Assembly (NCBI GenBank): GCA_045636045.1
Contig: JAZTWT010000011.1
Location: 1-63,449 of the forward strand
Length of the DNA stretch: 63,449 nucleotides
Origin: Candidatus Enterousia sp.
Lineage (GTDB): Bacteria; Pseudomonadota; Alphaproteobacteria; Rs-D84
Direction of reading: 5' to 3'
This document shows, piece by piece, positions 1-63,449 of the stretch (position 1 is the first letter of the stretch; every line of letters starts with the position of its first letter). Made by a program: the position numbers and the translations under genes. The notes below the pieces were generated by a model. The model saw nothing but the letters and a program-made list of their open reading frames with translations, was not told the origin of the DNA and made no database searches.

Positions 1-54
1 AGTCCTAAAAATTGACTATTATTTTGTCAAGTAATAGTTTTTAGGAGTTTTGCT

Positions 55-1062
55 ATGGCCCAAGAAGAAATTATATTTCCAAATAATATTCGCAACATTC
101 GTTTGGCAAGCGGCATGAAAATGACAGAATTGGCACGAAAAAGTGGCCTGTCCCTGTCTGCTGTTTCAAAAATCGAAAAAGGTGTACGTCGCCTGAACCA
201 AAAGCAGTTGTTGAATGTTTGCAATATCTTAGGATGCAAATTATCTGATATTTTCATCAAGGAATCTGATGATGTCGCAAACCAATGGCAAAGCGAAATC
301 AAACGCCGTTTGAATGACAATGAAAACAGTGGACTGAAGGTGTTTGGCAGCGGTCTGCGTAAAATCCGTCAACAGTCGGGCAAAACCATCGCACAGGCCG
401 CCAAAGAAGCCGGTATGACATTGTCCGTTTATCATAAAATCGAAGTTGGGCAGCGCGAAATATATAAAAACGAAATCGAACCACTGGCCAAATCTTTCGC
501 AATGGGTGCAGAAGATTTATTTGATAAAATTGCAAATCTGTATAAATCAGGCGAATTGAACAAGCATATCAGCAAAGTAAAAGAACGTGTAAAATCTGTT
601 CTGGTGCCGGGTAATCCATTGTCTGGCATTGATATGCATGGCAGTTTGTATGGTGCAAAGTTATATGATAGTGCACGCAAAAAATTAGTTCCTGTATTTG
701 GTACACCATCTGGAAAATCAATCGCATTCAAAAAATCTGATAAAACAATGATTGTTGCACCAATGACACTGGAAGGTCGCGCAGGAATTTACGCCGTCGC
801 CCCGAATACAAAGCGCCTGGGTGGTATTATCCCAGAAAAATCATATGTATTTGCAGATGCAATGACACAAGCACAGCCAGGTGATATGGCAGTATGTATT
901 GATACAGATTTTGACACACTGGATAATGAAACAACAATTAATGTCCAGATTGTTAGCGTACGCCAGGATTCCAAAGGTAAAATTTATGGGCATATTTCTG
1001 GGCCAGATGAAAAAATCACCGGTCAGGTCATGCACAAGGTTGTAATGATTGTTATGGAATAA
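55..1062 (+). CDS. XRE-family (CI-like) repressor with two tandem HTH domains and a C-terminal LexA/S24-like beta domain
   Basis: ATG at 55. There are two XRE HTH patterns (IRNIRLASGMKMTELARKSGLSLSAVSKIEKG and LRKIRQQSGKTIAQAAKEAGMTLSVYHKIEVG). The C-terminal ~130 aa resemble the CI/LexA fold, but I cannot see a clear Ser/Lys dyad. Confidence 0.7.
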   Translation: MAQEEIIFPNNIRNIRLASGMKMTELARKSGLSLSAVSKIEKGVRRLNQKQLLNVCNILGCKLSDIFIKESDDVANQWQSEIKRRLNDNENSGLKVFGSGLRKIRQQSGKTIAQAAKEAGMTLSVYHKIEVGQREIYKNEIEPLAKSFAMGAEDLFDKIANLYKSGELNKHISKVKERVKSVLVPGNPLSGIDMHGSLYGAKLYDSARKKLVPVFGTPSGKSIAFKKSDKTMIVAPMTLEGRAGIYAVAPNTKRLGGIIPEKSYVFADAMTQAQPGDMAVCIDTDFDTLDNETTINVQIVSVRQDSKGKIYGHISGPDEKITGQVMHKVVMIVME

Positions 1063-1095
1063 GTCATATCCATTTCACCAGGAGAGAGGCACGAA

Positions 1096-1734
1096 ATGAA
1101 AGCAAAAATCAAAACAATCGCACAAAGATTATTAAACCTGTATCGCCAAGAACATGTTATTGTTGGCGGATGGGCGGTGCTGAATCCGATATTTCTGAAT
1201 GATGCAAACGATGATGTTATTGCGGAACTGAATGATATGCCGGCCGGCAAACTGTTGGTTCAGCATATTGAAAATCTGCGCAGTGGTAAAACCCCAATGG
1301 ATTCTATTGAACGTGAACTGTTGCCATATGGGGGTATGATGACAGAATCAATCGCATCAATCAATCTGCGTGATGGTGAAATGAATGAACTGCAAAGGGC
1401 AATTCAAGACTTTATCCCGGATCAGGCTGGTCTGGATATGTTTTTGTCATTGCCGGTTGTTCGCAGATTTGGCGAAGAATGGCCGGTCGCAATTCGTTCT
1501 GTGATTGCCAAACAGCCACAGTTGCTGGCAAAGTGGGACGTAATTAAACAGACGTATGATGCATACCGATTATGGGATTCTGCAAATGAAATTATTTCAA
1601 ACCCATTGTCTGAACGTGCACGTGCATTGGTTCAATCAGATATGCCTGATTATGAAACATATCTGCCAAAATTTGGGGTCCAGGGCATTGAACTGTTGGA
1701 AAAATTGCGCACATTTATCAGTACTTTGAATTAG
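1096..1734 (+). CDS. hypothetical protein, 212 aa, co-oriented with the repressor
   Basis: ATG at 1096 is preceded by GGAGAGAGG. No recognisable motif. The 3' end overlaps the convergent truncated terminase ORF by 4 nt. Confidence 0.5.
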   Translation: MKAKIKTIAQRLLNLYRQEHVIVGGWAVLNPIFLNDANDDVIAELNDMPAGKLLVQHIENLRSGKTPMDSIERELLPYGGMMTESIASINLRDGEMNELQRAIQDFIPDQAGLDMFLSLPVVRRFGEEWPVAIRSVIAKQPQLLAKWDVIKQTYDAYRLWDSANEIISNPLSERARALVQSDMPDYETYLPKFGVQGIELLEKLRTFISTLN

Positions 1735-2375
1735 TCTTCTTCGCAGGTTCTGTATATCGTATCATGGGTATGCGGCGTACCAATGTAAATCATTGTGCCG
1801 GTGGGCGATAAAATAAAATCTAATTCACGCAGTCTTTCACGCAGACTTTCACGTTTTTGGGCTGTGTTGGTTGTATTTGGAACCTCGATATCATCGCAAA
1901 TAATCAGGTCTGCACGCATGCCTGTGATATTTCCATGAATCCCCTGGCAGATAACCGACGGTTCGCGTATTCCGATTGGACGATTTATTGTTATGCGACC
2001 CGTGGCCCATTCTTTCTTGTTCGTCGGTATCAAATCAGCACACCACGGATGATTTTCCAAGATATGACGTACATGACCGACCATACGCGATGCCAAACCA
2101 TTTTCTGCAGATAATATCAATATCCGTGTTTCTGGGCGCATGTACAGAACACATGCCACAAAAATACCAACAACCGTTGATTTTCCGGAATGACGAAACG
2201 CCATCAACAACCCACGATGTGGTGATTTTTCCCAAACATCAACCAGAAACGCCATTATCTGTTTGTGATGCTTTGGGGTTTTATACCCCAAGATTCGATT
2301 CCATTCATCCAGAAAACTACAAAACCCCGTAATCATCGATATTTTCGTTTGATGCAACATCTGTGATATAACCAT
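1731..2375 (-). CDS. phage terminase large subunit, N-terminal ATPase domain only (truncated relative to the family)
   Basis: Walker A-like RHSGKST and Walker B-like ADLIICDD are present. The ORF stops after 214 aa (IGTPHTHDTIYRTCEED*), where the nuclease domain normally follows. Alternative ATGs lie at 2360 and 2336. Confidence 0.7.
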   Translation of the reverse strand: MVISQMLHQTKISMITGFCSFLDEWNRILGYKTPKHHKQIMAFLVDVWEKSPHRGLLMAFRHSGKSTVVGIFVACVLYMRPETRILILSAENGLASRMVGHVRHILENHPWCADLIPTNKKEWATGRITINRPIGIREPSVICQGIHGNITGMRADLIICDDIEVPNTTNTAQKRESLRERLRELDFILSPTGTMIYIGTPHTHDTIYRTCEED

Positions 2376-2865
2376 AATCGTTTATCAATTTTGGCAGCGC
2401 GTTTTCCAAAACACCCAATAAATTACGATACAGCCCCAGAACCGCCCCACCTGATAACTTGTCAGATATAACAGAATGGGTATAATCAATCAAAGATTTG
2501 ATATTATCATGACGATTTGTCCATTCTTGTAAATCAATGTCTATTGAGCGCAAATCCTGGAACGCGGATAATAGAAAGTTAAAGTCAGCGTTCAAATTTT
2601 CTGGTGCTATTTGTTTCATCGGTTGGTAATCAATTGTTCTGCTTAATGAAATTTGTCGGAAAATGTCTATTCTTGTATCAGCAGTGGGCGCTTCGTTAAA
2701 AACAACATTTCCACCCGAATAATCTTCGTTTGGCATTACAGAATACACCAGCCCCGTTCCAACGGTTTCATTTATCGCCACATGAATATCTGCAATTTGA
2801 AAAAAAGGAAAAGAAAATGCAAATTCTGTTGTCGCGCCGTCCGCTATATATGATATTTTATACAT
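2317..2865 (-). CDS. T7 gp17-like tail fibre N-terminal (tail-attachment) domain protein, no receptor-binding domain
   Basis: Start MYKISYIADGATTEFAFSFPFF follows SD GGGGGGA. The pattern Y..DG..T.F.F.F plus a later ..LNADFNFLL..FQDL block resembles fibre N-domains. Only 182 aa. Confidence 0.5.
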   Translation of the reverse strand: MYKISYIADGATTEFAFSFPFFQIADIHVAINETVGTGLVYSVMPNEDYSGGNVVFNEAPTADTRIDIFRQISLSRTIDYQPMKQIAPENLNADFNFLLSAFQDLRSIDIDLQEWTNRHDNIKSLIDYTHSVISDKLSGGAVLGLYRNLLGVLENALPKLINDYGYITDVASNENIDDYGVL

Positions 2866-2882
2866 GTTATCCCCCCATACCA

Positions 2883-3233
2883 CTAGCCACCAACAATATC
2901 ATCAAAGCGCGACAATAAAGATTTTAATAAATTTGGTTTGGCAGCATGTGCTTTCTTTAATTTCAACAGGTTTTCATTGCGTTTCTTTTCATATGGTGCG
3001 GCCGTTTCTGATTTTAAACGTTTTAATACAGCACCTTCGGTTATGCCAGAATTTGACATACCAGATGCCCCATATTTTGCACGCTGGGTTGCCAAAACTT
3101 TTTTTATCAGATTTGTTCTTTCGGCATCATCCGTGGCCATTTGTTTCAAAATTTCCTGGCGCTGTGATTTTGCCTGTTTTTTATCTTCTTTGTAATCAAG
3201 CAGTTTTGTTACATCAGATACTATTTGTCCCAT
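2883..3233 (-). CDS. small basic/coiled-coil virion protein in the T7 gp13 position
   Basis: An internal ATG at 3233 (MGQIVSDVTKLL) is preceded by AAGGGGAT. The longer 158-aa ORF would overlap the upstream gene by 90 nt. Confidence 0.4.
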   Translation of the reverse strand: MGQIVSDVTKLLDYKEDKKQAKSQRQEILKQMATDDAERTNLIKKVLATQRAKYGASGMSNSGITEGAVLKRLKSETAAPYEKKRNENLLKLKKAHAAKPNLLKSLLSRFDDIVGG

Positions 3234-3268
3234 TTTTTTATCCCCTTTTGATAAGAAAAAAATGCATG

Positions 3269-4984
3269 TTATACCGAGTACCAACCATGTATTGTCATCG
3301 ACAGTACAGTAATTGGTTCGGAATCTGTTCCGTGAACTGTCCACAATGGTTGAATGCAATCATTCATCGTTCCCAATAAATTAATTGATACATCACCACA
3401 AAAACCAGGACTGTCCGCAGAATATATTTCATTCGGTAAATTAATACGGTGCGAATTTATATGAACTGATTTTGTATCAAGCAAGCGTGCAACCAATTTT
3501 CGTAACTTTACGCGCGTAGCACTGTGTCCAGATGCGCGCAGCGGCAAACCAGATGCAATATATGAAAATTCATATCTTTCACAATCTTTCATTGCTGTTT
3601 CTGAAAAACATTCCAGGAACACACCATCTGCACGCCTGGTTGCCAGATATGTACGACCATCTGAGATGGCAACTGACATAACATGCCCCATGGTTTTATA
3701 TCGCCCCCATGCGGATATACCCAATGCAGAATTATGATTCAAAACAGCAATCATGCCATCACCACACACAACGAATAATCGGTGCTGTAACGGATTGTAC
3801 GCCATGTCCACAGGATTTTTTATCAAGTGTCGCGCAAATGCACATAAATCATTTGCGTTGTAATGTTCGCCCAATTCATCCAATCCTAATTCGCGAATAT
3901 CGCAACCAGATGCGGACATGAATACTGTAGCCCCTTCGATTTTCTGTGGCGGCAGGAAACGCGCCATATATGAACCAATCGATGTATGCTGTTTTATATC
4001 GACTGATGATGGGGTTAATGGTTTACTGGAAATCGCCCATTCGCCAACATTTGTCAGAATTTGCAGGTTATCACTGCTGACGACGGTACTAATTTGTTGA
4101 CGTTGCTGCGACAGTAATGATATGAATATCGCTTCGTCGTCCAATCCGGTTCCAACATCGAAATTGTTATGCTGGCCAACCTGCGACATCCAAATACCGC
4201 CCGGCCAATCACGCGAACCACCGAACACCAACCTGTCTTGATGAAATGTGATACTGCGTGGCCAACCACGACGCATGCCAAATGCCGCTTCGCGCCAATC
4301 TGAAACACTGCTGGACGGCAGTGAATATGCACCATTGGTATGCGCAACTATCTGTGTTGGGCTGATGTATTCATAGACATACCACTGTTTGTCCAACAGA
4401 TATAGCCGCCCACCAACATTATTCGGTTTCCAGAAGTCTGCACTGGTTGTAAATGTGGCAAAGTTATTCCCATGCGAATTTGTTGTGACTGTAATTGTTA
4501 TGTTAGACGCATCATCAAATCTGACAAATGGCATATTCAATGTCATGTCTGCGTCATTACGCAGAAAAGCAAATTCAGACAATGTAAAATATTGTCCAGA
4601 CTGCCGTAAAACCTGGGGTGGGTAATCAGGATGCACAAATATCATTGTTCCGAAACGCTGGGCATACTGAACATGCGCCAACGCAGAATACGACCATGGT
4701 GTAATTATGTCTTGAACACGTTCTGTACCATGAAATATGTACATGTGCATATCAGTTAATGCAATTATATATTCATTTGATTCTGATACAGAAAAAGATA
4801 TTATACGCGCATCCCCAGATAACTTGCATACAGACTCTAGCCCCATTCTGCGCGTGATTCCACCGCCGGCCAAGACATCCATATTTTCAAGTTTTGACAA
4901 ACCGTTAATATCATCACGCGCATAAAAATCTGGGGAAACTTCACCATTTGCAAAAGAATTTTGTGTTTTTATAAAATTTGCCAT
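3269..4984 (-). CDS. large virion protein in the tail tubular protein B (gp12) position
   Basis: 571 aa with SD AGGGGA. The N-terminus FANGEVSPDFYARDDINGLSKLENMDVLAGGGITRRMG matches a motif I associate with podovirus tail-tube/nozzle proteins. Its position directly follows the gp11-like gene. Confidence 0.5.
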   Translation of the reverse strand: MANFIKTQNSFANGEVSPDFYARDDINGLSKLENMDVLAGGGITRRMGLESVCKLSGDARIISFSVSESNEYIIALTDMHMYIFHGTERVQDIITPWSYSALAHVQYAQRFGTMIFVHPDYPPQVLRQSGQYFTLSEFAFLRNDADMTLNMPFVRFDDASNITITVTTNSHGNNFATFTTSADFWKPNNVGGRLYLLDKQWYVYEYISPTQIVAHTNGAYSLPSSSVSDWREAAFGMRRGWPRSITFHQDRLVFGGSRDWPGGIWMSQVGQHNNFDVGTGLDDEAIFISLLSQQRQQISTVVSSDNLQILTNVGEWAISSKPLTPSSVDIKQHTSIGSYMARFLPPQKIEGATVFMSASGCDIRELGLDELGEHYNANDLCAFARHLIKNPVDMAYNPLQHRLFVVCGDGMIAVLNHNSALGISAWGRYKTMGHVMSVAISDGRTYLATRRADGVFLECFSETAMKDCERYEFSYIASGLPLRASGHSATRVKLRKLVARLLDTKSVHINSHRINLPNEIYSADSPGFCGDVSINLLGTMNDCIQPLWTVHGTDSEPITVLSMTIHGWYSV

Positions 4985-5000
4985 TGTTTATCCCCTGATG

Positions 5001-5525
5001 TTAATAACGCGCAGAAATCAAAGAAAAATCACTGATTCCATTATTTGTTGTTGACGAGGCGTCCAGAAATTTTGCTGTTTGCAATTCTGTTTCATACAGT
5101 GCCACCAACATACGAAATATCGTCTGATCACCCATTAATGGAATACAAAATTCCATTGCCAGACGGGTTGCCGCCAATGATACAAAATATGCAGGAAACT
5201 TTTCTGTTGATGTACGCACCAGTGCAATTATTGTCACTGTTTCAGAATCTGAAAATATGCGATCGCCAATAATACGCCCTGATCCTGATGTGTGCAATAC
5301 GCGCAAGACATTTGGTGGCAGTTGGAAATTACCGTCTGTATTGCGTTTCAAGTCAATTTCCGACGTAGCAAAACGCCATGGATAAATTGTAATCAATGAA
5401 TCAATAACTGGGTCAAATAATGTGCGCGATAACTTGGCGGATGCAGTGTCATCGGTCAATGATTGAATTGGCTGTTCACCAAGTTTTAATAAAGCCATGG
5501 AACACAAGTCTATTTTGGTAAGCAT
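5001..5525 (-). CDS. tail tubular protein A (T7 gp11-like)
   Basis: 174 aa. The N-terminal pattern LCSMALLKLGEQPIQSLTDDTASAKL...W.F parallels T7 gp11 (VNDILASIGEPPVSTLEGD..A..A...W.F). SD AAGGGAA. Confidence 0.6.
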   Translation of the reverse strand: MLTKIDLCSMALLKLGEQPIQSLTDDTASAKLSRTLFDPVIDSLITIYPWRFATSEIDLKRNTDGNFQLPPNVLRVLHTSGSGRIIGDRIFSDSETVTIIALVRTSTEKFPAYFVSLAATRLAMEFCIPLMGDQTIFRMLVALYETELQTAKFLDASSTTNNGISDFSLISARY

Positions 5526-5594
5526 TTTTGTTCCCTTTGTTTTTTATGTATTAAGATTAAAGGCCGACATTTTCGCCGGCCATTTTGTTGATAT

Positions 5595-5828
5595 TTACGC
5601 CAATGCGACCGTCGTGACATTCAATTCTGTCAGATTGATTTTCTTAATCGCGGTGTTATCAGATGCATTAATAATGATAATATCACCGATATTCATAAGA
5701 GTTTTTACATTATTAAAATACCCGTTTGCCGTAATCGTCGCCAATGTTTCGGATGCACTGCTGTAATGCCATAATGTAAAACCGTTTGCATAAGCAATAA
5801 CAGACAAATTTTTATTCTGAAAAGCCAT
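5595..5828 (-). CDS. small conserved phage head-associated protein (77 aa)
   Basis: ATG with SD AGGGA, located immediately downstream of the capsid gene. Function not recognisable. Confidence 0.4.
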   Translation of the reverse strand: MAFQNKNLSVIAYANGFTLWHYSSASETLATITANGYFNNVKTLMNIGDIIIINASDNTAIKKINLTELNVTTVALA

Positions 5829-5868
5829 GTATTTTCCCTTTTGTTTATTTTATTTGAAATCTGTGCTT

Positions 5869-6693
5869 TTAAGCATTTGCGCCATCAGAACATTTGATGC
5901 GAACAATACCATCACCATCAATCAAGACAGCACCCTGGGACATACTGTTGCTGATAAAGTGTGCTGCGCGTTCACCATGCCATGAAATATCAGACCTTAC
6001 CTCTTGACCGCAGGCATGACCGATGCTGGATGCATGATAGATAAAGCAATCACGATTAGCGCCCGATACCGGCAAGCCATTATGCAACACCCATGTGATA
6101 CCCAACCATTTGCGTGCTTCGAAACCGTTTAATAATGGCGTGTCAGATACATAATCCGCAGATACAAATTCATCCATGCTTAACAGTTCGTTCCACTGGT
6201 GAACACCAACAACCGCAAAACGACGACCATCATCTGGCACATCATTTGTGTTCAGAACTTCCAGTGCGCCTAAAACCAATTCCTTGGTCAGACCAGTTGT
6301 ATAATCACCAATACTGGCGGTCGCCGTGTTCATTGCAGAAATAATCAATTCATCAGTTTTTCTGCCCAATGCATACGCACCAGCAGATGCAACAACGCGA
6401 CGCTCGTCAATGTTTGTTTTTAATTCATCAAGGCTGTCAACCCAGTCGCCGGCATAATAATCCATTAACAAACATTCCACTGGTTCATGATTTAGATTCA
6501 TAACAGGAACAATACCGTGACGTGATTTTGTGCTGGCTGTGCCACGTCCAACCTTTTGAAAGGTTGTTGATGCGCCTATCACACCTGATTTACTGCGAAC
6601 TGTTGAACGCAGTTTTGTGCCCATCTGTTGATATGCCAAATGAACATCGGCTTCGAATTGTTTTACAAATACATTGTCTATGGAAACAGACAT
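5869..6693 (-). CDS. phage major capsid protein
   Basis: 274 aa. The N-terminus MSVSIDNVFVKQFEADVHLAYQQMGTKLRSTVR...FQKVGRGTA and the ..ERRVVASAGAYALGRKTDELII.. block are typical of podovirus coat proteins as I recall them. Sits in the gp10 position. Confidence 0.65.
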   Translation of the reverse strand: MSVSIDNVFVKQFEADVHLAYQQMGTKLRSTVRSKSGVIGASTTFQKVGRGTASTKSRHGIVPVMNLNHEPVECLLMDYYAGDWVDSLDELKTNIDERRVVASAGAYALGRKTDELIISAMNTATASIGDYTTGLTKELVLGALEVLNTNDVPDDGRRFAVVGVHQWNELLSMDEFVSADYVSDTPLLNGFEARKWLGITWVLHNGLPVSGANRDCFIYHASSIGHACGQEVRSDISWHGERAAHFISNSMSQGAVLIDGDGIVRIKCSDGANA

Positions 6694-6867
6694 ATAAAAA
6701 TCCTTTGGTTAATAAATAAGAATTAAAATTCGAGTTTTGTATTTTGGTTATGCAACTAAATGCGCCAGAAAGACAAAATAAAAAATGGGTCTGCATATGC
6801 AGATTATCCGTAAAAAATATCAGTCAGACTGTGCACATTAATCTGACTGATACAATTTAAAAAAATA

Positions 6868-6883
6868 CCCCGCGATTGCGGGG
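6868..6883. terminator. bidirectional rho-independent terminator hairpin CCCCGC-GATT-GCGGGG
   Basis: A perfect 6-bp GC stem is flanked by an A-run (6859-6866) and a T-run (6891-6898). It lies directly after the stop of the KA-repeat gene. Confidence 0.7.
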
Positions 6884-6889
6884 GTTATC

Positions 6890-7273
6890 TTATTTTTTCT
6901 TGCAACATTTTTTTGCAGGCGCTTTCTTTGCAACTGGTTTTGCTGCAACCTTCTTTACTGCAACTTTCTTAACTGCAACTTTCTTTGCAACTGGTTTTGC
7001 AACAACTGCTTTTTTTGCAGGTGCTTTCTTTGCAACTGGTTTTGCAGCAACCTTCTTAACCGCAACTTTTTTTGCAACCGGTTTCGCAGCAACTTTTTTA
7101 ACTGCAACTTTCTTTGCAACTGGTTTTGCAACAACTGCTTTTTTTGCAGGCGCTTTCTTTGCAACAGTTTTCGCAGCAACCGCTTTTTTTGCGGGCGCTT
7201 TCTTTGCAACAGGTTTCGCAACAACTGGTTTTGCTGCTTCTACTTTTTTAGATTTTCTAAAGAAAAATCCCAT
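6890..7273 (-). CDS. Lys/Ala/Pro/Val repeat protein, histone H1-like (127 aa)
   Basis: ATG at 7273 with SD AGGAGAGAAGGA and a terminator just downstream. The sequence is almost entirely AKPVAKK / APAKKAVV / VAVKKV repeats. The underlying DNA is an imperfect tandem repeat. Confidence 0.65.
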   Translation of the reverse strand: MGFFFRKSKKVEAAKPVVAKPVAKKAPAKKAVAAKTVAKKAPAKKAVVAKPVAKKVAVKKVAAKPVAKKVAVKKVAAKPVAKKAPAKKAVVAKPVAKKVAVKKVAVKKVAAKPVAKKAPAKKCCKKK

Positions 7274-7383
7274 TCCTTCTCTCCTTTAACTACGTTCTGT
7301 GACAGAACAAACATGTTTTGTTCTTACTGTGTATTTTATCACAAACACCAAATACTAGTAAAGAAGAAAAGTTATTTTTTATA

Positions 7384-8040
7384 TTATGAATATAATTTTT
7401 TAAATCCATTTTCAATTTTACGAATGTATTCTGCATCACCATCACGCCAATATTTTGGATCGCGCATCATGCGACGCAAATCAGAATCGGATAAATTTTT
7501 TATGCTGTTTGATTCTGTTTGCACATCAGGTTCCATTGATTGCATCATCTTGTACATGCTTTGGATTCCCTGGGGTGACGCGCATAACGCTTCGTATGCA
7601 TCGCGTGGCAGGAAGCGTTCACCAAACGTATTTATTGCATGTAATGTATCGTTCATTTTTTCATCATTACCAAAGATTTTTTTTAATTCGCTTACTGCAT
7701 TATTTTCATTTTGCGCAGAAAATAATTCTGAAATTATTGGTGATAAAAATTCGTTTGCCAGTTCATAAATTTTTTCAACCTGGTTGCAAGTCAATCCAAT
7801 TTGTAAAAATTTTTCACGCAGATTTTCATCATCATATAATTCGTTTGTCGGATATTCAGATGCATCTGTTGGTACACCAATCACATGATTAAAACGTTGA
7901 CGCGTGGCATCGTCTGATTCAGATGTTGGTATGGTCACCATCGTTCCTATTTTCTTTTCCAGTTCTGAATATGATTTCATCAATGCAGACGCATTAAGTG
8001 TTCCATCTTCGTTTAAAAATTTTTCTGGAATATTATCCAT
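7384..8040 (-). CDS. phage scaffolding (capsid assembly) protein
   Basis: The internal ATG at 8040 (MDNIPEKFLNEDGTLNASALMKSYSELEKKIG) has SD AAGGAA. This N-terminal motif and the acidic helical body fit scaffold proteins. Sits in the gp9 position. Confidence 0.55.
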   Translation of the reverse strand: MDNIPEKFLNEDGTLNASALMKSYSELEKKIGTMVTIPTSESDDATRQRFNHVIGVPTDASEYPTNELYDDENLREKFLQIGLTCNQVEKIYELANEFLSPIISELFSAQNENNAVSELKKIFGNDEKMNDTLHAINTFGERFLPRDAYEALCASPQGIQSMYKMMQSMEPDVQTESNSIKNLSDSDLRRMMRDPKYWRDGDAEYIRKIENGFKKLYS

Positions 8041-8236
8041 TCTTGTTTCCTTTGGTTTCGTTTGATTTGCGCAGAAAATATATTCCGGCCAATGTAAATA
8101 TTGATTGCAACATAACAAATAAATCACTGTCACCAACCAGGTATGCACCAACCGCTGATATTATTCCTGTTGCAGAAATTATGTATGTGCGATACCCTGA
8201 CAGATATCCACCGCGTATAATATTTTTCATGTTCAT
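8033..8236 (-). CDS. holin-like small membrane protein (67 aa)
   Basis: ATG at 8236 lies 4 nt after the lysin stop. Two hydrophobic segments (TYIISATGIISAVGAYLV and LQSIFTLAGIYFL) are followed by a charged tail. The ORF overlaps the scaffold start by 8 nt. Confidence 0.4.
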   Translation of the reverse strand: MNMKNIIRGGYLSGYRTYIISATGIISAVGAYLVGDSDLFVMLQSIFTLAGIYFLRKSNETKGNKNG

Positions 8237-8240
8237 CCCA

Positions 8241-8651
8241 TCACAGATAAAATAACATACCGTCAATGTCAGCAATATAGCCACGCGCACGCGCCCATTC
8301 TGGCATAACATTCGCATGATGAAAACGTGTTGCGCCATGACAACAATCGGGCAGTCCACCACGCAACATGCGTTGCGCAACGCGCAGACACATACGAAAG
8401 CCACGTTCAATTGGACAAACGACCAAGCGTTCATGATATGGCGATTTATCGGATAAAACACGGAATATATTTTCATCAGATATTAAATCTGAAATTTCTA
8501 TACCTGATTTGTTTGAATAATTCTGTATCATTGATGTTAATGCCTCGACCCCGGGCAATGATTGCGCACCTGTTTCTGCATACACAATGCGCGCAATGCG
8601 ATATGCCAGACCGGCGGACATGTCCGTGTTATTAACAACTGTGAAATTCAT
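8241..8651 (-). CDS. cell-wall hydrolase (SleB / Hydrolase_2-like) endolysin
   Basis: Start at MNFTVVNN (ATG at 8651). The motifs IARIVYAETG, the Cys pair, and ..ATRFHHANVMPEWA.. are typical of SleB-type amidases. Confidence 0.65.
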   Translation of the reverse strand: MNFTVVNNTDMSAGLAYRIARIVYAETGAQSLPGVEALTSMIQNYSNKSGIEISDLISDENIFRVLSDKSPYHERLVVCPIERGFRMCLRVAQRMLRGGLPDCCHGATRFHHANVMPEWARARGYIADIDGMLFYL

Positions 8652-8813
8652 GTATCCCCCCCTGGGTATAAAAAATCCCCATGTAAAGCCATGGGGATAA
8701 AAAAAATCCACACGCGAATGTGGATACAATTTGTGCTGTTTATGTTGCGTATACTAACATAATTTTATCAAAAAGTCAAGCAAATAATTTCAACTGCGGC
8801 GTTTTCAGGGATT

Positions 8814-9494
8814 TTATACACTTATTTCGTCCCCATACACCAGCAAATAACGCGTATCACGGCGCAAAACCAAAGCACCATTTTCATTTATCCCAACCAA
8901 TGTTGCAGGCGCACCCTGATAACGCACAGGACAATTCAAACATGCCGCCAATTCTAACCAACGCGCACGCACACCACGAAAATCTGCACGTCGCCATTTA
9001 TCCAGATTCCGCATCAGGCGATTTAATAATGATTCCAATGGCACTTCGGAATAATTGTCCATCTTGGTTGTTTTATATCGGTCAACCGTTGGATTTGATT
9101 TTACATTTATACCAATTCCGACAATAACAAAACGACCAGAATATTCAATCAGCGAACCAGAAATTTTCATGCCATCAACCAGGATATCATTTGGCCATTT
9201 AATCGTCGGATGTATGCCAAATGATGCGATTGTTTCTGCAACAGCCACCGCAACCGCATATGCCAAACGCGCATCACGTTCGTGGCAATCGTAAATAAAA
9301 CTGACATACAAATTACCGTGGTGCGATACCCATGGACGACGAAAACGACCACGCCCGGCAGATTGTGCCAATGCCCATATCGCTGTACGATCACGCGCCC
9401 CACCCTGGGCGATTAAATCATGTGCATAGTCCTGGGTGCTGGGGATTTTATCAAAAGATATCAGTTTATAGTTTGCCAAGTTTATATACCCCAT
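8814..9494 (-). CDS. birA: biotin--[acetyl-CoA-carboxylase] ligase, short form without HTH
   Basis: Contains DKIPSTQDYA and the GRGRFRRPW biotin-binding motif. The likely start is MGYINLANYKL at 9494. The longer ORF to 9713 overlaps the upstream gene. Confidence 0.75.
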   Translation of the reverse strand: MGYINLANYKLISFDKIPSTQDYAHDLIAQGGARDRTAIWALAQSAGRGRFRRPWVSHHGNLYVSFIYDCHERDARLAYAVAVAVAETIASFGIHPTIKWPNDILVDGMKISGSLIEYSGRFVIVGIGINVKSNPTVDRYKTTKMDNYSEVPLESLLNRLMRNLDKWRRADFRGVRARWLELAACLNCPVRYQGAPATLVGINENGALVLRRDTRYLLVYGDEISV

Positions 9495-9885
9495 CTGTGT
9501 TTTGAATGAATTCACGACCAAACCTTTGCCGCAGTTGATATATTGCGGTATCAATGGTATGCGATGTGACATTTGGTATAAACCCCAGCGCACCACGCAA
9601 ATCTGCGTATGCCATACCACCGGTTTTATGCAACAATACAATAATTCGCGACTGAAGTTGCGGCAAAGATATTCGCGAGCCAAATATCTGGGATAAAATA
9701 CATTCGTTATCACTGGCGGATAATATTGCCGCCTTTAACTGCAATGGTGTTATAATATCTGAGATACGCAAATCATCAAAGTTTATGTCGGTAATACTGG
9801 GCGCATCCGTGACAGTTGCCCCAAAATCCGCCAAGATTTGTCGCCATATTTCATCTGTTGTAAAAATACGAACGCCATTTAGCAT
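9466..9885 (-). CDS. winged-helix (OmpR/PhoB-type C-terminal) DNA-binding protein, no receiver domain
   Basis: The C-terminus LPQLQSRIIVLLHKTGG..ADL...LGF....TSHTIDTAIYQLRQRFG...I.N..GVYKLG matches the trans_reg_C pattern. Confidence 0.5.
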   Translation of the reverse strand: MLNGVRIFTTDEIWRQILADFGATVTDAPSITDINFDDLRISDIITPLQLKAAILSASDNECILSQIFGSRISLPQLQSRIIVLLHKTGGMAYADLRGALGFIPNVTSHTIDTAIYQLRQRFGREFIQNTDGVYKLGKL

Positions 9886-9982
9886 ATGCTTTTATTCTAG
9901 CCTAGATTGTAATAATTGTCCAATAAAAAACCACAACACATATAAATGCTGTGGTTTGGGGTGTCGAAAACCGATAAAAATT

Positions 9983-10228
9983 TTATTCACGCGCCACTTC
10001 GGGCACATCAATAAACTTGGTAAAATCCTGGATTTTTGCGCCTGTTGATGCCAAAATCTTGGAAATACTGTTTGTTGATGGCCAACGTGGCTGCCCTTCT
10101 TTGGACCAGCGTTTGCTGCGATTGAATGTTGTTGGATCCAGGCCACTGCATTTTGCCAAACCAGAACATGACATACCGTGTTCTGTTGCAAATTTTTCAA
10201 TGGCACGCCATACTTCTTCGTGTGTCAT
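9983..10228 (-). CDS. small HTH transcriptional regulator (81 aa)
   Basis: SD GGGAGAG. WRAIEKFATEHGMSCSGLAKCSGLDPTTFNRSKR is a CI/Cro-like HTH. Confidence 0.55.
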   Translation of the reverse strand: MTHEEVWRAIEKFATEHGMSCSGLAKCSGLDPTTFNRSKRWSKEGQPRWPSTNSISKILASTGAKIQDFTKFIDVPEVARE

Positions 10229-10385
10229 TTTTTCTCTCCCTCTTATTTTTTTAGCACAGCTCTTTTTGTCTGACCTAAACCGATTTTATTCCAGATTTCC
10301 GGGCATTACAACAAGCAGCATTTCCTAGGAATAGAATAAAAAAGCACAAGAAAAAAATATACTAAAATTTTTTTTGACAAAACAC

Positions 10386-10414
10386 TTGACAAATCGTTTT
10401 TTGTATACTATATT
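10386..10414 (+). promoter_or_regulatory. sigma70-type promoter TTGACA-17-TATATT
   Basis: TTGACA at 10386-10391 and TATATT at 10409-10414, with a 17-nt spacer. No ORF with an SD follows. Confidence 0.6.
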
Positions 10415-10420
10415 TCGATT

Positions 10421-10612
10421 CGTCAGAGGGGACAAATCCCGATGACCAGGTGCGAAAGCAACTGTGGGGACCAGAGGTTCAGACTCCCTCCTACATTCTC
10501 TCTCCTCTGGACTCTGGGCCCCAGAAACAAGTTTAGAGTGCCCAATTTCTTTTTCTCCTTTCCTTCCTTTCGGGGCACTCGGAAATACCGCCGGCAACGG
10601 CGGTGTTTTTTT
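10421..10612 (+). ncRNA. candidate trans-acting sRNA (~190 nt) with two hairpins carrying CU-rich anti-SD-like loops
   Basis: It runs from the promoter to an intrinsic terminator (ACCGCCG-GCAA-CGGCGGT plus T8, 10587-10612). Hairpin CCAGAGG/CCTCTGG has loop ..CUCCCUCCU.. and hairpin GAGTGCCC/GGGCACTC has loop ..CUCCUUUCCUUCCUUUC.. Confidence 0.5.
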
Positions 10613-10622
10613 ATAAAATTTT

Positions 10623-12821
10623 TTACATAAAATTAATTGGATTTACATCTATCTTGATACGAATGTTGGCAGGGGTCCTGACCTTGGCCAGCCAGTGCGA
10701 CACAATAGGTTGCAGATTTGCGTTTGCACCACCCGCAATTAAAAAACGCATACGATACCAATTACGTATCTGGTAAACCTGGGCAGTGATGGGACCCATA
10801 ATTTTCGCACCATTTAAAATTGGTGCCGCCGCTGCCAGGTCTGAACAAAAGCGGTGCAGAACAGGTTCTTTTTCTCCTTCGACAATAATTGCAATTAGCT
10901 GACCGTATGGTGGCATCTGTGCCATGCGACGACCAGTCATGTCCGTTTCCATAAATAAATCGCGATCGCAATTACATATTGCGGTTAAAACAGGATGTTC
11001 CGGTTGGTATGTCTGCATTAATACACGCCCCGGGAATTCGCCACGACCAGCACGGCCGGCAACCTGAAACAACTGTTGAAACGTGTGTTCAGCCGCACGA
11101 AAGTCCGTACCAAACAACCCCATGTCTGCATCAACAACCCCAACCAGGGTCAGGTTTGGAAAATGGTGCCCCTTGGCCAAGATTTGCGTACCAATAACGA
11201 TATCTATTTCGCCCGATTCCATTTTGTCGACCAATCTTTCCAGTGCCTGGCGTGATGTGATTATATCACTGGACACCAGGGCGGTTCGGGCGGATGGGAA
11301 ACGCACATTAACCTCTTCCTGAATCTTTTCCAGACCAACACCACGCATGGAAACATCAGAACCACAATCGGGACACGAACGCCCCAGGGGGGCGGTTCGA
11401 CCACACATGTGGCATAATAATTTGCCCAGGCGTTTGTGATATGTCATGCCAACACTGCAATCTGGACAGGTGGCTGTCCAGCCACATTTTTTACACTGAA
11501 CAATCGGCGCAAAACCACGACGGTTGATAAACAACATTGTCTGATGCCCAACACGCAATGTTTCGCCAATCGCATCGCATAATGGCGCAGACAAGAAGCC
11601 GGTCTGTTCTGTATCGTTTATAGCATATGTATCGGGACGATTTTCACGCAAATCGATTGTTTTTATTTCTGGCAATTGTGCCCCACCAAAGCGCGAGGTA
11701 AGGCGCAGGCGCATATATTTGCCCGAATTTACATTTTCCAGCGTTTCTGCCGCAGGGGTGGCAGATGCCAACACAACCGGAAACCCAGCGATTTTTGCAC
11801 GCAAAATTGCCATGTCGCGCGCGTGATAGTTGCCCATATCTTCTTGTTTGTACGATGTGTCATGCTCTTCATCAATTACAATCAATCCCAAATCAGTCCA
11901 CGGCAAGAACAATGCGCTGCGCGTGCCGACAACCATTTTTATTTTGCCGTTTAACACACCACGCCATATTTCACGACGACGGGCAGCCGTTAAATTACTG
12001 TGCCAGATTACTGGTGGTGCGCCAAAACGTTTGGTAAAGCGCGACATAAACTGGGCCGTCAGCGCAATTTCAGGCATCATCAATAATACAGACCGTCCCT
12101 GCTGATATGCACGCCAGGCAGAATCAAAATATACCTGGGTCTTGCCACTGCCGGTAATTCCGTCCAACAGGTGTACAGAAAAACCACCACGCGTTATTGC
12201 ATTGCCAATTTGGTTGGCTGCCAACTGCTGTTCATCGTTTAATTCAACATTTCCAGAATCCATATATTCATAACAAAAACTGTCCAATGTTTTTTCACGT
12301 GTAGCCGTTGGCAACAATGTACCATTTTTTATCATTGTACGCACAGCCGCAGCGGATACACGCGCAATGTTCTGAATATCTGATACGGTCATCGAATCAT
12401 TATCATTTGATGAAAACGCGTCCATAACCGCCATGCGATTGTCTGTCATACGTGCACTGGATTCAAAATTATATGCGTACAGTTGTTCCAGACGCGGTGC
12501 AGAAAATGCATCAGAAACATTAACAATCAGGCGCAAAATCATACCCAATGGAATCAGTGTCCAATCCGACATCTTTTTCATCCATTGCAAATCCGATATA
12601 TTCAAGTGCGCATTGTAAATTTCTGACACATCTTTTATCTTTTCGGGTGCCAGATTACTGTCCCCCAATCCCCATATAACACCAATGCACGGACGATTCA
12701 TAACACGGACAGATACAAACGCGCCAATATCTGCCGGTGCGGTCAGACGATAATCATAACCACTGTTGGGAATATTTGATATTAAGACTTTTACAATCGC
12801 GCCAGAATTAAACATGCCCAT
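10623..12821 (-). CDS. priA: primosomal protein N' (replication restart helicase)
   Basis: 732 aa with Walker A GITGSGKT, DEEHD, a Cys-rich zinc region (CKKCGW..CPDC..CHMCG..CPDCG) and the C-terminal helicase domain. Confidence 0.9.
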   Translation of the reverse strand: MGMFNSGAIVKVLISNIPNSGYDYRLTAPADIGAFVSVRVMNRPCIGVIWGLGDSNLAPEKIKDVSEIYNAHLNISDLQWMKKMSDWTLIPLGMILRLIVNVSDAFSAPRLEQLYAYNFESSARMTDNRMAVMDAFSSNDNDSMTVSDIQNIARVSAAAVRTMIKNGTLLPTATREKTLDSFCYEYMDSGNVELNDEQQLAANQIGNAITRGGFSVHLLDGITGSGKTQVYFDSAWRAYQQGRSVLLMMPEIALTAQFMSRFTKRFGAPPVIWHSNLTAARRREIWRGVLNGKIKMVVGTRSALFLPWTDLGLIVIDEEHDTSYKQEDMGNYHARDMAILRAKIAGFPVVLASATPAAETLENVNSGKYMRLRLTSRFGGAQLPEIKTIDLRENRPDTYAINDTEQTGFLSAPLCDAIGETLRVGHQTMLFINRRGFAPIVQCKKCGWTATCPDCSVGMTYHKRLGKLLCHMCGRTAPLGRSCPDCGSDVSMRGVGLEKIQEEVNVRFPSARTALVSSDIITSRQALERLVDKMESGEIDIVIGTQILAKGHHFPNLTLVGVVDADMGLFGTDFRAAEHTFQQLFQVAGRAGRGEFPGRVLMQTYQPEHPVLTAICNCDRDLFMETDMTGRRMAQMPPYGQLIAIIVEGEKEPVLHRFCSDLAAAAPILNGAKIMGPITAQVYQIRNWYRMRFLIAGGANANLQPIVSHWLAKVRTPANIRIKIDVNPINFM

Positions 12822-12886
12822 AAAGTACTTGTTTTTTTCCTAAAATTCAATACCATTTATAGCAATTTGATAAAGGACATTATTTT

Positions 12887-13606
12887 ATGTGGCGTTTTTA
12901 TTTTGAAATTTGCGATTTCTTGGCCGGCTTGATACCAAACAAAAAACTGCGCGAAAAAATTAGACGCGAAGATCTGTATGATTATAGAAAAAAATACAAT
13001 GCACTGCGCCGTGCATTAACCCAGGCTGAATTCAAGCATGTACGTGTTATTAAAGGGGGATGGAATATTGGTTTCATCGTAGATAATAAGTATGTATGCA
13101 AAATTAGAAAGCATTATGATCGCGACATCCCAACAGAAAAAATTATGCGAGAAAAGCGTATAACAGATGCATTTGGAAAAATAGTTCCGTTAAAAATTCT
13201 GAAAATCGACATCCTGAAAGCGGGTGGTTATACATTCTATAAATATAATTTTATCCCGGGCAAAAATCTGAATCGTATGCGCCTGAAAACTATTATTAAG
13301 TATCGCAACAAATGGGGCAAGCAGTTGGCAGACTTTATTTATACAATGCACAATAACGACCCGATTGAAATTGCAGATTTGAAATCTGGCGATGGCGACG
13401 GATGGAATCACAATGATATTTGCAACAATATAATTGTCGATAAAAAAACAATGAGAATTGTTGGCATAATTGACTGGGAATATTCTGGATGGGGAAAATT
13501 ACAGACAGAATTTAAAAACTGTATTCAGTTCTCTGATAAGATGAAACTGTCTGGAATTGGCGAAATTATTAAAAACGAATATAATAAAATCCAGCGCAAA
13601 CCTTGA
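12887..13606 (+). CDS. APH-family (aminoglycoside/choline kinase-like) phosphotransferase
   Basis: The catalytic loop HNDICNNIIV and IIDWEYSGWG (Brenner and DxD-type motifs) are present. Confidence 0.6.
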   Translation: MWRFYFEICDFLAGLIPNKKLREKIRREDLYDYRKKYNALRRALTQAEFKHVRVIKGGWNIGFIVDNKYVCKIRKHYDRDIPTEKIMREKRITDAFGKIVPLKILKIDILKAGGYTFYKYNFIPGKNLNRMRLKTIIKYRNKWGKQLADFIYTMHNNDPIEIADLKSGDGDGWNHNDICNNIIVDKKTMRIVGIIDWEYSGWGKLQTEFKNCIQFSDKMKLSGIGEIIKNEYNKIQRKP

Positions 13607-13659
13607 CAAATCATATTTTTTGCATATACTGTTCTTGTAAAAAAAATCAAGGAACTTTT

Positions 13660-14214
13660 ATGCAACAAGATAATACCACAAAAAATTATGTGCGCGGCGA
13701 AGCAGCAAAAAGATGCTTTGGTGATTATGCCAAATTTATTTCTGAATTGGTGATAGATAAGTTTGGTGCCTCGTTCGAAACACAGGACGCGGTACGTAAT
13801 TCATGGCGCGACACATACGAATACAGGGCCGAAATAGAAAAATTCCTGATTGCAAAATCAAATCTGTTTATTAAAACACTGGATTCCAGATTGGCCAGCA
13901 GTTCTGATTTGGGATTTCTGCATGCAGTAATCAGGGAAATCGCAGATTATTTGTCACGCTATACCAAACGCAAAAAACCGGGCATGTTGCGCAAGGAAGC
14001 AATACGCGAATTAGAATGCGAGTTGTGGGATAATAATTCATATATCAAAGATATGAAAATACGCCAGGCAAATAACCGTTTTGCACGAAAATCACCAAAA
14101 TACGCAGCAAAAAAGCGAAAAGATGAACGACGCGAAATGGAAAGACAGGAACGCGAAATAAGACAACAAATCAGAGCAGTGTTTATTGAATCTGCATATT
14201 ATCGTAAAAAATAA
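13660..14214 (+). CDS. hypothetical protein with a highly basic/acidic C-terminal tail
   Basis: ATG at 13660 (MQQDNTTKNY). No motif recognised. The C-terminus is KKRKDERREMERQEREIRQQ. Confidence 0.4.
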   Translation: MQQDNTTKNYVRGEAAKRCFGDYAKFISELVIDKFGASFETQDAVRNSWRDTYEYRAEIEKFLIAKSNLFIKTLDSRLASSSDLGFLHAVIREIADYLSRYTKRKKPGMLRKEAIRELECELWDNNSYIKDMKIRQANNRFARKSPKYAAKKRKDERREMERQEREIRQQIRAVFIESAYYRKK

Positions 14215-14223
14215 TGATTATTT

Positions 14224-15111
14224 TTAAATAATTGCTTCAATATCTGCGTCGGTGCCACCGGCGCAGTTTATTATTGTGTTTGGATTATACTGTGTACGAA
14301 ACCATGTTCGTTGCCGCTTGGCGTACTGGTTCGTTTTTGTTATCCAATTTTGAATACATTCTTCACGTGATATGTCACCGCGAATGAATTTACATAACTG
14401 GGATGCACCAATCGCACGATTTTCATCCCAATTTGAATCGATAATGTTTTGCGCCTCAACCAATGCGCCGCCAGACAGCATTTCAGGTATGCGTGTTGCA
14501 ATCCTTTCGCGCGAGACATCGGAATCTGGACAAATTAAGACACGATATGCATCGGGCACAACAGCACCAATTCGCGGTGCGTTTTGAAATTCTGACAGAT
14601 GATGCCCAGTTTCAAAAAAAACTTCCACCGCACGGGCAACACGTTGTGGATCAGTCGCAGTAAAATCGGTTGGCAGCAAATTACGCGCTGCTTCAATATC
14701 GACAGCCACCAAATCACGGGCACGTGCACGATTTTCATCAGAAACATCAGGCATTGGCGAAATACCGTTAATCAGCGCATTTATATAATACCCCGTCCCC
14801 CCCACAAATATTGGGGTGCGCCCCGCCCCGATTGCCGCGTTATATTCTGTGCGCGCCATGTTCAAATAATCCGCAACAGATATTTGTTCTGTCAACGGCA
14901 AAATGGAAAACAGGCGATACGGAATACCATCAATATTATCCGCAATTTCGCGACATGCAAACGGACTGGCCGAAATGTTTTCAATTCCGCGGTAAATTTG
15001 AACACTGTCGCAATTTATTATCACACCATTAATACGGCATGCTAAACGGTGGGCAAAATCAGATTTACCCGACGCGGTTGGTCCAGCAATAATATATGCA
15101 CAGTGCTTCAT
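14224..15111 (-). CDS. miaA: tRNA dimethylallyltransferase
   Basis: Start MKHCAYIIAGPTASGKS (P-loop) at 15111. Family motifs NCDSVQIYRG and YAKRQRTWFR are present. Confidence 0.9.
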   Translation of the reverse strand: MKHCAYIIAGPTASGKSDFAHRLACRINGVIINCDSVQIYRGIENISASPFACREIADNIDGIPYRLFSILPLTEQISVADYLNMARTEYNAAIGAGRTPIFVGGTGYYINALINGISPMPDVSDENRARARDLVAVDIEAARNLLPTDFTATDPQRVARAVEVFFETGHHLSEFQNAPRIGAVVPDAYRVLICPDSDVSRERIATRIPEMLSGGALVEAQNIIDSNWDENRAIGASQLCKFIRGDISREECIQNWITKTNQYAKRQRTWFRTQYNPNTIINCAGGTDADIEAII

Positions 15112-15226
15112 TATGTGTTGATTATAGTCAAGATATCCTGAATGTAAATAAAATATTGAAAAATTGAAAATTCTGGTGCTAAGATAATCATGTCCGATAT
15201 AAAAATATAAACGAAAGGAAATATGT

Positions 15227-16228
15227 ATGTCTAGATTAAGAGTTGCCATTAATGGATTTGGTCGCATTGGGCGTTTGGTATTACGCGCAGCACTGGAGGC
15301 AAAACGTGATGATATTGAATTTGTTGCAGTAAATGATTTGGCACCTGCAGAACAGAACGCATATCTGTTGAAATACGATTCTGTGCACGGGAACCTGCCA
15401 ATGGATGTTAAATTAGAAGGTGAATATATCATCGTTGGAAATCAGAAAATCAAATGCATTTCAGAACGCGCCCCAGAAAAATTACCATGGGGTGAATTAG
15501 ATATCGATGTTGTTATGGAATGTACGGGTATGTTTACCGCCGCGGACAAGGCCCGCGTACATCTGACCGCAGGGGCGAAACGCGTGCTGGTTTCTGCACC
15601 ATCGGCCGGCGCAGATAAAACAATTGTATTTGGCGTTAACCAGGATACATTGACACCAGATGATTTAATCGTTTCAAACGCGTCATGCACAACAAACTGT
15701 CTGGCACCGGTGGTCAAGGTTCTGAACGATAAATTTGGCGTTGTATCTGGCTGGATGACAACAGTTCACGCATACACCGGCGACCAACAATTATTGGATA
15801 AAAACCACAAGGATTTCCGTCGTGCACGCGCGGCAAACCTGTCGATGATTCCAACCAGCACAGGCGCAGCCAAGGCAATAGGCCTGGTGTTACCAGAACT
15901 GGCCGGGAAATTAGATGGTATGGCAATTCGCGTTCCAACACCGGATGTGTCGGTTGTCGAACTGGTTGTTAACCTGAACAAGGATGCAACAGTTGATGAG
16001 ATTAACAATGCTATGAAAGATGCCCAATCTGAGACATTTGGATATAATGATTTACCATTGGTTTCGATTGACTTTACACATGATGCGCACAGTTCAATCT
16101 TTGACGCCGGTCAGACCAAGGTATTGGGAGAAAAATTGGCACACGTGACCGCATGGTATGATAATGAATGGGGCTTTTCAAACCGCATGTCAGATACAGC
16201 TGTTGCAATGGGCAAATTAATAAAGTAA
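15227..16228 (+). CDS. gap: glyceraldehyde-3-phosphate dehydrogenase
   Basis: INGFGRIGR NAD motif, SNASCTTNCLAP active site and WYDNEWGFS C-terminal motif. Confidence 0.93.
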   Translation: MSRLRVAINGFGRIGRLVLRAALEAKRDDIEFVAVNDLAPAEQNAYLLKYDSVHGNLPMDVKLEGEYIIVGNQKIKCISERAPEKLPWGELDIDVVMECTGMFTAADKARVHLTAGAKRVLVSAPSAGADKTIVFGVNQDTLTPDDLIVSNASCTTNCLAPVVKVLNDKFGVVSGWMTTVHAYTGDQQLLDKNHKDFRRARAANLSMIPTSTGAAKAIGLVLPELAGKLDGMAIRVPTPDVSVVELVVNLNKDATVDEINNAMKDAQSETFGYNDLPLVSIDFTHDAHSSIFDAGQTKVLGEKLAHVTAWYDNEWGFSNRMSDTAVAMGKLIK

Positions 16229-16235
16229 AAAAACA

Positions 16236-16259
16236 CCCGCCAAATTGGCGGGATTTTTT
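16236..16259 (+). terminator. rho-independent terminator after gap
   Basis: CCCGCC-AAATT-GGCGGG followed by a T-run. Confidence 0.7.
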
Positions 16260-16345
16260 ATCCCTTCTGGGCAATAAATCTCTGCCTGCACTGGAATTGC
16301 TAGAATTGAAGAAGAAGAATTATTACACGCATATATGGTGAGTTT

Positions 16346-16430
<85 letters not shown>

Positions 16431-16538
16431 ATTACATTTTTATTCAAAAAACACTTTTTCTATTTTATGATAAAAAAAACTTGATTTCCAGTAAAATTTA
16501 ACATACAATCGGCGCATAATAAATAAAAGGCGAATAAA

Positions 16539-16718
16539 ATGGCATCTAAAAAAGGTAGTAAAGAAGTTGTACAGTTGAGAAATAACGAAACTGGTGTCTT
16601 CTATATCACAACAAAAAATACAAAGTCTGAAAACACTCAGGGTAAAATGAAATTCCGCAAGTATGATAAAAAACTGCGCAAGCATGTTGTTATGACAGAA
16701 GCGAAGGTTTCACACTAA
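16539..16718 (+). CDS. rpmG: 50S ribosomal protein L33 (59 aa, below the ORF-track cutoff)
   Basis: Hand translation gives MASKKGSKEVVQLRNNETGVFYITTKNTKSENTQGKMKFRKYDKKLRKHVVMTEAKVSH, which carries the typical YxTxKN...KxxxxKYxxxLRKH pattern. Confidence 0.85.
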   Translation: MASKKGSKEVVQLRNNETGVFYITTKNTKSENTQGKMKFRKYDKKLRKHVVMTEAKVSH

Positions 16719-16912
16719 TACCCCTGGTTTATTAGATTAGAAAGTTTTAAAATGCCCCTTTTGGGGTATTTTTTTTACAAAAAAGCATACATTTTGTATA
16801 AAACATTCTACAAAACACTTGACTTTTATATAAAAAAACATAAAATTTGCATAAACTTTTCGCCATTTGGCGTAAAATAATAACAAACGAACAAATAAAT
16901 AAGAGAAAGAAA

Positions 16913-17212
16913 ATGCGCGATTTTGCAATCTTTCAGACCGGCGGCAAACAGTATCGCGTTGCACAGGGCGATATTATCAAGGTTGAAAAACTGAATGCCG
17001 AAGGTAATGTTGAATTCGACCAGGTTTTAATGGTCGGTGACAAAATTGGCACACCATTCGTAGAAGGCGCCAAGATTGTCGCAGAAGTTATCGAACAGAA
17101 ACGCGCTGACAAGATTCTGGTGTTCAAGAAAAAACGCCGTCAGAACTATCGCCGCACAGCAGGCCATCGTCAGTTCATCACTGTTTTGAAAATCAAAGAA
17201 ATCAAAGCGTAA
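16913..17212 (+). CDS. rplU: 50S ribosomal protein L21
   Basis: The internal ATG at 16913 gives [20 protein letters not shown]... Confidence 0.9.
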
Positions 17213-17224
17213 GGAGTCAGAACT

Positions 17225-17491
17225 ATGGCACATAAGAAAGCTGGTTCGGCGTCAATGAACGGACGCGATTCTGCAGGACGCAGACTTGGCGTTAAAAAAT
17301 CTGGTGGCAGCCGTGTTATCCCAGGCAATATCATCATTCGTCAGCGTGGTACATCTGTACACCCAGGACTGAATGTTGGTATGGGTAAAGACCACACAAT
17401 CTTTGCAAAGATTGCCGGCATTGTTAAGTTCAAAAAAGGCAACGGCGACCGCAGAACGGTTTCTGTCGTTCCAGAAGACGAAGCAAAATAA
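17225..17491 (+). CDS. rpmA: 50S ribosomal protein L27
   Basis: [25 protein letters not shown]... is the canonical L27 N-terminus. Confidence 0.93.
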
Positions 17492-17496
17492 TAAAA

Positions 17497-17520
17497 ATCC
17501 CCCGTTCGGGGGATTTTTTA
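17497..17520 (+). terminator. rho-independent terminator after rpmA
   Basis: ATCCCCC-GTTC-GGGGGAT followed by a T-run. Confidence 0.75.
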
Positions 17521-17582
17521 TTTGCAAATCTGATATCTTTTTCCTAGGATACCCGTATATAAATAAACATATAGGAAAGGTC

Positions 17583-19646
17583 ATGCCAAAGGTATCTGTT
17601 ATCGTGCCATGTTATAACATGGAAAAATATGTCGAACGCTGTCTGGACAGTTTGCAAAAACAATTACTGGAAGATATTGAAATTATCTGTGTTGATGACA
17701 AATCAACCGATCGCACACTGGAGATTCTAAAATCACGTGCAGCGGAAGATTCGCGTATTCACATAATAGAACAAAAAGAAAATACGGGGGTATCCGTGGC
17801 ACGAAACACCGGGATAGATGCTGCAACCGGTGAATTTATTGCATTTGTTGATGCAGACGATTATTTGGATATAGATTTCTATCAAAAACTATATAACCAT
17901 GCGATAAAAACAGGCGCAGAAGTTACCAAAGGATTATTTACTGTAATCGAAAACGGCAAACGATGGATAACACCAACCAACACACACGCAAAACGAAGAA
18001 AAATTCGTTTTTGTTATGACTTTCAATCCGCCATATATAACAGAGAATTTATAAATAAACATGAGTTGCGATTTATGAAAGGGGTCGCGCTGGGCGAAGA
18101 TATCACATTCTTGATTAAAGCTGCATATTTATGCAACGATTTGGCGATTTGTCCATATTCAACATCTTATTATTATCTGATAAGACCAGGTTCCGCAAAT
18201 ACTTCGATGAATAAGGACAAGGTTGATTCTGTTGTGACAATCGTTAACCACATGATAAACTATGCCAACAATGCAGAAAACATGCCCAAAGAAGACTATG
18301 ACTTTATTATATGGTTTGTCTTAGATGTATTGGTAAAAAATATAGTTAAAGCAAATGCAGAAGACAGATATCTGTTAGAACAATCTATTTTTGATGTAAT
18401 AAAAGGCGCAAAAAATACAAAATACGCTCAAGCAGAAATGTGTAATGTGTTTGATCAACTGGCACAACGCGTTCTGGGAAAATATGCACCGAACAAGAAA
18501 ATTTTAAAAATTATGAAACGCCAAAACACCGCGGTTTATGACATGTACACAAGACAGATAATGTCTGAAAGGAACAGATTGTGGGGCCTGATAAAAATAA
18601 GCCAAACCCCGTCCTTTATCAATACAAAATTGTTTAGGTGCCTGACCGTATGGAAAAAACATCGTGGATGCGCGCCAATAAATACAACAGAATATAAGGT
18701 TAATTTAACAGAAAGTAAACCAAAGGTTTCAGTCATAGTTCCATTTTATAATGCGGAAAAGCACATTGGTGAATGTATGGAATCCCTGGTAAATCAAACA
18801 TTGAAAGATATCGAAATAGTCTGTATTGATGATTGCGGGAATGACAACTCGCGACAGATTGTCCAAAAATTCGCAGAAAGCGATAATCGAATAAAGATTA
18901 TCAAGAATGATAAAAAGCGCGGTTTGTCATACTGCAGAAATATAGGTACACAACATGCAAGCGCGCCGTATATTATGTTCTGTGATTCAGATGGTATGTT
19001 GTTGAATGATGCATGCGAAAAAATGTTGGCCGCTATACACAAGAACAATGCCGACATTGCCGTATGCACCACTGATTTAAAATACGAAGAAGGTCAAGAA
19101 AAAAGCCCAGAAGAAGAGTATTTAAAAGTCAAGATAGATGGCGTATTAGACATGAATAGGCAAAATCAAATGTTATGCAATGTATGCATACCAGGCAAAA
19201 TATATAAACGTGAATTAATTATAAAAAACAAAATAGAATTACCAATCGACCTGCAACATGAAGATGAATTCTTTTTCCCAGCATATTGCATATGGGCAAA
19301 AAAAATCACACTGACATCAGAAGGATTATATATAAAAAGATACAAGCCGGAAACGATTATGAATTCTGTATCAAAAAAACCAGGTCCAAATTTAAACCAT
19401 GTGAAAGTCGCAACACTTTACATGAATTATTGTAAAAAGCATGGCATGTGGGAACGTGAAAAATTCTGGTTTTGGGACGCTATGTTCCCAGGACTGTTCA
19501 CGGCATCTTTGCACCTTTCAGGACCAATGCACAGAAAGGAGTGTTTTGATTATGCAAAAAAGATTATCGGAAAAAATTTCCAGGTAAAAAATATGCCACC
19601 AATTATAATTCAGAAGATTATGTCGATAAAAAATGCGCGCTTTTAA
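17583..19646 (+). CDS. two-domain family 2 glycosyltransferase
   Basis: Start MPKVSVIVPCYNMEKYV at 17583. A second GT2 module begins at KPKVSVIVPFYNAEKHI. Both modules have DD/DxD motifs (VDDKSTD..DADD and IDDCGND..DSDG). Confidence 0.8.
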   Translation: MPKVSVIVPCYNMEKYVERCLDSLQKQLLEDIEIICVDDKSTDRTLEILKSRAAEDSRIHIIEQKENTGVSVARNTGIDAATGEFIAFVDADDYLDIDFYQKLYNHAIKTGAEVTKGLFTVIENGKRWITPTNTHAKRRKIRFCYDFQSAIYNREFINKHELRFMKGVALGEDITFLIKAAYLCNDLAICPYSTSYYYLIRPGSANTSMNKDKVDSVVTIVNHMINYANNAENMPKEDYDFIIWFVLDVLVKNIVKANAEDRYLLEQSIFDVIKGAKNTKYAQAEMCNVFDQLAQRVLGKYAPNKKILKIMKRQNTAVYDMYTRQIMSERNRLWGLIKISQTPSFINTKLFRCLTVWKKHRGCAPINTTEYKVNLTESKPKVSVIVPFYNAEKHIGECMESLVNQTLKDIEIVCIDDCGNDNSRQIVQKFAESDNRIKIIKNDKKRGLSYCRNIGTQHASAPYIMFCDSDGMLLNDACEKMLAAIHKNNADIAVCTTDLKYEEGQEKSPEEEYLKVKIDGVLDMNRQNQMLCNVCIPGKIYKRELIIKNKIELPIDLQHEDEFFFPAYCIWAKKITLTSEGLYIKRYKPETIMNSVSKKPGPNLNHVKVATLYMNYCKKHGMWEREKFWFWDAMFPGLFTASLHLSGPMHRKECFDYAKKIIGKNFQVKNMPPIIIQKIMSIKNARF

Positions 19647-20572
19647 TCGCGCGTAAAAACACCGAACAATTCCCAATGATGCGAGCCTGCAAATTGATCA
19701 ACAGGGATAAGTTCGGTGTTTTTATATCCACCACGTGTCAGTATTTCCATATCACGAATAAATGTCTGCGGATTGCATGACACATATATTATGCGCGAAA
19801 CATTACTGCGTGTCAGTTCTTGACATTGCGCAATGGCACCTGCACGCGGTGGGTCCAGTACAACACAATCGTACTGATTCAACATTCCAACAGTCAGTGG
19901 TTTTTTAAATAAATCACGTTTAACACCTGTTCCAACAATATCAAAACCGTCTGCATTTAATACAAAAGTAAAATTCCCCAGCCCGCAAAACAAATCCGCA
20001 ATTCGCCCCATACCAGACGCGCGCGAAACAACCAATTCACGCAAGGCATCAGCGCCTGCACTGCTGGGTTGTAAAAATGCACCAATCGGATACTCGACTG
20101 TATGACCTGCAAAATTTATAATGGGTGCGACGCTTTGTTTTATTATTTTTCCATTCCATGACACGCGGATTACAGGTAATCTGGTCGCTGCATCACGAAA
20201 TTCAGGGGTAAAATATGACAGGTTTGATGTTATCGCAATATCAATACCATTATCACACACAGTTATTAAACAGGCCCCTGCTCCACACCATGGCAATGAT
20301 GCAACAGCCGGTAAAACTTCATTGATTTCTGGCAACAAATTTGGACAACAGAGCACCGGAATAATATTTTTTGATGCACGTTCAAAAAAACCAAATACAC
20401 CGGGCGCAAATGCAAAATCTGCGCGACGACGGGTCCCTGAATCTATCCACACCGCATCGGCAGTTGTCGGCAAATTATCTAATTGAGATAATTTTTTTGT
20501 ATGATAGTCAGGAGACGCAAAATCGTATCTGCATCCACCACAAATTCCAAAAAAGGGACAAGTCTTGGCCAT
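19643..20572 (-). CDS. class I SAM-dependent RNA (uracil-5) methyltransferase, RlmD/TrmA-like without TRAM domain
   Basis: N-terminal Fe-S type Cys cluster CPFFGICGGCRY, SAM motif DLFCGLGNF, and DPPRAG plus a catalytic Cys region (YVSCNP). Confidence 0.75.
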   Translation of the reverse strand: MAKTCPFFGICGGCRYDFASPDYHTKKLSQLDNLPTTADAVWIDSGTRRRADFAFAPGVFGFFERASKNIIPVLCCPNLLPEINEVLPAVASLPWCGAGACLITVCDNGIDIAITSNLSYFTPEFRDAATRLPVIRVSWNGKIIKQSVAPIINFAGHTVEYPIGAFLQPSSAGADALRELVVSRASGMGRIADLFCGLGNFTFVLNADGFDIVGTGVKRDLFKKPLTVGMLNQYDCVVLDPPRAGAIAQCQELTRSNVSRIIYVSCNPQTFIRDMEILTRGGYKNTELIPVDQFAGSHHWELFGVFTRD

Positions 20573-21204
20573 TAGAAACTGATACGCGCACCAATACGGA
20601 ACTGATGTGCAGAAGGATTTAAATCGGCCACTAAATCTGTTCCTGGGTTAAACATGTAAAAATATCTGTATCCAAAATCCAGGGCGAATATTTTATTAAA
20701 TTCAACACCAACACCAGCCAGAACCGCCGCAACAGGCGAAATCTTATGTTCCAGACGCAAACCATCATCTGTGTTATTCCATGACAGACCACCGCCAAAA
20801 CCGACATAAGGAACCAGCATCTGGGTGCGGAACAAACGATACATCGAATCAATTCGCGCATCCCATATTGCATTTACGAATACAGTATCACCTGTGAATG
20901 ATAACGCATTCCAATCTGCGGTTGTGCGGATATAGTTCGCCTCGACACGAAAGGTATCATAGATACGAAAACCGGCCACGGCTTCGAAATTGGATGAATT
21001 TTCACCGTTTATTGTTGTATCTTGTTCATCTGTATAATTCTGCCACATGGAAAAATTATATGCGCCACCAATATAAAAACGATTTATGTCGGAAAAATCT
21101 TCGCCTTCCCCTGGCATCTTTAATTGTTCAACACGGTATGGAATGCCAGCATTCGCAACGACTGGCGATAACAACAACAATGATAATAAAATTTTAGCCT
21201 TCAT
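20572..21204 (-). CDS. outer-membrane beta-barrel protein (Omp25/OmpA-like porin family)
   Basis: Signal peptide MKAKILLSLLLLSPVVANA, alternating aromatic/Gly strands and a C-terminal ..RISF. Its stop overlaps the methyltransferase ATG as TAATG. Confidence 0.65.
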   Translation of the reverse strand: MKAKILLSLLLLSPVVANAGIPYRVEQLKMPGEGEDFSDINRFYIGGAYNFSMWQNYTDEQDTTINGENSSNFEAVAGFRIYDTFRVEANYIRTTADWNALSFTGDTVFVNAIWDARIDSMYRLFRTQMLVPYVGFGGGLSWNNTDDGLRLEHKISPVAAVLAGVGVEFNKIFALDFGYRYFYMFNPGTDLVADLNPSAHQFRIGARISF

Positions 21205-21221
21205 AATAATACCCCCAAATT

Positions 21222-21992
21222 TTAGAAATTCATACGAATTGACGTAATAACATTGCTGATGTTATCAACACCGCCGCCGCGTATGTTCCAGCCAAATCCG
21301 TCGCCAATCATCATCTGATACTGGTACGCAATATCAATTCCAAACAAATCTGTCAGCATAATATTTAACCCCAATGTGGCGCGCGGCGCAGCAATCACAA
21401 CACCATTAGCACCGCCTGCGCCCTGAAATTCATACATCCCAACCGCAGCACCAACCCCCATATACGGCACAAATGTGCGACGATATGTGACATCGCCCGT
21501 CAGGATATAACGACGAGCAAAATCAAAATACAACATTCCACCAAATGTGTTATAGGTAGCAGCACGGTTATCCAGCCCCGAGAATTTAAATAACATGTTT
21601 TGAAAGTCTAGTTCTGCACGAACATAGGATGACAAATTCCACCCCAGACCAATTTGGGTTGTATAACTGCCGGACGATTTATATTCAGCACCATCAAATA
21701 CCGCACTGTCAGTCGCAAACCCCAAATTCAAACCGCCACCAATACGCATATACATATCTGTTGGGATAAACATTTGAGTATCTTCTGACGATACGCTACC
21801 CACAAACTGGTAAACCTCGGCCCCCAGTTCACCGGGCGCCGTCTGTTCAATTACAGGCAATGTTGTTTCGGCACTGATTAAATCCAGACCACGTCCAACC
21901 TCGCGCATGAATTTTGCGTCATCATAGGCAGCGTTCGCATTTAATGCAGCAAATACTGCCAACGTTATTCCAAAATATGATATTTTCTTCAT
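21222..21992 (-). CDS. outer-membrane beta-barrel protein (Omp25-like paralog)
   Basis: The internal start at 21992 gives signal peptide MKKISYFGITLAVFAALNANA. The C-terminus is ..IRMNF. Confidence 0.6.
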   Translation of the reverse strand: MKKISYFGITLAVFAALNANAAYDDAKFMREVGRGLDLISAETTLPVIEQTAPGELGAEVYQFVGSVSSEDTQMFIPTDMYMRIGGGLNLGFATDSAVFDGAEYKSSGSYTTQIGLGWNLSSYVRAELDFQNMLFKFSGLDNRAATYNTFGGMLYFDFARRYILTGDVTYRRTFVPYMGVGAAVGMYEFQGAGGANGVVIAAPRATLGLNIMLTDLFGIDIAYQYQMMIGDGFGWNIRGGGVDNISNVITSIRMNF

Positions 21993-22084
21993 TTTTATCC
22001 AATCCGTAATTATATTTTCATTGTTAAAAATTTTATCATAAATTGCAACTTGATTCCAGTCTGATTTATGCGTACCATGTAAGT

Positions 22085-22909
22085 ATGCAGAATAAAAATA
22101 CAGATAATAAAATTGCATTGGTTGCAGGCGCACTGGATTTACCATTCTTTACGCGTGATGCGTTGCGACGCGCAGGTTGGGATGTGTTTATCGTAGGACT
22201 GAAAAATTTTGTAAATCCAGATTTAAAGCCTGATATGGTTGTTCGACTGGGTGGGGCTGGACGCGCAATACGTGAATTTAAACGGCGTGGAATAAAAAAA
22301 TTAACCTTTGTTGGTTCGCTGGGGCACCCAAATTTGACCGATTTGCGTCCTGATTTGTGGACGTTTATGACACTGTTAAAAATTATGAAACATCAACGGG
22401 GGTATGATTCAATGGCTGTTGCGTTAAATAATATTCTGGAAAAACAAGGGTTTGAAATTGTTGCAGCCCAGGATTTAGCACCAGAATTAGCGTTCGAAGA
22501 AGCAGGTGTACAAACCAAAGTAAAACCAACCGCTGCGGATAAAAAAAACATTGAACGCGCGATTGAGGTTTCACACACAATCGGCGCTGCAGATATCGGC
22601 GCATCAGTTGTTGTGGACAAACAAGTAATCGCAGTCGAAGCAGCTGAAGGAACAGCAAAGATGCTGGAACGCGTGGTTTCAATGCGCACAACCAAGAAAA
22701 ATATTAGTGGTGTATTCGCAAAAATGACAAAACCTGGCCAAGACCTGCGAATTGATATTCCGGCAATCGGTGTCGATACGGTAAACGCAGTTGCAGACGC
22801 GCACCTGCGTGGAATTGTCGTAAACAGCAAAACATGCTTTGTCGTAAACAAGCCGGCGGTTATCGCCCAGGCAAACAAGCGCGGCATATTTATCATAGCA
22901 ATGGAATAA
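22085..22909 (+). CDS. lpxI: UDP-2,3-diacylglucosamine diphosphatase LpxI (DUF1009)
   Basis: Start MQNKNTDNKIALVAGALDLPF at 22085. The C-terminal DIGASVVV...VEAAEGT..ML and DLRIDIPAIG blocks are typical of LpxI. Confidence 0.7.
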   Translation: MQNKNTDNKIALVAGALDLPFFTRDALRRAGWDVFIVGLKNFVNPDLKPDMVVRLGGAGRAIREFKRRGIKKLTFVGSLGHPNLTDLRPDLWTFMTLLKIMKHQRGYDSMAVALNNILEKQGFEIVAAQDLAPELAFEEAGVQTKVKPTAADKKNIERAIEVSHTIGAADIGASVVVDKQVIAVEAAEGTAKMLERVVSMRTTKKNISGVFAKMTKPGQDLRIDIPAIGVDTVNAVADAHLRGIVVNSKTCFVVNKPAVIAQANKRGIFIIAME

Positions 22910-22913
22910 AAAA

Positions 22914-22938
22914 GCCGCCACATGGCGGTTTTTTTTTA
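22914..22938. terminator. bidirectional terminator between lpxI and zapA
   Basis: GCCGCCA-CA-TGGCGG(T) is flanked by A5 and T9. Confidence 0.75.
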
Positions 22939-22943
22939 TTATT

Positions 22944-23222
22944 TTATTGCGAAATCTTATGCTTAATTTCCCGAATACGTGCCAAGATTTCACGCAAATC
23001 CCCTTCGGTTGCAACAGGTGCAGGTCGCCCCTGAATTTCATCTGCAAGAACAATGCATAATGTCGCCAACAAAGAACTTTCCGGCAGCGGGCCAATTTTA
23101 TCCAGAATCTGGCGCGCACGCGAATCAACCATACGCCCCAATTCAATCAAACGTGCCTCTTGCCCGTCTTCACAACCCATTGGGTAATTCTTGTTTACAA
23201 TCGGTATGGAAACAACACTCAT
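22944..23222 (-). CDS. zapA: cell division protein ZapA
   Basis: 92 aa. The ..YPMGCEDGQEARLIELGRMVD.. pattern fits ZapA, and the gene is coupled (ATGA) to an upstream coiled-coil gene as in alphaproteobacteria. Confidence 0.6.
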   Translation of the reverse strand: MSVVSIPIVNKNYPMGCEDGQEARLIELGRMVDSRARQILDKIGPLPESSLLATLCIVLADEIQGRPAPVATEGDLREILARIREIKHKISQ

Positions 23223-23431
23223 TTCTTTAACTTCTTTAGTATCGAGATAGATTTATCAATCATGTCCGATGCACGGGCGTGTTTATCGCGCAGGGAACGA
23301 ACCTGTTCTGTTAGAATCGCAACCTCTAGATCTGTTTGCTTGCCAGCATGGATTGCAGTACCACGAAGACGGGCCGCTGCATCTTCCAGATGGGTTAATT
23401 CTTGGAATATTTGTTGTTTTAAATCTGCCAT
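23219..23431 (-). CDS. small coiled-coil protein (DUF4164-like)
   Basis: 70 aa, heptad-rich, and its stop overlaps the zapA start. Confidence 0.5.
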   Translation of the reverse strand: MADLKQQIFQELTHLEDAAARLRGTAIHAGKQTDLEVAILTEQVRSLRDKHARASDMIDKSISILKKLKK

Positions 23432-23514
23432 ATTTGTAGTTTAAGATATTTTTTACATGCGTTCAACCCTAAAATGTGATATAATGTTGTCACGTACTGT
23501 GGGGGATGATTTAA

Positions 23515-24504
23515 ATGAAAACTAAAATAATCTATATTTCTGGAAATGAAGTGTTTGAAATGTCTGAAATTCGTGCTGCTTTTGATGAAGTGCGCAGTGC
23601 GTTAGGATTGGACAATGATACGATTCTGTTTGGGGTACCAGTGGACAGCGATAGCGCATTAGAAACACCCAATACCGTGACAAAAGGTGCAGAACAGACA
23701 ACCTGTGTGGTCACAGAAGAAATAGAAACATCAGAAACCATGGAACCAGTTTCAGAAATCGAAGAAATACCAGAAACCCCAATATGTGAAGAACTTACCG
23801 AAATCCCACAAGATATTATAGATAATGAAGTTTCAGAAGAAGCACATGCGCCAACCAAAGAAATAGTTGAAGCATCAAGTGCAGAAATTGAAAACGAAGA
23901 AAAAATTATTCCTATTTTATCAGTATTGGCCGTGAACACAAACGAAGCACCAACAGAAAACAATCTGACAGAGGTATTTTACAACAAACATGATGCAGAA
24001 GAAGATTTGACAACAACACCAATTGTTCATGTTGCTGAACCCAAAGAAGATGTTGTCGAGCCGATTGCAGAAGTTGATAATGTAGAAAAAATAACACTGG
24101 GCGCTGTTGAGGATGATGAAAGCCCGATTGAAACAACAGAAAAAAGTATATTCAGCCTGCTGGAAAGCATGGCGCCGCTGCGCGAAGATATAGAACACAA
24201 TATCAGTGACTATGCCGAAACGGACACAATAGACACATTTGACATGGATACAAATGACACTGATGCGACACTGGCACAGTTGGCATCCGAATTCGTGGAA
24301 AATGAAGACAAAATTACAACTAATATGAATACAGAACCACAGGGCAAAATTAGCAAGTTAAAAAATATTTTACCTTTTAAAAAGGCAAAACGCGATGACG
24401 GCAGTTTGATGGGTGACCTGTTTGGATGGGCGGGAATCGCAGCAAATGATGATGACTTTACAATGCCAGGGTTCTTTACAGGGGCAAAAAAACAAGGCGC
24501 ATAG
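23515..24504 (+). CDS. hypothetical, extremely acidic (E/D/T-rich) protein
   Basis: SD GGGGGATGA. 329 aa with a short ordered N-terminus, a long low-complexity acidic body and a basic/hydrophobic C-terminal tail. Confidence 0.5.
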   Translation: MKTKIIYISGNEVFEMSEIRAAFDEVRSALGLDNDTILFGVPVDSDSALETPNTVTKGAEQTTCVVTEEIETSETMEPVSEIEEIPETPICEELTEIPQDIIDNEVSEEAHAPTKEIVEASSAEIENEEKIIPILSVLAVNTNEAPTENNLTEVFYNKHDAEEDLTTTPIVHVAEPKEDVVEPIAEVDNVEKITLGAVEDDESPIETTEKSIFSLLESMAPLREDIEHNISDYAETDTIDTFDMDTNDTDATLAQLASEFVENEDKITTNMNTEPQGKISKLKNILPFKKAKRDDGSLMGDLFGWAGIAANDDDFTMPGFFTGAKKQGA

Positions 24505-24506
24505 AA

Positions 24507-25544
24507 ATGGAGTCAAACCAATTTCTGGCAGAGGCTTTTAGATTACTAAAAAATTCCGGATTCCACAATCTGCGTGCGGATTCGGAATTTATCTATATGG
24601 AAGATCCTGCGTGTATATTGCGCAGTTTTGAAACCTTTATTAATTACGCATGGTTGGCAATTACCGTTTTAACAGGGATATTAATATTTGGATGGGCGAT
24701 ATCGATGATACGCGGTGCAAAATATGATAATATCTTTATAAATATGCGCAATTTAATATTAATATTTGGCGGACTGACCTTAACAAAACCCGTTATCAAT
24801 CTGGTTTATGGCGAAGATTTATTTGCACGCGCATGCAGAACAATCGCTGTGTCACAATCAGAAGTACAAAAATTATTGGATGCGCGTAAAAGCAAATTAA
24901 AGAGAGATGAGTTATACGAAGACCTGATAATTCATGATACAGGCATTGTCATTCAGACAGACGAGATAAATACAGACGTTCAATCGATTGATGAAGAGAA
25001 TGAAATAGAAGCAGTGACTGTACCGTCACCTGAACCACAGCAACCAGAGGCAACAGCCAACGACACCCCCATACCAACACAACCCGTTAATGTCGCCAGT
25101 CTGCCAACTTCAGCATCGGAATCAGGACGCGATGTAATATACACAATGCCTGATGGCAGCCGTGTAAAACGCACAGGCGGTTCGCGTGCATGGAGAAATT
25201 CCAACCCAGGAAATATTAGATATTCCGATTTCTCGCGCAGGGTTGGTGCCATCGGCAAGGCCGGTAATTTTGCCGTATTCCCTGATGAGGCAACAGGTAT
25301 GTATGCGATTGAGGCCCTGCTGCGCACAGACAGTTATAACAAACTGACCATCGCAGGCGCAATCAGCCGATATGCACCACCAATCGAAAATAACACAGCC
25401 GCATACCACAGAAATATAGAAAGACTGACAGGACTGTCTATTAATAAAAGAATGGCAGATTTGACCCCCACAGAATTAACCAGTGTTGCCAAGGCAATCA
25501 GACATATCGAAGGATGGGATGTGGGAACAATACAAAGGATGTAA
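24507..25544 (+). CDS. membrane protein with a conserved C-terminal NPGNIRY-motif domain
   Basis: Starts 2 nt after the previous stop. It has 2-3 TM segments, an E/P/T linker, then RAWRNSNPGNIRYSDF...FAVFPDEATGMYAIEALL...ISRYAPPIENNT. Confidence 0.5.
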   Translation: MESNQFLAEAFRLLKNSGFHNLRADSEFIYMEDPACILRSFETFINYAWLAITVLTGILIFGWAISMIRGAKYDNIFINMRNLILIFGGLTLTKPVINLVYGEDLFARACRTIAVSQSEVQKLLDARKSKLKRDELYEDLIIHDTGIVIQTDEINTDVQSIDEENEIEAVTVPSPEPQQPEATANDTPIPTQPVNVASLPTSASESGRDVIYTMPDGSRVKRTGGSRAWRNSNPGNIRYSDFSRRVGAIGKAGNFAVFPDEATGMYAIEALLRTDSYNKLTIAGAISRYAPPIENNTAAYHRNIERLTGLSINKRMADLTPTELTSVAKAIRHIEGWDVGTIQRM

Positions 25545-25548
25545 AATC

Positions 25549-26166
25549 ATGAAATCAGAACGCGGTGGAATGGCGCTGAATTTAACATTGGTTGTATTAA
25601 TTGCAGCAATTGCCAGCCTGGGGTATATTTTATTAAAAAAACAAACACAAGAAAAAATTATCACCAATTCGGAGTATACTGGTGAATTTAATATGCCAGA
25701 AAAACAGAAGATAACAATGGAAACATTTTCTGACGGACTGGGGGATGCAAACGCCATAACACGTTGGGCCGCAGATGAAACAGGTGCAGGTATTGTTAAA
25801 TCTGAAACATTTAATACCGATATTAACGGAGATAAAGTACCAGATAGAATTACCAAAATAAGACACGAAAGCGGAACCGCGCATTTTTGGGATGAATATA
25901 AAATTGAACTGAATCAGGATGGCAGATATAGGGACATTACCCCAAAAGGTTTGCGCACAACCGTTGGGGCAGAATGTGCACTGCAACAAATACAATTTCA
26001 ATATAAACCGAATTTCAAAATAATAAAAATATCGCGTCCATGGCGCGATTCATGGACAGGCCCCAGTATGGCAACACGTACAATTTATACACTGGAAAAT
26101 AATAAACTGGTTCCGGATGCCGGCGAAAACCTGGGAACAGTTTGTGATGTTTCAGAACTTTTTTGA
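25549..26166 (+). CDS. membrane-anchored hypothetical protein with a DxNGDxxxD loop
   Basis: ATG at 25549 lies 4 nt after the previous stop, with SD AAGGATG. There is an N-terminal TM segment (LNLTLVVLIAAIASLGYILL) and a DINGDKVPD motif. Confidence 0.45.
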   Translation: MKSERGGMALNLTLVVLIAAIASLGYILLKKQTQEKIITNSEYTGEFNMPEKQKITMETFSDGLGDANAITRWAADETGAGIVKSETFNTDINGDKVPDRITKIRHESGTAHFWDEYKIELNQDGRYRDITPKGLRTTVGAECALQQIQFQYKPNFKIIKISRPWRDSWTGPSMATRTIYTLENNKLVPDAGENLGTVCDVSELF

Positions 26167-26859
26167 AAATGACGACTTGTTTAAAAATGGTGTTGCACGC
26201 ATTGAGTGAACAATCCCATTTGATGTAACAACAAAATGATCAAACAAGGAAATACCAAACATATTTAAACATTCTTCCAGCAAACTGGTAATTTCTGCAT
26301 CTTGTAATGAAAAACTGTTGTCCGACACAGGATGATTATGCAGTAATATTACACTGACCGCATTCAACCCAAGGGCGCGACGTGCAACTTCGCGTGGATA
26401 GACATCAGCCTGGTTAAAGGTTCCGCGATTATGAATTTCATGTTTTATTAGGCGCGAATTACCGTCCAAATACAGCACGTGAAATTCTTCGACTGTTTTG
26501 CCGGCAACCAATGAACGACAATAATCGTGGATAAATTTATCATCTGATAAATATTTACCTGTTTCTGCGCGTTCCTGATATGATACCAGTGACAATTCAT
26601 GAAACAACTTGATTGCAATCGCAACATTGCGACCAACACCAGGAACCGATACTAATTCTTCATACGGTGCACATAATACAAAATAAACACCACCAAATTT
26701 CTCGATCAAAGAACGCGCCAATGGGCGCACATCACGTCGCGGAATAGCATACGTTAACAACAATTCCAATTTTTCATAAGCAGCCAACTTACCATCCAGC
26801 AATTTTTGCTTTAAGCGTTCGCGATGACCGCTGTGAAAAAGCTCGTCTGTTTTCGGCAT
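26152..26859 (-). CDS. radC: RadC-family JAMM protein
   Basis: HhH-type N-terminal region and the JAMM motif LLHNHPVSD...S..D. Confidence 0.85.
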   Translation of the reverse strand: MPKTDELFHSGHRERLKQKLLDGKLAAYEKLELLLTYAIPRRDVRPLARSLIEKFGGVYFVLCAPYEELVSVPGVGRNVAIAIKLFHELSLVSYQERAETGKYLSDDKFIHDYCRSLVAGKTVEEFHVLYLDGNSRLIKHEIHNRGTFNQADVYPREVARRALGLNAVSVILLHNHPVSDNSFSLQDAEITSLLEECLNMFGISLFDHFVVTSNGIVHSMRATPFLNKSSFSKKF

Positions 26860-26866
26860 AAATAAA

Positions 26867-27628
26867 TTACACCATTTTTTCGGTAAATATTATTGCACCA
26901 TCTTCGGTAATACCAATCGTATGTTCCCACTGCGCCGATAGACCACCGTCAACCGTACGCGCAGTCCAACCATCTGCATCAATCTTACATTCAGGAGAGC
27001 CTGTGTTTATCATTGGCTCAATCGTAAAGACCAGACCAGGAACCATCTTGACCTTGTCCCAGCGCCGGTCATAAAAATGATAAATCTGTGGGTCGTCGTG
27101 CATAACCTTGCCTATACCATGCCCAACAAAATCACGCGAGATTGAAAAACCATGCGGATTCACCACCGCTTCGATTGTTTTGCCGATTTCCGACAGTGGT
27201 ACACCCGGCGCACAAATAGAAATCGCAGCATTCAGTGCATCTTGGCATACATTAACCAATTTTTGCGCCTGGGGACTGACACGGCCAATTGTAAACATGC
27301 GCGATGCATCACCATGAAATCCCTTGTACTCGGCCGTCAAATCAACATTTACAATATCACCATCCTTCAGGACAACATCATCACTGGGGATTCCATGAAC
27401 AATAACATCGTTTACAGATGTGCATATATGTGCAGGGTATCCCTGATACCCTAAATCAGATGAACGCGCGCCATTTTCTTTTAAAAATGCAGCAACCATT
27501 CTGTCAATTTCACCCGTAGATATGCCTGCACGGATATGCGGTGAAATAAAGTCAAAACAACGCGCAACAATGTCGCCCGCGGCACGCAGACGCTTGAAAT
27601 CCTTCGGCGCGTATACAGATGATAACAT
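26867..27628 (-). CDS. map: type I methionine aminopeptidase
   Basis: Metal-ligand motifs are present: VIVHGIP, DIVNVDL, GFHGD, FVGHGIG, FTIEPM and QWEHT. Confidence 0.93.
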   Translation of the reverse strand: MLSSVYAPKDFKRLRAAGDIVARCFDFISPHIRAGISTGEIDRMVAAFLKENGARSSDLGYQGYPAHICTSVNDVIVHGIPSDDVVLKDGDIVNVDLTAEYKGFHGDASRMFTIGRVSPQAQKLVNVCQDALNAAISICAPGVPLSEIGKTIEAVVNPHGFSISRDFVGHGIGKVMHDDPQIYHFYDRRWDKVKMVPGLVFTIEPMINTGSPECKIDADGWTARTVDGGLSAQWEHTIGITEDGAIIFTEKMV

Positions 27629-27630
27629 AA

Positions 27631-28620
27631 TTATTTCCTTTGTTTTGTTGCCAATTTTGCAGAACGCACAACCAATTTTAATGCAAAATCACGCAATAAA
27701 ACCTCGCCCGGCATGCCGGTGGTGCGTAATTGGCGTTCCAGTTCATTTAACCGCATAAGAACAGCCGTTATTTCAGTTTCAGACCAAATCTTTATTGCGA
27801 TTTTAAATTTTTCTTCTACTTTCCAGAACAGGCGCGGTAATTGGCCGTTAACAACTGCTGTTTGCAGTTTCTTGAAATGTCCGTCCAACATGCGAATCAA
27901 CATGTTTGGTTCTTTGTTATCGTACAACAATCTGTCCAATGCCATCATTGTCTGTTGAATCAAACCAGCCGTCAGCGAATACAGAAAATCATCAATATCA
28001 GCAGCACCCGTATCAGGCAAGCATTTTTCAACATCTGATAATTCTACCACGCGTTTGTCGTCAACATACAAGGCGATTTTTCGCAAAAATCCACGCGTTA
28101 TACCACGATCACTGCCCAAATGTGTGGTCATATACGCCATCGCATCGGGGGTAATCTGTTGAATCCCAGACGATGCAGATAATTCATTGCGAATTAATGT
28201 CGCCAATGTTTTAGCATCATCCACATAGCATGCCAGGGCCGCCATATCATCTGCACCTTCGAACAGGGTGCGTAATCCACAGCCAGCACGCAAATCATCA
28301 CCGCGTACAATAACCATGGCACACAAGCCACTGTGCGCGACCAATTCAGATATATACTTCGCATCAGAATCGCCAGCATTGGATATGATAACCATCTTTT
28401 GACCGCCGAACATCGATGGAGAACATGCCTCGGCAAAAATAAAATCTTGTTTATCACGCAAATCATCGGCATCAATGGTCAATAAATTATCCTTGTCAAC
28501 AGACAGTTTCTTTATTGCCAACGCACAATATTCGTCGATTTGACCTGCATCTGGGCCGTAAATCAATACCGCACGAATTTTTTCAATACCTGTTTTAAAA
28601 TCAGTATCGCGCCACTTCAT
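27631..28620 (-). CDS. holA: DNA polymerase III delta subunit
   Basis: 329 aa. The N-terminus ..AVLIYGPD.. and overall helical architecture fit. The conserved lptE-holA neighbourhood is present, and the lptE stop overlaps this gene's ATG as TAATG. Confidence 0.7.
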   Translation of the reverse strand: MKWRDTDFKTGIEKIRAVLIYGPDAGQIDEYCALAIKKLSVDKDNLLTIDADDLRDKQDFIFAEACSPSMFGGQKMVIISNAGDSDAKYISELVAHSGLCAMVIVRGDDLRAGCGLRTLFEGADDMAALACYVDDAKTLATLIRNELSASSGIQQITPDAMAYMTTHLGSDRGITRGFLRKIALYVDDKRVVELSDVEKCLPDTGAADIDDFLYSLTAGLIQQTMMALDRLLYDNKEPNMLIRMLDGHFKKLQTAVVNGQLPRLFWKVEEKFKIAIKIWSETEITAVLMRLNELERQLRTTGMPGEVLLRDFALKLVVRSAKLATKQRK

Positions 28621-29105
28621 TATTTATTTGCACCTGTGTTTTCATGAGAATATTCGTATGTTTCTGCGATTGCACGCGTGCTGATTTTTTCCGCCAAAAC
28701 GCGAATTGCATTTTGAACCGCGTTATTGTATGACGCATTCGAAGCAACCAAATAACGAACAAATGTATAGGATTCTGCAGCACGTTCTGTACCAGATGCA
28801 ATTTGACGACCATTGTGATGCAATGTATATGATGCCGTTAATGATATTTCCTGCCAGGTGGCATCACCTGTTTGTTCCAATGCCTTGTACTGGGTGACGG
28901 GGGTGTCCAATCTTACATTCAGTGTGTATGTGGCGCCGGGTTCATGTTGTCCCCCAAAACGCGCCCACAATGCATTGCGTAAATCAATACCATTAATACC
29001 AGAAATTGGAGACACATAAATATCTGTATCCGTGCCGGAAAACATCGGTTTAAATCCACATGCAGATATTATTAATACTAATAAGATGGCAAAAAACTTT
29101 TTCAT
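28620..29105 (-). CDS. lptE: LPS-assembly lipoprotein LptE
   Basis: Lipobox LVLIISAC-G, ~160 aa, located directly upstream of holA. Confidence 0.65.
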   Translation of the reverse strand: MKKFFAILLVLIISACGFKPMFSGTDTDIYVSPISGINGIDLRNALWARFGGQHEPGATYTLNVRLDTPVTQYKALEQTGDATWQEISLTASYTLHHNGRQIASGTERAAESYTFVRYLVASNASYNNAVQNAIRVLAEKISTRAIAETYEYSHENTGANK

Positions 29106-29175
29106 GACACTATCCGTTTTTCCTGTTGCATTTTATTTGTATATTACCTAGACTTTTTATAAATCGCAAGGGGGA

Positions 29176-30420
29176 ATGATGAATATTTTTATCATGATTT
29201 TGGTCGCACTGTTTATGGCAGGATACTACATGATTGACAGCCCCAGTCAGCGTATAAAAATTCACGAGACAGAACATGCTGTAATGCAATCCGATCTGCG
29301 AACAATCGCACAATGCGCAACGGCGGTTCATAACGCCCAAATTAACGATGCAGAATTTAATGATATATGCATTGAACAGAATAATATCACCAGCAAATTT
29401 GTCTGTCTGGACAAAAGATTAAAAATTACAGAATGCACAGTTGTAAACAATAAAAAACCTGCGTTCAGTTATATCGTCACAACAACTGGTGTTCTGGATT
29501 CCAACATACATAACAATATGATGGAAATTTTGGAACAATATTATGCAGATTCTGGCACATTTGGTCTGTTTACAGATAAAACAATTATGTCTGGCGGAAC
29601 GGCTTTGAAACGCGTTGTACCTGCGGCAATCATAGAAGACATGAAATTACAAGATGGACAGTTGGTATATTTGACCCAATATGAAATGCCAGATACAGGA
29701 ACACAATATGAAATCGCAACAACACCTGATATTGTTTGCCCAACAGGCACAGCCAAGGTTTATAAGTTTGGGCGCTGGCAATGTATTACATACAATACCA
29801 AGACAGATTGTGGTGGCGATATGATTTGGGATTCCGATTTGTACGAGTGCGTACCAGACGAATCCAGAAAACCGCTGTGTGCAGAAAATCAATCTGCGGT
29901 CATGGTTGAAGAAGTATGGGAATGTATTAACCCGTTTCCTGAAAAAAGTTGTCCAGACAAAATGATTGCACGACTGAATTACAATACGCTGGAATGGGAA
30001 TGTGTCACAGACCCGACAATAGGCAATACCACAAAAAAATGTGGACATTTAATTGGTGATGCGGTTTATGGTGGCACATTAGGCGCAACCCTGCGCGTAC
30101 CACAAACTTCATGTACAGATTGCGAAGTGATGATAACAGATGCAGAGACATGTCGATCATGGTGCATCCCAGATCCAACAAAAATTAAAAATAAAAGTTG
30201 TTATCCCGGAGACGACCAAGAATGCGGTGGGAATGCGCGCGCGTTTTATTTTGGTTTCCCACACGCAAAATATGTCAGCAGGGTTGATGCAGTGAAAGAT
30301 ATATCTGTACCACTGGATTCATCCCATTCACAGAACAGAAAGTTTAATTGTATGGATTGTGGTGCACGCGGTATAGATACAGAAAATTCACGTCCACCGT
30401 ATGTTGTAGTATGTAATTAA
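29176..30420 (+). CDS. N-terminally anchored, cysteine-rich secreted protein (414 aa)
   Basis: TM/signal anchor MMNIFIMILVALFMAGYYMI. The body carries many Cys, including three W(Q/E)C(I/V) repeats (RWQCITY, VWECINP, EWECVTD). Confidence 0.5.
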   Translation: MMNIFIMILVALFMAGYYMIDSPSQRIKIHETEHAVMQSDLRTIAQCATAVHNAQINDAEFNDICIEQNNITSKFVCLDKRLKITECTVVNNKKPAFSYIVTTTGVLDSNIHNNMMEILEQYYADSGTFGLFTDKTIMSGGTALKRVVPAAIIEDMKLQDGQLVYLTQYEMPDTGTQYEIATTPDIVCPTGTAKVYKFGRWQCITYNTKTDCGGDMIWDSDLYECVPDESRKPLCAENQSAVMVEEVWECINPFPEKSCPDKMIARLNYNTLEWECVTDPTIGNTTKKCGHLIGDAVYGGTLGATLRVPQTSCTDCEVMITDAETCRSWCIPDPTKIKNKSCYPGDDQECGGNARAFYFGFPHAKYVSRVDAVKDISVPLDSSHSQNRKFNCMDCGARGIDTENSRPPYVVVCN

Positions 30421-30447
30421 AAAAGAACGCCCGATTGGGCGTTTTCT

Positions 30448-31020
30448 TTATTTTTGCAATTCTTTCAATTTCATTTTGATTTCAAACAAACGTTGTTCAA
30501 GATCGCGATGCTGAGAAAAATATTTATCGACATCATATTGTGCCTGGCTGACAAATTCTGGGGAACGACATATCGTATCAATATTGATTTCACAAGACCA
30601 AATTTTTTCTTCCAGGACAGACATACGAAATTCTATTTCTTCTGCCAAAACCATCAGTTCACGAATACGTGGCGCATTGATATGCATTTTGTACGCTGTG
30701 CTGTATACATCATTGAACTTATGAACATGTTGCAAATCTTGTTCAGCCAGATTTCCACGCAAAATCCTGTTTTGTATGCCCTGAAGTTGCAATTCTTTAT
30801 CTTCTAAATCATCTTCGGCCTCGCGTCGTTCTGATGGGTCGAATGTGCGACAATTCGAGATAACCTGGCGCAGTGCCTTGATATGATCTTGCAATATTGG
30901 TTGTTCATCTTTTGCACGCCGACCGGCTGCGACCTGCTGTTCCAATGGCGCGGCTTTGGCCTTTATAATAGAATTTAAGATATTAAACACTGCAAATGGT
31001 GCTTTTTTATGGTTCGACAT
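30448..31020 (-). CDS. hypothetical coiled-coil protein (190 aa)
   Basis: Long ORF with heptad-like charged sequence. No motif recognised. Confidence 0.4.
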   Translation of the reverse strand: MSNHKKAPFAVFNILNSIIKAKAAPLEQQVAAGRRAKDEQPILQDHIKALRQVISNCRTFDPSERREAEDDLEDKELQLQGIQNRILRGNLAEQDLQHVHKFNDVYSTAYKMHINAPRIRELMVLAEEIEFRMSVLEEKIWSCEINIDTICRSPEFVSQAQYDVDKYFSQHRDLEQRLFEIKMKLKELQK

Positions 31021-31136
31021 TTGTTCCCCCGTTTATATTTCACATTATATTATAGTACACAAACAAGATTTGTCAATACCAACATATAAAAACATAGGGG
31101 CTGATTCCCTGCCCCTATGTTTTGGCTTGTCTTTGT

Positions 31137-32726
31137 TTAATTTTCCGCGCGTGTAAACGCACCGCCGGTCAACATATCACGAACCGCAAAATGTTTAACC
31201 TTTTTCGCGGATGTTGACGGCAATTCTTCTTCGGTAATTGCAAAATGACGAACCCATTTATACTGGGCGATTTGCATATTGGATTTCTTAAGCAAGAATG
31301 CGACACGATCAATCGTTGTGCCCGGCTTTACCTGAAAGACCGCGAACGGGACGGTTTTATCCTTGATAACATATTCAAATACCGCTGCATTCAGGATTTC
31401 ATCATTTTGCATATACAGGTCTTCCAGTTCATCTGGATATACGTTCTTGCCACTGTCCAGAACAATAACCTGTTTTTGGCGCCCCTTGACCGTCAGACGA
31501 CCATATTTATCCAGGCACCCAATATCACCCGTTTTAAACCAACCATTTTCAAACGCTTCGGCATTGGCGGTATCGTTTTCTATATATCCTGGCATAACCA
31601 TATTGCCGCGAACCCAAATTTCACCAACACCATTTTTATCAGGGTTGTGAATCTGAATCTCGTTCCCAAGTAATGGCCCCGCATAGTACATAGAACCATC
31701 TGCACGACGAAATGCAAAGTTAAAGTTCGCAGGCCCCGTCGTTTCCGTCAGACCGTAACAATCACCAACAACAAAGCCCATGCTTTCATAAAACTTGCGA
31801 ATTGACGGCTTTAATGTCGCACCGGCAGATACCAAAACCCGGGTATTGCCGCCAAACGCATCGTGAACAGGTTTTGTCACTTTGTCCACCAGTTTTCCCA
31901 AACCAATCGCACGCAATACACGACGCATTGACACAATTACGCGCATCAATGTCCAAACGTGTTTCTCGCGCGCACTGTCCACAATCTTTTTATAGAACAC
32001 TTCCCAGATACGTGGAACAGCCGGTATAACCTCAGGACGGTATTGTTTAAAATCTTTGATAAATTCCTGGGGCTTTAGCACGGGTTGCAATAATAGTTTA
32101 CCCTGTAACGCAACTGGGACAATAATGTTAATAACCACACCATATATATGATACAGTGGTAAAAATCCATAGAAGGTATAACCGGGCAGTATTACATCCT
32201 TGTAAAATTGCGCACCATCGGCCAACGATATTAAATTTTCATGGGTCAAGCCTACAACCTTAGGATTACCAGTTGAACCAGATGTAAATGATAACTGCGC
32301 AATATCACTGCGTTCTGTTTCTGCCATCACAAAATCATTTTCATCAGTGTCGTCAATATTTTCAATATCAAACATTTCGCATGGAGAATCTTCGATAAAC
32401 ATGGAACGTTGTGCCATAACCAATTTACAATCCGTGCGCTTCATCATGTTGATATGTTCTGTTGTTTGCAGACCAGTATCCAACATCAATGCACGTGCGC
32501 CCTGGGATGTGATTGCAAAATATGTGCGTACAAAATCGGGGGTATTGCCAGATAAAATCGCGACAGTATCACCTTTTTTAATACCAAAACGTTGCGCCAA
32601 TAAAACAGCACGGCGTTTTACCTTCTTTAATAAATCTGCATAGGTTTCATTCTGACGTACCAGGAAAATACCATCCAGATTCCGCGAACATACATCTTGC
32701 AGCATTTCGTATATATTTTTAATCAT
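31137..32726 (-). CDS. AMP-dependent synthetase/ligase (long-chain acyl-CoA synthetase-like)
   Basis: AMP-binding signature FTSGSTGNPKVV, YGLTET, TGDIG..D..G and the terminal lysine region. Confidence 0.85.
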   Translation of the reverse strand: MIKNIYEMLQDVCSRNLDGIFLVRQNETYADLLKKVKRRAVLLAQRFGIKKGDTVAILSGNTPDFVRTYFAITSQGARALMLDTGLQTTEHINMMKRTDCKLVMAQRSMFIEDSPCEMFDIENIDDTDENDFVMAETERSDIAQLSFTSGSTGNPKVVGLTHENLISLADGAQFYKDVILPGYTFYGFLPLYHIYGVVINIIVPVALQGKLLLQPVLKPQEFIKDFKQYRPEVIPAVPRIWEVFYKKIVDSAREKHVWTLMRVIVSMRRVLRAIGLGKLVDKVTKPVHDAFGGNTRVLVSAGATLKPSIRKFYESMGFVVGDCYGLTETTGPANFNFAFRRADGSMYYAGPLLGNEIQIHNPDKNGVGEIWVRGNMVMPGYIENDTANAEAFENGWFKTGDIGCLDKYGRLTVKGRQKQVIVLDSGKNVYPDELEDLYMQNDEILNAAVFEYVIKDKTVPFAVFQVKPGTTIDRVAFLLKKSNMQIAQYKWVRHFAITEEELPSTSAKKVKHFAVRDMLTGGAFTRAEN

Positions 32727-32842
32727 AATTATGCCTTACCTTATTAAACATAAATACAACCACCATGGTTGCTACGTACTGAATATAGCCATTTCTGACA
32801 GGAAAAACAACCTATAATTCACATACATACTTTTGACAAAAA

Positions 32843-32890
32843 ACACAATATATAGTCACTGATTCGCAAAATACGAACTATATTTTGTAA
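32843..32890 (+). promoter_or_regulatory. pair of NrdR-box-like palindromes (distal)
   Basis: ACACAATATATAGTCA (32843-32858) and GAACTATATTTTGTAA (32875-32890). Both fit the core C-w-A-t-A-T-a-T-w-G, with centres 32 nt apart. Confidence 0.5.
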
Positions 32891-33073
32891 AAATCAAGTT
32901 TAACCGAATCGTTTCCCATTCATAAAAAAACTTTTTTTATACACAAAAGAGTTCTTGGTACAGATTTACCGATTCTGTTATCGGGCTGTGACATGCGGAA
33001 TTTCAACCTTTTTAAAAGTAAAGTAAAAAATAATTTTTTTTTGCTTTTTTAAGTATTGATACTTTTTTTCGAT

Positions 33074-33122
33074 TCACTATATATTGTTATCGAAACAAAC
33101 AAATAACCACTATATGTTGTGT
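33074..33122 (+). promoter_or_regulatory. pair of NrdR-box-like palindromes overlapping the nrdD promoter (proximal)
   Basis: TCACTATATATTGTTA (33074-33089) and CCACTATATGTTGTGT (33107-33122), with centres 33 nt apart. TTGATA (33056-33061), then 16 nt, then TATATA lies inside the first of these two boxes. Confidence 0.6.
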
Positions 33123-33146
33123 TTTTAGAAGATTGGAGTTAGTAAA

Positions 33147-35183
33147 ATGTCAGAAACACAAAATGAAATTCAAATTCAGATTACACCAACGTTGAAAACG
33201 CGCCTGGTTGCGGTGCAAAAACGCAGTGGAGAAACTGTGCCTTTTGATTCTAAAAAGATTTATGAAGCGATTAAAAAGGCGGTTGCGGTCACGATGGAAA
33301 TATCAGATGTAGAAGTCGTAAAAGTGACACAAGATGTTTTAAAGCGTCTGGATGATAAGTTTGCAAATAAAACACCAACAGTTGAAGCCATCCAGGATAT
33401 TGTTATTCAGGCGTTAATGGATGCGCGCGCATACAAAACAGCCGAGGCATATATTATCTATCGCCAGAAACGTACAGAAATTCGCGAATCTATGGTTGAC
33501 GCAGTTGATATTATAGAAGGTTATGTTGGTGGCGCAAACTGGCGCATCAAAGAGAATGCAAATGTCGGCTATTCCATCGGTGGGCTGATATTGCGTACCA
33601 GCGAACGCGTCACCGCGGAATATTGGTTGAACCTGTATCCGCGGGCGGTTGCTGAGGCACACAAGACAGCTGCAATTCATGTCCATGATTTAGGCTGGTT
33701 GACAGGATATTGTGCAGGCTGGTCATTACGTGAACTGTTATACGAAGGTTTTAATGGGGTTGACGGATATTTGCAGTGCGAACCTGCGCGTCATATGGCA
33801 ACTGCTATTTCACACATGGTAAACTTCTTGGGCACATTACAGAATGAATTTGCAGGTGCCCAGGCATTCTCGTCTGTAGATACATATTTGGCACCATATG
33901 TCAAATTAGATAATCTGTCATATGCAGATGTAAAAAATGCGATGCAGACACTTATCTTTAACTGCGCTGTGCCATGTCGCTGGGGTACACAGACACCATT
34001 TATTAACTTTACATTTGACTGGACATGCCCAGAAGATTTAAAAGCACAACACCCATTTATTGGTCGCAACCAGGTGGATTTCACATATGGTGAACTGCAG
34101 GCGGAAATGGATATGATTAACAAAGCGTTTCTGGAGGTTATGACCGAAGGAGATGCATTGGGTCGCCCATTTACTTTCCCGATTCCAACATATAATATTA
34201 CACCGGATTTCCCATGGGAACACCCAAATGTGAAGCCTTTGTTTGAATTGGCGGCAAAATATGGTATTCCAAATTTCCAGAATTTTTTGAATTCTGATTT
34301 AAACCCGACGGACGTTCGTTCAATGTGCTGTCGTCTGCGTTTGGATGTACGCGAGCTGTTGAAACGCGGTGGCGGTTTATTTGGGTCGGCAGAAAAGACG
34401 GGGTCAATCGGTGTTATTACAATTAATTTGGCACGTCTGGGGTATATACATCGTGGCAATCGCGAAGGGTTGTTTACAGAACTGAAACGCTTGCTGGATT
34501 TGGGGCGTGATGCACTGGAAATCAAGCGCGACATTATATCCAAGAACATGGAACGTGGGTTGTATCCGTTTACAAAGCGCTATTTAGGTGATTGGAACCA
34601 TCATTTTTCAACCATTGGTGTGAACGGTGCAAATGAAATGGTTCGCAACTTTACAGGTGACCGTGAAAATATCGCGACACCAATGGGTAAAAAGTTGGTT
34701 TTGGATGTAATGGACTTTATCCGTGAAAATCTGGCCACGTTCCAAGAACAGACAGGCAACCTGTATAATCTGGAGGCAACCCCAGCCGAGGGATGTTCAT
34801 ATCGCTTTGCCAAGACAGATGTTAAAAACTTTCCGGATATTATTACAGCAGGAACCAAGGATGCACCATATTACACAAATTCAACACAGTTGCCGGTGAA
34901 CTTTACAGACGATCCATTCGTCGCATTGGAACACCAGGAAGAATTACAACGCAAATACACAGGTGGTACAATGTTGCATCTATACATGGGGGAACCTGTG
35001 TCCAGCGGGGATGCAGCACAGAAAATTGTGCGCACGATTTTTGAAAACTATAAAGTGCCATATATGACATTGACACCGACATTTTCAATCTGTCCAAAGC
35101 ACGGATACCTGCCGGGCAAGCATGAATTCTGTCCAAAATGCGATGCTGAAAATGCCGCAAACCAGGACAAAAACGAACAATAA
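33147..35183 (+). CDS. nrdD: anaerobic (class III) ribonucleoside-triphosphate reductase, large polypeptide lacking the glycyl-radical motif
   Basis: ATP-cone N-terminus (VQKRSGETVPFDSKKIYEAI), the NrdD core, and a C-terminal Zn site CPKH..(10)..CPKC. It stops (TAA 35181-35183) before any RxxG[YF] motif. Confidence 0.9.
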   Translation: MSETQNEIQIQITPTLKTRLVAVQKRSGETVPFDSKKIYEAIKKAVAVTMEISDVEVVKVTQDVLKRLDDKFANKTPTVEAIQDIVIQALMDARAYKTAEAYIIYRQKRTEIRESMVDAVDIIEGYVGGANWRIKENANVGYSIGGLILRTSERVTAEYWLNLYPRAVAEAHKTAAIHVHDLGWLTGYCAGWSLRELLYEGFNGVDGYLQCEPARHMATAISHMVNFLGTLQNEFAGAQAFSSVDTYLAPYVKLDNLSYADVKNAMQTLIFNCAVPCRWGTQTPFINFTFDWTCPEDLKAQHPFIGRNQVDFTYGELQAEMDMINKAFLEVMTEGDALGRPFTFPIPTYNITPDFPWEHPNVKPLFELAAKYGIPNFQNFLNSDLNPTDVRSMCCRLRLDVRELLKRGGGLFGSAEKTGSIGVITINLARLGYIHRGNREGLFTELKRLLDLGRDALEIKRDIISKNMERGLYPFTKRYLGDWNHHFSTIGVNGANEMVRNFTGDRENIATPMGKKLVLDVMDFIRENLATFQEQTGNLYNLEATPAEGCSYRFAKTDVKNFPDIITAGTKDAPYYTNSTQLPVNFTDDPFVALEHQEELQRKYTGGTMLHLYMGEPVSSGDAAQKIVRTIFENYKVPYMTLTPTFSICPKHGYLPGKHEFCPKCDAENAANQDKNEQ

Positions 35184-35226
35184 AAGTTAACGTCATAAGA
35201 CAAATCATAAAAGGGAGGAAAATATT

Positions 35227-35409
35227 ATGACCAATACAGCAAACAGAACACCATGCGAAATCTTTTCTCGTTCAATGGGATTCATTCGCCCAGTTAAGAA
35301 TTTCAATATTGGTAAATATTCTGAATTCTGTGAACGCAAAACATTTACGGAAGAGAACAGCCTGAGTGCAGGTCAGCGCCATTATGATTTGTTAAAGCGT
35401 GCGGCGTAG
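35227..35409 (+). CDS. stand-alone glycyl-radical peptide corresponding to the NrdD C-terminus (60 aa)
   Basis: Strong SD AAGGGAGG lies 8 nt before the ATG. CEIFSRSMGFIRPVKNFNIGKYSEFCERKTF matches the class III signature (..R..G[YF]..P...[FW]N.GK..E...R). It is in a different frame from nrdD. Confidence 0.7.
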   Translation: MTNTANRTPCEIFSRSMGFIRPVKNFNIGKYSEFCERKTFTEENSLSAGQRHYDLLKRAA

Positions 35410-35414
35410 TTATC

Positions 35415-36116
35415 ATGCGCGATATTCAAATTGGGGGATTGGTATCATTCACAACAATTGATTACCCAGGGAAATTGGCTGCGGTTTTATTTCTGGTGGG
35501 ATGTCCATTGAAATGTGCATATTGTTCCAATCCCCATTTATTATGCCCAGGCAATGGTGATTATGACCCGGAACGTGTTATGGACTGGATTCGGTCACGC
35601 GTTGGTAAATTAGAAGCTATTGTCTTTTCCGGTGGCGAAGCATTAATGCAAGGCGCAACCACAATTGATTATATGAAACGCATTCGTGATTTGGGATTTA
35701 AGATTGGTCTGCACACAAATGGATTTTATCCCAATACACTGTCGGATGCGATTGATACTGTTGACTGGGTTGGATTAGATTTTAAGGCAACGTACGATAA
35801 ATATCCAGACCTGACCGGACAACATATTGCATACAATAATATGTTGCGCAGTTTAGACATATTAATAGAACACAACAAGGATTTTGAAGTTCGCATAACA
35901 TGCGATCCACGTTTTATCGACAAATCAAATCTGATGGAAATTATGGATATTTTGTTGGAACGCGGCGTAAAAAATGTTGCGATTCAGAAATATATTCCAC
36001 ACTTTGAGGACACAGAACATCAAACGACAGATGTGATGCGTAATCAGTTCTTTGATGATACAGATTTAAGAAACAAGATAAATGCTATGTTTAAATCTGT
36101 TGTTTGGCGCGAATAA
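35415..36116 (+). CDS. nrdG: anaerobic ribonucleotide reductase activating protein (radical SAM)
   Basis: CxxxCxxC motif GCPLKCAYCSNP and FSGGE, located directly downstream of nrdD. Confidence 0.88.
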   Translation: MRDIQIGGLVSFTTIDYPGKLAAVLFLVGCPLKCAYCSNPHLLCPGNGDYDPERVMDWIRSRVGKLEAIVFSGGEALMQGATTIDYMKRIRDLGFKIGLHTNGFYPNTLSDAIDTVDWVGLDFKATYDKYPDLTGQHIAYNNMLRSLDILIEHNKDFEVRITCDPRFIDKSNLMEIMDILLERGVKNVAIQKYIPHFEDTEHQTTDVMRNQFFDDTDLRNKINAMFKSVVWRE

Positions 36117-36120
36117 AAAA

Positions 36121-36144
36121 CGGTACAAATTGTACCGTTTTTTT
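36121..36144. terminator. bidirectional terminator CGGTACAA-A-TTGTACCG
   Basis: A perfect palindrome flanked by A6 and T7, between the convergent nrdG and orf135. Confidence 0.8.
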
Positions 36145-36550
36145 ATCGTGACTTACTGACAACGCGACGCCATTTTGCATCCAACTCTGCATTTCCTGTG
36201 ATACGCTGTTCAATAATAACCCATGAAGTCCAATTTTTAAATAATTCATCTGCACGCACGCGGTCAGAATCTGCAATTTCCAGACGACCAGCGGTGGATT
36301 TAATGCCATCATATGCATTTGAATATTTGATTCCCAAATCCGATAACAAGCGCCCCAACCGTGTTGCCAGTTCATGTGTCGAGAATTCAAAACCAGACAC
36401 AGGCTTGCCATCAAAATCTTTCATATTATGGTTATAATGCGCGGTATCTGTGCCGGCATTTCTTGAAATATCATTCAGCCGTGATATAACATCGCCATAA
36501 GTAATCACACGTGATGCGGCCTGGTTAAATTTTTCTTTTTTGTCTGTCAT
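36143..36550 (-). CDS. hypothetical protein (135 aa) downstream of the OLD nuclease
   Basis: ATG at 36550 with SD AAGGA, 51 nt after the OLD stop. No recognisable motif. Confidence 0.45.
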   Translation of the reverse strand: MTDKKEKFNQAASRVITYGDVISRLNDISRNAGTDTAHYNHNMKDFDGKPVSGFEFSTHELATRLGRLLSDLGIKYSNAYDGIKSTAGRLEIADSDRVRADELFKNWTSWVIIEQRITGNAELDAKWRRVVSKSR

Positions 36551-36601
36551 GATTAATCCTTGGTTTATTATATGGTATCACAAAAAATGCTCTGATTCAA
36601 A

Positions 36602-38179
36602 TCACTTGGTTTTGGTCAATAAATCCTGGAACACCTGGACAATGGCTGCACGTTTATCAGGCGCAACCTGGCCACTTTCAAATGCACGCACGATATTTAT
36701 CGCCGGATTTCCCTGTTTCTTGATTCCGCAGAATGTTTCGATATCCTTTGGGAATCCGTATGAATAATCGGTCAGTGGTGAAAATTCTTGGCGTACTGCG
36801 ATATTATCGGCACGATTTGGATCGCCGTCCGTATCATATAAAACCGCATGACGAATATTGTAATTATTTAATACGCGTTGAAAGTACGGCATTGGCCATT
36901 TACCAACACAATCAATTACTGTGATATTTTGCGCAATATTCTGTGGCAAAGCGCCCGTTCGACGCAAATAGTTATACAGGGCATATTCGGTTGGCCCCTC
37001 CATCAAGACAACCTTGCGCGCAAAGAACATATCACTGCGTGGTCGGTCAAAATAAACCAAATTTTTTGCAGCCGACAGGTCAGAATCTGGAATTTTGTTC
37101 TGAAATACCTGGGTCTTGGTACCAATACGGTCAACCTTGATAACACTGTTTAAATCCATAATATCTTCGGATACCAGTTGGGACGAATGCGTTGTTGCAA
37201 TAACCTGGTTATTCGGCGAAGATGCAAAATTACGCAAATCTGTTGCCAAGTCTGAAATTGCACTGGGGTGCAGAGACACTTCTGGTTCTTCGAACAATAA
37301 TACATTTAATTCAGGCGAAAAGATTTTTTTCCCAAGCGCATGTTCTTCTTCTAATTTTTTTATTTCTTTATAGATATCTTCGAATTTGCGTCCTTTTTCT
37401 GTTGTCGTCAGGGTAAAATCACCAACATATTTGATTAATTCGGCAATAATCTTGCGTTGGGTACCAGTTCCAATCTGATTCAAATCCATTGTTCCGGCAC
37501 GATCACGAATACTGATTTCCATCATGAATTTTAACATTTCGCCAAATGATACAGAACGTGGTGCCACATCAACACCAACCCCCGTAGATGCAATCGCACG
37601 CGATATATTATCGCCAATTGGTCGGGTACATGATTTCATATGATTAAAAACTGGTTCGAATAATTCATCAAACCGTTTTTCCAGTCCCCCTTGTTTGGCA
37701 ACCAAATCCAATAAACTGTTCATTGCAGACGCACCAGATGTTTTAGTGCTTTCTTTGACACCAACAACTGCTGGCACATATATTAACTTGCCCAGCATTT
37801 CCGGTTTAAATTTGCGTGAACCATAGAAAGTTCCGCGCTCTATACCCTTTTTGGTATATCCACGAAAACCACTGCCACGTGTCAAATTCTTGTTGATACG
37901 CAATTTATTCTCTTCTATTTGGTATTTCTCGTCCAGTGACGCATATTCAACCGGCGTCAGGTCGTATTCCACTTCTATCCAGGCAGTGTCACCGGCATTT
38001 GCCTGTTTGCAAAAATCAGATTCTTCAAAGCGAATATCACCATAAAAACAGCGAATTGCATCAACAATATTACTTTTACCAACATTGTTTTCACCAACTA
38101 GAATCGAATAATCCTGAAACGATATAACCGCATCCTGAATCGAGCGATAGTTGTGAATATGAACTTTATTTATTTTCAT
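36602..38179 (-). CDS. OLD-family ATP-dependent nuclease (ABC-type ATPase + TOPRIM)
   Basis: N-terminus MKINKVHIHNYRSI...LVGENNVGKSN (Walker A), LLFEEPEVSLHP (Walker B/D-loop), and C-terminal TOPRIM VVLMEGPTEYALY...VLYDTDGD. Confidence 0.8.
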   Translation of the reverse strand: MKINKVHIHNYRSIQDAVISFQDYSILVGENNVGKSNIVDAIRCFYGDIRFEESDFCKQANAGDTAWIEVEYDLTPVEYASLDEKYQIEENKLRINKNLTRGSGFRGYTKKGIERGTFYGSRKFKPEMLGKLIYVPAVVGVKESTKTSGASAMNSLLDLVAKQGGLEKRFDELFEPVFNHMKSCTRPIGDNISRAIASTGVGVDVAPRSVSFGEMLKFMMEISIRDRAGTMDLNQIGTGTQRKIIAELIKYVGDFTLTTTEKGRKFEDIYKEIKKLEEEHALGKKIFSPELNVLLFEEPEVSLHPSAISDLATDLRNFASSPNNQVIATTHSSQLVSEDIMDLNSVIKVDRIGTKTQVFQNKIPDSDLSAAKNLVYFDRPRSDMFFARKVVLMEGPTEYALYNYLRRTGALPQNIAQNITVIDCVGKWPMPYFQRVLNNYNIRHAVLYDTDGDPNRADNIAVRQEFSPLTDYSYGFPKDIETFCGIKKQGNPAINIVRAFESGQVAPDKRAAIVQVFQDLLTKTK

Positions 38180-38279
38180 CTTTTTCCTTGTTTACCACTT
38201 GCTATGGTAGCAAACATGGAAGCATTGTCAACAAAAATATTGACAGATTTTATTTTTTGTACGCGTTGTCTTTTATTAC

Positions 38280-38298
38280 TGGTGGATGGTGAGGGATT
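38280..38298 (-). repeat. duplicate of the tRNA-Ser 3' end (att-like scar)
   Basis: TGGTGGATGGTGAGGGATT versus TGGCGGATGGTGAGGGATT at 38440-38458 (18 of 19 identical). Confidence 0.7.
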
Positions 38299-38439
38299 GG
38301 GTATTCCCATGTTCGTTTTCACTCCATGGGCCCCTTTCGCCTATGGCTCGAACCCCACGCGACTTTGTCGCTTGGGCGGGGGGTTCAAATCCGACCATCG
38401 CAACAAAAAATAAAATGCCCATTTTGGGCATTTGATTTA

Positions 38440-38529
38440 TGGCGGATGGTGAGGGATTCGAACCCCCGGTGGAGTTGCCCCCACAACGGTTTTCAAGACC
38501 GCCGCATTCGACCGCTCTGCCAACCATCC
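38440..38529 (-). tRNA. tRNA-Ser (anticodon TGA), CCA encoded
   Basis: The reverse complement reads GGATGGT..GCGGT-CTTGAAA-ACCGT..long variable arm..GGGGG-TTCGAAT-CCCTC-ACCATCC-G-CCA. Confidence 0.85.
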
Positions 38530-38643
38530 GAAACTGTTGTCCGTCGGTCTTTCAACCTACGGTTTTGGTACGTCGCTTGACTTTGTCACGCTTGTACTCC
38601 ACTTCGCTGGCGCTCGTAGTCAAGACACGCACGCCTCAACACA

Positions 38644-38667
38644 CTCTGCTAACCATCCGAAACTGTT
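38644..38667 (-). repeat. duplicate of the tRNA-Ser 5' end plus upstream flank (pseudo-tRNA fragment)
   Basis: CTCTGCTAACCATCCGAAACTGTT versus CTCTGCCAACCATCCGAAACTGTT at 38515-38538 (23 of 24 identical). The sequence 3' of it does not fold into a tRNA. Confidence 0.65.
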
Positions 38668-38700
38668 TTCCTATTTCAGTTCAACGGCGTGTATTGTACA

Positions 38701-39498
38701 TTATTTTTTTCGAATTGCAAACATAAAAATTAATGCGCCTGCAAAAAACATTATTAACGACAATAACTGCCCCATTGTCAGCCCCCACGATGTCAGAAAT
38801 CCAATCTGGACATCTGGCGCACGAAACAGTTCACAAAACATACGGAATAACGCATAAAGCATACCCATTATACCTGCAATCGCCCCAGGACAATCGCGCA
38901 GGCGCGTATGTTTGTACAAATAATACATTATTATGAACAGCAAAACGCCTTCGGTGGCGGATTCATATAATGGGCTGGGGTGACGTGGGATTGGTGTATC
39001 GCCATTAAATACAACCGCCCAGGACACATCGGTGGGGCGGCCCATCACCTCGCGATTAATAAAGTTTGCAATACGACCAAAGAACAGACCAATCGGTGCA
39101 CACACCGCCATTACATCCAATACAGACCATGGATTTAATTTCTGAGACCGCGCAAATAAGAATGTGGATACAATAACACCAATTAGGCCACCATGAAAAC
39201 TCATCCCACCATGCCATACGGCAAATATTTCCAACGGATGTGTCAGGAAATATCCCAGGTCATAGAATATCACATACCCAAGGCGCCCACCCAAAATCAC
39301 CCCAAACACAACCCAGGTCAATAAATCATCCAATTGTTTCTTTGTCAGTTTTATCGCACTATATGGGGAATTCATCAATCGTTTAAACAGCCAGTACCCC
39401 AATACAAACCCGGCAACATATGCCAATGCGTACCAGCGCACATCCAGTCCAAACAGACTAAACGCAACCGGTGAAATTGGATTTAATGTTATAGCCAC
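38701..39498 (-). CDS. lgt: prolipoprotein diacylglyceryl transferase
   Basis: Motifs RWYALAYVAGF, GGRLGY, HGGMSFHGG, GRIANFINRE..GR and PSPLYE. It apparently uses a GTG start. Confidence 0.9.
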   Translation of the reverse strand: MAITLNPISPVAFSLFGLDVRWYALAYVAGFVLGYWLFKRLMNSPYSAIKLTKKQLDDLLTWVVFGVILGGRLGYVIFYDLGYFLTHPLEIFAVWHGGMSFHGGLIGVIVSTFLFARSQKLNPWSVLDVMAVCAPIGLFFGRIANFINREVMGRPTDVSWAVVFNGDTPIPRHPSPLYESATEGVLLFIIMYYLYKHTRLRDCPGAIAGIMGMLYALFRMFCELFRAPDVQIGFLTSWGLTMGQLLSLIMFFAGALIFMFAIRKK

Positions 39499-39519
39499 AG
39501 CACCCCCCGATAAAATTTT

Positions 39520-39774
39520 TTAGCGAGTTTTTTGCAACGTTCCCTGCATGTTTGCAATCGCCTTTTCCAGACCAGCCAGGCGTCGTGCCTGAAATTCATT
39601 CAACTGTGGTAATGAACGCAACATTTCCGCTTCGCGCATGTATTGTTGACATTTTATATTCAGTGTACCCAAACCGCTTTGACGTTTAATCTGTTGTTGC
39701 AAACATTCATCATCATGTCTTAGATCACGAATAATGCCACGAATGTGTCTGGCATGTTGTTCTGTTGATGCCAT
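39520..39774 (-). CDS. small hypothetical coiled-coil protein (84 aa)
   Basis: It starts 1 nt after the stop of the upstream 85-aa ORF. No motif recognised. Confidence 0.35.
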   Translation of the reverse strand: MASTEQHARHIRGIIRDLRHDDECLQQQIKRQSGLGTLNIKCQQYMREAEMLRSLPQLNEFQARRLAGLEKAIANMQGTLQKTR

Positions 39775-39775
39775 A

Positions 39776-40033
39776 TTACATATCCTTAATCTTTGCGTCT
39801 GCCAACAGTTTCTCTAGTGCCTGTGTGGCATTTTCCAAAATTTCTTCTGCTTTTTTAAGCCGTTTTTCTGTCGCACCATTTGGATGGTCCAACAATTCCA
39901 AATTCTTATCAATCGCATCCCTGAAGAAAGCAATTTTTTGTGCTGTGCTTAACGGCATTTTTAAATCATCTTTTTTTCCAATTTCGCGAATTCTTTGCGC
40001 GCGTTCACGGCAATATTTATTTAATCCACTCAT
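39776..40033 (-). CDS. small hypothetical coiled-coil protein (85 aa)
   Basis: ORF with a plausible start. No motif recognised. Confidence 0.35.
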   Translation of the reverse strand: MSGLNKYCRERAQRIREIGKKDDLKMPLSTAQKIAFFRDAIDKNLELLDHPNGATEKRLKKAEEILENATQALEKLLADAKIKDM

Positions 40034-40107
40034 TTTGTTATCCTTTTAATCTTGAAATACCCATTATATTGTATTATATATTTATCAAATAACAAGGAGA
40101 AAGATTT

Positions 40108-40821
40108 ATGAAACAAATTAAGTCTGCAACGCAATCTGGTGGCATAGAATTATATCTGAAACGCATATTTGCGTTGATGTTTGGTGCAGTTGGCGTGACG
40201 GCTGTGGCTGCATATATGACAATTTGGGGCGGTGGATTACAGTATCTGTTTAATTTTCACACCGGGGGCATGTCTGGGTTGTATTATGTATTGCTGTTTG
40301 GTGGGTTGGCATTATCAATATGGGCTCAGGTACGCGTGTTTAATATGAAACCAGCAACAGCGGCCGGATTGTTGATGCTGTACGCGGTGCTGATTGGCGT
40401 GACGATGACACCGTTGATTGCGGTTGCGTTATCTGTTAATCCAGGCTCAATCCTGATGGCGTTTATTGTGGCGGCATTGATGTTTGCATGTATGGCAGTG
40501 TTTGGATATAAAACCGTCAAGGATTTGTCGTTCATGGGAATATTCTTGACCATGGGTATGATTGGATTGATTTTGGTTGGCGTGCTATCCTTTATTTGGC
40601 CGGCGATGATGGGGGGCACATTTGGGACAATTGTATGCTTTATCGGCGTGTTGGTGTTCGCACTGTTTACCGCATACGATATGCAAAACCTGAAACGTGC
40701 ATACGCTGTTCTAGGGGACAGCAACCAAAAAAATCAGTTGGCTGTATTGGGTGCGTTGCATTTGTATATATCTTTCGTTGCAATGTTCCAGTATCTGTTA
40801 AGTCTGTTCAATCGTGAATAA
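40108..40821 (+). CDS. BAX inhibitor-1 / YccA family membrane protein
   Basis: SD AAGGAGA. Seven hydrophobic segments and a C-terminal ..YDMQNLK......A.LGAL.LY..F..+F pattern. Confidence 0.8.
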   Translation: MKQIKSATQSGGIELYLKRIFALMFGAVGVTAVAAYMTIWGGGLQYLFNFHTGGMSGLYYVLLFGGLALSIWAQVRVFNMKPATAAGLLMLYAVLIGVTMTPLIAVALSVNPGSILMAFIVAALMFACMAVFGYKTVKDLSFMGIFLTMGMIGLILVGVLSFIWPAMMGGTFGTIVCFIGVLVFALFTAYDMQNLKRAYAVLGDSNQKNQLAVLGALHLYISFVAMFQYLLSLFNRE

Positions 40822-40839
40822 TATATTAAGGAGAAAAAA

Positions 40840-41019
40840 ATGGCTTATAAAATCGACCAAAGTAAATGTATCGGATGTCACACATGTATGGGAATGTGTC
40901 CAGTATGTGCAATATCAACAGGCCCGGACGGCAAATGTGTAATCGACCCCAGCAAATGTATTTCATGCGGAACATGCGCATCAATCTGTCCGGTTGGCGC
41001 GATTGCACCAGATGCATAA
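40840..41019 (+). CDS. 2x[4Fe-4S] ferredoxin (59 aa, below the ORF-track cutoff)
   Basis: Hand translation gives MAYKIDQSKCIGCHTCMGMCPVCAISTGPDGKCVIDPSKCISCGTCASICPVGAIAPDA. It contains two CxxCxxCxxxCP motifs and is preceded by SD AAGGAGA. Confidence 0.8.
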   Translation: MAYKIDQSKCIGCHTCMGMCPVCAISTGPDGKCVIDPSKCISCGTCASICPVGAIAPDA

Positions 41020-41135
41020 AAATCTGATTTAAACCGCCAAACCGGCGGTTTTTTTGTCGCCCATCACGCTTGACAATGTATAATTTTGTGCTACACTAAA
41101 TCAAAAAGAAATAAATAACAAAAAAGGCGTAAAAG

Positions 41136-41570
41136 ATGGACACAAGAAGCTTTGTATATTCAATCATCAGTAGTAAAACAGGTATGAAAAACATATCAGA
41201 TACGCAAAAACTGCGTGATGATTTAGGACTGGATTCATTGGATCAATTACAATTAATCACGCAAATCGAAGATGAATATAGACTGCCAGAAATAACCAGT
41301 GAAAAAATGAGCGTAATTCAAACTGTCGGCGATTTGATTAATGTGATTGAAGCAACAGACACCAAGCCAATGATTATAAAAAATAATACACCATCTTTAA
41401 AACTGTACACAATAAAGGCCAATGTTCCATATTGCAAAATCACAGAAAAAAAATGCGACAAACTGCGCCCAACCATGGGCATCAGAAATTTTAGTGATTG
41501 CAGTCCTGAACGATGCAAAATCGCAAAAAATGTTTTAAAGATAATGTCAGAAACACAAAAAACAAAATAA
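41136..41570 (+). CDS. acyl carrier protein domain fused to a Cys-containing C-terminal extension
   Basis: The phosphopantetheine site context LGLDSLDQLQLITQIEDEY lies in the first ~80 aa. A further ~65 aa with 4 Cys (YCKITEKKCDK...DCSPERCK) follow. Confidence 0.55.
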   Translation: MDTRSFVYSIISSKTGMKNISDTQKLRDDLGLDSLDQLQLITQIEDEYRLPEITSEKMSVIQTVGDLINVIEATDTKPMIIKNNTPSLKLYTIKANVPYCKITEKKCDKLRPTMGIRNFSDCSPERCKIAKNVLKIMSETQKTK

Positions 41571-41665
41571 TTTTGAAATACTTTCTTTCAAATAAAAAAC
41601 ATTCCCCCAGTTGGGGGAATTTTTGTGTTGTTATTTTTTTCTAAATGTTTTAAATTTTCATCATC

Positions 41666-43897
41666 ATGAGTAAGGAAATTATCGAAAACATTGATTCACA
41701 GCAGTTATCTGACGCTTTGTCGGAACGCTATTTGTCCTATGCGGTTAGCACGATTGTATCGCGCGCCCTGCCCGATGTTCGTGACGGTTTAAAACCTGTA
41801 CATCGTCGAATATTATATTCTATGTTGCGCCAGAAATTGGCCCCAAACGCCGCATTCCGAAAATGCGCGACTGTCGTTGGCGATGTGTTGGGTCATTATC
41901 ACCCACACGGGGATTCATCTGTTTATGATGCGATGGTTCGTCTGGCCCAGGATTTCTCTGTGCGGTACCCGTTGATCGATGGTCAAGGAAACTTTGGTAA
42001 TATTGACGGCGACCCCCAGGCGGCATATCGATACACAGAATCAAAAATGACAGATGCAGCCATGCTGATTATGGAAGGTCTGGATGAAAACAGCGTGGAT
42101 ATGATGCCGAACTTTGATGGCACAACGGTTGAACCAATGGTTATGCCGGGCGCATTTCCAAACCTGTTGGCGAATGGCGGAATGGGAATCGCAGTGGGTA
42201 TGGCAACAAATATCCCAACGCATAATGTGGCCGAAGTTTGCGATGCATTAAACCTGGTTGTGGACCGCCCAGATGCAACAACCGCCCAGATTATAAAAAA
42301 AATGATTGGCCCCGATTTTCCAACTGGCGGTGTATTAATTGACAGTTTTGACACAATCGTTAAAAACTATGATACGGGGCGTGGGGCATTTCGTGTTCGT
42401 GCGCGATGGGGAATCGAAGAGTTGGAACGTGGCGCATGGCAGGTTGTTGTTTCAGAAATCCCGTACGGAATTGTTAAATCAAAATTAGTCGAACAGATTG
42501 CAACACTGATTGACGGGAAAAAATTACCACTGGTTGATGATATTGTCGATGAATCTACAACTGATGTGCGTATTGTTATCACACCAAAATCACGCAATAT
42601 CCCAGCAGATAAAATGATGGCACACCTGTTCGCTATGACAGATTTGGAATCACGATTTAACATGAACTTTAATGTTATTGATTCCAAGGGCGCGCCACGC
42701 GTTATGCCGATTGGCGATGTGCTGCGCGAATTTGTCGCACACCAAAAAAGCGTTTTATGCCGTCGTACACAGTGGCGATTAAATAACATTGCACGCAGAT
42801 TAGAAATCCTGGGGGGATTGTTGGTCGTATACCTGAATCTGGATCGTGTTATAGAAATCATACGCAACGAAGATGATGCCAAGGGCGTATTGATGGCAGA
42901 ATTTAATTTAACAGAAATTCAGGTAGAGGCAATATTGAACACACGTCTGCGTTCATTGCGAAAACTGGAAGAAATGGAAATTAAGCGCGAAGACGCCGAA
43001 CTGCGCGCCGAGCAAGAACAACTGCAGGCACTGCTGGCCAGTGACGATGCACAAAACGAACAATTAAAAGCATGGTTTAATGACATTAAAAAAACCTATG
43101 ATAAAAAGACCAAACTGGGCAGGCGTCGTACAACATGGACAGAGCAAACCGAAGAAATTGTTGTGAACGCGGACGAATTTATTGAAAAAGAACCGATGAC
43201 AATTATTCTGTCTAAGATGGGATGGATTCGTGCCGCCAAAGGACATATGGATTTGAATGCATTGGATTTAAAATTCAAAGAAGGCGATGAATTACAAACT
43301 GCGTTCCATGCACAATCAACAGATAAAATCAATTTGTTTGCAACAATGGGTAAAATGTTCACACTGTCCGCAAACGAATTGCCGTCTGCACGTGGATTTG
43401 GTGAATCTGTACGCATGATGGCGGACATTGGTGCAGACGAAGAAATTGTATGCGCGTTTGTGTTGGATGTTAATGCAAAATACTTGGTTGTATCACGTCA
43501 TGGGAATGGATTTATCATCCCGGGCGATGCATGCATTGCACAAACCAAGAACGGAAAACAGGTTATGAATGTTGATGAAAAAAATCTGGCACACATGTGT
43601 GTACCTGTATCAGGAAATATGATTGCAATGTCAGGTTCAAATGATAAATTGCTGATATTCCAGACAGATGAAGTCCCACAGATGTCACGTGGCAAGGGGG
43701 TAATTCTGCAAAAATACAACGCAGAACGCACTTATGTACTGGACATCATGTTCTTTGACGAAGCAGATGGGTTCGGATGGACAACAGGACGCGGCACGAC
43801 CAAGGTTGAAAACTGGACACCGTGGCGCGGCAAGCGCGCATCACAGGGACGAACTGTACCGGTCGGATTCCCACGCAGCGGTAAATTTGGAAAATAA
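41666..43897 (+). CDS. parC: DNA topoisomerase IV subunit A
   Basis: GyrA/ParC N-terminus [17 protein letters not shown], active-site AAYRYTE, and 743 aa (ParC-sized, no GyrA box seen). Confidence 0.8.
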
Positions 43898-44177
43898 AAA
43901 AAATCCCCATTTTGGGATTTTTTTTATAAAAATTCTTGAAAGTCTGTAAAATTTAATTTATTATTTGCCACGTACTTTGGTTCCCTGTGTTTTCGGGGCG
44001 GGCTGCCGAAATAAATAAATGGCAAGTCGGGGCGTTTTGTTTATCAAAATTGTCTGAATGTACGTCGTGATTTTTATTGCACGATGAACCAATCAAAAAA
44101 AAGAAAAAAGTTCGATTATTAACTGTGCAGCACATACCGATGCGCGTAATGCTGTTTTGATTGCAAAGGAGATCATA

Positions 44178-45281
44178 TTGAAATCTAAATTTAAATTCAT
44201 CGTACCTTATTTACTGCTGGGGGCCACGATTATCGGGCCATCTGCAACCATGGCACCAGACAACACACAAACAGAAGATAAAAAAATAAAGGTATTTACA
44301 CCTGTTGTCGAACCGATACGATATATATACGAAGAAGAGTATAAGAAAAACTCTTTTTATTTGGAAAATAAAGCAGACAGCCTGTGCAATGCGTATATAC
44401 AAAACATGCTGGATGCGCAACAAAAATTAAAACCATTAATGGGCACACGCCGATACGCACGCGCCGTACGCGAAGAATTACCAGGCGCCCCTGTTGGACA
44501 GCATTGCATGTACGGGCAATTCACACATTTGATGCGCGCACTGGATGAAATGGGCGATACACTGACCATTATCCCAGAGGATGCAAAAATGGCGTGCATT
44601 AATTTTAAACATTATATGCGCGAAAAATATGCCCAAACACCATCATGCATACACGAAGGCGTTATGCACAAATCTGATTCCGCGTATAATACGGCACTGG
44701 ATAGATATTTAAGGGCAAAAAACGTAACCATAAACACAGATGATTCTATTCGCAAAAAGCATATCGCGCGTTTTGCAGAAAAGAATTTCAACGCAGACGC
44801 AATCGCACCAGGCGCAATTATGATTGTTCCACGATACAGAGGCAGCAAAAATACATTTCACGCAATAATGTTCCTGGGGCGCGGTCGTGTAGAAAACGGC
44901 ATTTTCATCCCAGATTCAACAGCCCAACACATTTATGTTGGACATAATCGTGAAAATATTGGTGATTTGTTTCGCACTTTTGACACAACAAATGTTTTTG
45001 CAGCAAACACCAAAAATATTGCATTAGCAGAATACAGGCATGAATTAAAAAAAATAGAATCAATGTCAGATGCTGAATTGATTCAATATCTGATGCCGAT
45101 GCAACAACTTTATTTTGAGTATGCCACACATGACATGTTATTACATATGGCACGCAACAAGTACTTTAACCAACCATTAATAACAGACAAAATGAAGTTC
45201 CATGATTTTATAAGCACCACTATGTTGAATGTAAAATTTAGCGAATTCGCACGCAGCAATAACAATCAGAAAACATTATAA
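44178..45281 (+). CDS. secreted hypothetical protein
   Basis: In-frame TTG at 44178 lies 6 nt after AAGGAG and gives a signal-peptide-like start MKSKFKFIVPYLLLGATIIGPSATMA. The ORF track starts at TTG 44157. Confidence 0.45.
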   Translation: MKSKFKFIVPYLLLGATIIGPSATMAPDNTQTEDKKIKVFTPVVEPIRYIYEEEYKKNSFYLENKADSLCNAYIQNMLDAQQKLKPLMGTRRYARAVREELPGAPVGQHCMYGQFTHLMRALDEMGDTLTIIPEDAKMACINFKHYMREKYAQTPSCIHEGVMHKSDSAYNTALDRYLRAKNVTINTDDSIRKKHIARFAEKNFNADAIAPGAIMIVPRYRGSKNTFHAIMFLGRGRVENGIFIPDSTAQHIYVGHNRENIGDLFRTFDTTNVFAANTKNIALAEYRHELKKIESMSDAELIQYLMPMQQLYFEYATHDMLLHMARNKYFNQPLITDKMKFHDFISTTMLNVKFSEFARSNNNQKTL

Positions 45282-45282
45282 A

Positions 45283-45300
45283 AACCGCCATTTGGCGGTT
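45283..45300. terminator. bidirectional terminator AACCGCCA-TT-TGGCGGTT
   Basis: Palindrome with flanking A/T runs, between convergent genes. Confidence 0.75.
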
Positions 45301-45306
45301 TTTATT

Positions 45307-47067
45307 TTATTCGGCACTGGACATTGCAGGAATTGTGACAATGTCATTGTATTGCGACAAGAAGCGTGCTCCGGTTCCACAATACACCTTGGACAGGGAA
45401 TCCTTGTACTTGCGCACTTCGGTGACCCAGCGTTCTTCTACATCTTTTTTCGCGCCCTGGTATCCGCTGAATGCGCCCATTGCACCACCAATACCCGCGC
45501 CGGTCAGGGTTGATTTCAGACGCGCCTTGTTCCCGAAATCAATCAGGTTGCCATCCTGGGCGTTGCGGTACATTGGATAAAAATCATCCAGACTGTAATC
45601 CATTGTTTCCGTCTTGTATGCTTCGTTATTAGAATTACGCAAATACAGATTCGCCGGCTTGAAATAAGGGGATTTTTTTACTTCTAACCAATCGCTTTTC
45701 TTGTATCCGAATGCCTTGTCCTCAATTCCTGCGATTAGGGCTGGCTCTTTCTTGTCCGATGTTTTGGCAGATGCAATTTTTACATATGTCGTTGATGTGC
45801 GCGTATCGCTTTTTTCTCCTAACTTATTTAAATAACGCCCTTTATTCCCATTCTCGTCCACTAACAATTCATAACGCATCCCCTTTAGGTCTGTATAGTC
45901 TTTGGCCGCCAAATCTTCCAGTGTTACTTCTTTTTGATTGGCTATTTGTATACTGGATTGACCTTCCAATCTGATAGAAATCAATTCGCGGAATTCGCAG
46001 TTTTGGTATACACCATTAACCTCTTTACATACAATAGTTTCTTCGTCGCCGCCGATATTGTAAAATGCCGCCTGTGGGTTGCCATCATCACCTGTGCCAG
46101 AGAACTCTTTTCCTTTGGCGACATAGCCCCAGATACAAGAATTCTTGGCACCATTTATAATACAATCTTCGATGCGCAAAACCGCATCACCAGCCGCGAC
46201 CATGTTTCCAACAACCGCGCCGGCAGTGGCATTAACGCCAGCAGACAAAATCGTATCCCCGGCAATCTTGCCTGTTTGCGTATGTCCGACCATCAATGCC
46301 GCACCACCCAGTGCACCAATCGCTGTGGTTTTTAATTTATCTTCGCCACCACCCAACAGGCCTGTCTTTCCAGGTTCATTCTTGCCAATCATATTGCCGG
46401 CAACACCAAATAGAACCGCACCAGCCGCTATCTTCAGCCCTGCATCCTGTTTCTGTTCCTGGTTCATAACCTCAATAACGTCTTCCATCGTTGGTTCATT
46501 ATCCGCGGGGAATTCGATTTTTCCTGCTTCTTCCAACCATGTTGCAGCAGGAAAATCTTCGATATTACAACGTATGGATTCACCAGCCGATAAATTTGCA
46601 CGCGCAACAACCAAATCTTTGCCATCTGGGCCGGCCTGGTATGCACGCATTTCTATAACCGCAGTACATGTCGATGCACCACCCACACCACGCCCAATTG
46701 TTGGGCCAGCCCATTCAAACTGACCATTTGGATAAATCATCGAACAACGTTCCAGTTGGGTCACCGTGACCGGCGCATCCGCATCACCAGAACGTATTTT
46801 TTCTGCCAATTCAGGATTTGAAACAGTGACAGGTAATTCCACAGGTATTGCTGCAACCGCAGCTTGCTGCGCGGCCAATGTATTCGCCGCTGCATTATAT
46901 CGCATATCGTTTACCTGTTGATAGCCCTGGGCATTACTGCGCGACAAATTACCAACACGTATTCCTGCGGACTGCGCATTCGGCATACACGCCAGCATTG
47001 CCAATAAAGAACCATAAAATATCGACGTTTTTTGTTTCATTCTCTCTGCCCTGCTTTTAAATGACAA
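45307..47067 (-). CDS. large secreted hypothetical protein (586 aa)
   Basis: Signal peptide ..SIFYGSLLAMLACMPNAQSA and a Gly/Ala-rich central segment. No motif recognised. Confidence 0.5.
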   Translation of the reverse strand: MSFKSRAERMKQKTSIFYGSLLAMLACMPNAQSAGIRVGNLSRSNAQGYQQVNDMRYNAAANTLAAQQAAVAAIPVELPVTVSNPELAEKIRSGDADAPVTVTQLERCSMIYPNGQFEWAGPTIGRGVGGASTCTAVIEMRAYQAGPDGKDLVVARANLSAGESIRCNIEDFPAATWLEEAGKIEFPADNEPTMEDVIEVMNQEQKQDAGLKIAAGAVLFGVAGNMIGKNEPGKTGLLGGGEDKLKTTAIGALGGAALMVGHTQTGKIAGDTILSAGVNATAGAVVGNMVAAGDAVLRIEDCIINGAKNSCIWGYVAKGKEFSGTGDDGNPQAAFYNIGGDEETIVCKEVNGVYQNCEFRELISIRLEGQSSIQIANQKEVTLEDLAAKDYTDLKGMRYELLVDENGNKGRYLNKLGEKSDTRTSTTYVKIASAKTSDKKEPALIAGIEDKAFGYKKSDWLEVKKSPYFKPANLYLRNSNNEAYKTETMDYSLDDFYPMYRNAQDGNLIDFGNKARLKSTLTGAGIGGAMGAFSGYQGAKKDVEERWVTEVRKYKDSLSKVYCGTGARFLSQYNDIVTIPAMSSAE

Positions 47068-47102
47068 TGCAACCGGGACAATGCCCGGTGCGCATATTTC
47101 TT

Positions 47103-48221
47103 TTAGAACTGCAATCTTAATCTGGCGCCAATATCAACCATGCCCAGACGACCACTTTCATACCAGTTGGTGTAATGGAAGACACTGTCATACGGCGCTT
47201 CGTATTCACCTGCTGCACCGTCACCCAACCATTCAATCTGGGATAAAACAATACTGCCTGATGTTTTAACCTTGCCCAGATTGGCATAACGAACAAAGAA
47301 GTCTATCTTTATTCCACCTTCCATCTCTGTTGTGACACCACCTTCCAGCATAAAGGCCAAGGATTCAGATGTACCACCATTATGATATGCAGTAATATCT
47401 GAAATACCCGTCAATTGACCGGCCGCTGCATACGCAGGATCCATCACAGAATAAAATGTATTATCATATACAACATAATCTGCAATAGAATTCAAAGAAA
47501 TACCAACACCAGCACCAATATACGGGCGCAATGCACCGCCAGCCAAATACCCAGTGTACGAGTCAACATTATAGTAAACATTTAACATCGTAGCATTTGC
47601 AGTAATCGCACCCCCATCGACCTGGGCCGGAGAATCAGTCTGATTAAAATCTGCGTCAGCAGGAACAATTATTGAATTTGGATAAGATAAACCAGAATAT
47701 CTGAGATAAGAAAAGTCAATACGAATATCATTATTTATCGCTGCACCAACAGACACCTGCAATGGAATCACACTGTCGGACGCAAAGTCAGCACCGAAGA
47801 ACGCACCCGGCACAGTATAAGAATCTTCTTCGCCACGATAATCTGCATTCATCGACCCCATAACAGACGCAGTATACGCAACACCCAATCCGACATACAA
47901 ACCACTGTCCGCCAATCGGTCATAATCAGACGGCTGATAATAAGAACGCCCCGCAGTTGTCTGGGACGATCCAACATGTGGCAAGGCCCCTGTGACACGG
48001 GTTGGCTGTGCCGCCACTGCACGGTTGTATGGCATATTATAGTTCGCACCACCCGACATCTGGCCCCCCATCATCTGAGCACCCGACACCTGTCTGCCCA
48101 TCTGGGCACCTGCCATTTGTCCACCCTGGTACGACGGATATGCAGAATACACCGCACCTGCCACATTCGGCACAGCAAATAAAAGACCCGTCAACACGGC
48201 AAAAATATTGAGTTTCTTCAT
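47103..48221 (-). CDS. outer-membrane beta-barrel protein with an N-terminal G/Q/M-rich repeat region
   Basis: Signal peptide MKKLNIFAVLTGLLFAVPNVAGA, GGQMAGAQMGRQVSGAQMMGGQMSGG repeats, an Omp25-like strand pattern and a C-terminal ..LRLQF. Confidence 0.6.
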   Translation of the reverse strand: MKKLNIFAVLTGLLFAVPNVAGAVYSAYPSYQGGQMAGAQMGRQVSGAQMMGGQMSGGANYNMPYNRAVAAQPTRVTGALPHVGSSQTTAGRSYYQPSDYDRLADSGLYVGLGVAYTASVMGSMNADYRGEEDSYTVPGAFFGADFASDSVIPLQVSVGAAINNDIRIDFSYLRYSGLSYPNSIIVPADADFNQTDSPAQVDGGAITANATMLNVYYNVDSYTGYLAGGALRPYIGAGVGISLNSIADYVVYDNTFYSVMDPAYAAAGQLTGISDITAYHNGGTSESLAFMLEGGVTTEMEGGIKIDFFVRYANLGKVKTSGSIVLSQIEWLGDGAAGEYEAPYDSVFHYTNWYESGRLGMVDIGARLRLQF

Positions 48222-48302
48222 ACCTTTCCCATTATTCCTTTTGAAACATTATATCATTTCAACGGAATTGGTGCAAGCAATTGTACAACAGGCACGCTAA
48301 AT

Positions 48303-49553
48303 TTATTTCTTTTTATATGCCAGTACATACGGAACAAATTTATCAGTATGCGCCCCCCAAAACCACGCACGGGGAATCAGAATGGAATTTCCCATACCAG
48401 CCGCCATTTTCTGAACACATTCGCCATTTTTTGCATTAATCATTTCAGTCAATTTTACGGTCACAGAATCCATAGTCCCCGGCAGAATAAACGTTATCTC
48501 GTCCCCCACCTTGGTTTCATTACGCAATTCAAATGTTATATTTTCATCCGTCACCGCCGTTATAACACCAGCAGCATGATAATCAGATGTGCTGCGCGTT
48601 GTTTCATAGTTATGCGCATCCGCCCCAACCGGTCCATCAAAAAATGCCGTCGTATAACCGCGCGTTTCCATACGATTTAAGTCCGCCATAAAGGGCGCAG
48701 GGTCAAATTTTTCAGGGGCCGCCGCATATTCATCCAATGCACAGCGATACGCATGAACCACACTGCCAACATAATATTCAGACCGATTGCGACCCTCGAT
48801 TTTCAGACTATCTGGATCAGACTCAATCACCTCTGCCAATCGCGGCATCAGACACAGGTCTTTGGAATTCATAATGTATGCGCCACGTCCGTCTTCTTCA
48901 ATCGGCATTTCGACACCACTGTCGCGTTCGCGCAAAACAACATCATATTTCCAACGGCACAGTTGTGCGCACGCCCCACGATTTGCAGGACGCCCCGTAA
49001 TAAAATTGGACAACAAACAACGCCCCGAATACGACATGCACATTGCACCATGCACAAAAATTTCCAAACCAACATCCGGACATTCAGCGCGTATATTTTT
49101 AAATTCATTGTGTGATACTTCGCGCGCCAAAACACATAACTTGGCCCCTGCGTTCTGCCAGAACTTAACCGTTTTCGCCGAACAAATATTCGCCTGGGTC
49201 GAAATATGAATTGGCATTTCTGGGAAATTTTCACGCACCCACATTACAATACCCGGATCAGACACAATCAACGCATCGGGACGCAGATAATCTATTATCT
49301 CGGCTACGCGTGGCATGTTAGCATATTCGTGATCATGCGCAAACAGATTGAATGCCAGGTAAACTTTCTTGCCGGCGGCGTGCGCCAATTCTATCCCCTG
49401 TTTTACTTCATCAACAGTAATCTTGGCGCGGGCACGCATCGAAAAGCCCGGCAACCCGGCATATATCGCATCTGCACCATACAAAATGGCGGTTTTAAAG
49501 GCATCCAACGTACCCGCCGGTGCCAATAATTCTGGTAATTTAATTTTAGTCAT
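48303..49553 (-). CDS. U32 family peptidase-like protein (RlhA/UbiU-type)
   Basis: Start MTKIKLPELLAPAG at 49553. Contains the U32 signature region E..VHGA.C.SYSGRCL.S and a Cys cluster. Confidence 0.85.
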   Translation of the reverse strand: MTKIKLPELLAPAGTLDAFKTAILYGADAIYAGLPGFSMRARAKITVDEVKQGIELAHAAGKKVYLAFNLFAHDHEYANMPRVAEIIDYLRPDALIVSDPGIVMWVRENFPEMPIHISTQANICSAKTVKFWQNAGAKLCVLAREVSHNEFKNIRAECPDVGLEIFVHGAMCMSYSGRCLLSNFITGRPANRGACAQLCRWKYDVVLRERDSGVEMPIEEDGRGAYIMNSKDLCLMPRLAEVIESDPDSLKIEGRNRSEYYVGSVVHAYRCALDEYAAAPEKFDPAPFMADLNRMETRGYTTAFFDGPVGADAHNYETTRSTSDYHAAGVITAVTDENITFELRNETKVGDEITFILPGTMDSVTVKLTEMINAKNGECVQKMAAGMGNSILIPRAWFWGAHTDKFVPYVLAYKKK

Positions 49554-49912
49554 GTCTATATTGTGCCCCAAATAAAATCAAAGGCAAGGATTTTGTAAAA
49601 AGAAACTTGAAAAGCGATAATTTGTGACATACTATGAAAAAGATAACAATTATGACAATAGAATATAACAAAAGCACGATTTATATCGTGCCATTGGCAT
49701 ATTAAAGCTTTTGCGCAAAATGCAAAGACATCACCCAAAAGACATTAGCTGTTTCTAATGTGCGACATGACAAGAAATAACAACACATTGCCCAGCACGA
49801 TTATATTTTTATGATTGAAATACCAAGAAATCATATTGAATATGCGTGGGAAACTATAAATAAAAAAACCAGTTATCTTGTACGATACCTGTGACAAACA
49901 AAATTTTTCCCA

Positions 49913-50164
49913 ATGTGCACACCAAACATAAAAAAAATACCAGAACCAGAAATTGAACTAACACGTTGCGATGGTTGCGACATGTCATGCGCTATGATTT
50001 ATACACGCAGGGCCGACAAATTCTTTCCATTGCACTGCCCCGTTAAAGGTCGTCCAAATTATTTCCTTGATACACCGTTTGAAACACAAGAACAAGCAAT
50101 CCAGGAATCCATAGAACTGGCACAAGAATGCTGGCGCAACAAAAACATGAAAAAAAGCCGATAA
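49913..50164 (+). CDS. small Cys-containing hypothetical protein (83 aa)
   Basis: ORF only. It has CDGCDMSC and HCP motifs but no clear SD. Confidence 0.25.
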   Translation: MCTPNIKKIPEPEIELTRCDGCDMSCAMIYTRRADKFFPLHCPVKGRPNYFLDTPFETQEQAIQESIELAQECWRNKNMKKSR

Positions 50165-50208
50165 ACCGCAAATTGTCAAACAAATCGCAAATTTTACAAA
50201 TTTAAATG

Positions 50209-50303
50209 TTTTATGATTTTTTTACTTGCGTTTGTTTTACAGATATGTATAATTGGGTGGCATTGCCGGTTTAGCTCAGCTGGTAGAGCGGCTGATTTGT
50301 AAT
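50209..50303 (+). repeat. attL: tRNA-Thr promoter plus 5' half (direct repeat of 61211-61305)
   Basis: 39 nt are identical to the 5' part of tRNA-Thr up to the anticodon loop (50265-50303 = 61267-61305). The ~55 nt upstream are colinear and partly conserved, including TATAAT. Confidence 0.8.
50265..50303 (+). pseudogene. truncated tRNA-Thr (5' 39 nt only)
   Basis: GCCGGTTTAGCTCAGCTGGTAGAGCGGCTGATTTGTAAT is followed by unrelated sequence (GAGACACC instead of CAGTAGGTC). Confidence 0.85.
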
Positions 50304-50761
50304 GAGACACCAAAGCAAAGCAGCACAATTGAAAAACATCGGATTTTCGCGGTTTTCCGCGTTTTTTTATTTCTTTTTTTGAACTGGTCGACTGTTGAAA
50401 CTTATGGTGTTTTTTGCCAAATGTTTGAATAAAATGTCCCAAATATGGACCCTATTTTTATCCCCATAAAAACACACTAAAAAACGGTCAAAAACATATC
50501 ATGAAAAAATATTTTTTATGGTCCTGTCCTGGTCCACTGACTTTCTTTTTTTTGCCACGACAACAGCCAAAATATTTTTATGGCACACTCATGCCACCAA
50601 CATGCTCAATCGCTGACACGGGCCATTTGTCGCACAGACACACGGCAAAAAAGCATTCTTTTTATCCAGGAACCAAATTTTAACCCGATATCCATAGGGG
50701 GGGTATGGGATACCGCCCCTCTGATTTTTTATATTCGTGGAATTATGAAACAAAAGAACAT

Positions 50762-51223
50762 TTAACGCTTTTTGCTTGGTAACAATATTATTATCAATCC
50801 TGGCAAATTTCCCAACACAACCTCTAAATGATATTTTGTTAAATAGCTAATAAAAGTATATAAACGCAAATTATATATATGACATTCACCATAAATCAAA
50901 CAATTAATCGCCACTTTATTCATTAGCAATTCGGGCAAAATCGCAATTGTCGCCCCGAATACAAGCGCAAGACCAATCCACCACATAGATATACCAGTAT
51001 CACGAAAACGACGCCAAAGCATTGTAGTAGCAGGCAGCATGCAAATTATTGACACACACGCAGCCAAGTTTAATGATAAAACCGCTGTCGCCAGCAATAG
51101 TATAAGCAAAAACAACGATGTTAACCAATATTCCTTGCGAGTTGTACGCCCCCTAAAATCAACATATCCAATCCAAAAATTTTTTATTGCCTGATAAAAA
51201 GTTATGTTATTTGTTTTTTTCAT
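50762..51223 (-). CDS. DUF805 family inner-membrane protein
   Basis: The N-terminal F.GR..R.EYW pattern (VDFRGRTTRKEYW) is followed by TM segments. It lies 15 nt downstream of hsdR. Confidence 0.65.
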   Translation of the reverse strand: MKKTNNITFYQAIKNFWIGYVDFRGRTTRKEYWLTSLFLLILLLATAVLSLNLAACVSIICMLPATTMLWRRFRDTGISMWWIGLALVFGATIAILPELLMNKVAINCLIYGECHIYNLRLYTFISYLTKYHLEVVLGNLPGLIIILLPSKKR

Positions 51224-51238
51224 TTTTTACTCCTTTAT

Positions 51239-54200
51239 TTATTCACTAATACTGAAAAAGCGTTCAAAGAATGCCACAATCTTTTCAATTACTGTTTTTT
51301 TCTTTTGGGCGCGGTTATTATCACGGTCAAACATGGACATTGGTGGCAAGATTTTGCCAATATCTGTGCCACTGGTTTGAACCGCACCATCGCGGAATGC
51401 ATTTTGAACAAACTTGTATGTTTCTTCACGGTTCAAGTTTTCTTCGGCAATTATACGGTCCAGTTCTGTGGCCTTGGCACTGTTAACAAATTTAACCCAA
51501 TCACGGTCAACAATGGTGTCAGGTGTTAAAGATGCCACGAACTGCATAATCAGGTCTTTTTTATTACGCAATTCAACACTGGAATCCACCGCCTTTTGGA
51601 TTGTTATCAAAATTTCTTTGTCATTCATGTGCGATTCATGATAACGCGCAATCAAAGACAGGATATAGTCAATATTAACGTCCACGGACTTTATCAATTC
51701 CATTTCAAAGACCACATCGTCCTTTACATTTTCTGCGGTGCCATGGGTTGGGCGCATTTCTGTATAAAGGCCGATATACATACTTTGATAATCTTGGAAT
51801 TGGCGCGGACTTAATATTTCATTGCCAGCAAACTCATCAAATGAATGCAAAATGTTCTTTACGCGCAATATTGCACCGAACAGACGCACAAATTCTTTCT
51901 TGTCGCTTTCAGACGCCAACACAATGCCCGCTTGGAATTTATCAGTTAATTCGCTTATCAGTTCGGCATAGCCCACCACATGTTTACCGTTCTTTTCATA
52001 ACCGTTATAATATTCATCATAGGTTTTCAGCAGAACCAAACCAGCCGCATCTTTGTCGCCAAACAAAGCAATACTTTCATTTGTTGCGTTTTCTAGGTTG
52101 CGGAAACACACAATATTGCCATGTGTTTTAACGGCATTCAAAATGCGGTTAGTGCGTGAAAATGCCTGCAATAAACCATGTTGGCGCAAATTCTTGTCCA
52201 CCCACAGCGTGTTTAATGTGGTGGCATCAAACCCCGTCAGGAACATATTAACCACAATAACCATATCCAATTCACGGTTTTTAATACGCAATGATAGGTC
52301 TTTGTAATAATTTGGGAATTTGGCTGCACTGGTGTCAAATGTGGTTCCAAACATTGCATTATAGTCCGCAATAGCCATGTCCAAGAAATCACGCGAACTG
52401 GCATCCAAACCGCTGGTGTCGTCACTGTTTTCATCCAGAACGCCATCCTCTTCATTTACCCCAAAACTGTAAATGGTCGCAATCTTTATCTGCTTGTCCG
52501 ATGGCAGGCCCACCATTTGGCGTTTGAATTCGTTATAATACAGTTTTGCCGCATCAATACTGGACACAGCGAACATGGAATTAAAGCCCGCCAGACGGCG
52601 TTCTTTTACCTTGTAAAAGGTATTACGCATGGTCTTTTGGTCAAAGTGTTCCAAAATATACTTTGTTATGCGACTAATGCGTTCAGGGGCCAATAATATA
52701 CCCTCGCGGTCAATGTCAGCAACCTGCTTGTCGTCAATATCTTCTGCGACACGCAGAGTTGAAACATAATCAATTTTGAACGGCAGAACATTCTTGTCAC
52801 GAATAGCATCCACAATGGTATAAGTGTGCAACTTTTGCCCGAACGCCTGTTCTGTGGTTTTCAGGTCTGGTTTGCCGCCACCCTGGGCATTGGCTGCAAA
52901 GATTGGCGTGCCTGTAAAGCCAAACAGGTGATATTTCTTGAACGACTTTGTTATAGCACTGTGCATTTCACCAAATTGGGAACGGTGGCATTCATCGAAT
53001 ATCAAAACCACATGTTGGTCAAACACAGGGTGGTCACGATGCTTTTTAATGAATGTGGACAGTTTTTGAATGGTGGTTATAATAATGCGCGCGCTGGATT
53101 CTGGACGCAATTGGCGTTCCAATACGGCGGTGCTGGTATTACTGTTGGCGGCACCTTTTTGGAAACGGTCATATTCCAACATTGTTTGATAGTCCAAGTC
53201 CTTGCGGTCAACTACAAACAAAACCTTGTCTATGTCGGTGCGTGCGCTGGCCAATTGGGCGGTTTTGAAACTGGTTAATGTTTTTCCCGAACCCGTGGTA
53301 TGCCAAATATAACCACCACCGTCAACAGTTCCCCATTTCTTATAGTTATTTGCAATTTGTATTTTGTTCAATATGCGTTCGGTGGCCACAATTTGGTATG
53401 GGCGCATAACCAGCAATTGCTGGTCCGCATTAAATACACAATACTTGGTTAAAACATTCAAAATACTGTGGCGCGCCAAGAATGTTTTTGCAAAGTCCAT
53501 CAGGTCTGTGATTGGCATATTGTTGGCGTCCGCCCACCATGATGTGAATTCAAAACTGTTGCTGGTGCGTTTGCCTGCCTTGGGGCCACGATTGGCATTT
53601 TCGTTTATGTGTGAAATGCGGGTGGTATTACTGTAATACTTGGTATATGTGCCATTTGAAATAACAAAAATCTGAACATATTCATACAGACCAGAACCCG
53701 CCCAAAAACTGTCACGCTGATAACGGTTTATTTGGTTAAAGGCCTCTTTGATATCAACGCCACGGCGTTTTAATTCCACATGCACCATTGGAATACCGTT
53801 AACCAGTATGGTCACATCATAACGATTTTCATGCACGCCTGCATCGGTTTCATATTGGTTTATAACCTGCAAGGTGTTATTGTGAATGTTTTCTTTGTCA
53901 ATCAGGTAAATATTTTTAACTGTTCCGTTGTCACGGGTTAACAACTGAATATGGTCTTCTTGGATAATGCGTGTTTTTTCACGAATGCCATTTGATTGGT
54001 TGGCAATATTCTGGGCAAAGAACCGATCCCATTCCGCATCGGTAAAGGTATATTTATTTAATTTTTCCAACTGTTGGCGCAGGTTGGCAATCAATTCGGA
54101 TTCGGTGTGAATTTTTACAGGTTCATACCCCTGGGCCCCAAGTTGTTTTATGAATGCCTGTTCTAATGCGGCCTCGGACTGATAGCGTGTTGCGCTGGTG

Positions 54201-54268
54201 TCACCTGCGCTATATTCCGCAACAACCGTTCCTTGGACATTTTGTGCAACAACATCGTATTTAACCAT
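51239..54268 (-). CDS. hsdR: type I restriction enzyme R subunit (EcoR124-like, type IC)
   Basis: 1009 aa with an N-terminal PD-(D/E)xK nuclease region (DVTILVNGIPMVHVELK), helicase motifs TGSGKT and DECHRSQ, and a long helical C-terminus. Confidence 0.92.
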   Translation of the reverse strand: MVKYDVVAQNVQGTVVAEYSAGDTSATRYQSEAALEQAFIKQLGAQGYEPVKIHTESELIANLRQQLEKLNKYTFTDAEWDRFFAQNIANQSNGIREKTRIIQEDHIQLLTRDNGTVKNIYLIDKENIHNNTLQVINQYETDAGVHENRYDVTILVNGIPMVHVELKRRGVDIKEAFNQINRYQRDSFWAGSGLYEYVQIFVISNGTYTKYYSNTTRISHINENANRGPKAGKRTSNSFEFTSWWADANNMPITDLMDFAKTFLARHSILNVLTKYCVFNADQQLLVMRPYQIVATERILNKIQIANNYKKWGTVDGGGYIWHTTGSGKTLTSFKTAQLASARTDIDKVLFVVDRKDLDYQTMLEYDRFQKGAANSNTSTAVLERQLRPESSARIIITTIQKLSTFIKKHRDHPVFDQHVVLIFDECHRSQFGEMHSAITKSFKKYHLFGFTGTPIFAANAQGGGKPDLKTTEQAFGQKLHTYTIVDAIRDKNVLPFKIDYVSTLRVAEDIDDKQVADIDREGILLAPERISRITKYILEHFDQKTMRNTFYKVKERRLAGFNSMFAVSSIDAAKLYYNEFKRQMVGLPSDKQIKIATIYSFGVNEEDGVLDENSDDTSGLDASSRDFLDMAIADYNAMFGTTFDTSAAKFPNYYKDLSLRIKNRELDMVIVVNMFLTGFDATTLNTLWVDKNLRQHGLLQAFSRTNRILNAVKTHGNIVCFRNLENATNESIALFGDKDAAGLVLLKTYDEYYNGYEKNGKHVVGYAELISELTDKFQAGIVLASESDKKEFVRLFGAILRVKNILHSFDEFAGNEILSPRQFQDYQSMYIGLYTEMRPTHGTAENVKDDVVFEMELIKSVDVNIDYILSLIARYHESHMNDKEILITIQKAVDSSVELRNKKDLIMQFVASLTPDTIVDRDWVKFVNSAKATELDRIIAEENLNREETYKFVQNAFRDGAVQTSGTDIGKILPPMSMFDRDNNRAQKKKTVIEKIVAFFERFFSISE

Positions 54269-54284
54269 TTTTCACCCCTGTATT

Positions 54285-55475
54285 TTATGCCGCCATTGGG
54301 AACGACAATAATTTATCCCGATAATATTCATACTGTTGACGGCGTGCGTTTATTTCCGCAGGCAACCCATCAGATATATCATTTACCAACGCATCAAATT
54401 TATCCAAAATCGCAACAATTCGTTCCTGTTCCGCAAGTGGGGGAATTGGGATTTGCATCATCAAAACGGACTTCATTGTCGGATGCTGAATTCCAGCACC
54501 TTTATAAAAAGTTTTTAATGTATCGATATTATTTGAAAGCCAATAAAATAAAAATTTATTATTCAAAACGTCTGTATCATTGGATGTGGCAATTCTATTG
54601 TCCGATGTGACAAACTTTCCTTTATGGTATTTAACATTTGGTGTCCCGCCCCAAGGAATCGCAACCACCTCGCCATCACACAAATGTTTTCCTGCCAAAC
54701 ATTCAGTTGTATAGCCGCTTTTCCCTATTCCTGTCCCCAACAAACGAACATCGCCATTTTCGCACTCTAATGAGTTCATGTCTTTGGCTAACAAATATGG
54801 GTATTTTATTATTTTATTTTGCATATGCTTTTCAACCCCATTAAATCTTTTGTCCCACGATGTTATTTCCCACAGAGCCATTGTTCTTACCCCCCCCTGT
54901 GAAATATCAGCAAAATTCAATAACTTATCACGATAGTGTTCATATTGTTTTTTTCTTGCCTCCAGTTCTGCCTCCAGTTCTGCCTCCAGTTCTGTAAAGG
55001 AGTCCAGAATACGAACAATTTCCTGCTGAACTGGCAATGGCGGGATTAACACCTCTACCTTTGCCATAACATTACTCATTAACTTTGGGTTCCCCATACC
55101 TGCATTAACATATTTTTTTGCAACTGCGCCCAAAGCATAATGCAAATATTTAACGTCAATATCGTCCATCATTATCTGCAACAACCCACAAACATTTGTT
55201 ATACTAAATTTCCCAGTTCTGTAAAATACAGAACCTGCATTAGCACCATCAGTCGTCCATGTTAAATATTCACCATCGTAATCGAATGTGTTTATCTGCC
55301 CCAACATACCATTGTTTACAGTTTGACTTGAATAAACAGGATACTCTCCATAATTATCACGCAAATAATCCTTGGACATAACCCTGCCACGAGATATTTT
55401 ACAAATATCACCAATGCACACCTGTTTCACCCCATTCGGGCAATATTTGGCAATTAAGTCGGTTATTTTTGACAT
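54285..55475 (-). CDS. hsdS: type I restriction enzyme S (specificity) subunit
   Basis: Two TRDs are separated by conserved helices (LPVQQEIVRILDSFTELEAELEAELEARKKQYEHYRDKLL and LAEQERIVAILDKFDALVNDISDGLPAEINARRQQYEYYRDKLL). Confidence 0.9.
   Translation of the reverse strand: MSKITDLIAKYCPNGVKQVCIGDICKISRGRVMSKDYLRDNYGEYPVYSSQTVNNGMLGQINTFDYDGEYLTWTTDGANAGSVFYRTGKFSITNVCGLLQIMMDDIDVKYLHYALGAVAKKYVNAGMGNPKLMSNVMAKVEVLIPPLPVQQEIVRILDSFTELEAELEAELEARKKQYEHYRDKLLNFADISQGGVRTMALWEITSWDKRFNGVEKHMQNKIIKYPYLLAKDMNSLECENGDVRLLGTGIGKSGYTTECLAGKHLCDGEVVAIPWGGTPNVKYHKGKFVTSDNRIATSNDTDVLNNKFLFYWLSNNIDTLKTFYKGAGIQHPTMKSVLMMQIPIPPLAEQERIVAILDKFDALVNDISDGLPAEINARRQQYEYYRDKLLSFPMAA
54958..54993 (-). repeat. 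3 x 12-bp perfect tandem repeat inside hsdS (encodes ELEAELEAELEA)
   Basis: GCCTCCAGTTCT occurs three times on the plus strand, in the central coiled-coil spacer of HsdS. Confidence 0.9.
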
Positions 55476-56080
55476 TGGTCACCTCCCTCTGGGGCTTGCA
55501 GTTCACTTGCAAACAAATCACGAAGTTTTTTATCAGATTTACAAACGTCTGCATGTTCTTTTACATATTCAAAACTTTTCATAACATCGTGTTTCATTTG
55601 ACCAGAATTTAATGCGCCATTACAATCCAAACGAATATAACTTTCATTGGTATAATCCAGCGGTTTTTCAAAAAACATTTTCAATTCATCATAAAAGAAA
55701 TACAGTTTATCTTGAATGGCACTTGAAAAAAACAACTCGGATTCTTGGCATGTATTCAACATGCGTTTCAACAACAAAGAAACAGTTTTTGCATTTAATG
55801 TTTCAATTTCAATCAAACTGATTGTATGCAAAATATCATAAAATTCTGTATAAACTTTTAACTTATATGGATATTCTGCCGACCATTTGCGCATTTTTTC
55901 ATCCGCATCTGCATTTTTACGCTGTTCGATTAAATCTTTTTTACGAATATGATGTTGCCACCACAAAGTCCCGACTGTTGCAAAAATCGATACCCCCAAC
56001 GCAATCCAAGCAACCCAATCAATGCCAGAATTTTGGACCGTGATAACATCGTTAATTAAATGGGTTTGAACGGGTTCCAT
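55463..56080 (-). CDS. hypothetical membrane-anchored protein embedded between hsdM and hsdS (orf205)
   Basis: Its ATG overlaps the hsdM stop (TAATG at 56078-56082), and its stop lies 13 nt inside hsdS. It has one TM segment (WVAWIALGVSIFATVGTLWW) and a ~150-aa helical soluble part. Confidence 0.6.
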   Translation of the reverse strand: MEPVQTHLINDVITVQNSGIDWVAWIALGVSIFATVGTLWWQHHIRKKDLIEQRKNADADEKMRKWSAEYPYKLKVYTEFYDILHTISLIEIETLNAKTVSLLLKRMLNTCQESELFFSSAIQDKLYFFYDELKMFFEKPLDYTNESYIRLDCNGALNSGQMKHDVMKSFEYVKEHADVCKSDKKLRDLFASELQAPEGGDQCQK

Positions 56081-57639
56081 TATTCATCCCCCTGTAAATC
56101 TGCAACAATTGCATCAATTTGGGTACGCAATACGCTTTGACGGGCAACAATGTCGCCAATGCGTGCATTCAGTTCGTTTATATCGATTTTTTCACGCGTA
56201 TCGGGCTGTTCAACATATGTGGATACAGACAGGTTATAATCATTTTCCGCAACATCGGTGTTATTTACCAATTTGGCAAAGTGTTCCATATCTGCGCGCC
56301 CAATAAACGCTTTCAATATTGTTTCAATGTTTTCATCGGATAATTTATTCTTGTTCCCAGAATGCACAAATTGGTTGCCCGCATCAATAAACAGAATGTC
56401 ATTGTCCGCCTTGTTTTTCTTTAACACGATAATACATGTTGCGATTGTCACCCCAAAGAACAGGTTTGCGGGCAACTGAATAATGCAATCTACATAATTG
56501 TTATCAACCAAGTATTTACGGATTTTCTGTTCTGCACCACCACGATACAGCACACCAGGGAATTCAACAATTGCCGCCGTGCCAGATGCCGACAACCACG
56601 ACAGCATATGCATTGTGAACGCAAGGTCCGATTTGCCGCGTGGTGCCAATACGCCCGCAGGTGCAAAGCGTGGGTCGTTTATTAACAGTGGATTATCATC
56701 GCCATCCCATGGAATTGAATAAGGTGGGTTAGATACAATCGCATCAAATGGCTCTTCATCCCAATGTTTCGGTTCCAACAATGTGTCGCCATGTGCAATA
56801 TTAAACTTTTCATAATTGATATTATGCAGGAACATGTTAATGCGACACAGGTTATATGTGGTTATGTTCTTTTCCTGGCCAAAAAATCCCTGACGCACGC
56901 CATTTTGCCCCAATATTTTTGCAAACTTTAACAATAATGAACCCGAACCACATGCAGGGTCATAAACCTTGTTAACCTCGGTCTTACCCACCAGGGTTAT
57001 TTTTGCAAGCAGTTCTGATACCTCCTGCGGGGTAAAGAATTCACCACCAGATTTACCCGCATTGCTGGCATACATGGTCATAAGATATTCATACGCATCA
57101 CCAAAGGCATCAATACTGTTGTCTGTAAAATTCCCCAAGTCCAAACCAGCAATGGCGTCTAATATTTTTACCAGTTTTTTGTTTCTTTCTGGGACGGATG
57201 CACCCAATTTATTACTGTTCACATCAATGTCGTCAAACAAGCCACGGAAATCATCTTCACTTTCTGCACCAATGGCGGAATTTTCAATATTTGCAAATAC
57301 GGCAGCCAATGTTTCATTCAGGTTGGCATCTGCCTTGGCCGTGCGTTGGATATTTACAAACAATTCAGACGGCAGGATAAAGAACCCTTTGGATTCAATA
57401 CATTCATTGCGTGCGATTTCTGCGCTGGCATCGTTCAGGTTGGCATAACTGAAATCTTTATTACCAGCGGCATGTTCGTTTTTATCAATATAGTGCGCAA
57501 TATTTTCGGATATAAAGCGATAAAATAAAAAGCCCAATACATATGCTTTGAAATCCCAACCGTCAACCGCACCACGCAAATCGTTTGCAATCTGCCATAT
57601 AACACGGTGCAATTCCGCTCTTTCCTGTTCGCGCGCCAT
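56080..57639 (-). CDS. hsdM: type I restriction enzyme M subunit (N6-adenine methyltransferase)
   Basis: N-terminus [40 protein letters not shown] motif [11 protein letters not shown] and the NPPY motif (SNPPYS). ATG 57639 has an AGGGG SD, and an upstream in-frame ATG lies at 57654. Confidence 0.92.
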
Positions 57640-57657
57640 TATAAACCCCTGCATTTG

Positions 57658-57689
57658 AAAAAATTAAACCACCGAACAAAGCGGTGGTT
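57658..57689 (-). terminator. terminator-like hairpin at the 3' end of the hsdM leader RNA
   Basis: The RNA reads AACCACCG-CUUUGUU-CGGUGGUU followed by UAAUUUUUU. It ends ~20-35 nt before the hsdM ATGs. Confidence 0.55.
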
Positions 57690-57837
57690 GGAGGTTCACA
57701 ACTATTATGCATTGAAAATAGCGGGCTTATTCAATATATTCACCGCCCTCCAACCATACAGATTGGAGGTATTTTTTGTCCCCACGGACACAATGCATAA
57801 AAGGGTTGTGACGCCCAACACAGCAACCGCCATGTCA
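57690..57837 (-). ncRNA. structured RNA leader / ncRNA, copy 1 (upstream of hsdM)
   Basis: Promoter TTGATT (57867-57872), 17 nt, then TAGTAT (57844-57849). The nested helices are supported by compensatory differences from copy 2, and the 40-nt core 57716-57755 is identical to 61710-61749. Confidence 0.55.
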
Positions 57838-57874
57838 TTGCATATACTACAACAAAAAATGACAAAAATCAAAT

Positions 57875-57892
57875 CCCACCTGTTAAGGTGGG
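57875..57892 (-). terminator. rho-independent terminator of the int-xis-wHTH module
   Basis: On the minus strand, CCCACC-TTAACA-GGTGGG is followed by ATTTGATTTTT. Confidence 0.6.
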
Positions 57893-58133
57893 TGGGGGGA
57901 TGGTATTGTTATATGGTATGTGAATAACATGTGTTGGCTTGTTGATTAGTTTATTCATCAGTGTTGTTATTGGTTTACTATCTCCACATGGTATATATCT
58001 ATATAATGTCCCTGATATGTGACCGCACTTTTTGCAAAAAACAGCAAAACGGTCCCCCAAATGTGACCGAGCCACATTTGCATATGGCATTTGTGGCTCC
58101 GTGTCGTGACTTGATGGCTTTATTTTGAGCCAC

Positions 58134-58562
58134 CTAATCCTGTGGTGGATTTTCAAGAAAGTTGTCGCCAACTTTCCATTTTTTCCACTCGTTTGATGGA
58201 CGATTTTCACCCTTGTTTTTGTCGGTGTTTAATTTCCACGCGCTGGCAACATTTCCACCATTTGCGAAATATCCCAATCGGGTTTGTGTTATAAAACCCT
58301 TTTGCTGCAATTCTTGGAACGCTCTGCCAGCTGTGTTGCGACTCATCGGACACGCTTTTGCCACATCGCGACACGACAAACAGATATCGCCATTATTAAC
58401 GCCATTAAATCTGCGTTTTAACAACACTAATACGCGCATACCTGCATGAGACAAGTGCTGAAACGCCATCGAATCCACCAGTTGGAATGACAGGGCGCAA
58501 AAGCGTTCTTTTGCACTCTCGCGTCCAAACAGGCGACAGTTTGCTTTAACTTTTTTTGCCAT
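58134..58562 (-). CDS. winged-helix DNA-binding protein (island regulator or replication-initiator-like)
   Basis: Start MAKKVKANCRLF at 58562. The segment ..CLSCRDVAKACPMSRNTAGRAFQELQQKGFI.. is wHTH-like. Confidence 0.5.
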   Translation of the reverse strand: MAKKVKANCRLFGRESAKERFCALSFQLVDSMAFQHLSHAGMRVLVLLKRRFNGVNNGDICLSCRDVAKACPMSRNTAGRAFQELQQKGFITQTRLGYFANGGNVASAWKLNTDKNKGENRPSNEWKKWKVGDNFLENPPQD

Positions 58563-58714
58563 GTTCGTCACCCGTGTCGTTTTGCTGCAACAACTGCATG
58601 AAATGCAATTGCACTGGTTTTTGATGTTGCACAACGGCAATGTCGTTGTTATTATTGGATTGGTTTGTTATTAAATCCGTGATATGTGTCGCGGATTTTT
58701 CTTTTTTATTCATT

Positions 58715-58945
58715 TTACACTCCTTTTTTTGTTCTGCCTGTGGATGATGGATTGGTGGCAACCCATTGAAAAAATTTGACCTCATCAATCAAAACCTTGG
58801 CCCCAACACGGTGGATTACCCCCATGTCATCTAATCCATTGAACGGGCGGTGAAATACCAGGTCCCTGATGCTGCCCTCAGAAAATGCAGGGTGTTTTTT
58901 TGCGAACTGTTTAACAGTTAAATAATGCGGAATGTCATTTGACAT
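58715..58945 (-). CDS. excisionase / AlpA-like HTH protein
   Basis: 76 aa. The pattern YLTVKQFAKKHPAFSEGSIRDLVF....NGL is MerR-type HTH_17-like. It lies in the int-proximal module. Confidence 0.55.
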   Translation of the reverse strand: MSNDIPHYLTVKQFAKKHPAFSEGSIRDLVFHRPFNGLDDMGVIHRVGAKVLIDEVKFFQWVATNPSSTGRTKKGV

Positions 58946-59159
58946 CTTTTCCCCTTTTTTGTTGTTCTTGTTAACTTAACGCAAATTGCTTTTGCCTGCT
59001 GAAAATGTGCGACAATTAAATTTGGATAACAACTGCAAGCAATCTGCTTGCAGTTTGTGCGCAAACCCACAGTGGGCGTGGGGTTAAGACATATGAACTT
59101 TTTTTCAAAAAAACAAACCACGACGAATCGTGGTTTTCCAAAAATGGCGTTTTTTATGG

Positions 59160-59858
59160 TTATTGACGTTCAAACGCGGACTGTTTTGCCGCACGCTTTT
59201 TTGCCGCGTTTTGGGTGGCTAATGCAGCCAATTTAAGTATCGTCCCACCATACATGCCACATTCCTTACGGTTTCTAATAGAAAACGCAAACATATAATC
59301 CACAATATAAAAAATTGCGGCAATATACATGTCTTCTGGGGTGGCGTTAAATTTGTTTATAAACCAGCGTCTGCGCTGGGTTATTAGTGTTTTGGATGCG
59401 GCGGGCGCAACAACATTTTCTTTTAGTGCCGCATGCTTATCTTTTGTACGCAGCAAATCCACTTTTGTTTTACCTCTTGTCGTTGGTTTTCGCTTGGCCG
59501 CAGGGATATATTTGCCCACCAATTCAGCATCGCGATTTGATAAAACAGACAATAACACTAACTGCAACATATGCGGCAGATCTAAAATGTTTGTATTTAC
59601 CAATTGCGAACGACTTGCTGTGCTACCCCTTAAAATTTCTGTGTTTTCTATCAAATCACACATTGTATCCATTAAATACTGCAACCGCTTTTGTTGCTCG
59701 GGGGTAAAGCTTATTTGCTGTGGCACCACGACCTTATCGTCTGGGAAAAGCATATTATGCGATTGCAACACTGCCTCATTTACGCCAAAACCCACAAATT
59801 CAGGGCAGTGTTTCATTACGTCATGATATTGCTTTATTGTCAATTTGCGATATTTCAT
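59160..59858 (-). CDS. hypothetical island protein (232 aa)
   Basis: Its ATG overlaps the integrase stop (ATGA). No motif recognised. Confidence 0.5.
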   Translation of the reverse strand: MKYRKLTIKQYHDVMKHCPEFVGFGVNEAVLQSHNMLFPDDKVVVPQQISFTPEQQKRLQYLMDTMCDLIENTEILRGSTASRSQLVNTNILDLPHMLQLVLLSVLSNRDAELVGKYIPAAKRKPTTRGKTKVDLLRTKDKHAALKENVVAPAASKTLITQRRRWFINKFNATPEDMYIAAIFYIVDYMFAFSIRNRKECGMYGGTILKLAALATQNAAKKRAAKQSAFERQ

Positions 59859-60913
59859 TCCGCACCACCAAATATTTTTGCGTTCATACTGGCCACGACA
59901 CTGCTTTTATGTGCATTGGACAGGTGTGCATACCGCTTTACCATGGAAAGCGTTTTATGCCCCAAGACATCTGCGATTTCATTTGGGCTGGCACCATTCA
60001 TTGCCAAATAACTGGCACAGGTGTGGCGCAAATCATGAAATCTAAAATCATGCAAACCTGCCTTGGCTACCACGGTTGCCCAACTGCGTTTTATTTCGCA
60101 TGGCCCCGAATTTTTATCGTTTGGAAATACCCATACGTCGGACTTACGCTTTTCATATAACTGGCGCACCAAATCTAATGCAGGTCCCCATAAGGGCAGA
60201 CCACGCATTTCACCGTTCTTGGTATGTTCTAATACTGCCCACCCCTTGTCCAAATCAATATTATCCCAACGAAGGGACAATATCTCGCCACGTCTGGCAC
60301 CAGTTGAAATTGCCAGCACGATGATGGCATACAAATCCTTGTTTTTTGAATCCTTGGCTGCTGCCAATAGGCGTTCGCGCTCCACATCACTTAAAAAGCG
60401 TGTACGACCACGACTTTCGCGTTTGTGTTCAACACGAGCCACTGGGTTTACATCTATCCACCCCAACGACTTTATTCCATAAGCCAACGCACAACTTAAT
60501 GCGGCCAAATACCTGTTTAATGTCGCTGCACTTTTTGGTCTATTGCCATATTGGATTGCGGCAATCCGTTCAAGTGCACTGGTTATGATTGCAGGCGTCA
60601 AAGAATATAACCTGGTCGCACCAATAAACTTTTCCCATTCATCCAACTGTGTGGTGAGTGTTTTTATGGAACGCAACCCGTTATCTTCAATATGCCGCTT
60701 ATATCGGTCTAACAATTCACTGAATGTGCGATTGCGTGCATTTGTGTTTGGCATGTGTTTTTGATCGCGCATTTCCGTTTCGGTTTTCACGGCCCATTCA
60801 CGCGCCAATGTTTTACTGGAAAATGTTGCTGTTTGAATAAGGTTTCCCTCTACACGAACACGCGCTCTATATCGAACACCAGATTTGGTCATTCTTTTTT
60901 CAATCGTTGCCAT
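59855..60913 (-). CDS. int: tyrosine site-specific integrase
   Basis: Catalytic motifs are present: TGARRGE, HDLRHTCASYLAMNG and LGHKTLSMVKRYAHL. Confidence 0.92.
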   Translation of the reverse strand: MATIEKRMTKSGVRYRARVRVEGNLIQTATFSSKTLAREWAVKTETEMRDQKHMPNTNARNRTFSELLDRYKRHIEDNGLRSIKTLTTQLDEWEKFIGATRLYSLTPAIITSALERIAAIQYGNRPKSAATLNRYLAALSCALAYGIKSLGWIDVNPVARVEHKRESRGRTRFLSDVERERLLAAAKDSKNKDLYAIIVLAISTGARRGEILSLRWDNIDLDKGWAVLEHTKNGEMRGLPLWGPALDLVRQLYEKRKSDVWVFPNDKNSGPCEIKRSWATVVAKAGLHDFRFHDLRHTCASYLAMNGASPNEIADVLGHKTLSMVKRYAHLSNAHKSSVVASMNAKIFGGAE

Positions 60914-61210
60914 CAGTTTTTTCCTTGTTTTCTGAGAGTTTACAACAACTTACAACAAATGTCAAAAAGATACCATAGATTCTAAATCAGAGGAACTGTC
61001 TGCTGACACCCGCAGAAATCTTGGAGATATTTTGAACGCGACAAAAAAATGGTCCAGTTTTGGTCCACAAAGACAAAATACCATGCCACAAAAGTGTCAA
61101 AAAACCGATGCTTTCAGAGTAAAAATCCTGCACCCCATTTTTACCGAAAATTATTGCAGCGTTTTGATGTCCATGTCCCAAATTTGGACCATTTTAACAT
61201 TTTTATTCAC

Positions 61211-61305
61211 TTTTATGATTTTTTTGCTTGCGTTGCCCCCCACAATATGTATAATTGTGGGGCAACGCCGGTTTAGCTCAGCTGGTAGAGCGGCTGATTT
61301 GTAAT
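61211..61305 (+). repeat. attR: island-borne promoter plus 5' half of the functional tRNA-Thr
   Basis: Direct repeat of 50209-50303. TATAAT lies at the equivalent position upstream of the tRNA. Confidence 0.8.
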
Positions 61306-61342
61306 CAGTAGGTCGTTGGTTCAAGTCCGACAACCGGCACCA
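61267..61342 (+). tRNA. tRNA-Thr (anticodon TGT), CCA encoded
   Basis: GCCGGTT-TA-GCTC-AGCTGGTA-GAGC-G-GCTGA-TTTGTAA-TCAGT-AGGTC-GTTGG-TTCAAGT-CCGAC-AACCGGC-A-CCA. Confidence 0.9.
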
Positions 61343-61355
61343 TGTTTGACTTAGC

Positions 61356-61402
61356 CCCCTGAAATTCGCTTAACATCTTGAAAATTGGCGCGATTTCAGG
61401 GG
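61356..61402 (+). terminator. hairpin plus T-rich tract after tRNA-Thr
   Basis: CCCCTGAAAT ... ATTTCAGGGG forms a 10-bp stem with a 27-nt loop, followed by TTCTAAATTTTTCTTTTTT. Confidence 0.5.
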
Positions 61403-61632
61403 TTCTAAATTTTTCTTTTTTGTCGTATGATAATTTGCCTGGAAAATAAATATTTAGAACCGCTCGACGTAAAGAAAGGTCGGCATCATGCCAAACGTTC
61501 AATAGGGAACCTGCGACCGTCAAAACAATATCAAAAAATCAACCCCGACATAATTCTATTTTTACCAAGTTTTCCTTGGTTTTTATTCATATAAAGTTTG
61601 TTTTTACCACGTTTTTATGATATAATTTCCGC

Positions 61633-61846
61633 TGACACAGGCGACTGTGTTGGGCGTTACAACCCATAACATTAGGTGTCCGTGGGAACAAAAAATACCT
61701 CTAACCATTGGTTGGAGGGCGGTGAATATATTGAATAAGCCCGCTATTTCCTAATGTTATAGTTGTAAACCTCCAGCCACCAATCATTGCTGCGCAAACG
61801 TGGCGAATATGCACGTCTGTGGAAAATGCAGTCCGGTGGATTTTTA
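61633..61846 (+). ncRNA. structured RNA leader / ncRNA, copy 2 (upstream of the HExxH protein gene)
   Basis: Promoter TTGTTT (61598-61603), 17 nt, then TATAAT (61621-61626). The homologous core 61645-61782 is followed by a longer 3' region ending in GGTGGATTTTT (61836-61846). Confidence 0.5.
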
Positions 61847-61870
61847 CAGGAATAATAAAAAGGACAATGA

Positions 61871-63028
61871 ATGAAAAAAGAAAGCGTACCGCAAAAATTA
61901 AACAAAAAAAGCATTCAGGAAATTAACTATGAAAAATTCCTTGAATATAAAAAGAGCCTGTCTAAAGACGATCAGATAGCTGCTTCTATTATTAGCGCAG
62001 CAGTCAAAAATTATACCCTTGGCTGTATGCAGAAATTAGAAGATGCAGAACAATTTGTATTGGGCCCAGTTGCATACCGCGCGGAATTCGCAAAGGAACT
62101 AGAAATAATCCATAAGGATAATAAAAACGTTATGGTAAACTTATTAAAGAAAAATTTTGGAATCGACACCCAGGATTTCGAATTTTTATGGGATCTGTAC
62201 GGACAAACAGAATTATATAACAGATTAAAAATGGCTGTCGCCAAAGATAAGCACCGGCCACGAAATATGCAGTTTTGGGAATTTGTCGCCAGCCCTGACT
62301 TAGAATATGTCGGTGGCGAGTTTTCAACATTTGATAGAAATTTAGCACTAAAAAAATTAAAGAAAACTGCAAAATTTAGTCAAGCCCAAGCTAAATTAGG
62401 TGGTAAAAAAGTTCCCAGTATGGACGAAATAATTGGCGATGCAATATCAGGAACGCCAAAAAATATATACGAGGCCACACTAGATAAGTTTGATGCATTC
62501 TTCAAAATGTATGAACAATCCGACTTAAAAAAAGTGCATGCAGACATTGTGAAACAAGGCGTAAAGTTTGATGCCGATGAATACTCAATGCTGCTAACAC
62601 TGCTGGTCCAAAATATGGCACACAAACAAGGGATAAAAAACGACGTTGCCTATGTGATAATTTCAGATGACTTGAGCTTTGATAGCGAGGCTTTTGGCAA
62701 GTACAGCAGAGAATACATCCCTGAACTTAACGCAGAACGCGGATTTATCGCCATTAACCGCAATTTGCTTCATAAAGCAATTGCAACGCAAGTAAAAGAC
62801 AAACAAATCCAAAATGAAATCCTGTTCACCGAAATTCTATCAATCGTGATGCACGAATATTCTCATCATGTTGACGTTATGGCACCAAACAAAGGGGCCG
62901 TTGGCGCGCAAAAAATGAATCTGTCGCAAATGACCGAAGAAAAATCAGAAAATGATCCATCGGAATGTTCAGCATATACTTTTTCCGAATTTATAAGGGG
63001 CAAACTTACTCAAGCCCAGAACGACTAA
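61871..63028 (+). CDS. hypothetical protein with a zincin HExxH motif (385 aa)
   Basis: ATG at 61871. The only recognisable feature is IVMHEYSHHVD near the C-terminus. Confidence 0.5.
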   Translation: MKKESVPQKLNKKSIQEINYEKFLEYKKSLSKDDQIAASIISAAVKNYTLGCMQKLEDAEQFVLGPVAYRAEFAKELEIIHKDNKNVMVNLLKKNFGIDTQDFEFLWDLYGQTELYNRLKMAVAKDKHRPRNMQFWEFVASPDLEYVGGEFSTFDRNLALKKLKKTAKFSQAQAKLGGKKVPSMDEIIGDAISGTPKNIYEATLDKFDAFFKMYEQSDLKKVHADIVKQGVKFDADEYSMLLTLLVQNMAHKQGIKNDVAYVIISDDLSFDSEAFGKYSREYIPELNAERGFIAINRNLLHKAIATQVKDKQIQNEILFTEILSIVMHEYSHHVDVMAPNKGAVGAQKMNLSQMTEEKSENDPSECSAYTFSEFIRGKLTQAQND

Positions 63029-63125
63029 ACATAAATAAAGGAAAGGCAGATATGAAATTCAAGGGATTTAAATCGCTAATCAAGACGAAACAATCGCCAA
63101 CACCGGAAAGATAAGGATACGCGAT

Positions 63126-63449
63126 ATGCAGATAAATTTGAAGCACATGGGCGCAGACAGTTGCTGGAAAACAATTGTTGACATGCACAGCGACTATCAC
63201 CAAAACCTGAAACACCATAAATACACATATAATCAGTTTGTGCCAAACGATAAACGCATGCATGAATTTATGGAAATTGAAAACCCTACGGCACAACAGG
63301 TCAAACATTATCGTGATATCTTTTTAAACGAAATCTATAACGAAAGTGATTTGAAAAAACTGGATAATACAATAGTAAATTCCGTTATTCCCAAAATGCA
63401 GATGGCGATAGATGGCAAAATTAAACCACTGGCCAACAAATGGGGGATA
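63126..63449 (+). CDS. hypothetical protein, 5' partial view (runs off the window)
   Basis: The frame is open from ATG 63126 to the window end (MQINLKHMGADSCWKTIVDMH...). It is absent from the ORF track because no stop is reached. Confidence 0.3.
   Translation, partial: MQINLKHMGADSCWKTIVDMHSDYHQNLKHHKYTYNQFVPNDKRMHEFMEIENPTAQQVKHYRDIFLNEIYNESDLKKLDNTIVNSVIPKMQMAIDGKIKPLANKWGI

Follow-up and report, generated by a model that had tools for sequence, protein, structure and literature searches.

A predicted single-pass membrane protein as an optional cassette between hsdM and hsdS of mobile type IC restriction-modification islands

In the 63,449-nucleotide contig of Candidatus Enterousia analyzed here (the window), a gene of 205 codons, orf205, is embedded between hsdM and hsdS of a type I restriction-modification operon. 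The gene is real and belongs to a rare, nameless family, which we call X. Comparison of related loci shows orf205 to be an accessory cassette that mobile type IC islands may carry or lack, and no subunit of the enzyme; its insertion keeps the chain of translational coupling running from hsdM through X to hsdS. New anti-phage systems have repeatedly come from genes nested in restriction-modification operons, and PrrC is an example of how such a gene can guard the surrounding system. We propose that X, as a single-pass membrane protein on an optional cassette, might be a second-line module of phage defence. As a whole, this explanation has in our estimate a probability of about one third; a defence-related sensor or effector role is our best guess, held with low confidence.

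The operon, the gene and its family

HsdR carries the EcoR124_C domain set (EcoR124_C match 9.8e-68 in Pfam), hence the host system is type IC. HsdM accompanies it, together with a two-domain HsdS in which two variable recognition domains, both matched by Methylase_S, flank a central LEAE x3 repeat (Table 1). Orf205 is read from the same strand as the core genes on either side of it in this complete system (hsdM-X-hsdS-hsdR), and each junction is either an overlap or a short gap. The TAA of hsdM (56082-56080) shares its A with the ATG of orf205 (56080-56078), giving TAATG. The orf205 TAA (55465-55463) lies 13 nt within hsdS, whose ATG occupies 55475-55473 and whose Shine-Dalgarno sequence GAGGGAGGTGA is located inside orf205, 4 nt 5' of that ATG. 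Sixteen nt separate hsdS from hsdR, and the DUF805 gene starts 15 nt past the end of hsdR. A first-pass annotation, made from the letters alone, had described these overlaps, the position of the Shine-Dalgarno sequence and the spacing of DUF805, and the ORF coordinates confirm it; its view of the junctions as built for translational coupling holds in the window and in other loci as well.

Between the operon genes, no strong terminator-like site on the minus strand turned up in a consensus scan, such a scan being no evidence of function. Expression of hsdM-orf205-hsdS-hsdR, possibly with DUF805, as a single transcription unit is plausible. DUF805 itself appears to be cargo specific to the allele in the window; tblastn found no match to it in loci L001-L028.

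Table 1. Features of the hsd island in the window and segments of orf205
Feature	Position	Strand	Basis or remark
Left island boundary, duplicated tRNA-Thr upstream region and 5' half	50209..50306	+	direct repeats
DUF805 membrane-protein gene	50762..51223	-	Pfam DUF805 6.8e-11
hsdR, type IC restriction/motor subunit	51239..54268	-	Pfam HSDR_N, SWI2_SNF2, T1R_D3-like, EcoR124_C; PADLOC REase_I
hsdS, specificity subunit	54285..55475	-	Pfam Methylase_S, two stretches
orf205 (X), 205-codon ORF, ATG start	55463..56080	-	ORF and homologues
orf205 C-terminal tail, residues 188-205	55463..55519	-	carries hsdS Shine-Dalgarno; overlaps hsdS start by 13 nt
orf205 variable helical-bundle cassette, variant "A", residues 84-187	55520..55831	-	blastn breakpoints, structure models
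orf205 most conserved family motif, residues 64-82	55835..55891	-	alignments A1 and A2, column entropies
orf205 single TM helix WVAWIALGVSIFATVGTLWW, residues 22-41	55958..56017	-	Kyte-Doolittle maximum (19-residue) 1.67; range 1.67-1.97
orf205 acidic N-terminal tail, residues 1-21	56018..56080	-	predicted outside cytoplasm; 0 K+R, 3 D+E
hsdM, type I methyltransferase subunit	56080..57654	-	Pfam N6_Mtase 1.8e-115 and HsdM_N; PADLOC MTase_I
Tyrosine integrase of the ~11 kb hsd island	59855..60913	-	Pfam Phage_integrase 2.8e-33
Right island boundary, repeat copy 61211-61308 and intact tRNA-Thr(tgt) 61267-61342	61211..61342	+	direct repeats

That orf205 is a gene and not a chance ORF follows from its homologues, which reach E = 1e-92 in profile search. 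The family is small: a search of 1.84 billion proteins gave 29 cluster representatives at E <= 1e-3, and 13 relatives are close. All members known so far come from metagenomes or metagenome-assembled genomes. Genome representatives gave a sole match, a close relative of the window's contig in a Candidatus Enterousia metagenome-assembled genome; X loci in metagenomes were searched for with a sub-alignment of the family. No relatives were found by tblastn in plasmids or in 50,697 phage records, nor by a scan of viral contigs. Orf205 matches no model of Pfam or NCBIfam and none of the 5,027 models of PADLOC v2, so it stands outside the published candidates of that release. In a profile search, no PDB sequence scored better than E = 0.19. 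Foldseek comparison of two confident structure models (pLDDT 80 and 83) with PDB and BFVD brought no informative match, only generic helical bundles (CheA P1, BRIL, Tar, OspC; best E 6e-3) with TM-scores of at most 0.45, mostly 0.2-0.4, and high rmsd.

The earlier description of the protein as one N-terminal TM helix followed by a helical domain agrees with the Kyte-Doolittle profile and the predicted structure. A single N-terminal membrane helix is present in all 33 family members, with consistent topology throughout; lysines and arginines average 0.6 on its N-terminal flank versus 4.4 on its C-terminal flank. X is thus predicted to be a single-pass inner-membrane protein, its C-terminal bundle facing the cytoplasm. 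The N-terminal tail has low pLDDT in both models, and its N10 and D21 are conserved family-wide by column entropies. One face of the helix is conserved and small or polar (A24, A27/L28, S31/I32, T35, T38/L39, then Q42), which exceeds the need of a passive anchor. A charged linker, varying by more than 20 residues in length among members, leads to the predicted cytoplasmic motif [RQ][KQ]-W-x-A-x-Y-P-[HY]-[KR]-L...F-Y-D. The N-terminal half is strongly conserved even in members with less than 30% identity overall. Everything beyond the membrane segment is predicted to be helical. The cassette has a GC content of 30-34% (30% in the window) versus 42% for hsdM and hsdR, which would fit a mobile module. 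DNA of the orf205 tail is conserved along with the 5' end of hsdS, at 85-88% nucleotide identity across variants.

An accessory slot with an exchangeable domain

Wherever X occurs in hsd loci, it stands immediately 5' of hsdS, even where RhuM parts it from hsdM. The order is hsdM-X-hsdS-hsdR in L008-L020 and L033-35, and hsdM-RhuM-X-hsdS-hsdR in L022-24 and L026; RhuM lies directly 5' of X in these latter loci and in L025. Two contig-truncated loci, L027 (X-hsdS-hsdR) and L028 (hsdM...X), are consistent with the RhuM-containing order. Embedded X is found alongside HsdM proteins of 71-99% identity. A survey of homologues between hsdM and hsdS thus places X directly 5' of hsdS in several type IC lineages that have diverged from each other, each time with precise overlaps of stop and start codons. 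The association with hsd genes, which the first-pass annotation put forward, nevertheless holds for a part of the family only: the homologues with the highest overall identity, as well as one distant member, are located outside hsd loci. There, other small membrane proteins follow X, and no obvious antitoxin-like partner lies beside it.

The junction accommodates other genes as well. RhuM (Pfam PF13310, PADLOC candidate PDC-S05) fills it in L039-41 with like overlapping junctions. In sister operons of the same HsdM clade the junction is occupied by two soluble proteins of 154 and 169 amino acids, which show no kinship to X or to one another. Because unrelated genes take the same place in sister operons, the hsdM/hsdS junction is a slot for accessory genes. 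An R-x4-H seen by eye in the 154- and 169-residue proteins made us consider HEPN RNases; neither Pfam nor PADLOC supported the assignment and we rejected it. In L017, X shares its operon with a true PrrC (AAA_13; PADLOC PrrC 7e-96), which is encoded between hsdS and hsdR. As PrrC sits at the hsdS/hsdR junction, the label "PrrC-like" given earlier to the position of orf205 was wrong. The accompanying claim that canonical operons have no insert between hsdM and hsdS was too strong, since RhuM and the mlo genes summarized in PMC5183652 are known inserts.

The operon of the window belongs to an island delimited by direct repeats D1 and D3 (92-96% identical, 11002 nt apart). An almost identical island, locus L032, occupies the same tRNA-Thr site and has no orf205. 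It carries the same integrase upstream of hsdM (93% nucleotide identity), and its hsdM is 96.7% identical to that of the window at the nucleotide level. In L032 the hsdM TAATG leads directly into hsdS, and homology to the window ends at 56078; orf205 is inserted exactly between the TAATG of hsdM and the ATG of hsdS. Its absence from L032, together with the members outside hsd loci, rules out a core or obligatory role. Conservation in otherwise identical operons therefore fails in this pair, although X is embedded in other lineages. We read such presence and absence as typical of accessory cargo and as no disproof of a link to defence.

Not only the whole gene, but also a part of it is exchanged. 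Between the window and L008-11, blastn breakpoints at 55830 and 55518 delimit a segment of codons ~84-187, which is present as variant A or B in two island lineages with flanks 92-97% identical. The two variants are 9-15% identical, the N-terminal part 56-94%. A second case of C-terminal swap separates L033 from L014, whose HsdS proteins remain 92.5% identical in recognition domain 1. Operons with A and operons with B encode HsdM and HsdR proteins that are 99% identical, and the same A variant is combined with two different HsdS proteins; the variable domain therefore cannot track a subunit of the restriction-modification enzyme. HsdS recognition domains, for their part, differ among operons otherwise 96-97% identical. 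The maintenance of two deeply diverged variants in two lineages points to selection on the X protein.

Relation to known embedded genes

PrrC of the EcoprrI locus, with its relative RloC, is a close analogy in logic: it likewise sits as an accessory gene within a type IC hsd operon, is present in some loci only, and acts as a back-up effector tied to restriction-modification, as we propose for X. In structure and place the two differ. PrrC is a soluble ABC-ATPase and tRNase encoded between hsdS and hsdR, whereas X is a predicted membrane-anchored protein encoded between hsdM and hsdS, without ATPase or nuclease domain; neither Pfam nor PADLOC finds an AAA_13-type domain in it, and X does not belong to the PrrC/RloC group. 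The suggested link of X to defence gains from the other occupants of the two junctions in sister operons, which are known or candidate defence genes: RhuM in the same slot and PrrC at the hsdS/hsdR junction. Overall, the first-pass interpretation is partly supported.

RhuM shares the slot with X, together with it or separately, and differs from it as an unrelated soluble protein of ~345 residues. Type I loci of C. jejuni vary in intervening ORFs comparable to X, in that mlo genes lie between hsdS and hsdM and rlo genes between hsdR and hsdS; the summary of that work mentions neither a membrane-anchored architecture nor domain swapping (PMC5183652). No Campylobacter was among the retrieved contexts of X. 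Embedded genes were collected by Payne et al. (bioRxiv 10.1101/2024.01.29.577857), who describe 3,231 protein families lying within type I restriction-modification, BREX and DISARM systems and who used "guilt by embedding", an established route to defence genes. Their candidates (PDC models, PADLOC-DB v2) follow the same logic of discovery as X, which recurs in diverged loci and is dispensable to the core system, and X matches none of them.

The exchange in X resembles the shuffling of HsdS recognition domains in that a discrete variable segment with conserved flanks is swapped between near-identical operons. It affects a different gene, however, and the segment encodes a predicted helical bundle on a membrane anchor and no DNA-recognition domain. 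Holins and membrane-helix modules of Abi systems share with X an N-terminal membrane helix followed by a basic segment; compared to holins, X is larger, with a folded cytoplasmic domain of ~160 residues, has no adjoining endolysin and is absent from phages.

Possible role of X and competing explanations

We hypothesize that the swappable cytoplasmic bundle might be the recognition part of X, sensing a phage-derived cue, perhaps an anti-restriction factor, perhaps the state that the restriction-modification complex is in. The constant output part would be the conserved membrane helix with its adjoining segment. By self-association, or by engaging a membrane partner, it could compromise the membrane or block the infection. 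Each of these functional steps is inferred. The conservation of the TM helix and the holin-like matches within the family were counted for such a membrane output; a single helix with a ~160-residue soluble domain is atypical of pore formers. The stand-alone copies of X without an antitoxin-like partner make it less likely that X is strongly toxic by itself or that it has to be kept in check by restriction-modification. In a related, rather doubtful version, X would be a guard or adaptor: the bundle would either recognize anti-restriction factors of phages or anchor the type IC complex where DNA enters, the helix would provide a membrane-level response, and the variable part would be shuffled alongside the HsdS domains.

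It is unlikely, in our opinion, that X is instead a membrane tether or assembly modulator of the enzyme. It might bind HsdM, HsdS or HsdR at the membrane where DNA enters, or tune the production or assembly of S and R; alternatively, its co-translational insertion might hold the polycistronic mRNA, and with it the synthesis of HsdS and HsdR, at the membrane. Coupling to both hsdM and hsdS implies co-expression at comparable levels, X is always the immediate 5' neighbor of hsdS in hsd loci, its C-terminal domain is predicted to be cytoplasmic, and the membrane-proximal conserved motif could be a docking site. Moreover, fractionation by Holubova and colleagues reportedly revealed family-dependent association of type I enzymes with the membrane. 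Yet the enzyme exists without X in the near-identical L032, X occurs without any hsd genes, the variable domain follows none of HsdM, HsdR and HsdS, and the distance from membrane to motif varies by more than 20 residues. Hitch-hiking seems improbable to us too. X would then be a moron-like membrane protein or a selfish cassette with no part in defence, persisting since the hsdM/hsdS junction tolerates insertions that preserve coupling. This would account for the presence/absence polymorphism, the rarity of the family (29 representatives), the unrelated contexts with other small membrane proteins following, the missing recognizable domain and the presence of another unrelated membrane protein, DUF805, as cargo in the same operon. 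It is hard to reconcile with an N-terminal half strongly conserved among members less than 30% identical, with entry into several independent hsd lineages always by precise overlaps, and with two diverged domain variants maintained in two lineages. As regards the proposed defence module, presence/absence and mosaicism could reflect hitch-hiking alone, and a variable domain by itself is no proof that phage factors are recognized.

We consider it very unlikely that X works like superinfection exclusion, that is, as a first line independent of restriction which blocks injection of phage DNA at the inner membrane. Such a role would suit a small membrane protein with an N-terminal anchor that is carried by a mobile island; the conserved outside tail and helix could contact an inner-membrane channel or phage ejection proteins, and such an activity would in principle function without hsd genes. 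Variation would then be expected outside the cell membrane, but most of the protein is predicted to lie in the cytoplasm, the variable domain included; in addition, neither phage genomes nor viral contigs contain homologues.

The family, absent from current defence catalogues, is a new candidate with a predicted membrane anchor and domain exchange of the HsdS kind. If X does serve in defence, type I restriction would gain a layer at the membrane whose recognition module evolves by cassette exchange. If it does not, the hsdM/hsdS junction of a widely transferred type IC clade still represents a plug-in slot that preserves coupling, useful for annotation and for mining of further candidates.

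Several weak matches deserve a mention. Resemblance to holins, over the TM helix and the adjoining basic segment, is seen with PHROG 1350 (E = 0.09) and, in 6 of 33 members, with Pfam Phage_holin_2_3 (best E 0.0034, 17.8 bits versus a cut-off of 28.8). We rejected X as a holin because these matches are below the cut-off, the copy in the window resides in an hsd operon and phage homologues are missing. The effector C-terminal domain CTD4 of ABC-3C systems, which are Lamassu-type (PF20280), matches one member of 33, P0018, over residues 80-139 (21.5 bits versus a cut-off of 27.6, E = 1.9e-4). An assignment as CTD4 effector was likewise dropped, the match being sub-threshold and limited to a single member. 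No ABC/SMC ATPase with a middle component adjoins X in the window, and a PrrC-type ABC ATPase accompanies X in the L017 operon only. The P0018 match spans the W-x-A-x-Y-P motif, which we note as a lead only. Finally, an HsdM-like protein of 679 amino acids, considered as a possible HsdM-X fusion, proved to be an internally duplicated HsdM.

The operon and the island that carries it

The window contains a complete type I restriction-modification system, as judged by Pfam and PADLOC, within five consecutive minus-strand genes (50762-57654). Because HsdR carries an EcoR124-type C-terminal domain, we place the system in type IC. The gene embedded between hsdM and hsdS, orf205, encodes a 205-aa putative single-pass membrane protein. 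One base is common to the TAA of hsdM and the ATG of orf205 (TAATG, 56082-56078), the orf205 stop lies 13 nt inside hsdS, and GGAGG is found within orf205, 7 nt ahead of the hsdS ATG. Both the embedding and this junction geometry, including the Shine-Dalgarno sequence within orf205, had been described in the first-pass annotation and are confirmed. Gaps of 16 nt (hsdS-hsdR) and 15 nt (hsdR-DUF805) follow. Since a consensus scan revealed no convincing minus-strand terminator between the operon genes, transcription of hsdM-orf205-hsdS-hsdR-DUF805 as a single unit is plausible. The Met at codon 6 may be the true hsdM start, as most homologues have 519 aa.

Features of the window and of the loci compared with it
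Feature	Sequence	Position	Strand	Remark
Direct repeat, left copy	window	50209-50306		64 nt + 24 nt
DUF805 gene	window	50762-51223	minus	
hsdR	window	51239-54268	minus	
hsdS	window	54285-55475	minus	
orf205	window	55463-56080	minus	
hsdM	window	56080-57654	minus	
Terminator-like hairpin	window	57667-57689	minus	GC-rich, with T-run
HTH_36 ORF	window	58134-58640		168 aa
Tyrosine integrase gene	window	59855-60913		just inside right island end
Direct repeat, right copy	window	61211-61308		64 nt + 24 nt
tRNA-Thr(tgt)	window	61267-61342		
DUF3631 protein gene	L032, sister island	2586-4052		488 aa
727-aa protein gene	L025	7632-9815		
M/S-slot protein gene	L029	8578-9042		motif RNNMFH
M/S-slot protein gene	L030	8566-9075		motif RNALCH

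The operon is cargo of an integrative island of about 11 kb. The direct repeats, 11,002 nt apart, duplicate the upstream region and the 5' half of tRNA-Thr, not its 3' end. Integration thus probably took place within or 5' of the anticodon region, and the island would supply a replacement promoter and 5' half of the tRNA gene. Among public sequences, the window is most closely related to a contig from a Candidatus Enterousia metagenome-assembled genome. This genus of the Alphaproteobacteria is uncultured, and its named species derive from faeces of animals.

An accessory-gene slot between hsdM and hsdS

A sister island at the same tRNA-Thr site (L032) lacks orf205. The two islands, both flanked by a Peptidase_U32 gene, share 93% nucleotide identity in the integrase region, 96.7% in hsdM and 96% in the left attachment region. 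Their homology ends at 56078, the G of TAATG, and in L032 the hsdM TAATG reads directly into hsdS (MSKIADLI...). The insertion of the orf205 cassette thus falls precisely after the coupling ATG and before that of hsdS, and the core type IC enzyme evidently exists without it.

Relatives of HsdM, picked irrespective of orf205, present various arrangements. The slot is empty (M-S-R) next to an HsdM 99% identical to that of the window, and holds a 154-aa protein at 90% identity. At 76% we find M-RhuM-S-R and, inside a phage-like element, a 169-aa protein in the slot with a 379-aa protein, or a 365-aa AAA_13 protein, between hsdS and hsdR. Plasmid homologues (57%) are arranged as M-S-R and M-S-Fic-R. 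The orf205 product, RhuM (which matches PADLOC candidate PDC-S05) and the 154-aa and 169-aa proteins show no mutual relationship. Taken by its contents, the hsdM/hsdS junction is an accessory-gene slot of mobile islands, whose other occupants are established defence genes or candidates for such a role. The HsdM clade has thousands of members at about 75% identity in several phyla, the mark of a highly mobile system.

Members of the orf205 family recur in this slot. The order hsdM-orf205-hsdS-hsdR is found in L008-L020 and L033-L035 (HsdM 71-99% identical to that of the window); here the 5' junction is either a 1-nt overlap or a gap of 2-4 nt, and the gene runs 8-14 nt into hsdS. More distant members form hsdM-RhuM-orf205-hsdS-hsdR (L022-24, L026), again with overlapping junctions; the truncated fragments L027 and L028 are consistent with this order. 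Within type IC operons the position is always directly 5' of hsdS. The survey for homologues between hsdM and hsdS, as proposed earlier, thus found recurrence in type IC operons, but also members outside hsd loci. The two closest homologues by overall identity (P0003 and P0004, 52-54%) precede an unrelated small membrane protein, and in L025 RhuM-orf205 is followed by a 727-aa protein, all without hsd genes. Linkage to type IC operons is therefore strong, not exclusive.

Among embedded guards, the classic case is PrrC of the EcoprrI locus. The "PrrC-like position" formerly ascribed to orf205 does not hold, because PrrC occupies the hsdS/hsdR slot, as in L017 (hsdM-orf205-hsdS-PrrC-hsdR, PrrC confirmed by PADLOC). 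We reject orf205 as a PrrC itself: the slot is wrong, an ATPase is lacking, and a genuine PrrC is found alongside it. Restriction-modification systems with embedded accessory genes are as such a known kind. In the hsd loci of C. jejuni, ORFs termed "mlo" separate hsdS from hsdM and ORFs termed "rlo" separate hsdR from hsdS (PMC5183652), and a 2024 preprint nominated hundreds of candidate defence genes because they lie inside type I restriction-modification, BREX or DISARM systems (bioRxiv 10.1101/2024.01.29.577857). The PADLOC v2 candidate models do not include orf205. The novelty lies in the family as such, in its anchoring to the membrane, and in a cytoplasmic domain that is swapped much as the recognition domains of HsdS are.

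Architecture, domain exchange and possible role

Searching 5.8 billion proteins with a word index yielded 13 matches to orf205; a profile run against the complete set of 1.84 billion representatives yielded 29 with E <= 1e-3 (best E 5e-92). No named member was found in the family, no Pfam, NCBIfam or PADLOC model matched orf205 itself, and no relatives were found in 72,556 plasmids, 50,697 phage records and a viral contig collection. On these searches, we regard orf205 as a real gene of a small family without a name.

One hydrophobic segment near the N-terminus is present in 33/33 aligned members. The 15 residues flanking it contain on average 0.6 lysine plus arginine on the N-terminal side and 4.4 on the C-terminal side, so the positive-inside rule predicts a short acidic tail outside and the remainder in the cytoplasm. 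Sequence conservation in the membrane helix runs along one face (A24, A27/L28, S31/I32, T35, T38/L39, Q42); N10 and D21-W22 are conserved too. A charged linker follows, varying by more than 20 residues among members, and past it the best-conserved family motif, [RQ][KQ]-W-x-A-x-Y-P-[HY]-[KR]-L...F-Y-D. Beyond the constant part, two alternative C-terminal domains occur, A (in the window) and B. AlphaFold2 models of both (A: pLDDT 80, pTM 0.64; B: pLDDT 83, pTM 0.67) show a long helix that continues as an up-down helical bundle, with an extra beta-hairpin in B. The suggested Foldseek check returned only generic bundle likeness (best OspC, E = 6e-3; TM-scores <=0.45), and a PDB profile search gave no match. 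Two leads, no more than that, are sub-threshold: holin models on the membrane helix and basic segment (the sole PHROG match, E = 0.09, is a holin model across the membrane segment), and Pfam CTD4 of ABC-3C/Lamassu-type effectors on the conserved motif of one member (21.5 bits, cut-off 27.6).

Compared with L008-L011, the window is about 96% identical from upstream of hsdM to 55830 (codon ~83 of orf205). Homology is absent over 55830-55518 (codons ~84-187), returns at 85% across the orf205 tail and hsdS start, is absent again in each HsdS recognition domain, and reaches about 97% through hsdR. Over the N-terminal 83 residues, close relatives show 56-94% identity; between variants A and B it is 9-15%. 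The same swap occurs in a second lineage with a different integrase and a 1043-aa HsdR (L033, A-like, versus L014, B); as HsdS recognition domain 1 is still 92.5% identical there, exchange is independent of hsdS. The same A variant accompanies two different HsdS partners, in the window and in L021. These two share 848 nt (55463-56310) at 100% identity, spanning the hsdM 3' end and all of orf205; the flanking DNA is about 96.5% identical and the first mismatch falls one base past the orf205 stop, pointing to recent recombination that carried the cassette. GC content is 34% for the cassette and 30% for its variable part, against 42% for hsdM and hsdR.

Comparison of these loci shows orf205 to be a cassette that recurs yet is dispensable and leaves translational coupling intact, and its predicted product combines a membrane-anchored constant N-terminal part with an independently exchanged cytoplasmic domain. 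We tentatively favour a second-line defence module (probability about one third). The variable bundle would serve as sensor of some cue from the phage, and the conserved membrane helix with its adjacent segment would provide the output, via self-association or a membrane partner. In favour are guilt by embedding, the retention of both ancient domain classes by two lineages, and conservation of the membrane helix beyond the needs of an anchor. Against it speak the lack of a catalytic or pore-forming signature, viability of the gene on its own, where no partner is evident, and the rarity of the family. Of the R-M-linked defence effector first proposed, the embedded, recurrent and plausibly defence-linked gene stands; it is optional and not confined to hsd loci, and effector activity is unsupported.

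A role in tethering the enzyme to the membrane or in modulating its assembly seems rather unlikely, given that A and B domains both pair with 99% identical HsdM and HsdR proteins and that family members occur without hsd genes. We give a similarly low chance to hitch-hiking cargo with no tie to defence. Least probable is an entry blocker resembling superinfection exclusion, whose variable part would hardly be expected in the cytoplasm, where it is predicted to lie.

Other variable parts of the operon and island

Type IC operons with the 169-aa gene in the M/S slot (76% identity) carry a PrrC-like AAA_13 gene in the S/R slot (L030, L031, L036-L038). Their phage-like element encodes a terminase large subunit, a ParB-methyltransferase and DUF5681, and one copy comes from a Candidatus Avelusimicrobium (Elusimicrobiota) assembly. 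The slot proteins of L029 and L030 are small, soluble and unrelated, each with an R-x4-H motif; no Pfam or PADLOC model supports the HEPN RNase assignment that this likeness brings to mind. The 727-aa protein of L025 has no family match, and a GHKL-ATPase-like motif (IKDSGIGFD) is seen by eye; its gene adjoins a serine recombinase and a methyltransferase-like gene. This may represent another defence module partnered with orf205.

Between the integrase module and hsdM, the window has the HTH_36 ORF and L032 the DUF3631 protein, so the replication or regulation module of the island is also variable. The hairpin just ahead of the hsdM start may shield the operon from the island genes that precede it, or serve its regulation. 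The central conserved region of HsdS (residues ~160-185) contains the tetrapeptide LEAE three times (FTELEAELEAELEARKKQ), resembling the TAEL repeats by which EcoR124I/II fix the length of the spacer; copy-number variation could alter specificity. In several related operons (L008, L009, L034, L039, L041) hsdS is split into two half-genes (209+197, 193+179, 201+190 aa), full-length in sister loci. The position after hsdR is another variable cargo slot: tblastn with the DUF805 protein found no match among loci L001-L028, and 84-aa, 79-aa and 210-aa genes follow hsdR in L014-16, the 210-aa product matching PADLOC candidate PDC-S57.

Follow-up and report, generated by a model that had tools for sequence, protein, structure and literature searches.

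A candidate two-state leader RNA in front of hsdM and other genes of uncultured gut Alphaproteobacteria

What is a terminator doing between a promoter and the gene that the promoter appears to serve? The question is raised twice in the stretch of DNA analysed here, a contig of 63,449 nucleotides from Candidatus Enterousia sp. (below: the window), which holds two copies of one element, at 57872-57658 on the minus strand and at 61618-61845 on the plus strand. In both, a promoter is followed by about 175 nt of structured RNA, an intrinsic terminator and, 20-35 nt further on, a gene (hsdM for copy 1, an ORF of 385 amino acids for copy 2). The host bacteria are, to our knowledge, known from metagenomes only, and we know of no description of their gene regulation. 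A preliminary description, made from the letters of the window, had proposed a structured leader with alternative pairing. The parts of copy 1, in the order of transcription, are the following.

57844-57872, minus strand: promoter, TTGATT (57872-57867), 17-nt spacer and TAGTAT (57849-57844), read from the sequence
57817-57836, minus strand: P0, the 5'-terminal hairpin GACAUGGC-GGUU-GCUGUGUU, from the minimum-free-energy fold
57803-57816, minus strand: G1 (GGG, 57816-57814), 5' strand of P1b (GUCACAAC, 57812-57805) and C0 (CC, 57804-57803)
57791-57800, minus strand: 5' strand of P2 (UUAUGCAUUG), with its partner at 57714-57705
57777-57790, minus strand: P3, a variable and optional hairpin (UGUCC-GUGG-GGACA), from the family alignment
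57747-57769, minus strand: P4, consisting of C1 (CCUCCAAUC, 57769-57761), a loop and G2 (GGUUGGAGG, 57755-57747)
57721-57746, minus strand: P5, stem GCGG/CCCGC with a near-invariant 17-nt loop (UGAAUAUAUUGAAUAAG, 57742-57726)
57702-57721, minus strand: Hd, a hairpin of fold B, CUAU (57721-57718) with AUAG (57705-57702)
57686-57702, minus strand: 3' strand of P1b (GUUGUGAAC, 57702-57694) and X (CCUCCAACC, 57694-57686)
57658-57689, minus strand: intrinsic terminator AACCACCG-CUUUGUU-CGGUGGUU followed by UAAUUUUUU, the best terminator-like site in the scan
56080-57654, minus strand: hsdM, the gene under the leader (Pfam N6_Mtase, 1.8e-115)

The promoter, the terminator upstream of it (57892-57875), the terminator hairpin with its T-tract and the hsdM start all lie where the preliminary description had put them. 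The promoter of copy 1 scores under the 9/12 threshold of the consensus promoter scan. At the DNA level the terminator hairpin is AACCACCG/CGGTGGTT (57689-57667), with the T-tract running on to 57658. The hsdM ORF opens at 57654, and the likelier start is the ATG at 57639, which has a Shine-Dalgarno sequence AGGGG at 57650-57646. It is the first gene of an operon hsdM, 205-aa ORF, hsdS and hsdR (51239-57654), in which the Pfam matches are N6_Mtase, HsdM_N, Methylase_S, HSDR_N and EcoR124_C. A sequence resembling the Haemophilus uptake signal, AAGTGCGGT, lies near 58030. Copy 2 has the same parts on the opposite strand.

61618-61626, plus strand: extended -10 promoter TGATATAAT, at a position that agrees with the family-wide -10 peak
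61635-61845, plus strand: leader of copy 2 (153.9 bits with covariance model R1, 78.8 bits with R2)
61635-61650 and 61652-61654, plus strand: P0 and G1
61656-61663 with 61762-61770, and 61666-61676 with 61750-61760, plus strand: P1b and P2
61698-61706, 61710-61718 and 61723-61739, plus strand: C1, G2 and the P5 loop
61744-61747 with 61759-61762, and 61770-61778, plus strand: Hd and X
61777-61781, 61835-61839 and 61841-61845, plus strand: terminator (CCACC, GGUGG and UUUUU), with a 53-nt insert in its loop
61871-63028, plus strand: 385-aa ORF with an HExxH motif

The 385-aa ORF has a Shine-Dalgarno sequence (AAGGA), its ATG lies 26 nt past the T-tract, and it matched no known family. The resemblance between the two copies is far beyond chance: covariance model R2, run with filters off over the whole 63 kb, gave exactly two matches, the two copies, with E = 6e-17 and 1e-16. 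The core that they share had been given as 40 identical nucleotides; the identity holds and the repeat search extends it to 41 nt (57716-57756 = 61709-61749). A second shared block of 29 nt is 93% identical, and P5 is the same in both. Elsewhere it is the pairing that is kept. The P2 strands are unrelated in sequence and complementary within each copy (UUAUGCAUUG/CAAUGCAUAA in copy 1, AUAACAUUAGG/CCUAAUGUUAU in copy 2), P1b is complementary in both despite sequence change (GUCACAAC/GUUGUGAC as compared to GUUACAAC/GUUGUAAC), and the differing C1 strands (CCUCCAAUC and CCUCUAACC) both face GGUUGGAGG. These helices belong to the minimum-free-energy folds of both copies, whose folding stabilities have z-scores of -4.5 and -3.65 against dinucleotide shuffles, with 0 of 200 shuffles equally stable.

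Pattern scans together with the two covariance models led to about 120 further copies, nearly all of which come from MAGs of gut Alphaproteobacteria ('Candidatus Enterousia' and relatives), from gut metagenomes and from four viral contigs. The matches of the genome scan were all in gut alphaproteobacterial MAGs, and a Pasteurellaceae origin, which the uptake-signal-like sequence near 58030 had suggested, was rejected on these grounds. That the RNA is unclassified, as first suggested, agrees with the searches of Rfam 15, in which the whole window gave three tRNAs only at the gathering score, the region 57400-62100 with both copies inside gave nothing overlapping either copy at E<=10, and five related loci gave no match on the element at E<=1. 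BLASTN of copy 1 against plasmids and phages and an exact 31-mer search of viral contigs returned no match, and literature searches returned nothing about RNA for 'Enterousia', nothing for the core sequences and nothing for a riboswitch in RF32. The element thus appears as a previously undescribed, widespread family of predicted leader RNAs of uncultured gut Alphaproteobacteria; the family is new, and the type of mechanism to which we assign it is already known.

The layout is kept throughout the family. The spacing between a -10-like hexamer and the first hairpin is constant in 87 of 101 units, a T-run is found at the terminator position in 111 of 116, and the start codon follows the U-tract after 15-45 nt, which leaves no room for another promoter. 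Most loci have a single long unit. Where long units occur in tandem arrays, a promoter and a terminator belong to every one of them. There are also short units, devoid of the 5' half, some of them in arrays (L069, L062 and L115); L069 has five of these side by side, uninterrupted by genes, and such arrays have no expression platform. The proposal that the element is the leader of the gene behind it is in line with the census: 94 of 102 units (about 92%) are followed on the same strand by an ORF with a Shine-Dalgarno sequence (80 units) or by another unit (14 units). The genes behind the leaders encode secreted and Cys-rich proteins, XRE helix-turn-helix regulators, HsdM, an Mrr nuclease, Bro-N, an outer membrane protein and an ABC exporter.

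In the first of two predicted structures, fold A, P3, P4 and P5 extend from a four-way junction, with P1b and P2 as its closing helices. Fold A, with a P2 of at least 5 bp, is the minimum-free-energy fold of 83 of the 92 non-redundant units. Conservation of the helices by covariation, initially read from the two window copies, extends to the family: 87.4% of the fold-A cells of the alignment are paired, as compared to 38-47% (about 44%) in slid controls, and 43 of 50 pairs carry double (compensatory) changes, a result reached by 0 of 500 shuffles. Among single helices, P1b is 93% paired with covariation in all 8 pairs, P3 is 88.5% paired with covariation in all 5 and is absent in L013, L036 and L026, and P4 (C1:G2) is 92.8% paired. 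The P0 helix in front of the junction is 93.9% paired with double changes in 7 of 7 pairs, and both the P5 stem and the terminator helix covary across the family. A test of own against cross duplexes for P2 and P1b gave a weak contrast (-11.6 and -8.8 kcal/mol) with imprecise sequence windows, and was superseded by the minimum-free-energy census and the column counts.

Sequence conservation sits in P5 and not at the junctions, and few nucleotides are kept outside P5 and the C/G segments. Since the P3 loops are heterogeneous as well (GNRA in only 12 of 75), no conventional ligand pocket is evident at the junction, and for the same heterogeneity docking of P3 on P5 by a GNRA tetraloop-receptor contact was rejected. 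The near-invariance of the P5 loop is in part a sampling effect, because both search patterns included part of it; a view independent of the patterns is given by 15-20 copies found by model alone, in which GAAUA...(G/A)AAUA is kept. Some copies have an extra hairpin inserted in the middle of this loop. On inspection, K-turn, loop-E and 11-nt receptor motifs did not fit it.

The second predicted structure, fold B, replaces P1b and P2 by two hairpins, H1 and Hd, and pairs G2 (GGUUGGAGG) with X (CCUCCAACC). G2 is the strand that changes partner, facing C1 in P4 or X. In copy 1, the G1 strand of H1 pairs with C57805-C57803, so that the P1b 5' strand lies inside the H1 loop, and the Hd loop holds the P2 3' strand CAAUGCAUAA (57714-57705). 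The suggestion that GGUUGGAGG could pair alternatively with the terminator-overlapping CCUCCAACC gains strong backing from the family. Over 42 diverse sequences, pairing in the G2:X helix amounts to 98.9%, the pair at its inner end occurs as GC (27), UG (7), UA (6) and AU (2), and the G2 base at this position follows X and is often mismatched with C1. As this pair covaries with X and independently of P4, the antiterminator is selected in its own right. In 10 of 12 variant G2 classes, the unit's own X pairs better than the canonical X, by 0.5-8.5 kcal/mol. The two hairpins have their own record of change. Hd has at least 4 bp in all 92 non-redundant units, with about ten types of complementary arms and, for the pair 43-60, UA in 18 and AU in 16 cases. 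H1 is 90% paired with pair types GC, AU, GU and UA, and its variants include GAGG/CCUC, GUGG/CCAC, UAGG/CCUA and GCGAG/CUCGC. In short units without the 5' half, a three-way junction of G2:X, P5 and Hd is the minimum-free-energy structure.

The preliminary description had further paired the 5' GGG with the CCU of X as an enclosing helix (P1a). This helix occurs in minimum-free-energy folds but does not covary in the L023, L029, L016 and L020 types, and it was discarded in favour of the local H1, which does covary. The two-state layout itself stood up, but the switch is larger than supposed, with H1 and Hd replacing P1b and P2 in addition to the exchange at G2. Simultaneous formation as pseudoknots (H1 with P1b, Hd with P2) appears sterically implausible; with linkers of 0-3 nt, the geometry should prevent Hd and P2 from forming together. 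Of the 52 units that were parsed, 48 have an X that shares 3 nt or more with the terminator 5' arm, and with X blocked the predicted stability of the terminator falls from -9.1 to -1.6 kcal/mol. Comparative analysis thus shows two sets of predicted helices that are both evolutionary constraints and mutually exclusive, with the antiterminator overlapping the terminator. In silico, fold B is on average about 11.5 kcal/mol less stable than fold A, so that switching would need a strong effector or kinetic control.

We consider it somewhat better than an even chance, with a probability of about 0.55, that the element is a self-contained promoter-leader-terminator cassette which acts in cis as a conditional two-state transcription terminator. 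Transcription would start a few bases past the -10 box, at the foot of P0, and the next approximately 150 nt would take either fold. In fold A, the predicted ground state, X would be unpaired and the AACCACCG/CGGUGGUU hairpin and U-tract would form, at which the polymerase would halt, still 20-35 nt short of hsdM, and release a transcript of about 180 nt. In fold B, H1 (GGG:CCC) would lock the P1b 5' strand in its loop and Hd (CUAU:AUAG) the P2 3' strand, G2 would leave C1 for X, and the G2:X helix would take the first 3-7 nt of the terminator 5' arm; read-through would then reach hsdM, ORF205, hsdS and hsdR or, at copy 2, the gene for the 385-aa protein. A putative trans-acting effector would pick the fold, and the likeliest site for its recognition is the near-invariant irregular P5 hairpin, in which 5'-UGAAUA faces GAAUAAG-3'. 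We infer that switching takes place in vivo, that fold A is the OFF state and that an effector exists, which probably binds the invariant GAAUA...GAAUAAG loop of P5. No credible partner complementary to this loop was found elsewhere in the window. This mechanism probably gives the leader on-off control over genes for surface proteins, mobile elements and defence.

A riboswitch for a small molecule or second messenger, in which the four-way junction or the domain of P5 and the three-way junction is the aptamer and the ligand sets termination, would share the two-state attenuator mechanism with the cassette just described and differ only in the nature of the effector. The multi-helix junction, the highly conserved irregular hairpin and the competition of terminator and antiterminator, a mutually exclusive platform of the kind by which riboswitches are generally recognised, would all suit it, as would the many copies and tandem units before secreted, surface and mobile-element genes. 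Such use is familiar from c-di-GMP-I (GEMM-I) riboswitches, which occur in many copies per genome, some in tandem, before heterogeneous secreted, surface and phage or mobile-element genes, often with terminators. The leader resembles these in use and not in structure, having no RF01051 match at E<=10, a four-way junction and no conserved tetraloop-receptor. The genes that would be regulated share no common metabolic, transport or other pathway, and no class of biosynthesis, transport or degradation genes among them names a ligand; moreover the junction strands show little conservation and P3 can be dispensed with, short-unit arrays lack an expression platform, the predicted gap between the folds (about 11.5-12 kcal/mol) is large for ligand energy alone, and no known aptamer in Rfam is resembled. 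A small molecule as effector is therefore rather unlikely, and we lean towards an RNA-binding protein. Further from the cassette stands the reading as a family of free-standing small RNAs, in which the functional products, acting in trans by anti-Shine-Dalgarno pairing through CCUCC(AACC) or as a protein sponge on the repeated P5 loops, would be the roughly 180-nt terminated RNA and the short-unit arrays, and read-through would be incidental. It recalls the multi-copy small RNAs of Alphaproteobacteria and the CsrB/RsmZ design, and it draws on the promoter and strong terminator of each unit, on the tandem units (the gene-free five of L069, and the long array units with their own signals) and on the conserved CCUCC segments and repeated loop. 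Against this, about 92% of the units lead into a gene or a further unit that is too close to have a promoter of its own, X is free in neither supported fold except for its last bases, and a selected pairing of G2 with X over the terminator would be purposeless in an RNA acting purely in trans. We hold the small-RNA reading to be improbable as the whole account, and note that it is compatible with action in cis, as terminated leaders could also act in trans.

Two readings dispense with the switch. That the cassette is constitutive, its strong promoter and stabilising 5' structure being followed by a leaky terminator that, like the one between toxI and toxN, would give a low constant ratio of short RNA to mRNA, would suit the much greater stability of fold A, the lack of an effector among our findings and the apparent portability of the unit before unrelated genes and island cargo. 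We rate it as quite improbable, since H1, Hd and G2:X, three helices that occur only in fold B, are kept by compensatory change across distant lineages, which makes an unused fold B hard to explain. An element acting as DNA, such as a miniature inverted-repeat mobile element or a Correia-, BOX- or REP-like repeat, a recombination site or an operator, is suggested by the multi-copy, intergenic and modular occurrence with variable unit number, by the imperfect inverted ends (GUUGGG...CCAAC) and by the inversion of the window copies around the integrase region. This we disfavour as highly improbable: compensatory changes in at least six helices are not random drift, and P2 is unrelated between the copies, which are thus not the near-identical copies free of compensatory constraint that characterise MITE, REP, Correia and BOX elements; G-U pairs are tolerated on one strand only (21 bits for the reverse strand as compared to 80); the promoter and terminator are fixed in position and orientation to the downstream gene; and the hairpin inserted in the conserved loop preserves an RNA structure, not a DNA palindrome. 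An integron attC site was likewise rejected. Although GTTGGGC matches GTTRRRY, the two core sites have the wrong polarity, and the covariation of the stems is that of an RNA.

Among known systems, riboswitch platforms and classical attenuators with 1:2 / 2:3 / 3:4 logic (of the trp, pT181 and pIP501 types) are likewise leaders acting in cis with an intrinsic terminator just before the start codon, and as in these one strand, G2, pairs with an upstream strand (C1) or a terminator-side strand (X), both conserved. Unlike the classical attenuators, the leader has three helix swaps (P1b to H1, P2 to Hd and P4 to G2:X) instead of one, no leader peptide and no conserved antisense promoter. A candidate peptide MVGGR* in copy 1 (AUG-GUU-GGA-GGG-CGG-UGA) has no Shine-Dalgarno sequence, and its start codon is missing in L002, L024, L015, L029, L006 and L007; a candidate antisense promoter at 57712-57740 (TTGAAA-17-TATATT, 10/12) has its -35 box in sequence that is not conserved in other members. 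Leaders and RNAs that depend on proteins (TRAP, PyrR, HutP, BglG/SacY-RAT, ANTAR, CsrA with CsrB/RsmZ) are similar in having a short motif repeated in a hairpin, here GAAUA...GAAUA, and the combination of targets and decoys in the CsrA system has a likeness in the P5 hairpin of terminator leaders and possible decoy arrays. The leader differs from them in having no GGA loops, no (G/U)AG or UAG repeats, no RAT and no pair of ANTAR hexaloops: the Hd loop next to the terminator has about 8 variable nucleotides and the P5 loop 17, and the loop motif GAAUA...GAAUAAG takes the place of the GGA of CsrB/RsmZ sponges, whose array layout L069, L062 and L115 resemble. A T-box is not indicated either, with no Rfam T-box match and downstream genes unrelated to amino acids. 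The '6S' leader between lambda pR' and tR' with Q, and the put and EAR elements, similarly give, from a constitutive promoter, a short terminated RNA unless there is read-through into cargo or late genes, and head horizontally acquired operons. They modify the polymerase without pairing to the terminator, whereas here a selected antiterminator helix overlaps it, which argues that processive antitermination is at least not the sole mechanism; Rfam gave no EAR match. Type III toxin-antitoxin loci (toxI repeats, terminator, toxN) have the same order of promoter, repeated RNA units, terminator and ORF, and there the amount of RNA relative to protein depends on the terminator. The proteins behind the present leaders are heterogeneous and had no ToxN/AbiQ-like Pfam match.

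With the two-state cassette as the preferred reading, both states of an RNA switch are written independently in the comparative record by six helices, three per state, which is rarely documented, and the leader would be a clean model for the evolution of bistable leaders. It also points to a clade-wide regulon, the cassette standing before dozens of genes for secreted proteins that otherwise defy annotation, for XRE regulators and for restriction systems on islands. Beyond this, we offer as a tentative possibility that the leader is the sensor of a new circuit of these uncultured, reduced-genome bacteria. It would be a riboswitch of a new class that responds to a signalling molecule, or else the target of an RNA-binding antiterminator protein, likewise new, for which the short-unit arrays would be decoy RNAs. 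The circuit would bring under common control anti-phage cargo, the regulators of mobile elements, and secreted and surface proteins, and islands would plug their defence cargo into it through a copy of the host leader. The P5 hairpin could be used as bait for the effector, which would reveal the signal for remodelling of surface and defence. In the window, an 11-kb island is integrated in tRNA-Thr, and copy 1 stands at the head of its cargo operon; related islands have the same leader before different cargo. L031, L025 and L035 have a module resembling int/xis upstream of the leader and different cargo after it, one of the cargo genes encoding an Mrr-type nuclease, and the covariance models R1 and R2 mark the starts of cargo operons in this family of islands integrating at tRNA-Thr.

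The two copies of the leader lie where the preliminary description had placed them, and all of its coordinates were correct when the sequence was re-read. The features are:

57872-57630 (minus strand): interval with the copy 1 promoter, read from the sequence as TTGATT, a 17-nt spacer and TAGTAT
57689-57658 (minus strand): copy 1 terminator, hairpin AACCACCG/CGGTGGTT plus a T-tract
57639 (minus strand): ATG, the likely start of hsdM, with AGGGG just 5' of it
about 61618-61845 (plus strand): inverted copy 2, extended -10 TGATATAAT, with a 385-aa ORF from 61871 downstream

Between promoter and terminator, copy 1 carries some 175 nt in which no ORF is conserved, and its terminator is the top-ranked terminator-like site of the region. 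The inverted second copy, whose helices were said to differ in sequence and to remain complementary, is confirmed on both points; the identical block measures 41 nt (57716-57756 = 61709-61749), and a further 29-nt block has 93% identity. Both copies share one predicted multi-helix fold (z = -4.5 and -3.65), and no others occur in the window, even when R2, the second of two covariance models built for the family, was run with filters off. The RNA had been called unclassified, and this stands: with Rfam models at gathering score, cmscan of the window as a whole returned three tRNAs only, no match overlapped either copy at E<=10, and five related loci gave no match on the element at E<=1. BLASTN against plasmids and phages found no match to the element, and full-text literature searches with core sequences, Enterousia and RF32 riboswitches found nothing relevant to it. 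The leader RNA family is absent from Rfam and from the literature searched.

A scan with a 21-mer from the core, using one genome per species, gave 36 loci, almost all in MAGs of Alphaproteobacteria from the guts of animals and humans. They are named 'Candidatus Enterousia' or 'Alphaproteobacteria bacterium', with one each of Rhodospirillaceae, Rickettsiales and Muribaculaceae. This places the window itself in a gut bacterium of this kind and speaks against an origin in Pasteurellaceae. With covariance model R1, the window and these loci yielded 48 units, among them diverged extra copies that lack the search word. A looser pattern scan of metagenomes added 68 units and viral contigs four; 92 distinct units were left after removal of near-duplicates. 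A -10-like hexamer stands at a fixed, sharply peaked distance from the first hairpin in 87 of 101 units, and a T-run follows the last hairpin in 111 of 116. The elements of a unit are, in order:

5' part: P0 (5'-terminal hairpin), G1 (GGG[G]), P1b 5' strand, C0 (CCC), P2 5' strand
middle: P3 (optional hairpin), A-rich linker, C1 (CUCCAACC), loop, G2 (GGUUGGAG[G]); C1 and G2 form P4
3' of G2: P5, a stem enclosing UGAAUAUAUUGAAUAAG
3' part: CUAU, P2 3' strand, (U)AUAG, P1b 3' strand, X (CCUCCAACC), terminator

The first of two alternative structures, fold A, is a four-way junction that contains P3, P4 and P5 and is closed by P1b and P2. It is the minimum-free-energy structure in every sequence inspected and in 83 of the 92 distinct units. 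The proposal that the helices are maintained by covariation holds for the 48 units when these are aligned with the model: 87.4% of fold A cells are paired, as compared to 38-47% after shifting the partners by 1-3 columns, both sides have changed in 43 of 50 pairs, and none of 500 shuffles reaches the observed values. Every pair covaries in P0, P1b, P3 and the terminator, and the P2 strands are unrelated in sequence between the copies with complementarity retained.

The helices of fold B (H1, Hd and G2:X) are conserved as well and cannot coexist with fold A. In H1, G1 pairs with C0 and the P1b 5' strand sits in the loop; the pairing is kept in the variants GAGG/CCUC, GUGG/CCAC, UAGG/CCUA and GCGAG/CUCGC. 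The enclosing helix of the preliminary description, a rival pairing of G1 with X, was rejected because it fails to track these variants, unlike G1:C0. Hd joins CUAU to AUAG around the P2 3' strand and has at least 4 bp in all 92 units (mean 5.7 bp, loop about 8 nt). Its arms include GCUAU/AUAGU, ACAAUU/AAUUGU, GGGAU/AUUUC (GAUA/UAUC by eye), GACUG/CAGUU and UGCAAA/UUUGCG, and one of its pairs is UA in 18 and AU in 16 cases. Among 42 diverse sequences the G2:X helix is 98.9% paired, its inner-end pair being GC in 27, UG in 7, UA in 6 and AU in 2. Where the G2 base after GGAG is U or A, X has the matching A/G or U, and the opposing C1 base is often mismatched (U.U or A.A). The variant G2 lineages GGGGAG, GGUCAGGAG, GGGAUUGGAGG, GGGGUCGGA and GGGGUUGGAU each have a matching X, and in 10 of 12 variant G2 classes the unit's own X pairs better than the canonical one. 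These patterns show that the antiterminator is selected in its own right, over and above any likeness of X to C1. Short units without the whole 5' half have a G2:X / P5 / Hd three-way junction as minimum-free-energy structure (L016:803 and L017:7416, two loci with relatives of the leader).

The alternative pairing with a terminator-overlapping segment is borne out: the overlap of X with the terminator 5' arm is 3 nt or more, mostly 5-7 nt, in 48 of the 52 units in which a simple parser located the terminator. With X blocked, the predicted stability of the terminator hairpin falls from -9.1 to -1.6 kcal/mol. Because the predicted stability of fold B is about 11.5 kcal/mol below that of fold A, termination would be expected by default, with read-through needing an effector or kinetic control. 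Competition between terminator and antiterminator in a leader is a classical, already known mechanism; what distinguishes this family is a predicted three-helix swap with covariation documented for both states, its portable promoter-leader-terminator format, the arrays of short units, and islands that use the leader for defence cargo.

The role proposed for the element, as leader of the gene downstream, agrees with its surroundings. With enough sequence downstream to judge 102 units, 80 precede a same-strand ORF with a Shine-Dalgarno sequence within 150 nt and 14 are followed by another unit; at least one of the other 8 precedes a very short ORF. The distance from U-tract to start codon is 15-45 nt, therefore too little for a second promoter. 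The downstream proteins are heterogeneous, with a signal-peptide-like or transmembrane N-terminus in 52 of 76 distinct proteins and Pfam matches to XRE-type HTH, Listeria-Bacteroides repeats, OMP beta-barrel, Bro-N, Mrr nuclease and hsdM; an ABC exporter lies behind one unit. In two IMG/VR contigs (L157:8500-13200 and L160:5200-10414) the leader stands just past a prophage lysis module and a minus-strand gene pair that encodes a DNA methyltransferase and a PLD-family nuclease; what follows the leader is a secreted protein of 316 aa in L157 and an ABC exporter in L160.

Arrays of two to eight same-orientation units per locus were found in L020, L022, L033, L016, L017/L115, L062 and L069, the long units each having their own promoter and terminator. 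L069:168-563 consists of five contiguous short units (C-loop-G forming the P4 hairpin, P5 and Hd) with no promoter, terminator or ORF in between, and two full leaders and an XRE-type gene come after them; its C segments can pair with the preceding or the following G, which makes the array as a whole bistable too. At L020:4185-4664, L022:600-1069, L033:809-1279 and L062:149-1034 a conserved gene of 84-92 aa stands behind two to four tandem leaders. Its product (consensus ...EYPAPLI.KL..FY...P.Y.TGIV.I..LAR..HTELDKF..RPHKQVT...FD...) matches no family; being small and recurrent behind multiple leaders, it is a candidate for a component of the system that is autoregulated.

Sequence comparison supports a conditional terminator with two states that acts in cis; an sRNA working purely in trans, a leaky constitutive terminator or a DNA repeat is less probable. 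As to what would throw the switch, P5 is the best candidate recognition site, since it is the sole long, sequence-conserved, non-switching part of the RNA. In copies not picked by the search pattern its loop reads (N)GAAUA-[2-6 nt or inserted hairpin]-(G/A)AAUA(A/G), which suggests an irregular helix with UGAAUA opposite GAAUAAG. The main rival to a protein effector is a small-molecule riboswitch, for which the set of downstream genes would be similar to those seen with second-messenger riboswitches, but no gene set indicates a ligand. For this reason, and because of the repeated GAAUA motif and the decoy-like arrays, we favour a protein as the probable effector.

The leader before hsdM, copy 1, is part of an island of roughly 11 kb. 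A diverged repeat of some 100 nt forms its boundaries (50208-50306 and 61212-61308) and comprises the tRNA-Thr promoter and the tRNA 5' half as far as the anticodon loop. The intact tRNA-Thr(UGU) is at 61267-61342, at the integrase end of the island. The genes of the island, every one on the minus strand, are:

59855-60913 (minus strand): tyrosine integrase
after the integrase (minus strand): 232-aa ORF
after the 232-aa ORF (minus strand): 76-aa ORF, kept beside related integrases
58134-58640 (minus strand): winged-helix protein, weakly similar to phage replication initiator O
after the winged-helix gene (minus strand): 73-aa ORF, then the leader
behind the leader (minus strand): hsdM, 205-aa ORF, hsdS, hsdR and DUF805 protein, in this order

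It seems that the tRNA-Thr gene receives its promoter and 5' part from the island; in the usual tRNA-integrated islands the 3' end of the tRNA gene is restored. Copy 2 sits in the chromosome, 300 nt downstream of tRNA-Thr. The same island occurs in L011, L014 and L032, and in L031, L025 and L035 the same leader has upstream of it the 76-aa ORF and an integrase of 48% identity. The cargo behind it differs (an Mrr-type nuclease in L031, a lipoprotein in L035; the L025 sequence ends within the leader), and therefore the leader marks where the cargo operon begins in this island family.

Some further observations concern the same contig. The 73-aa ORF (57869-58090, minus strand; SD GGAG, CxxC...C motif) stops inside the terminator hairpin directly upstream of the copy 1 promoter and is poorly conserved in L032. 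The 205-aa ORF (55463-56080, minus strand) overlaps hsdM and hsdS at its ends, has no match in Pfam, NCBIfam or PHROGs, and is present as an identical copy in L014 and absent from L032. Antisense to copy 1, a 10/12 sigma-70-like match (57712-57740, plus strand; TTGAAA-17-TATATT) places its -10 where the P5 loop is palindromic; it is probably fortuitous because the -35 part is unconserved in other family members. The tRNA-Ser(UGA) gene (38440-38529, minus strand) is flanked on each side by a short direct repeat of the gene end (38271-38298 / 38431-38458 and 38515-38542 / 38644-38671; 86-93% identical), and these repeats may have been left as scars by other integrative elements or be att sites of such elements. 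At 6890-7273 (minus strand) a 127-aa ORF of 15-nt periodic repeats (GCAACNGGTTTTGCNGCAAC...) would encode a Lys/Ala-rich, histone-H1-like repeat protein.
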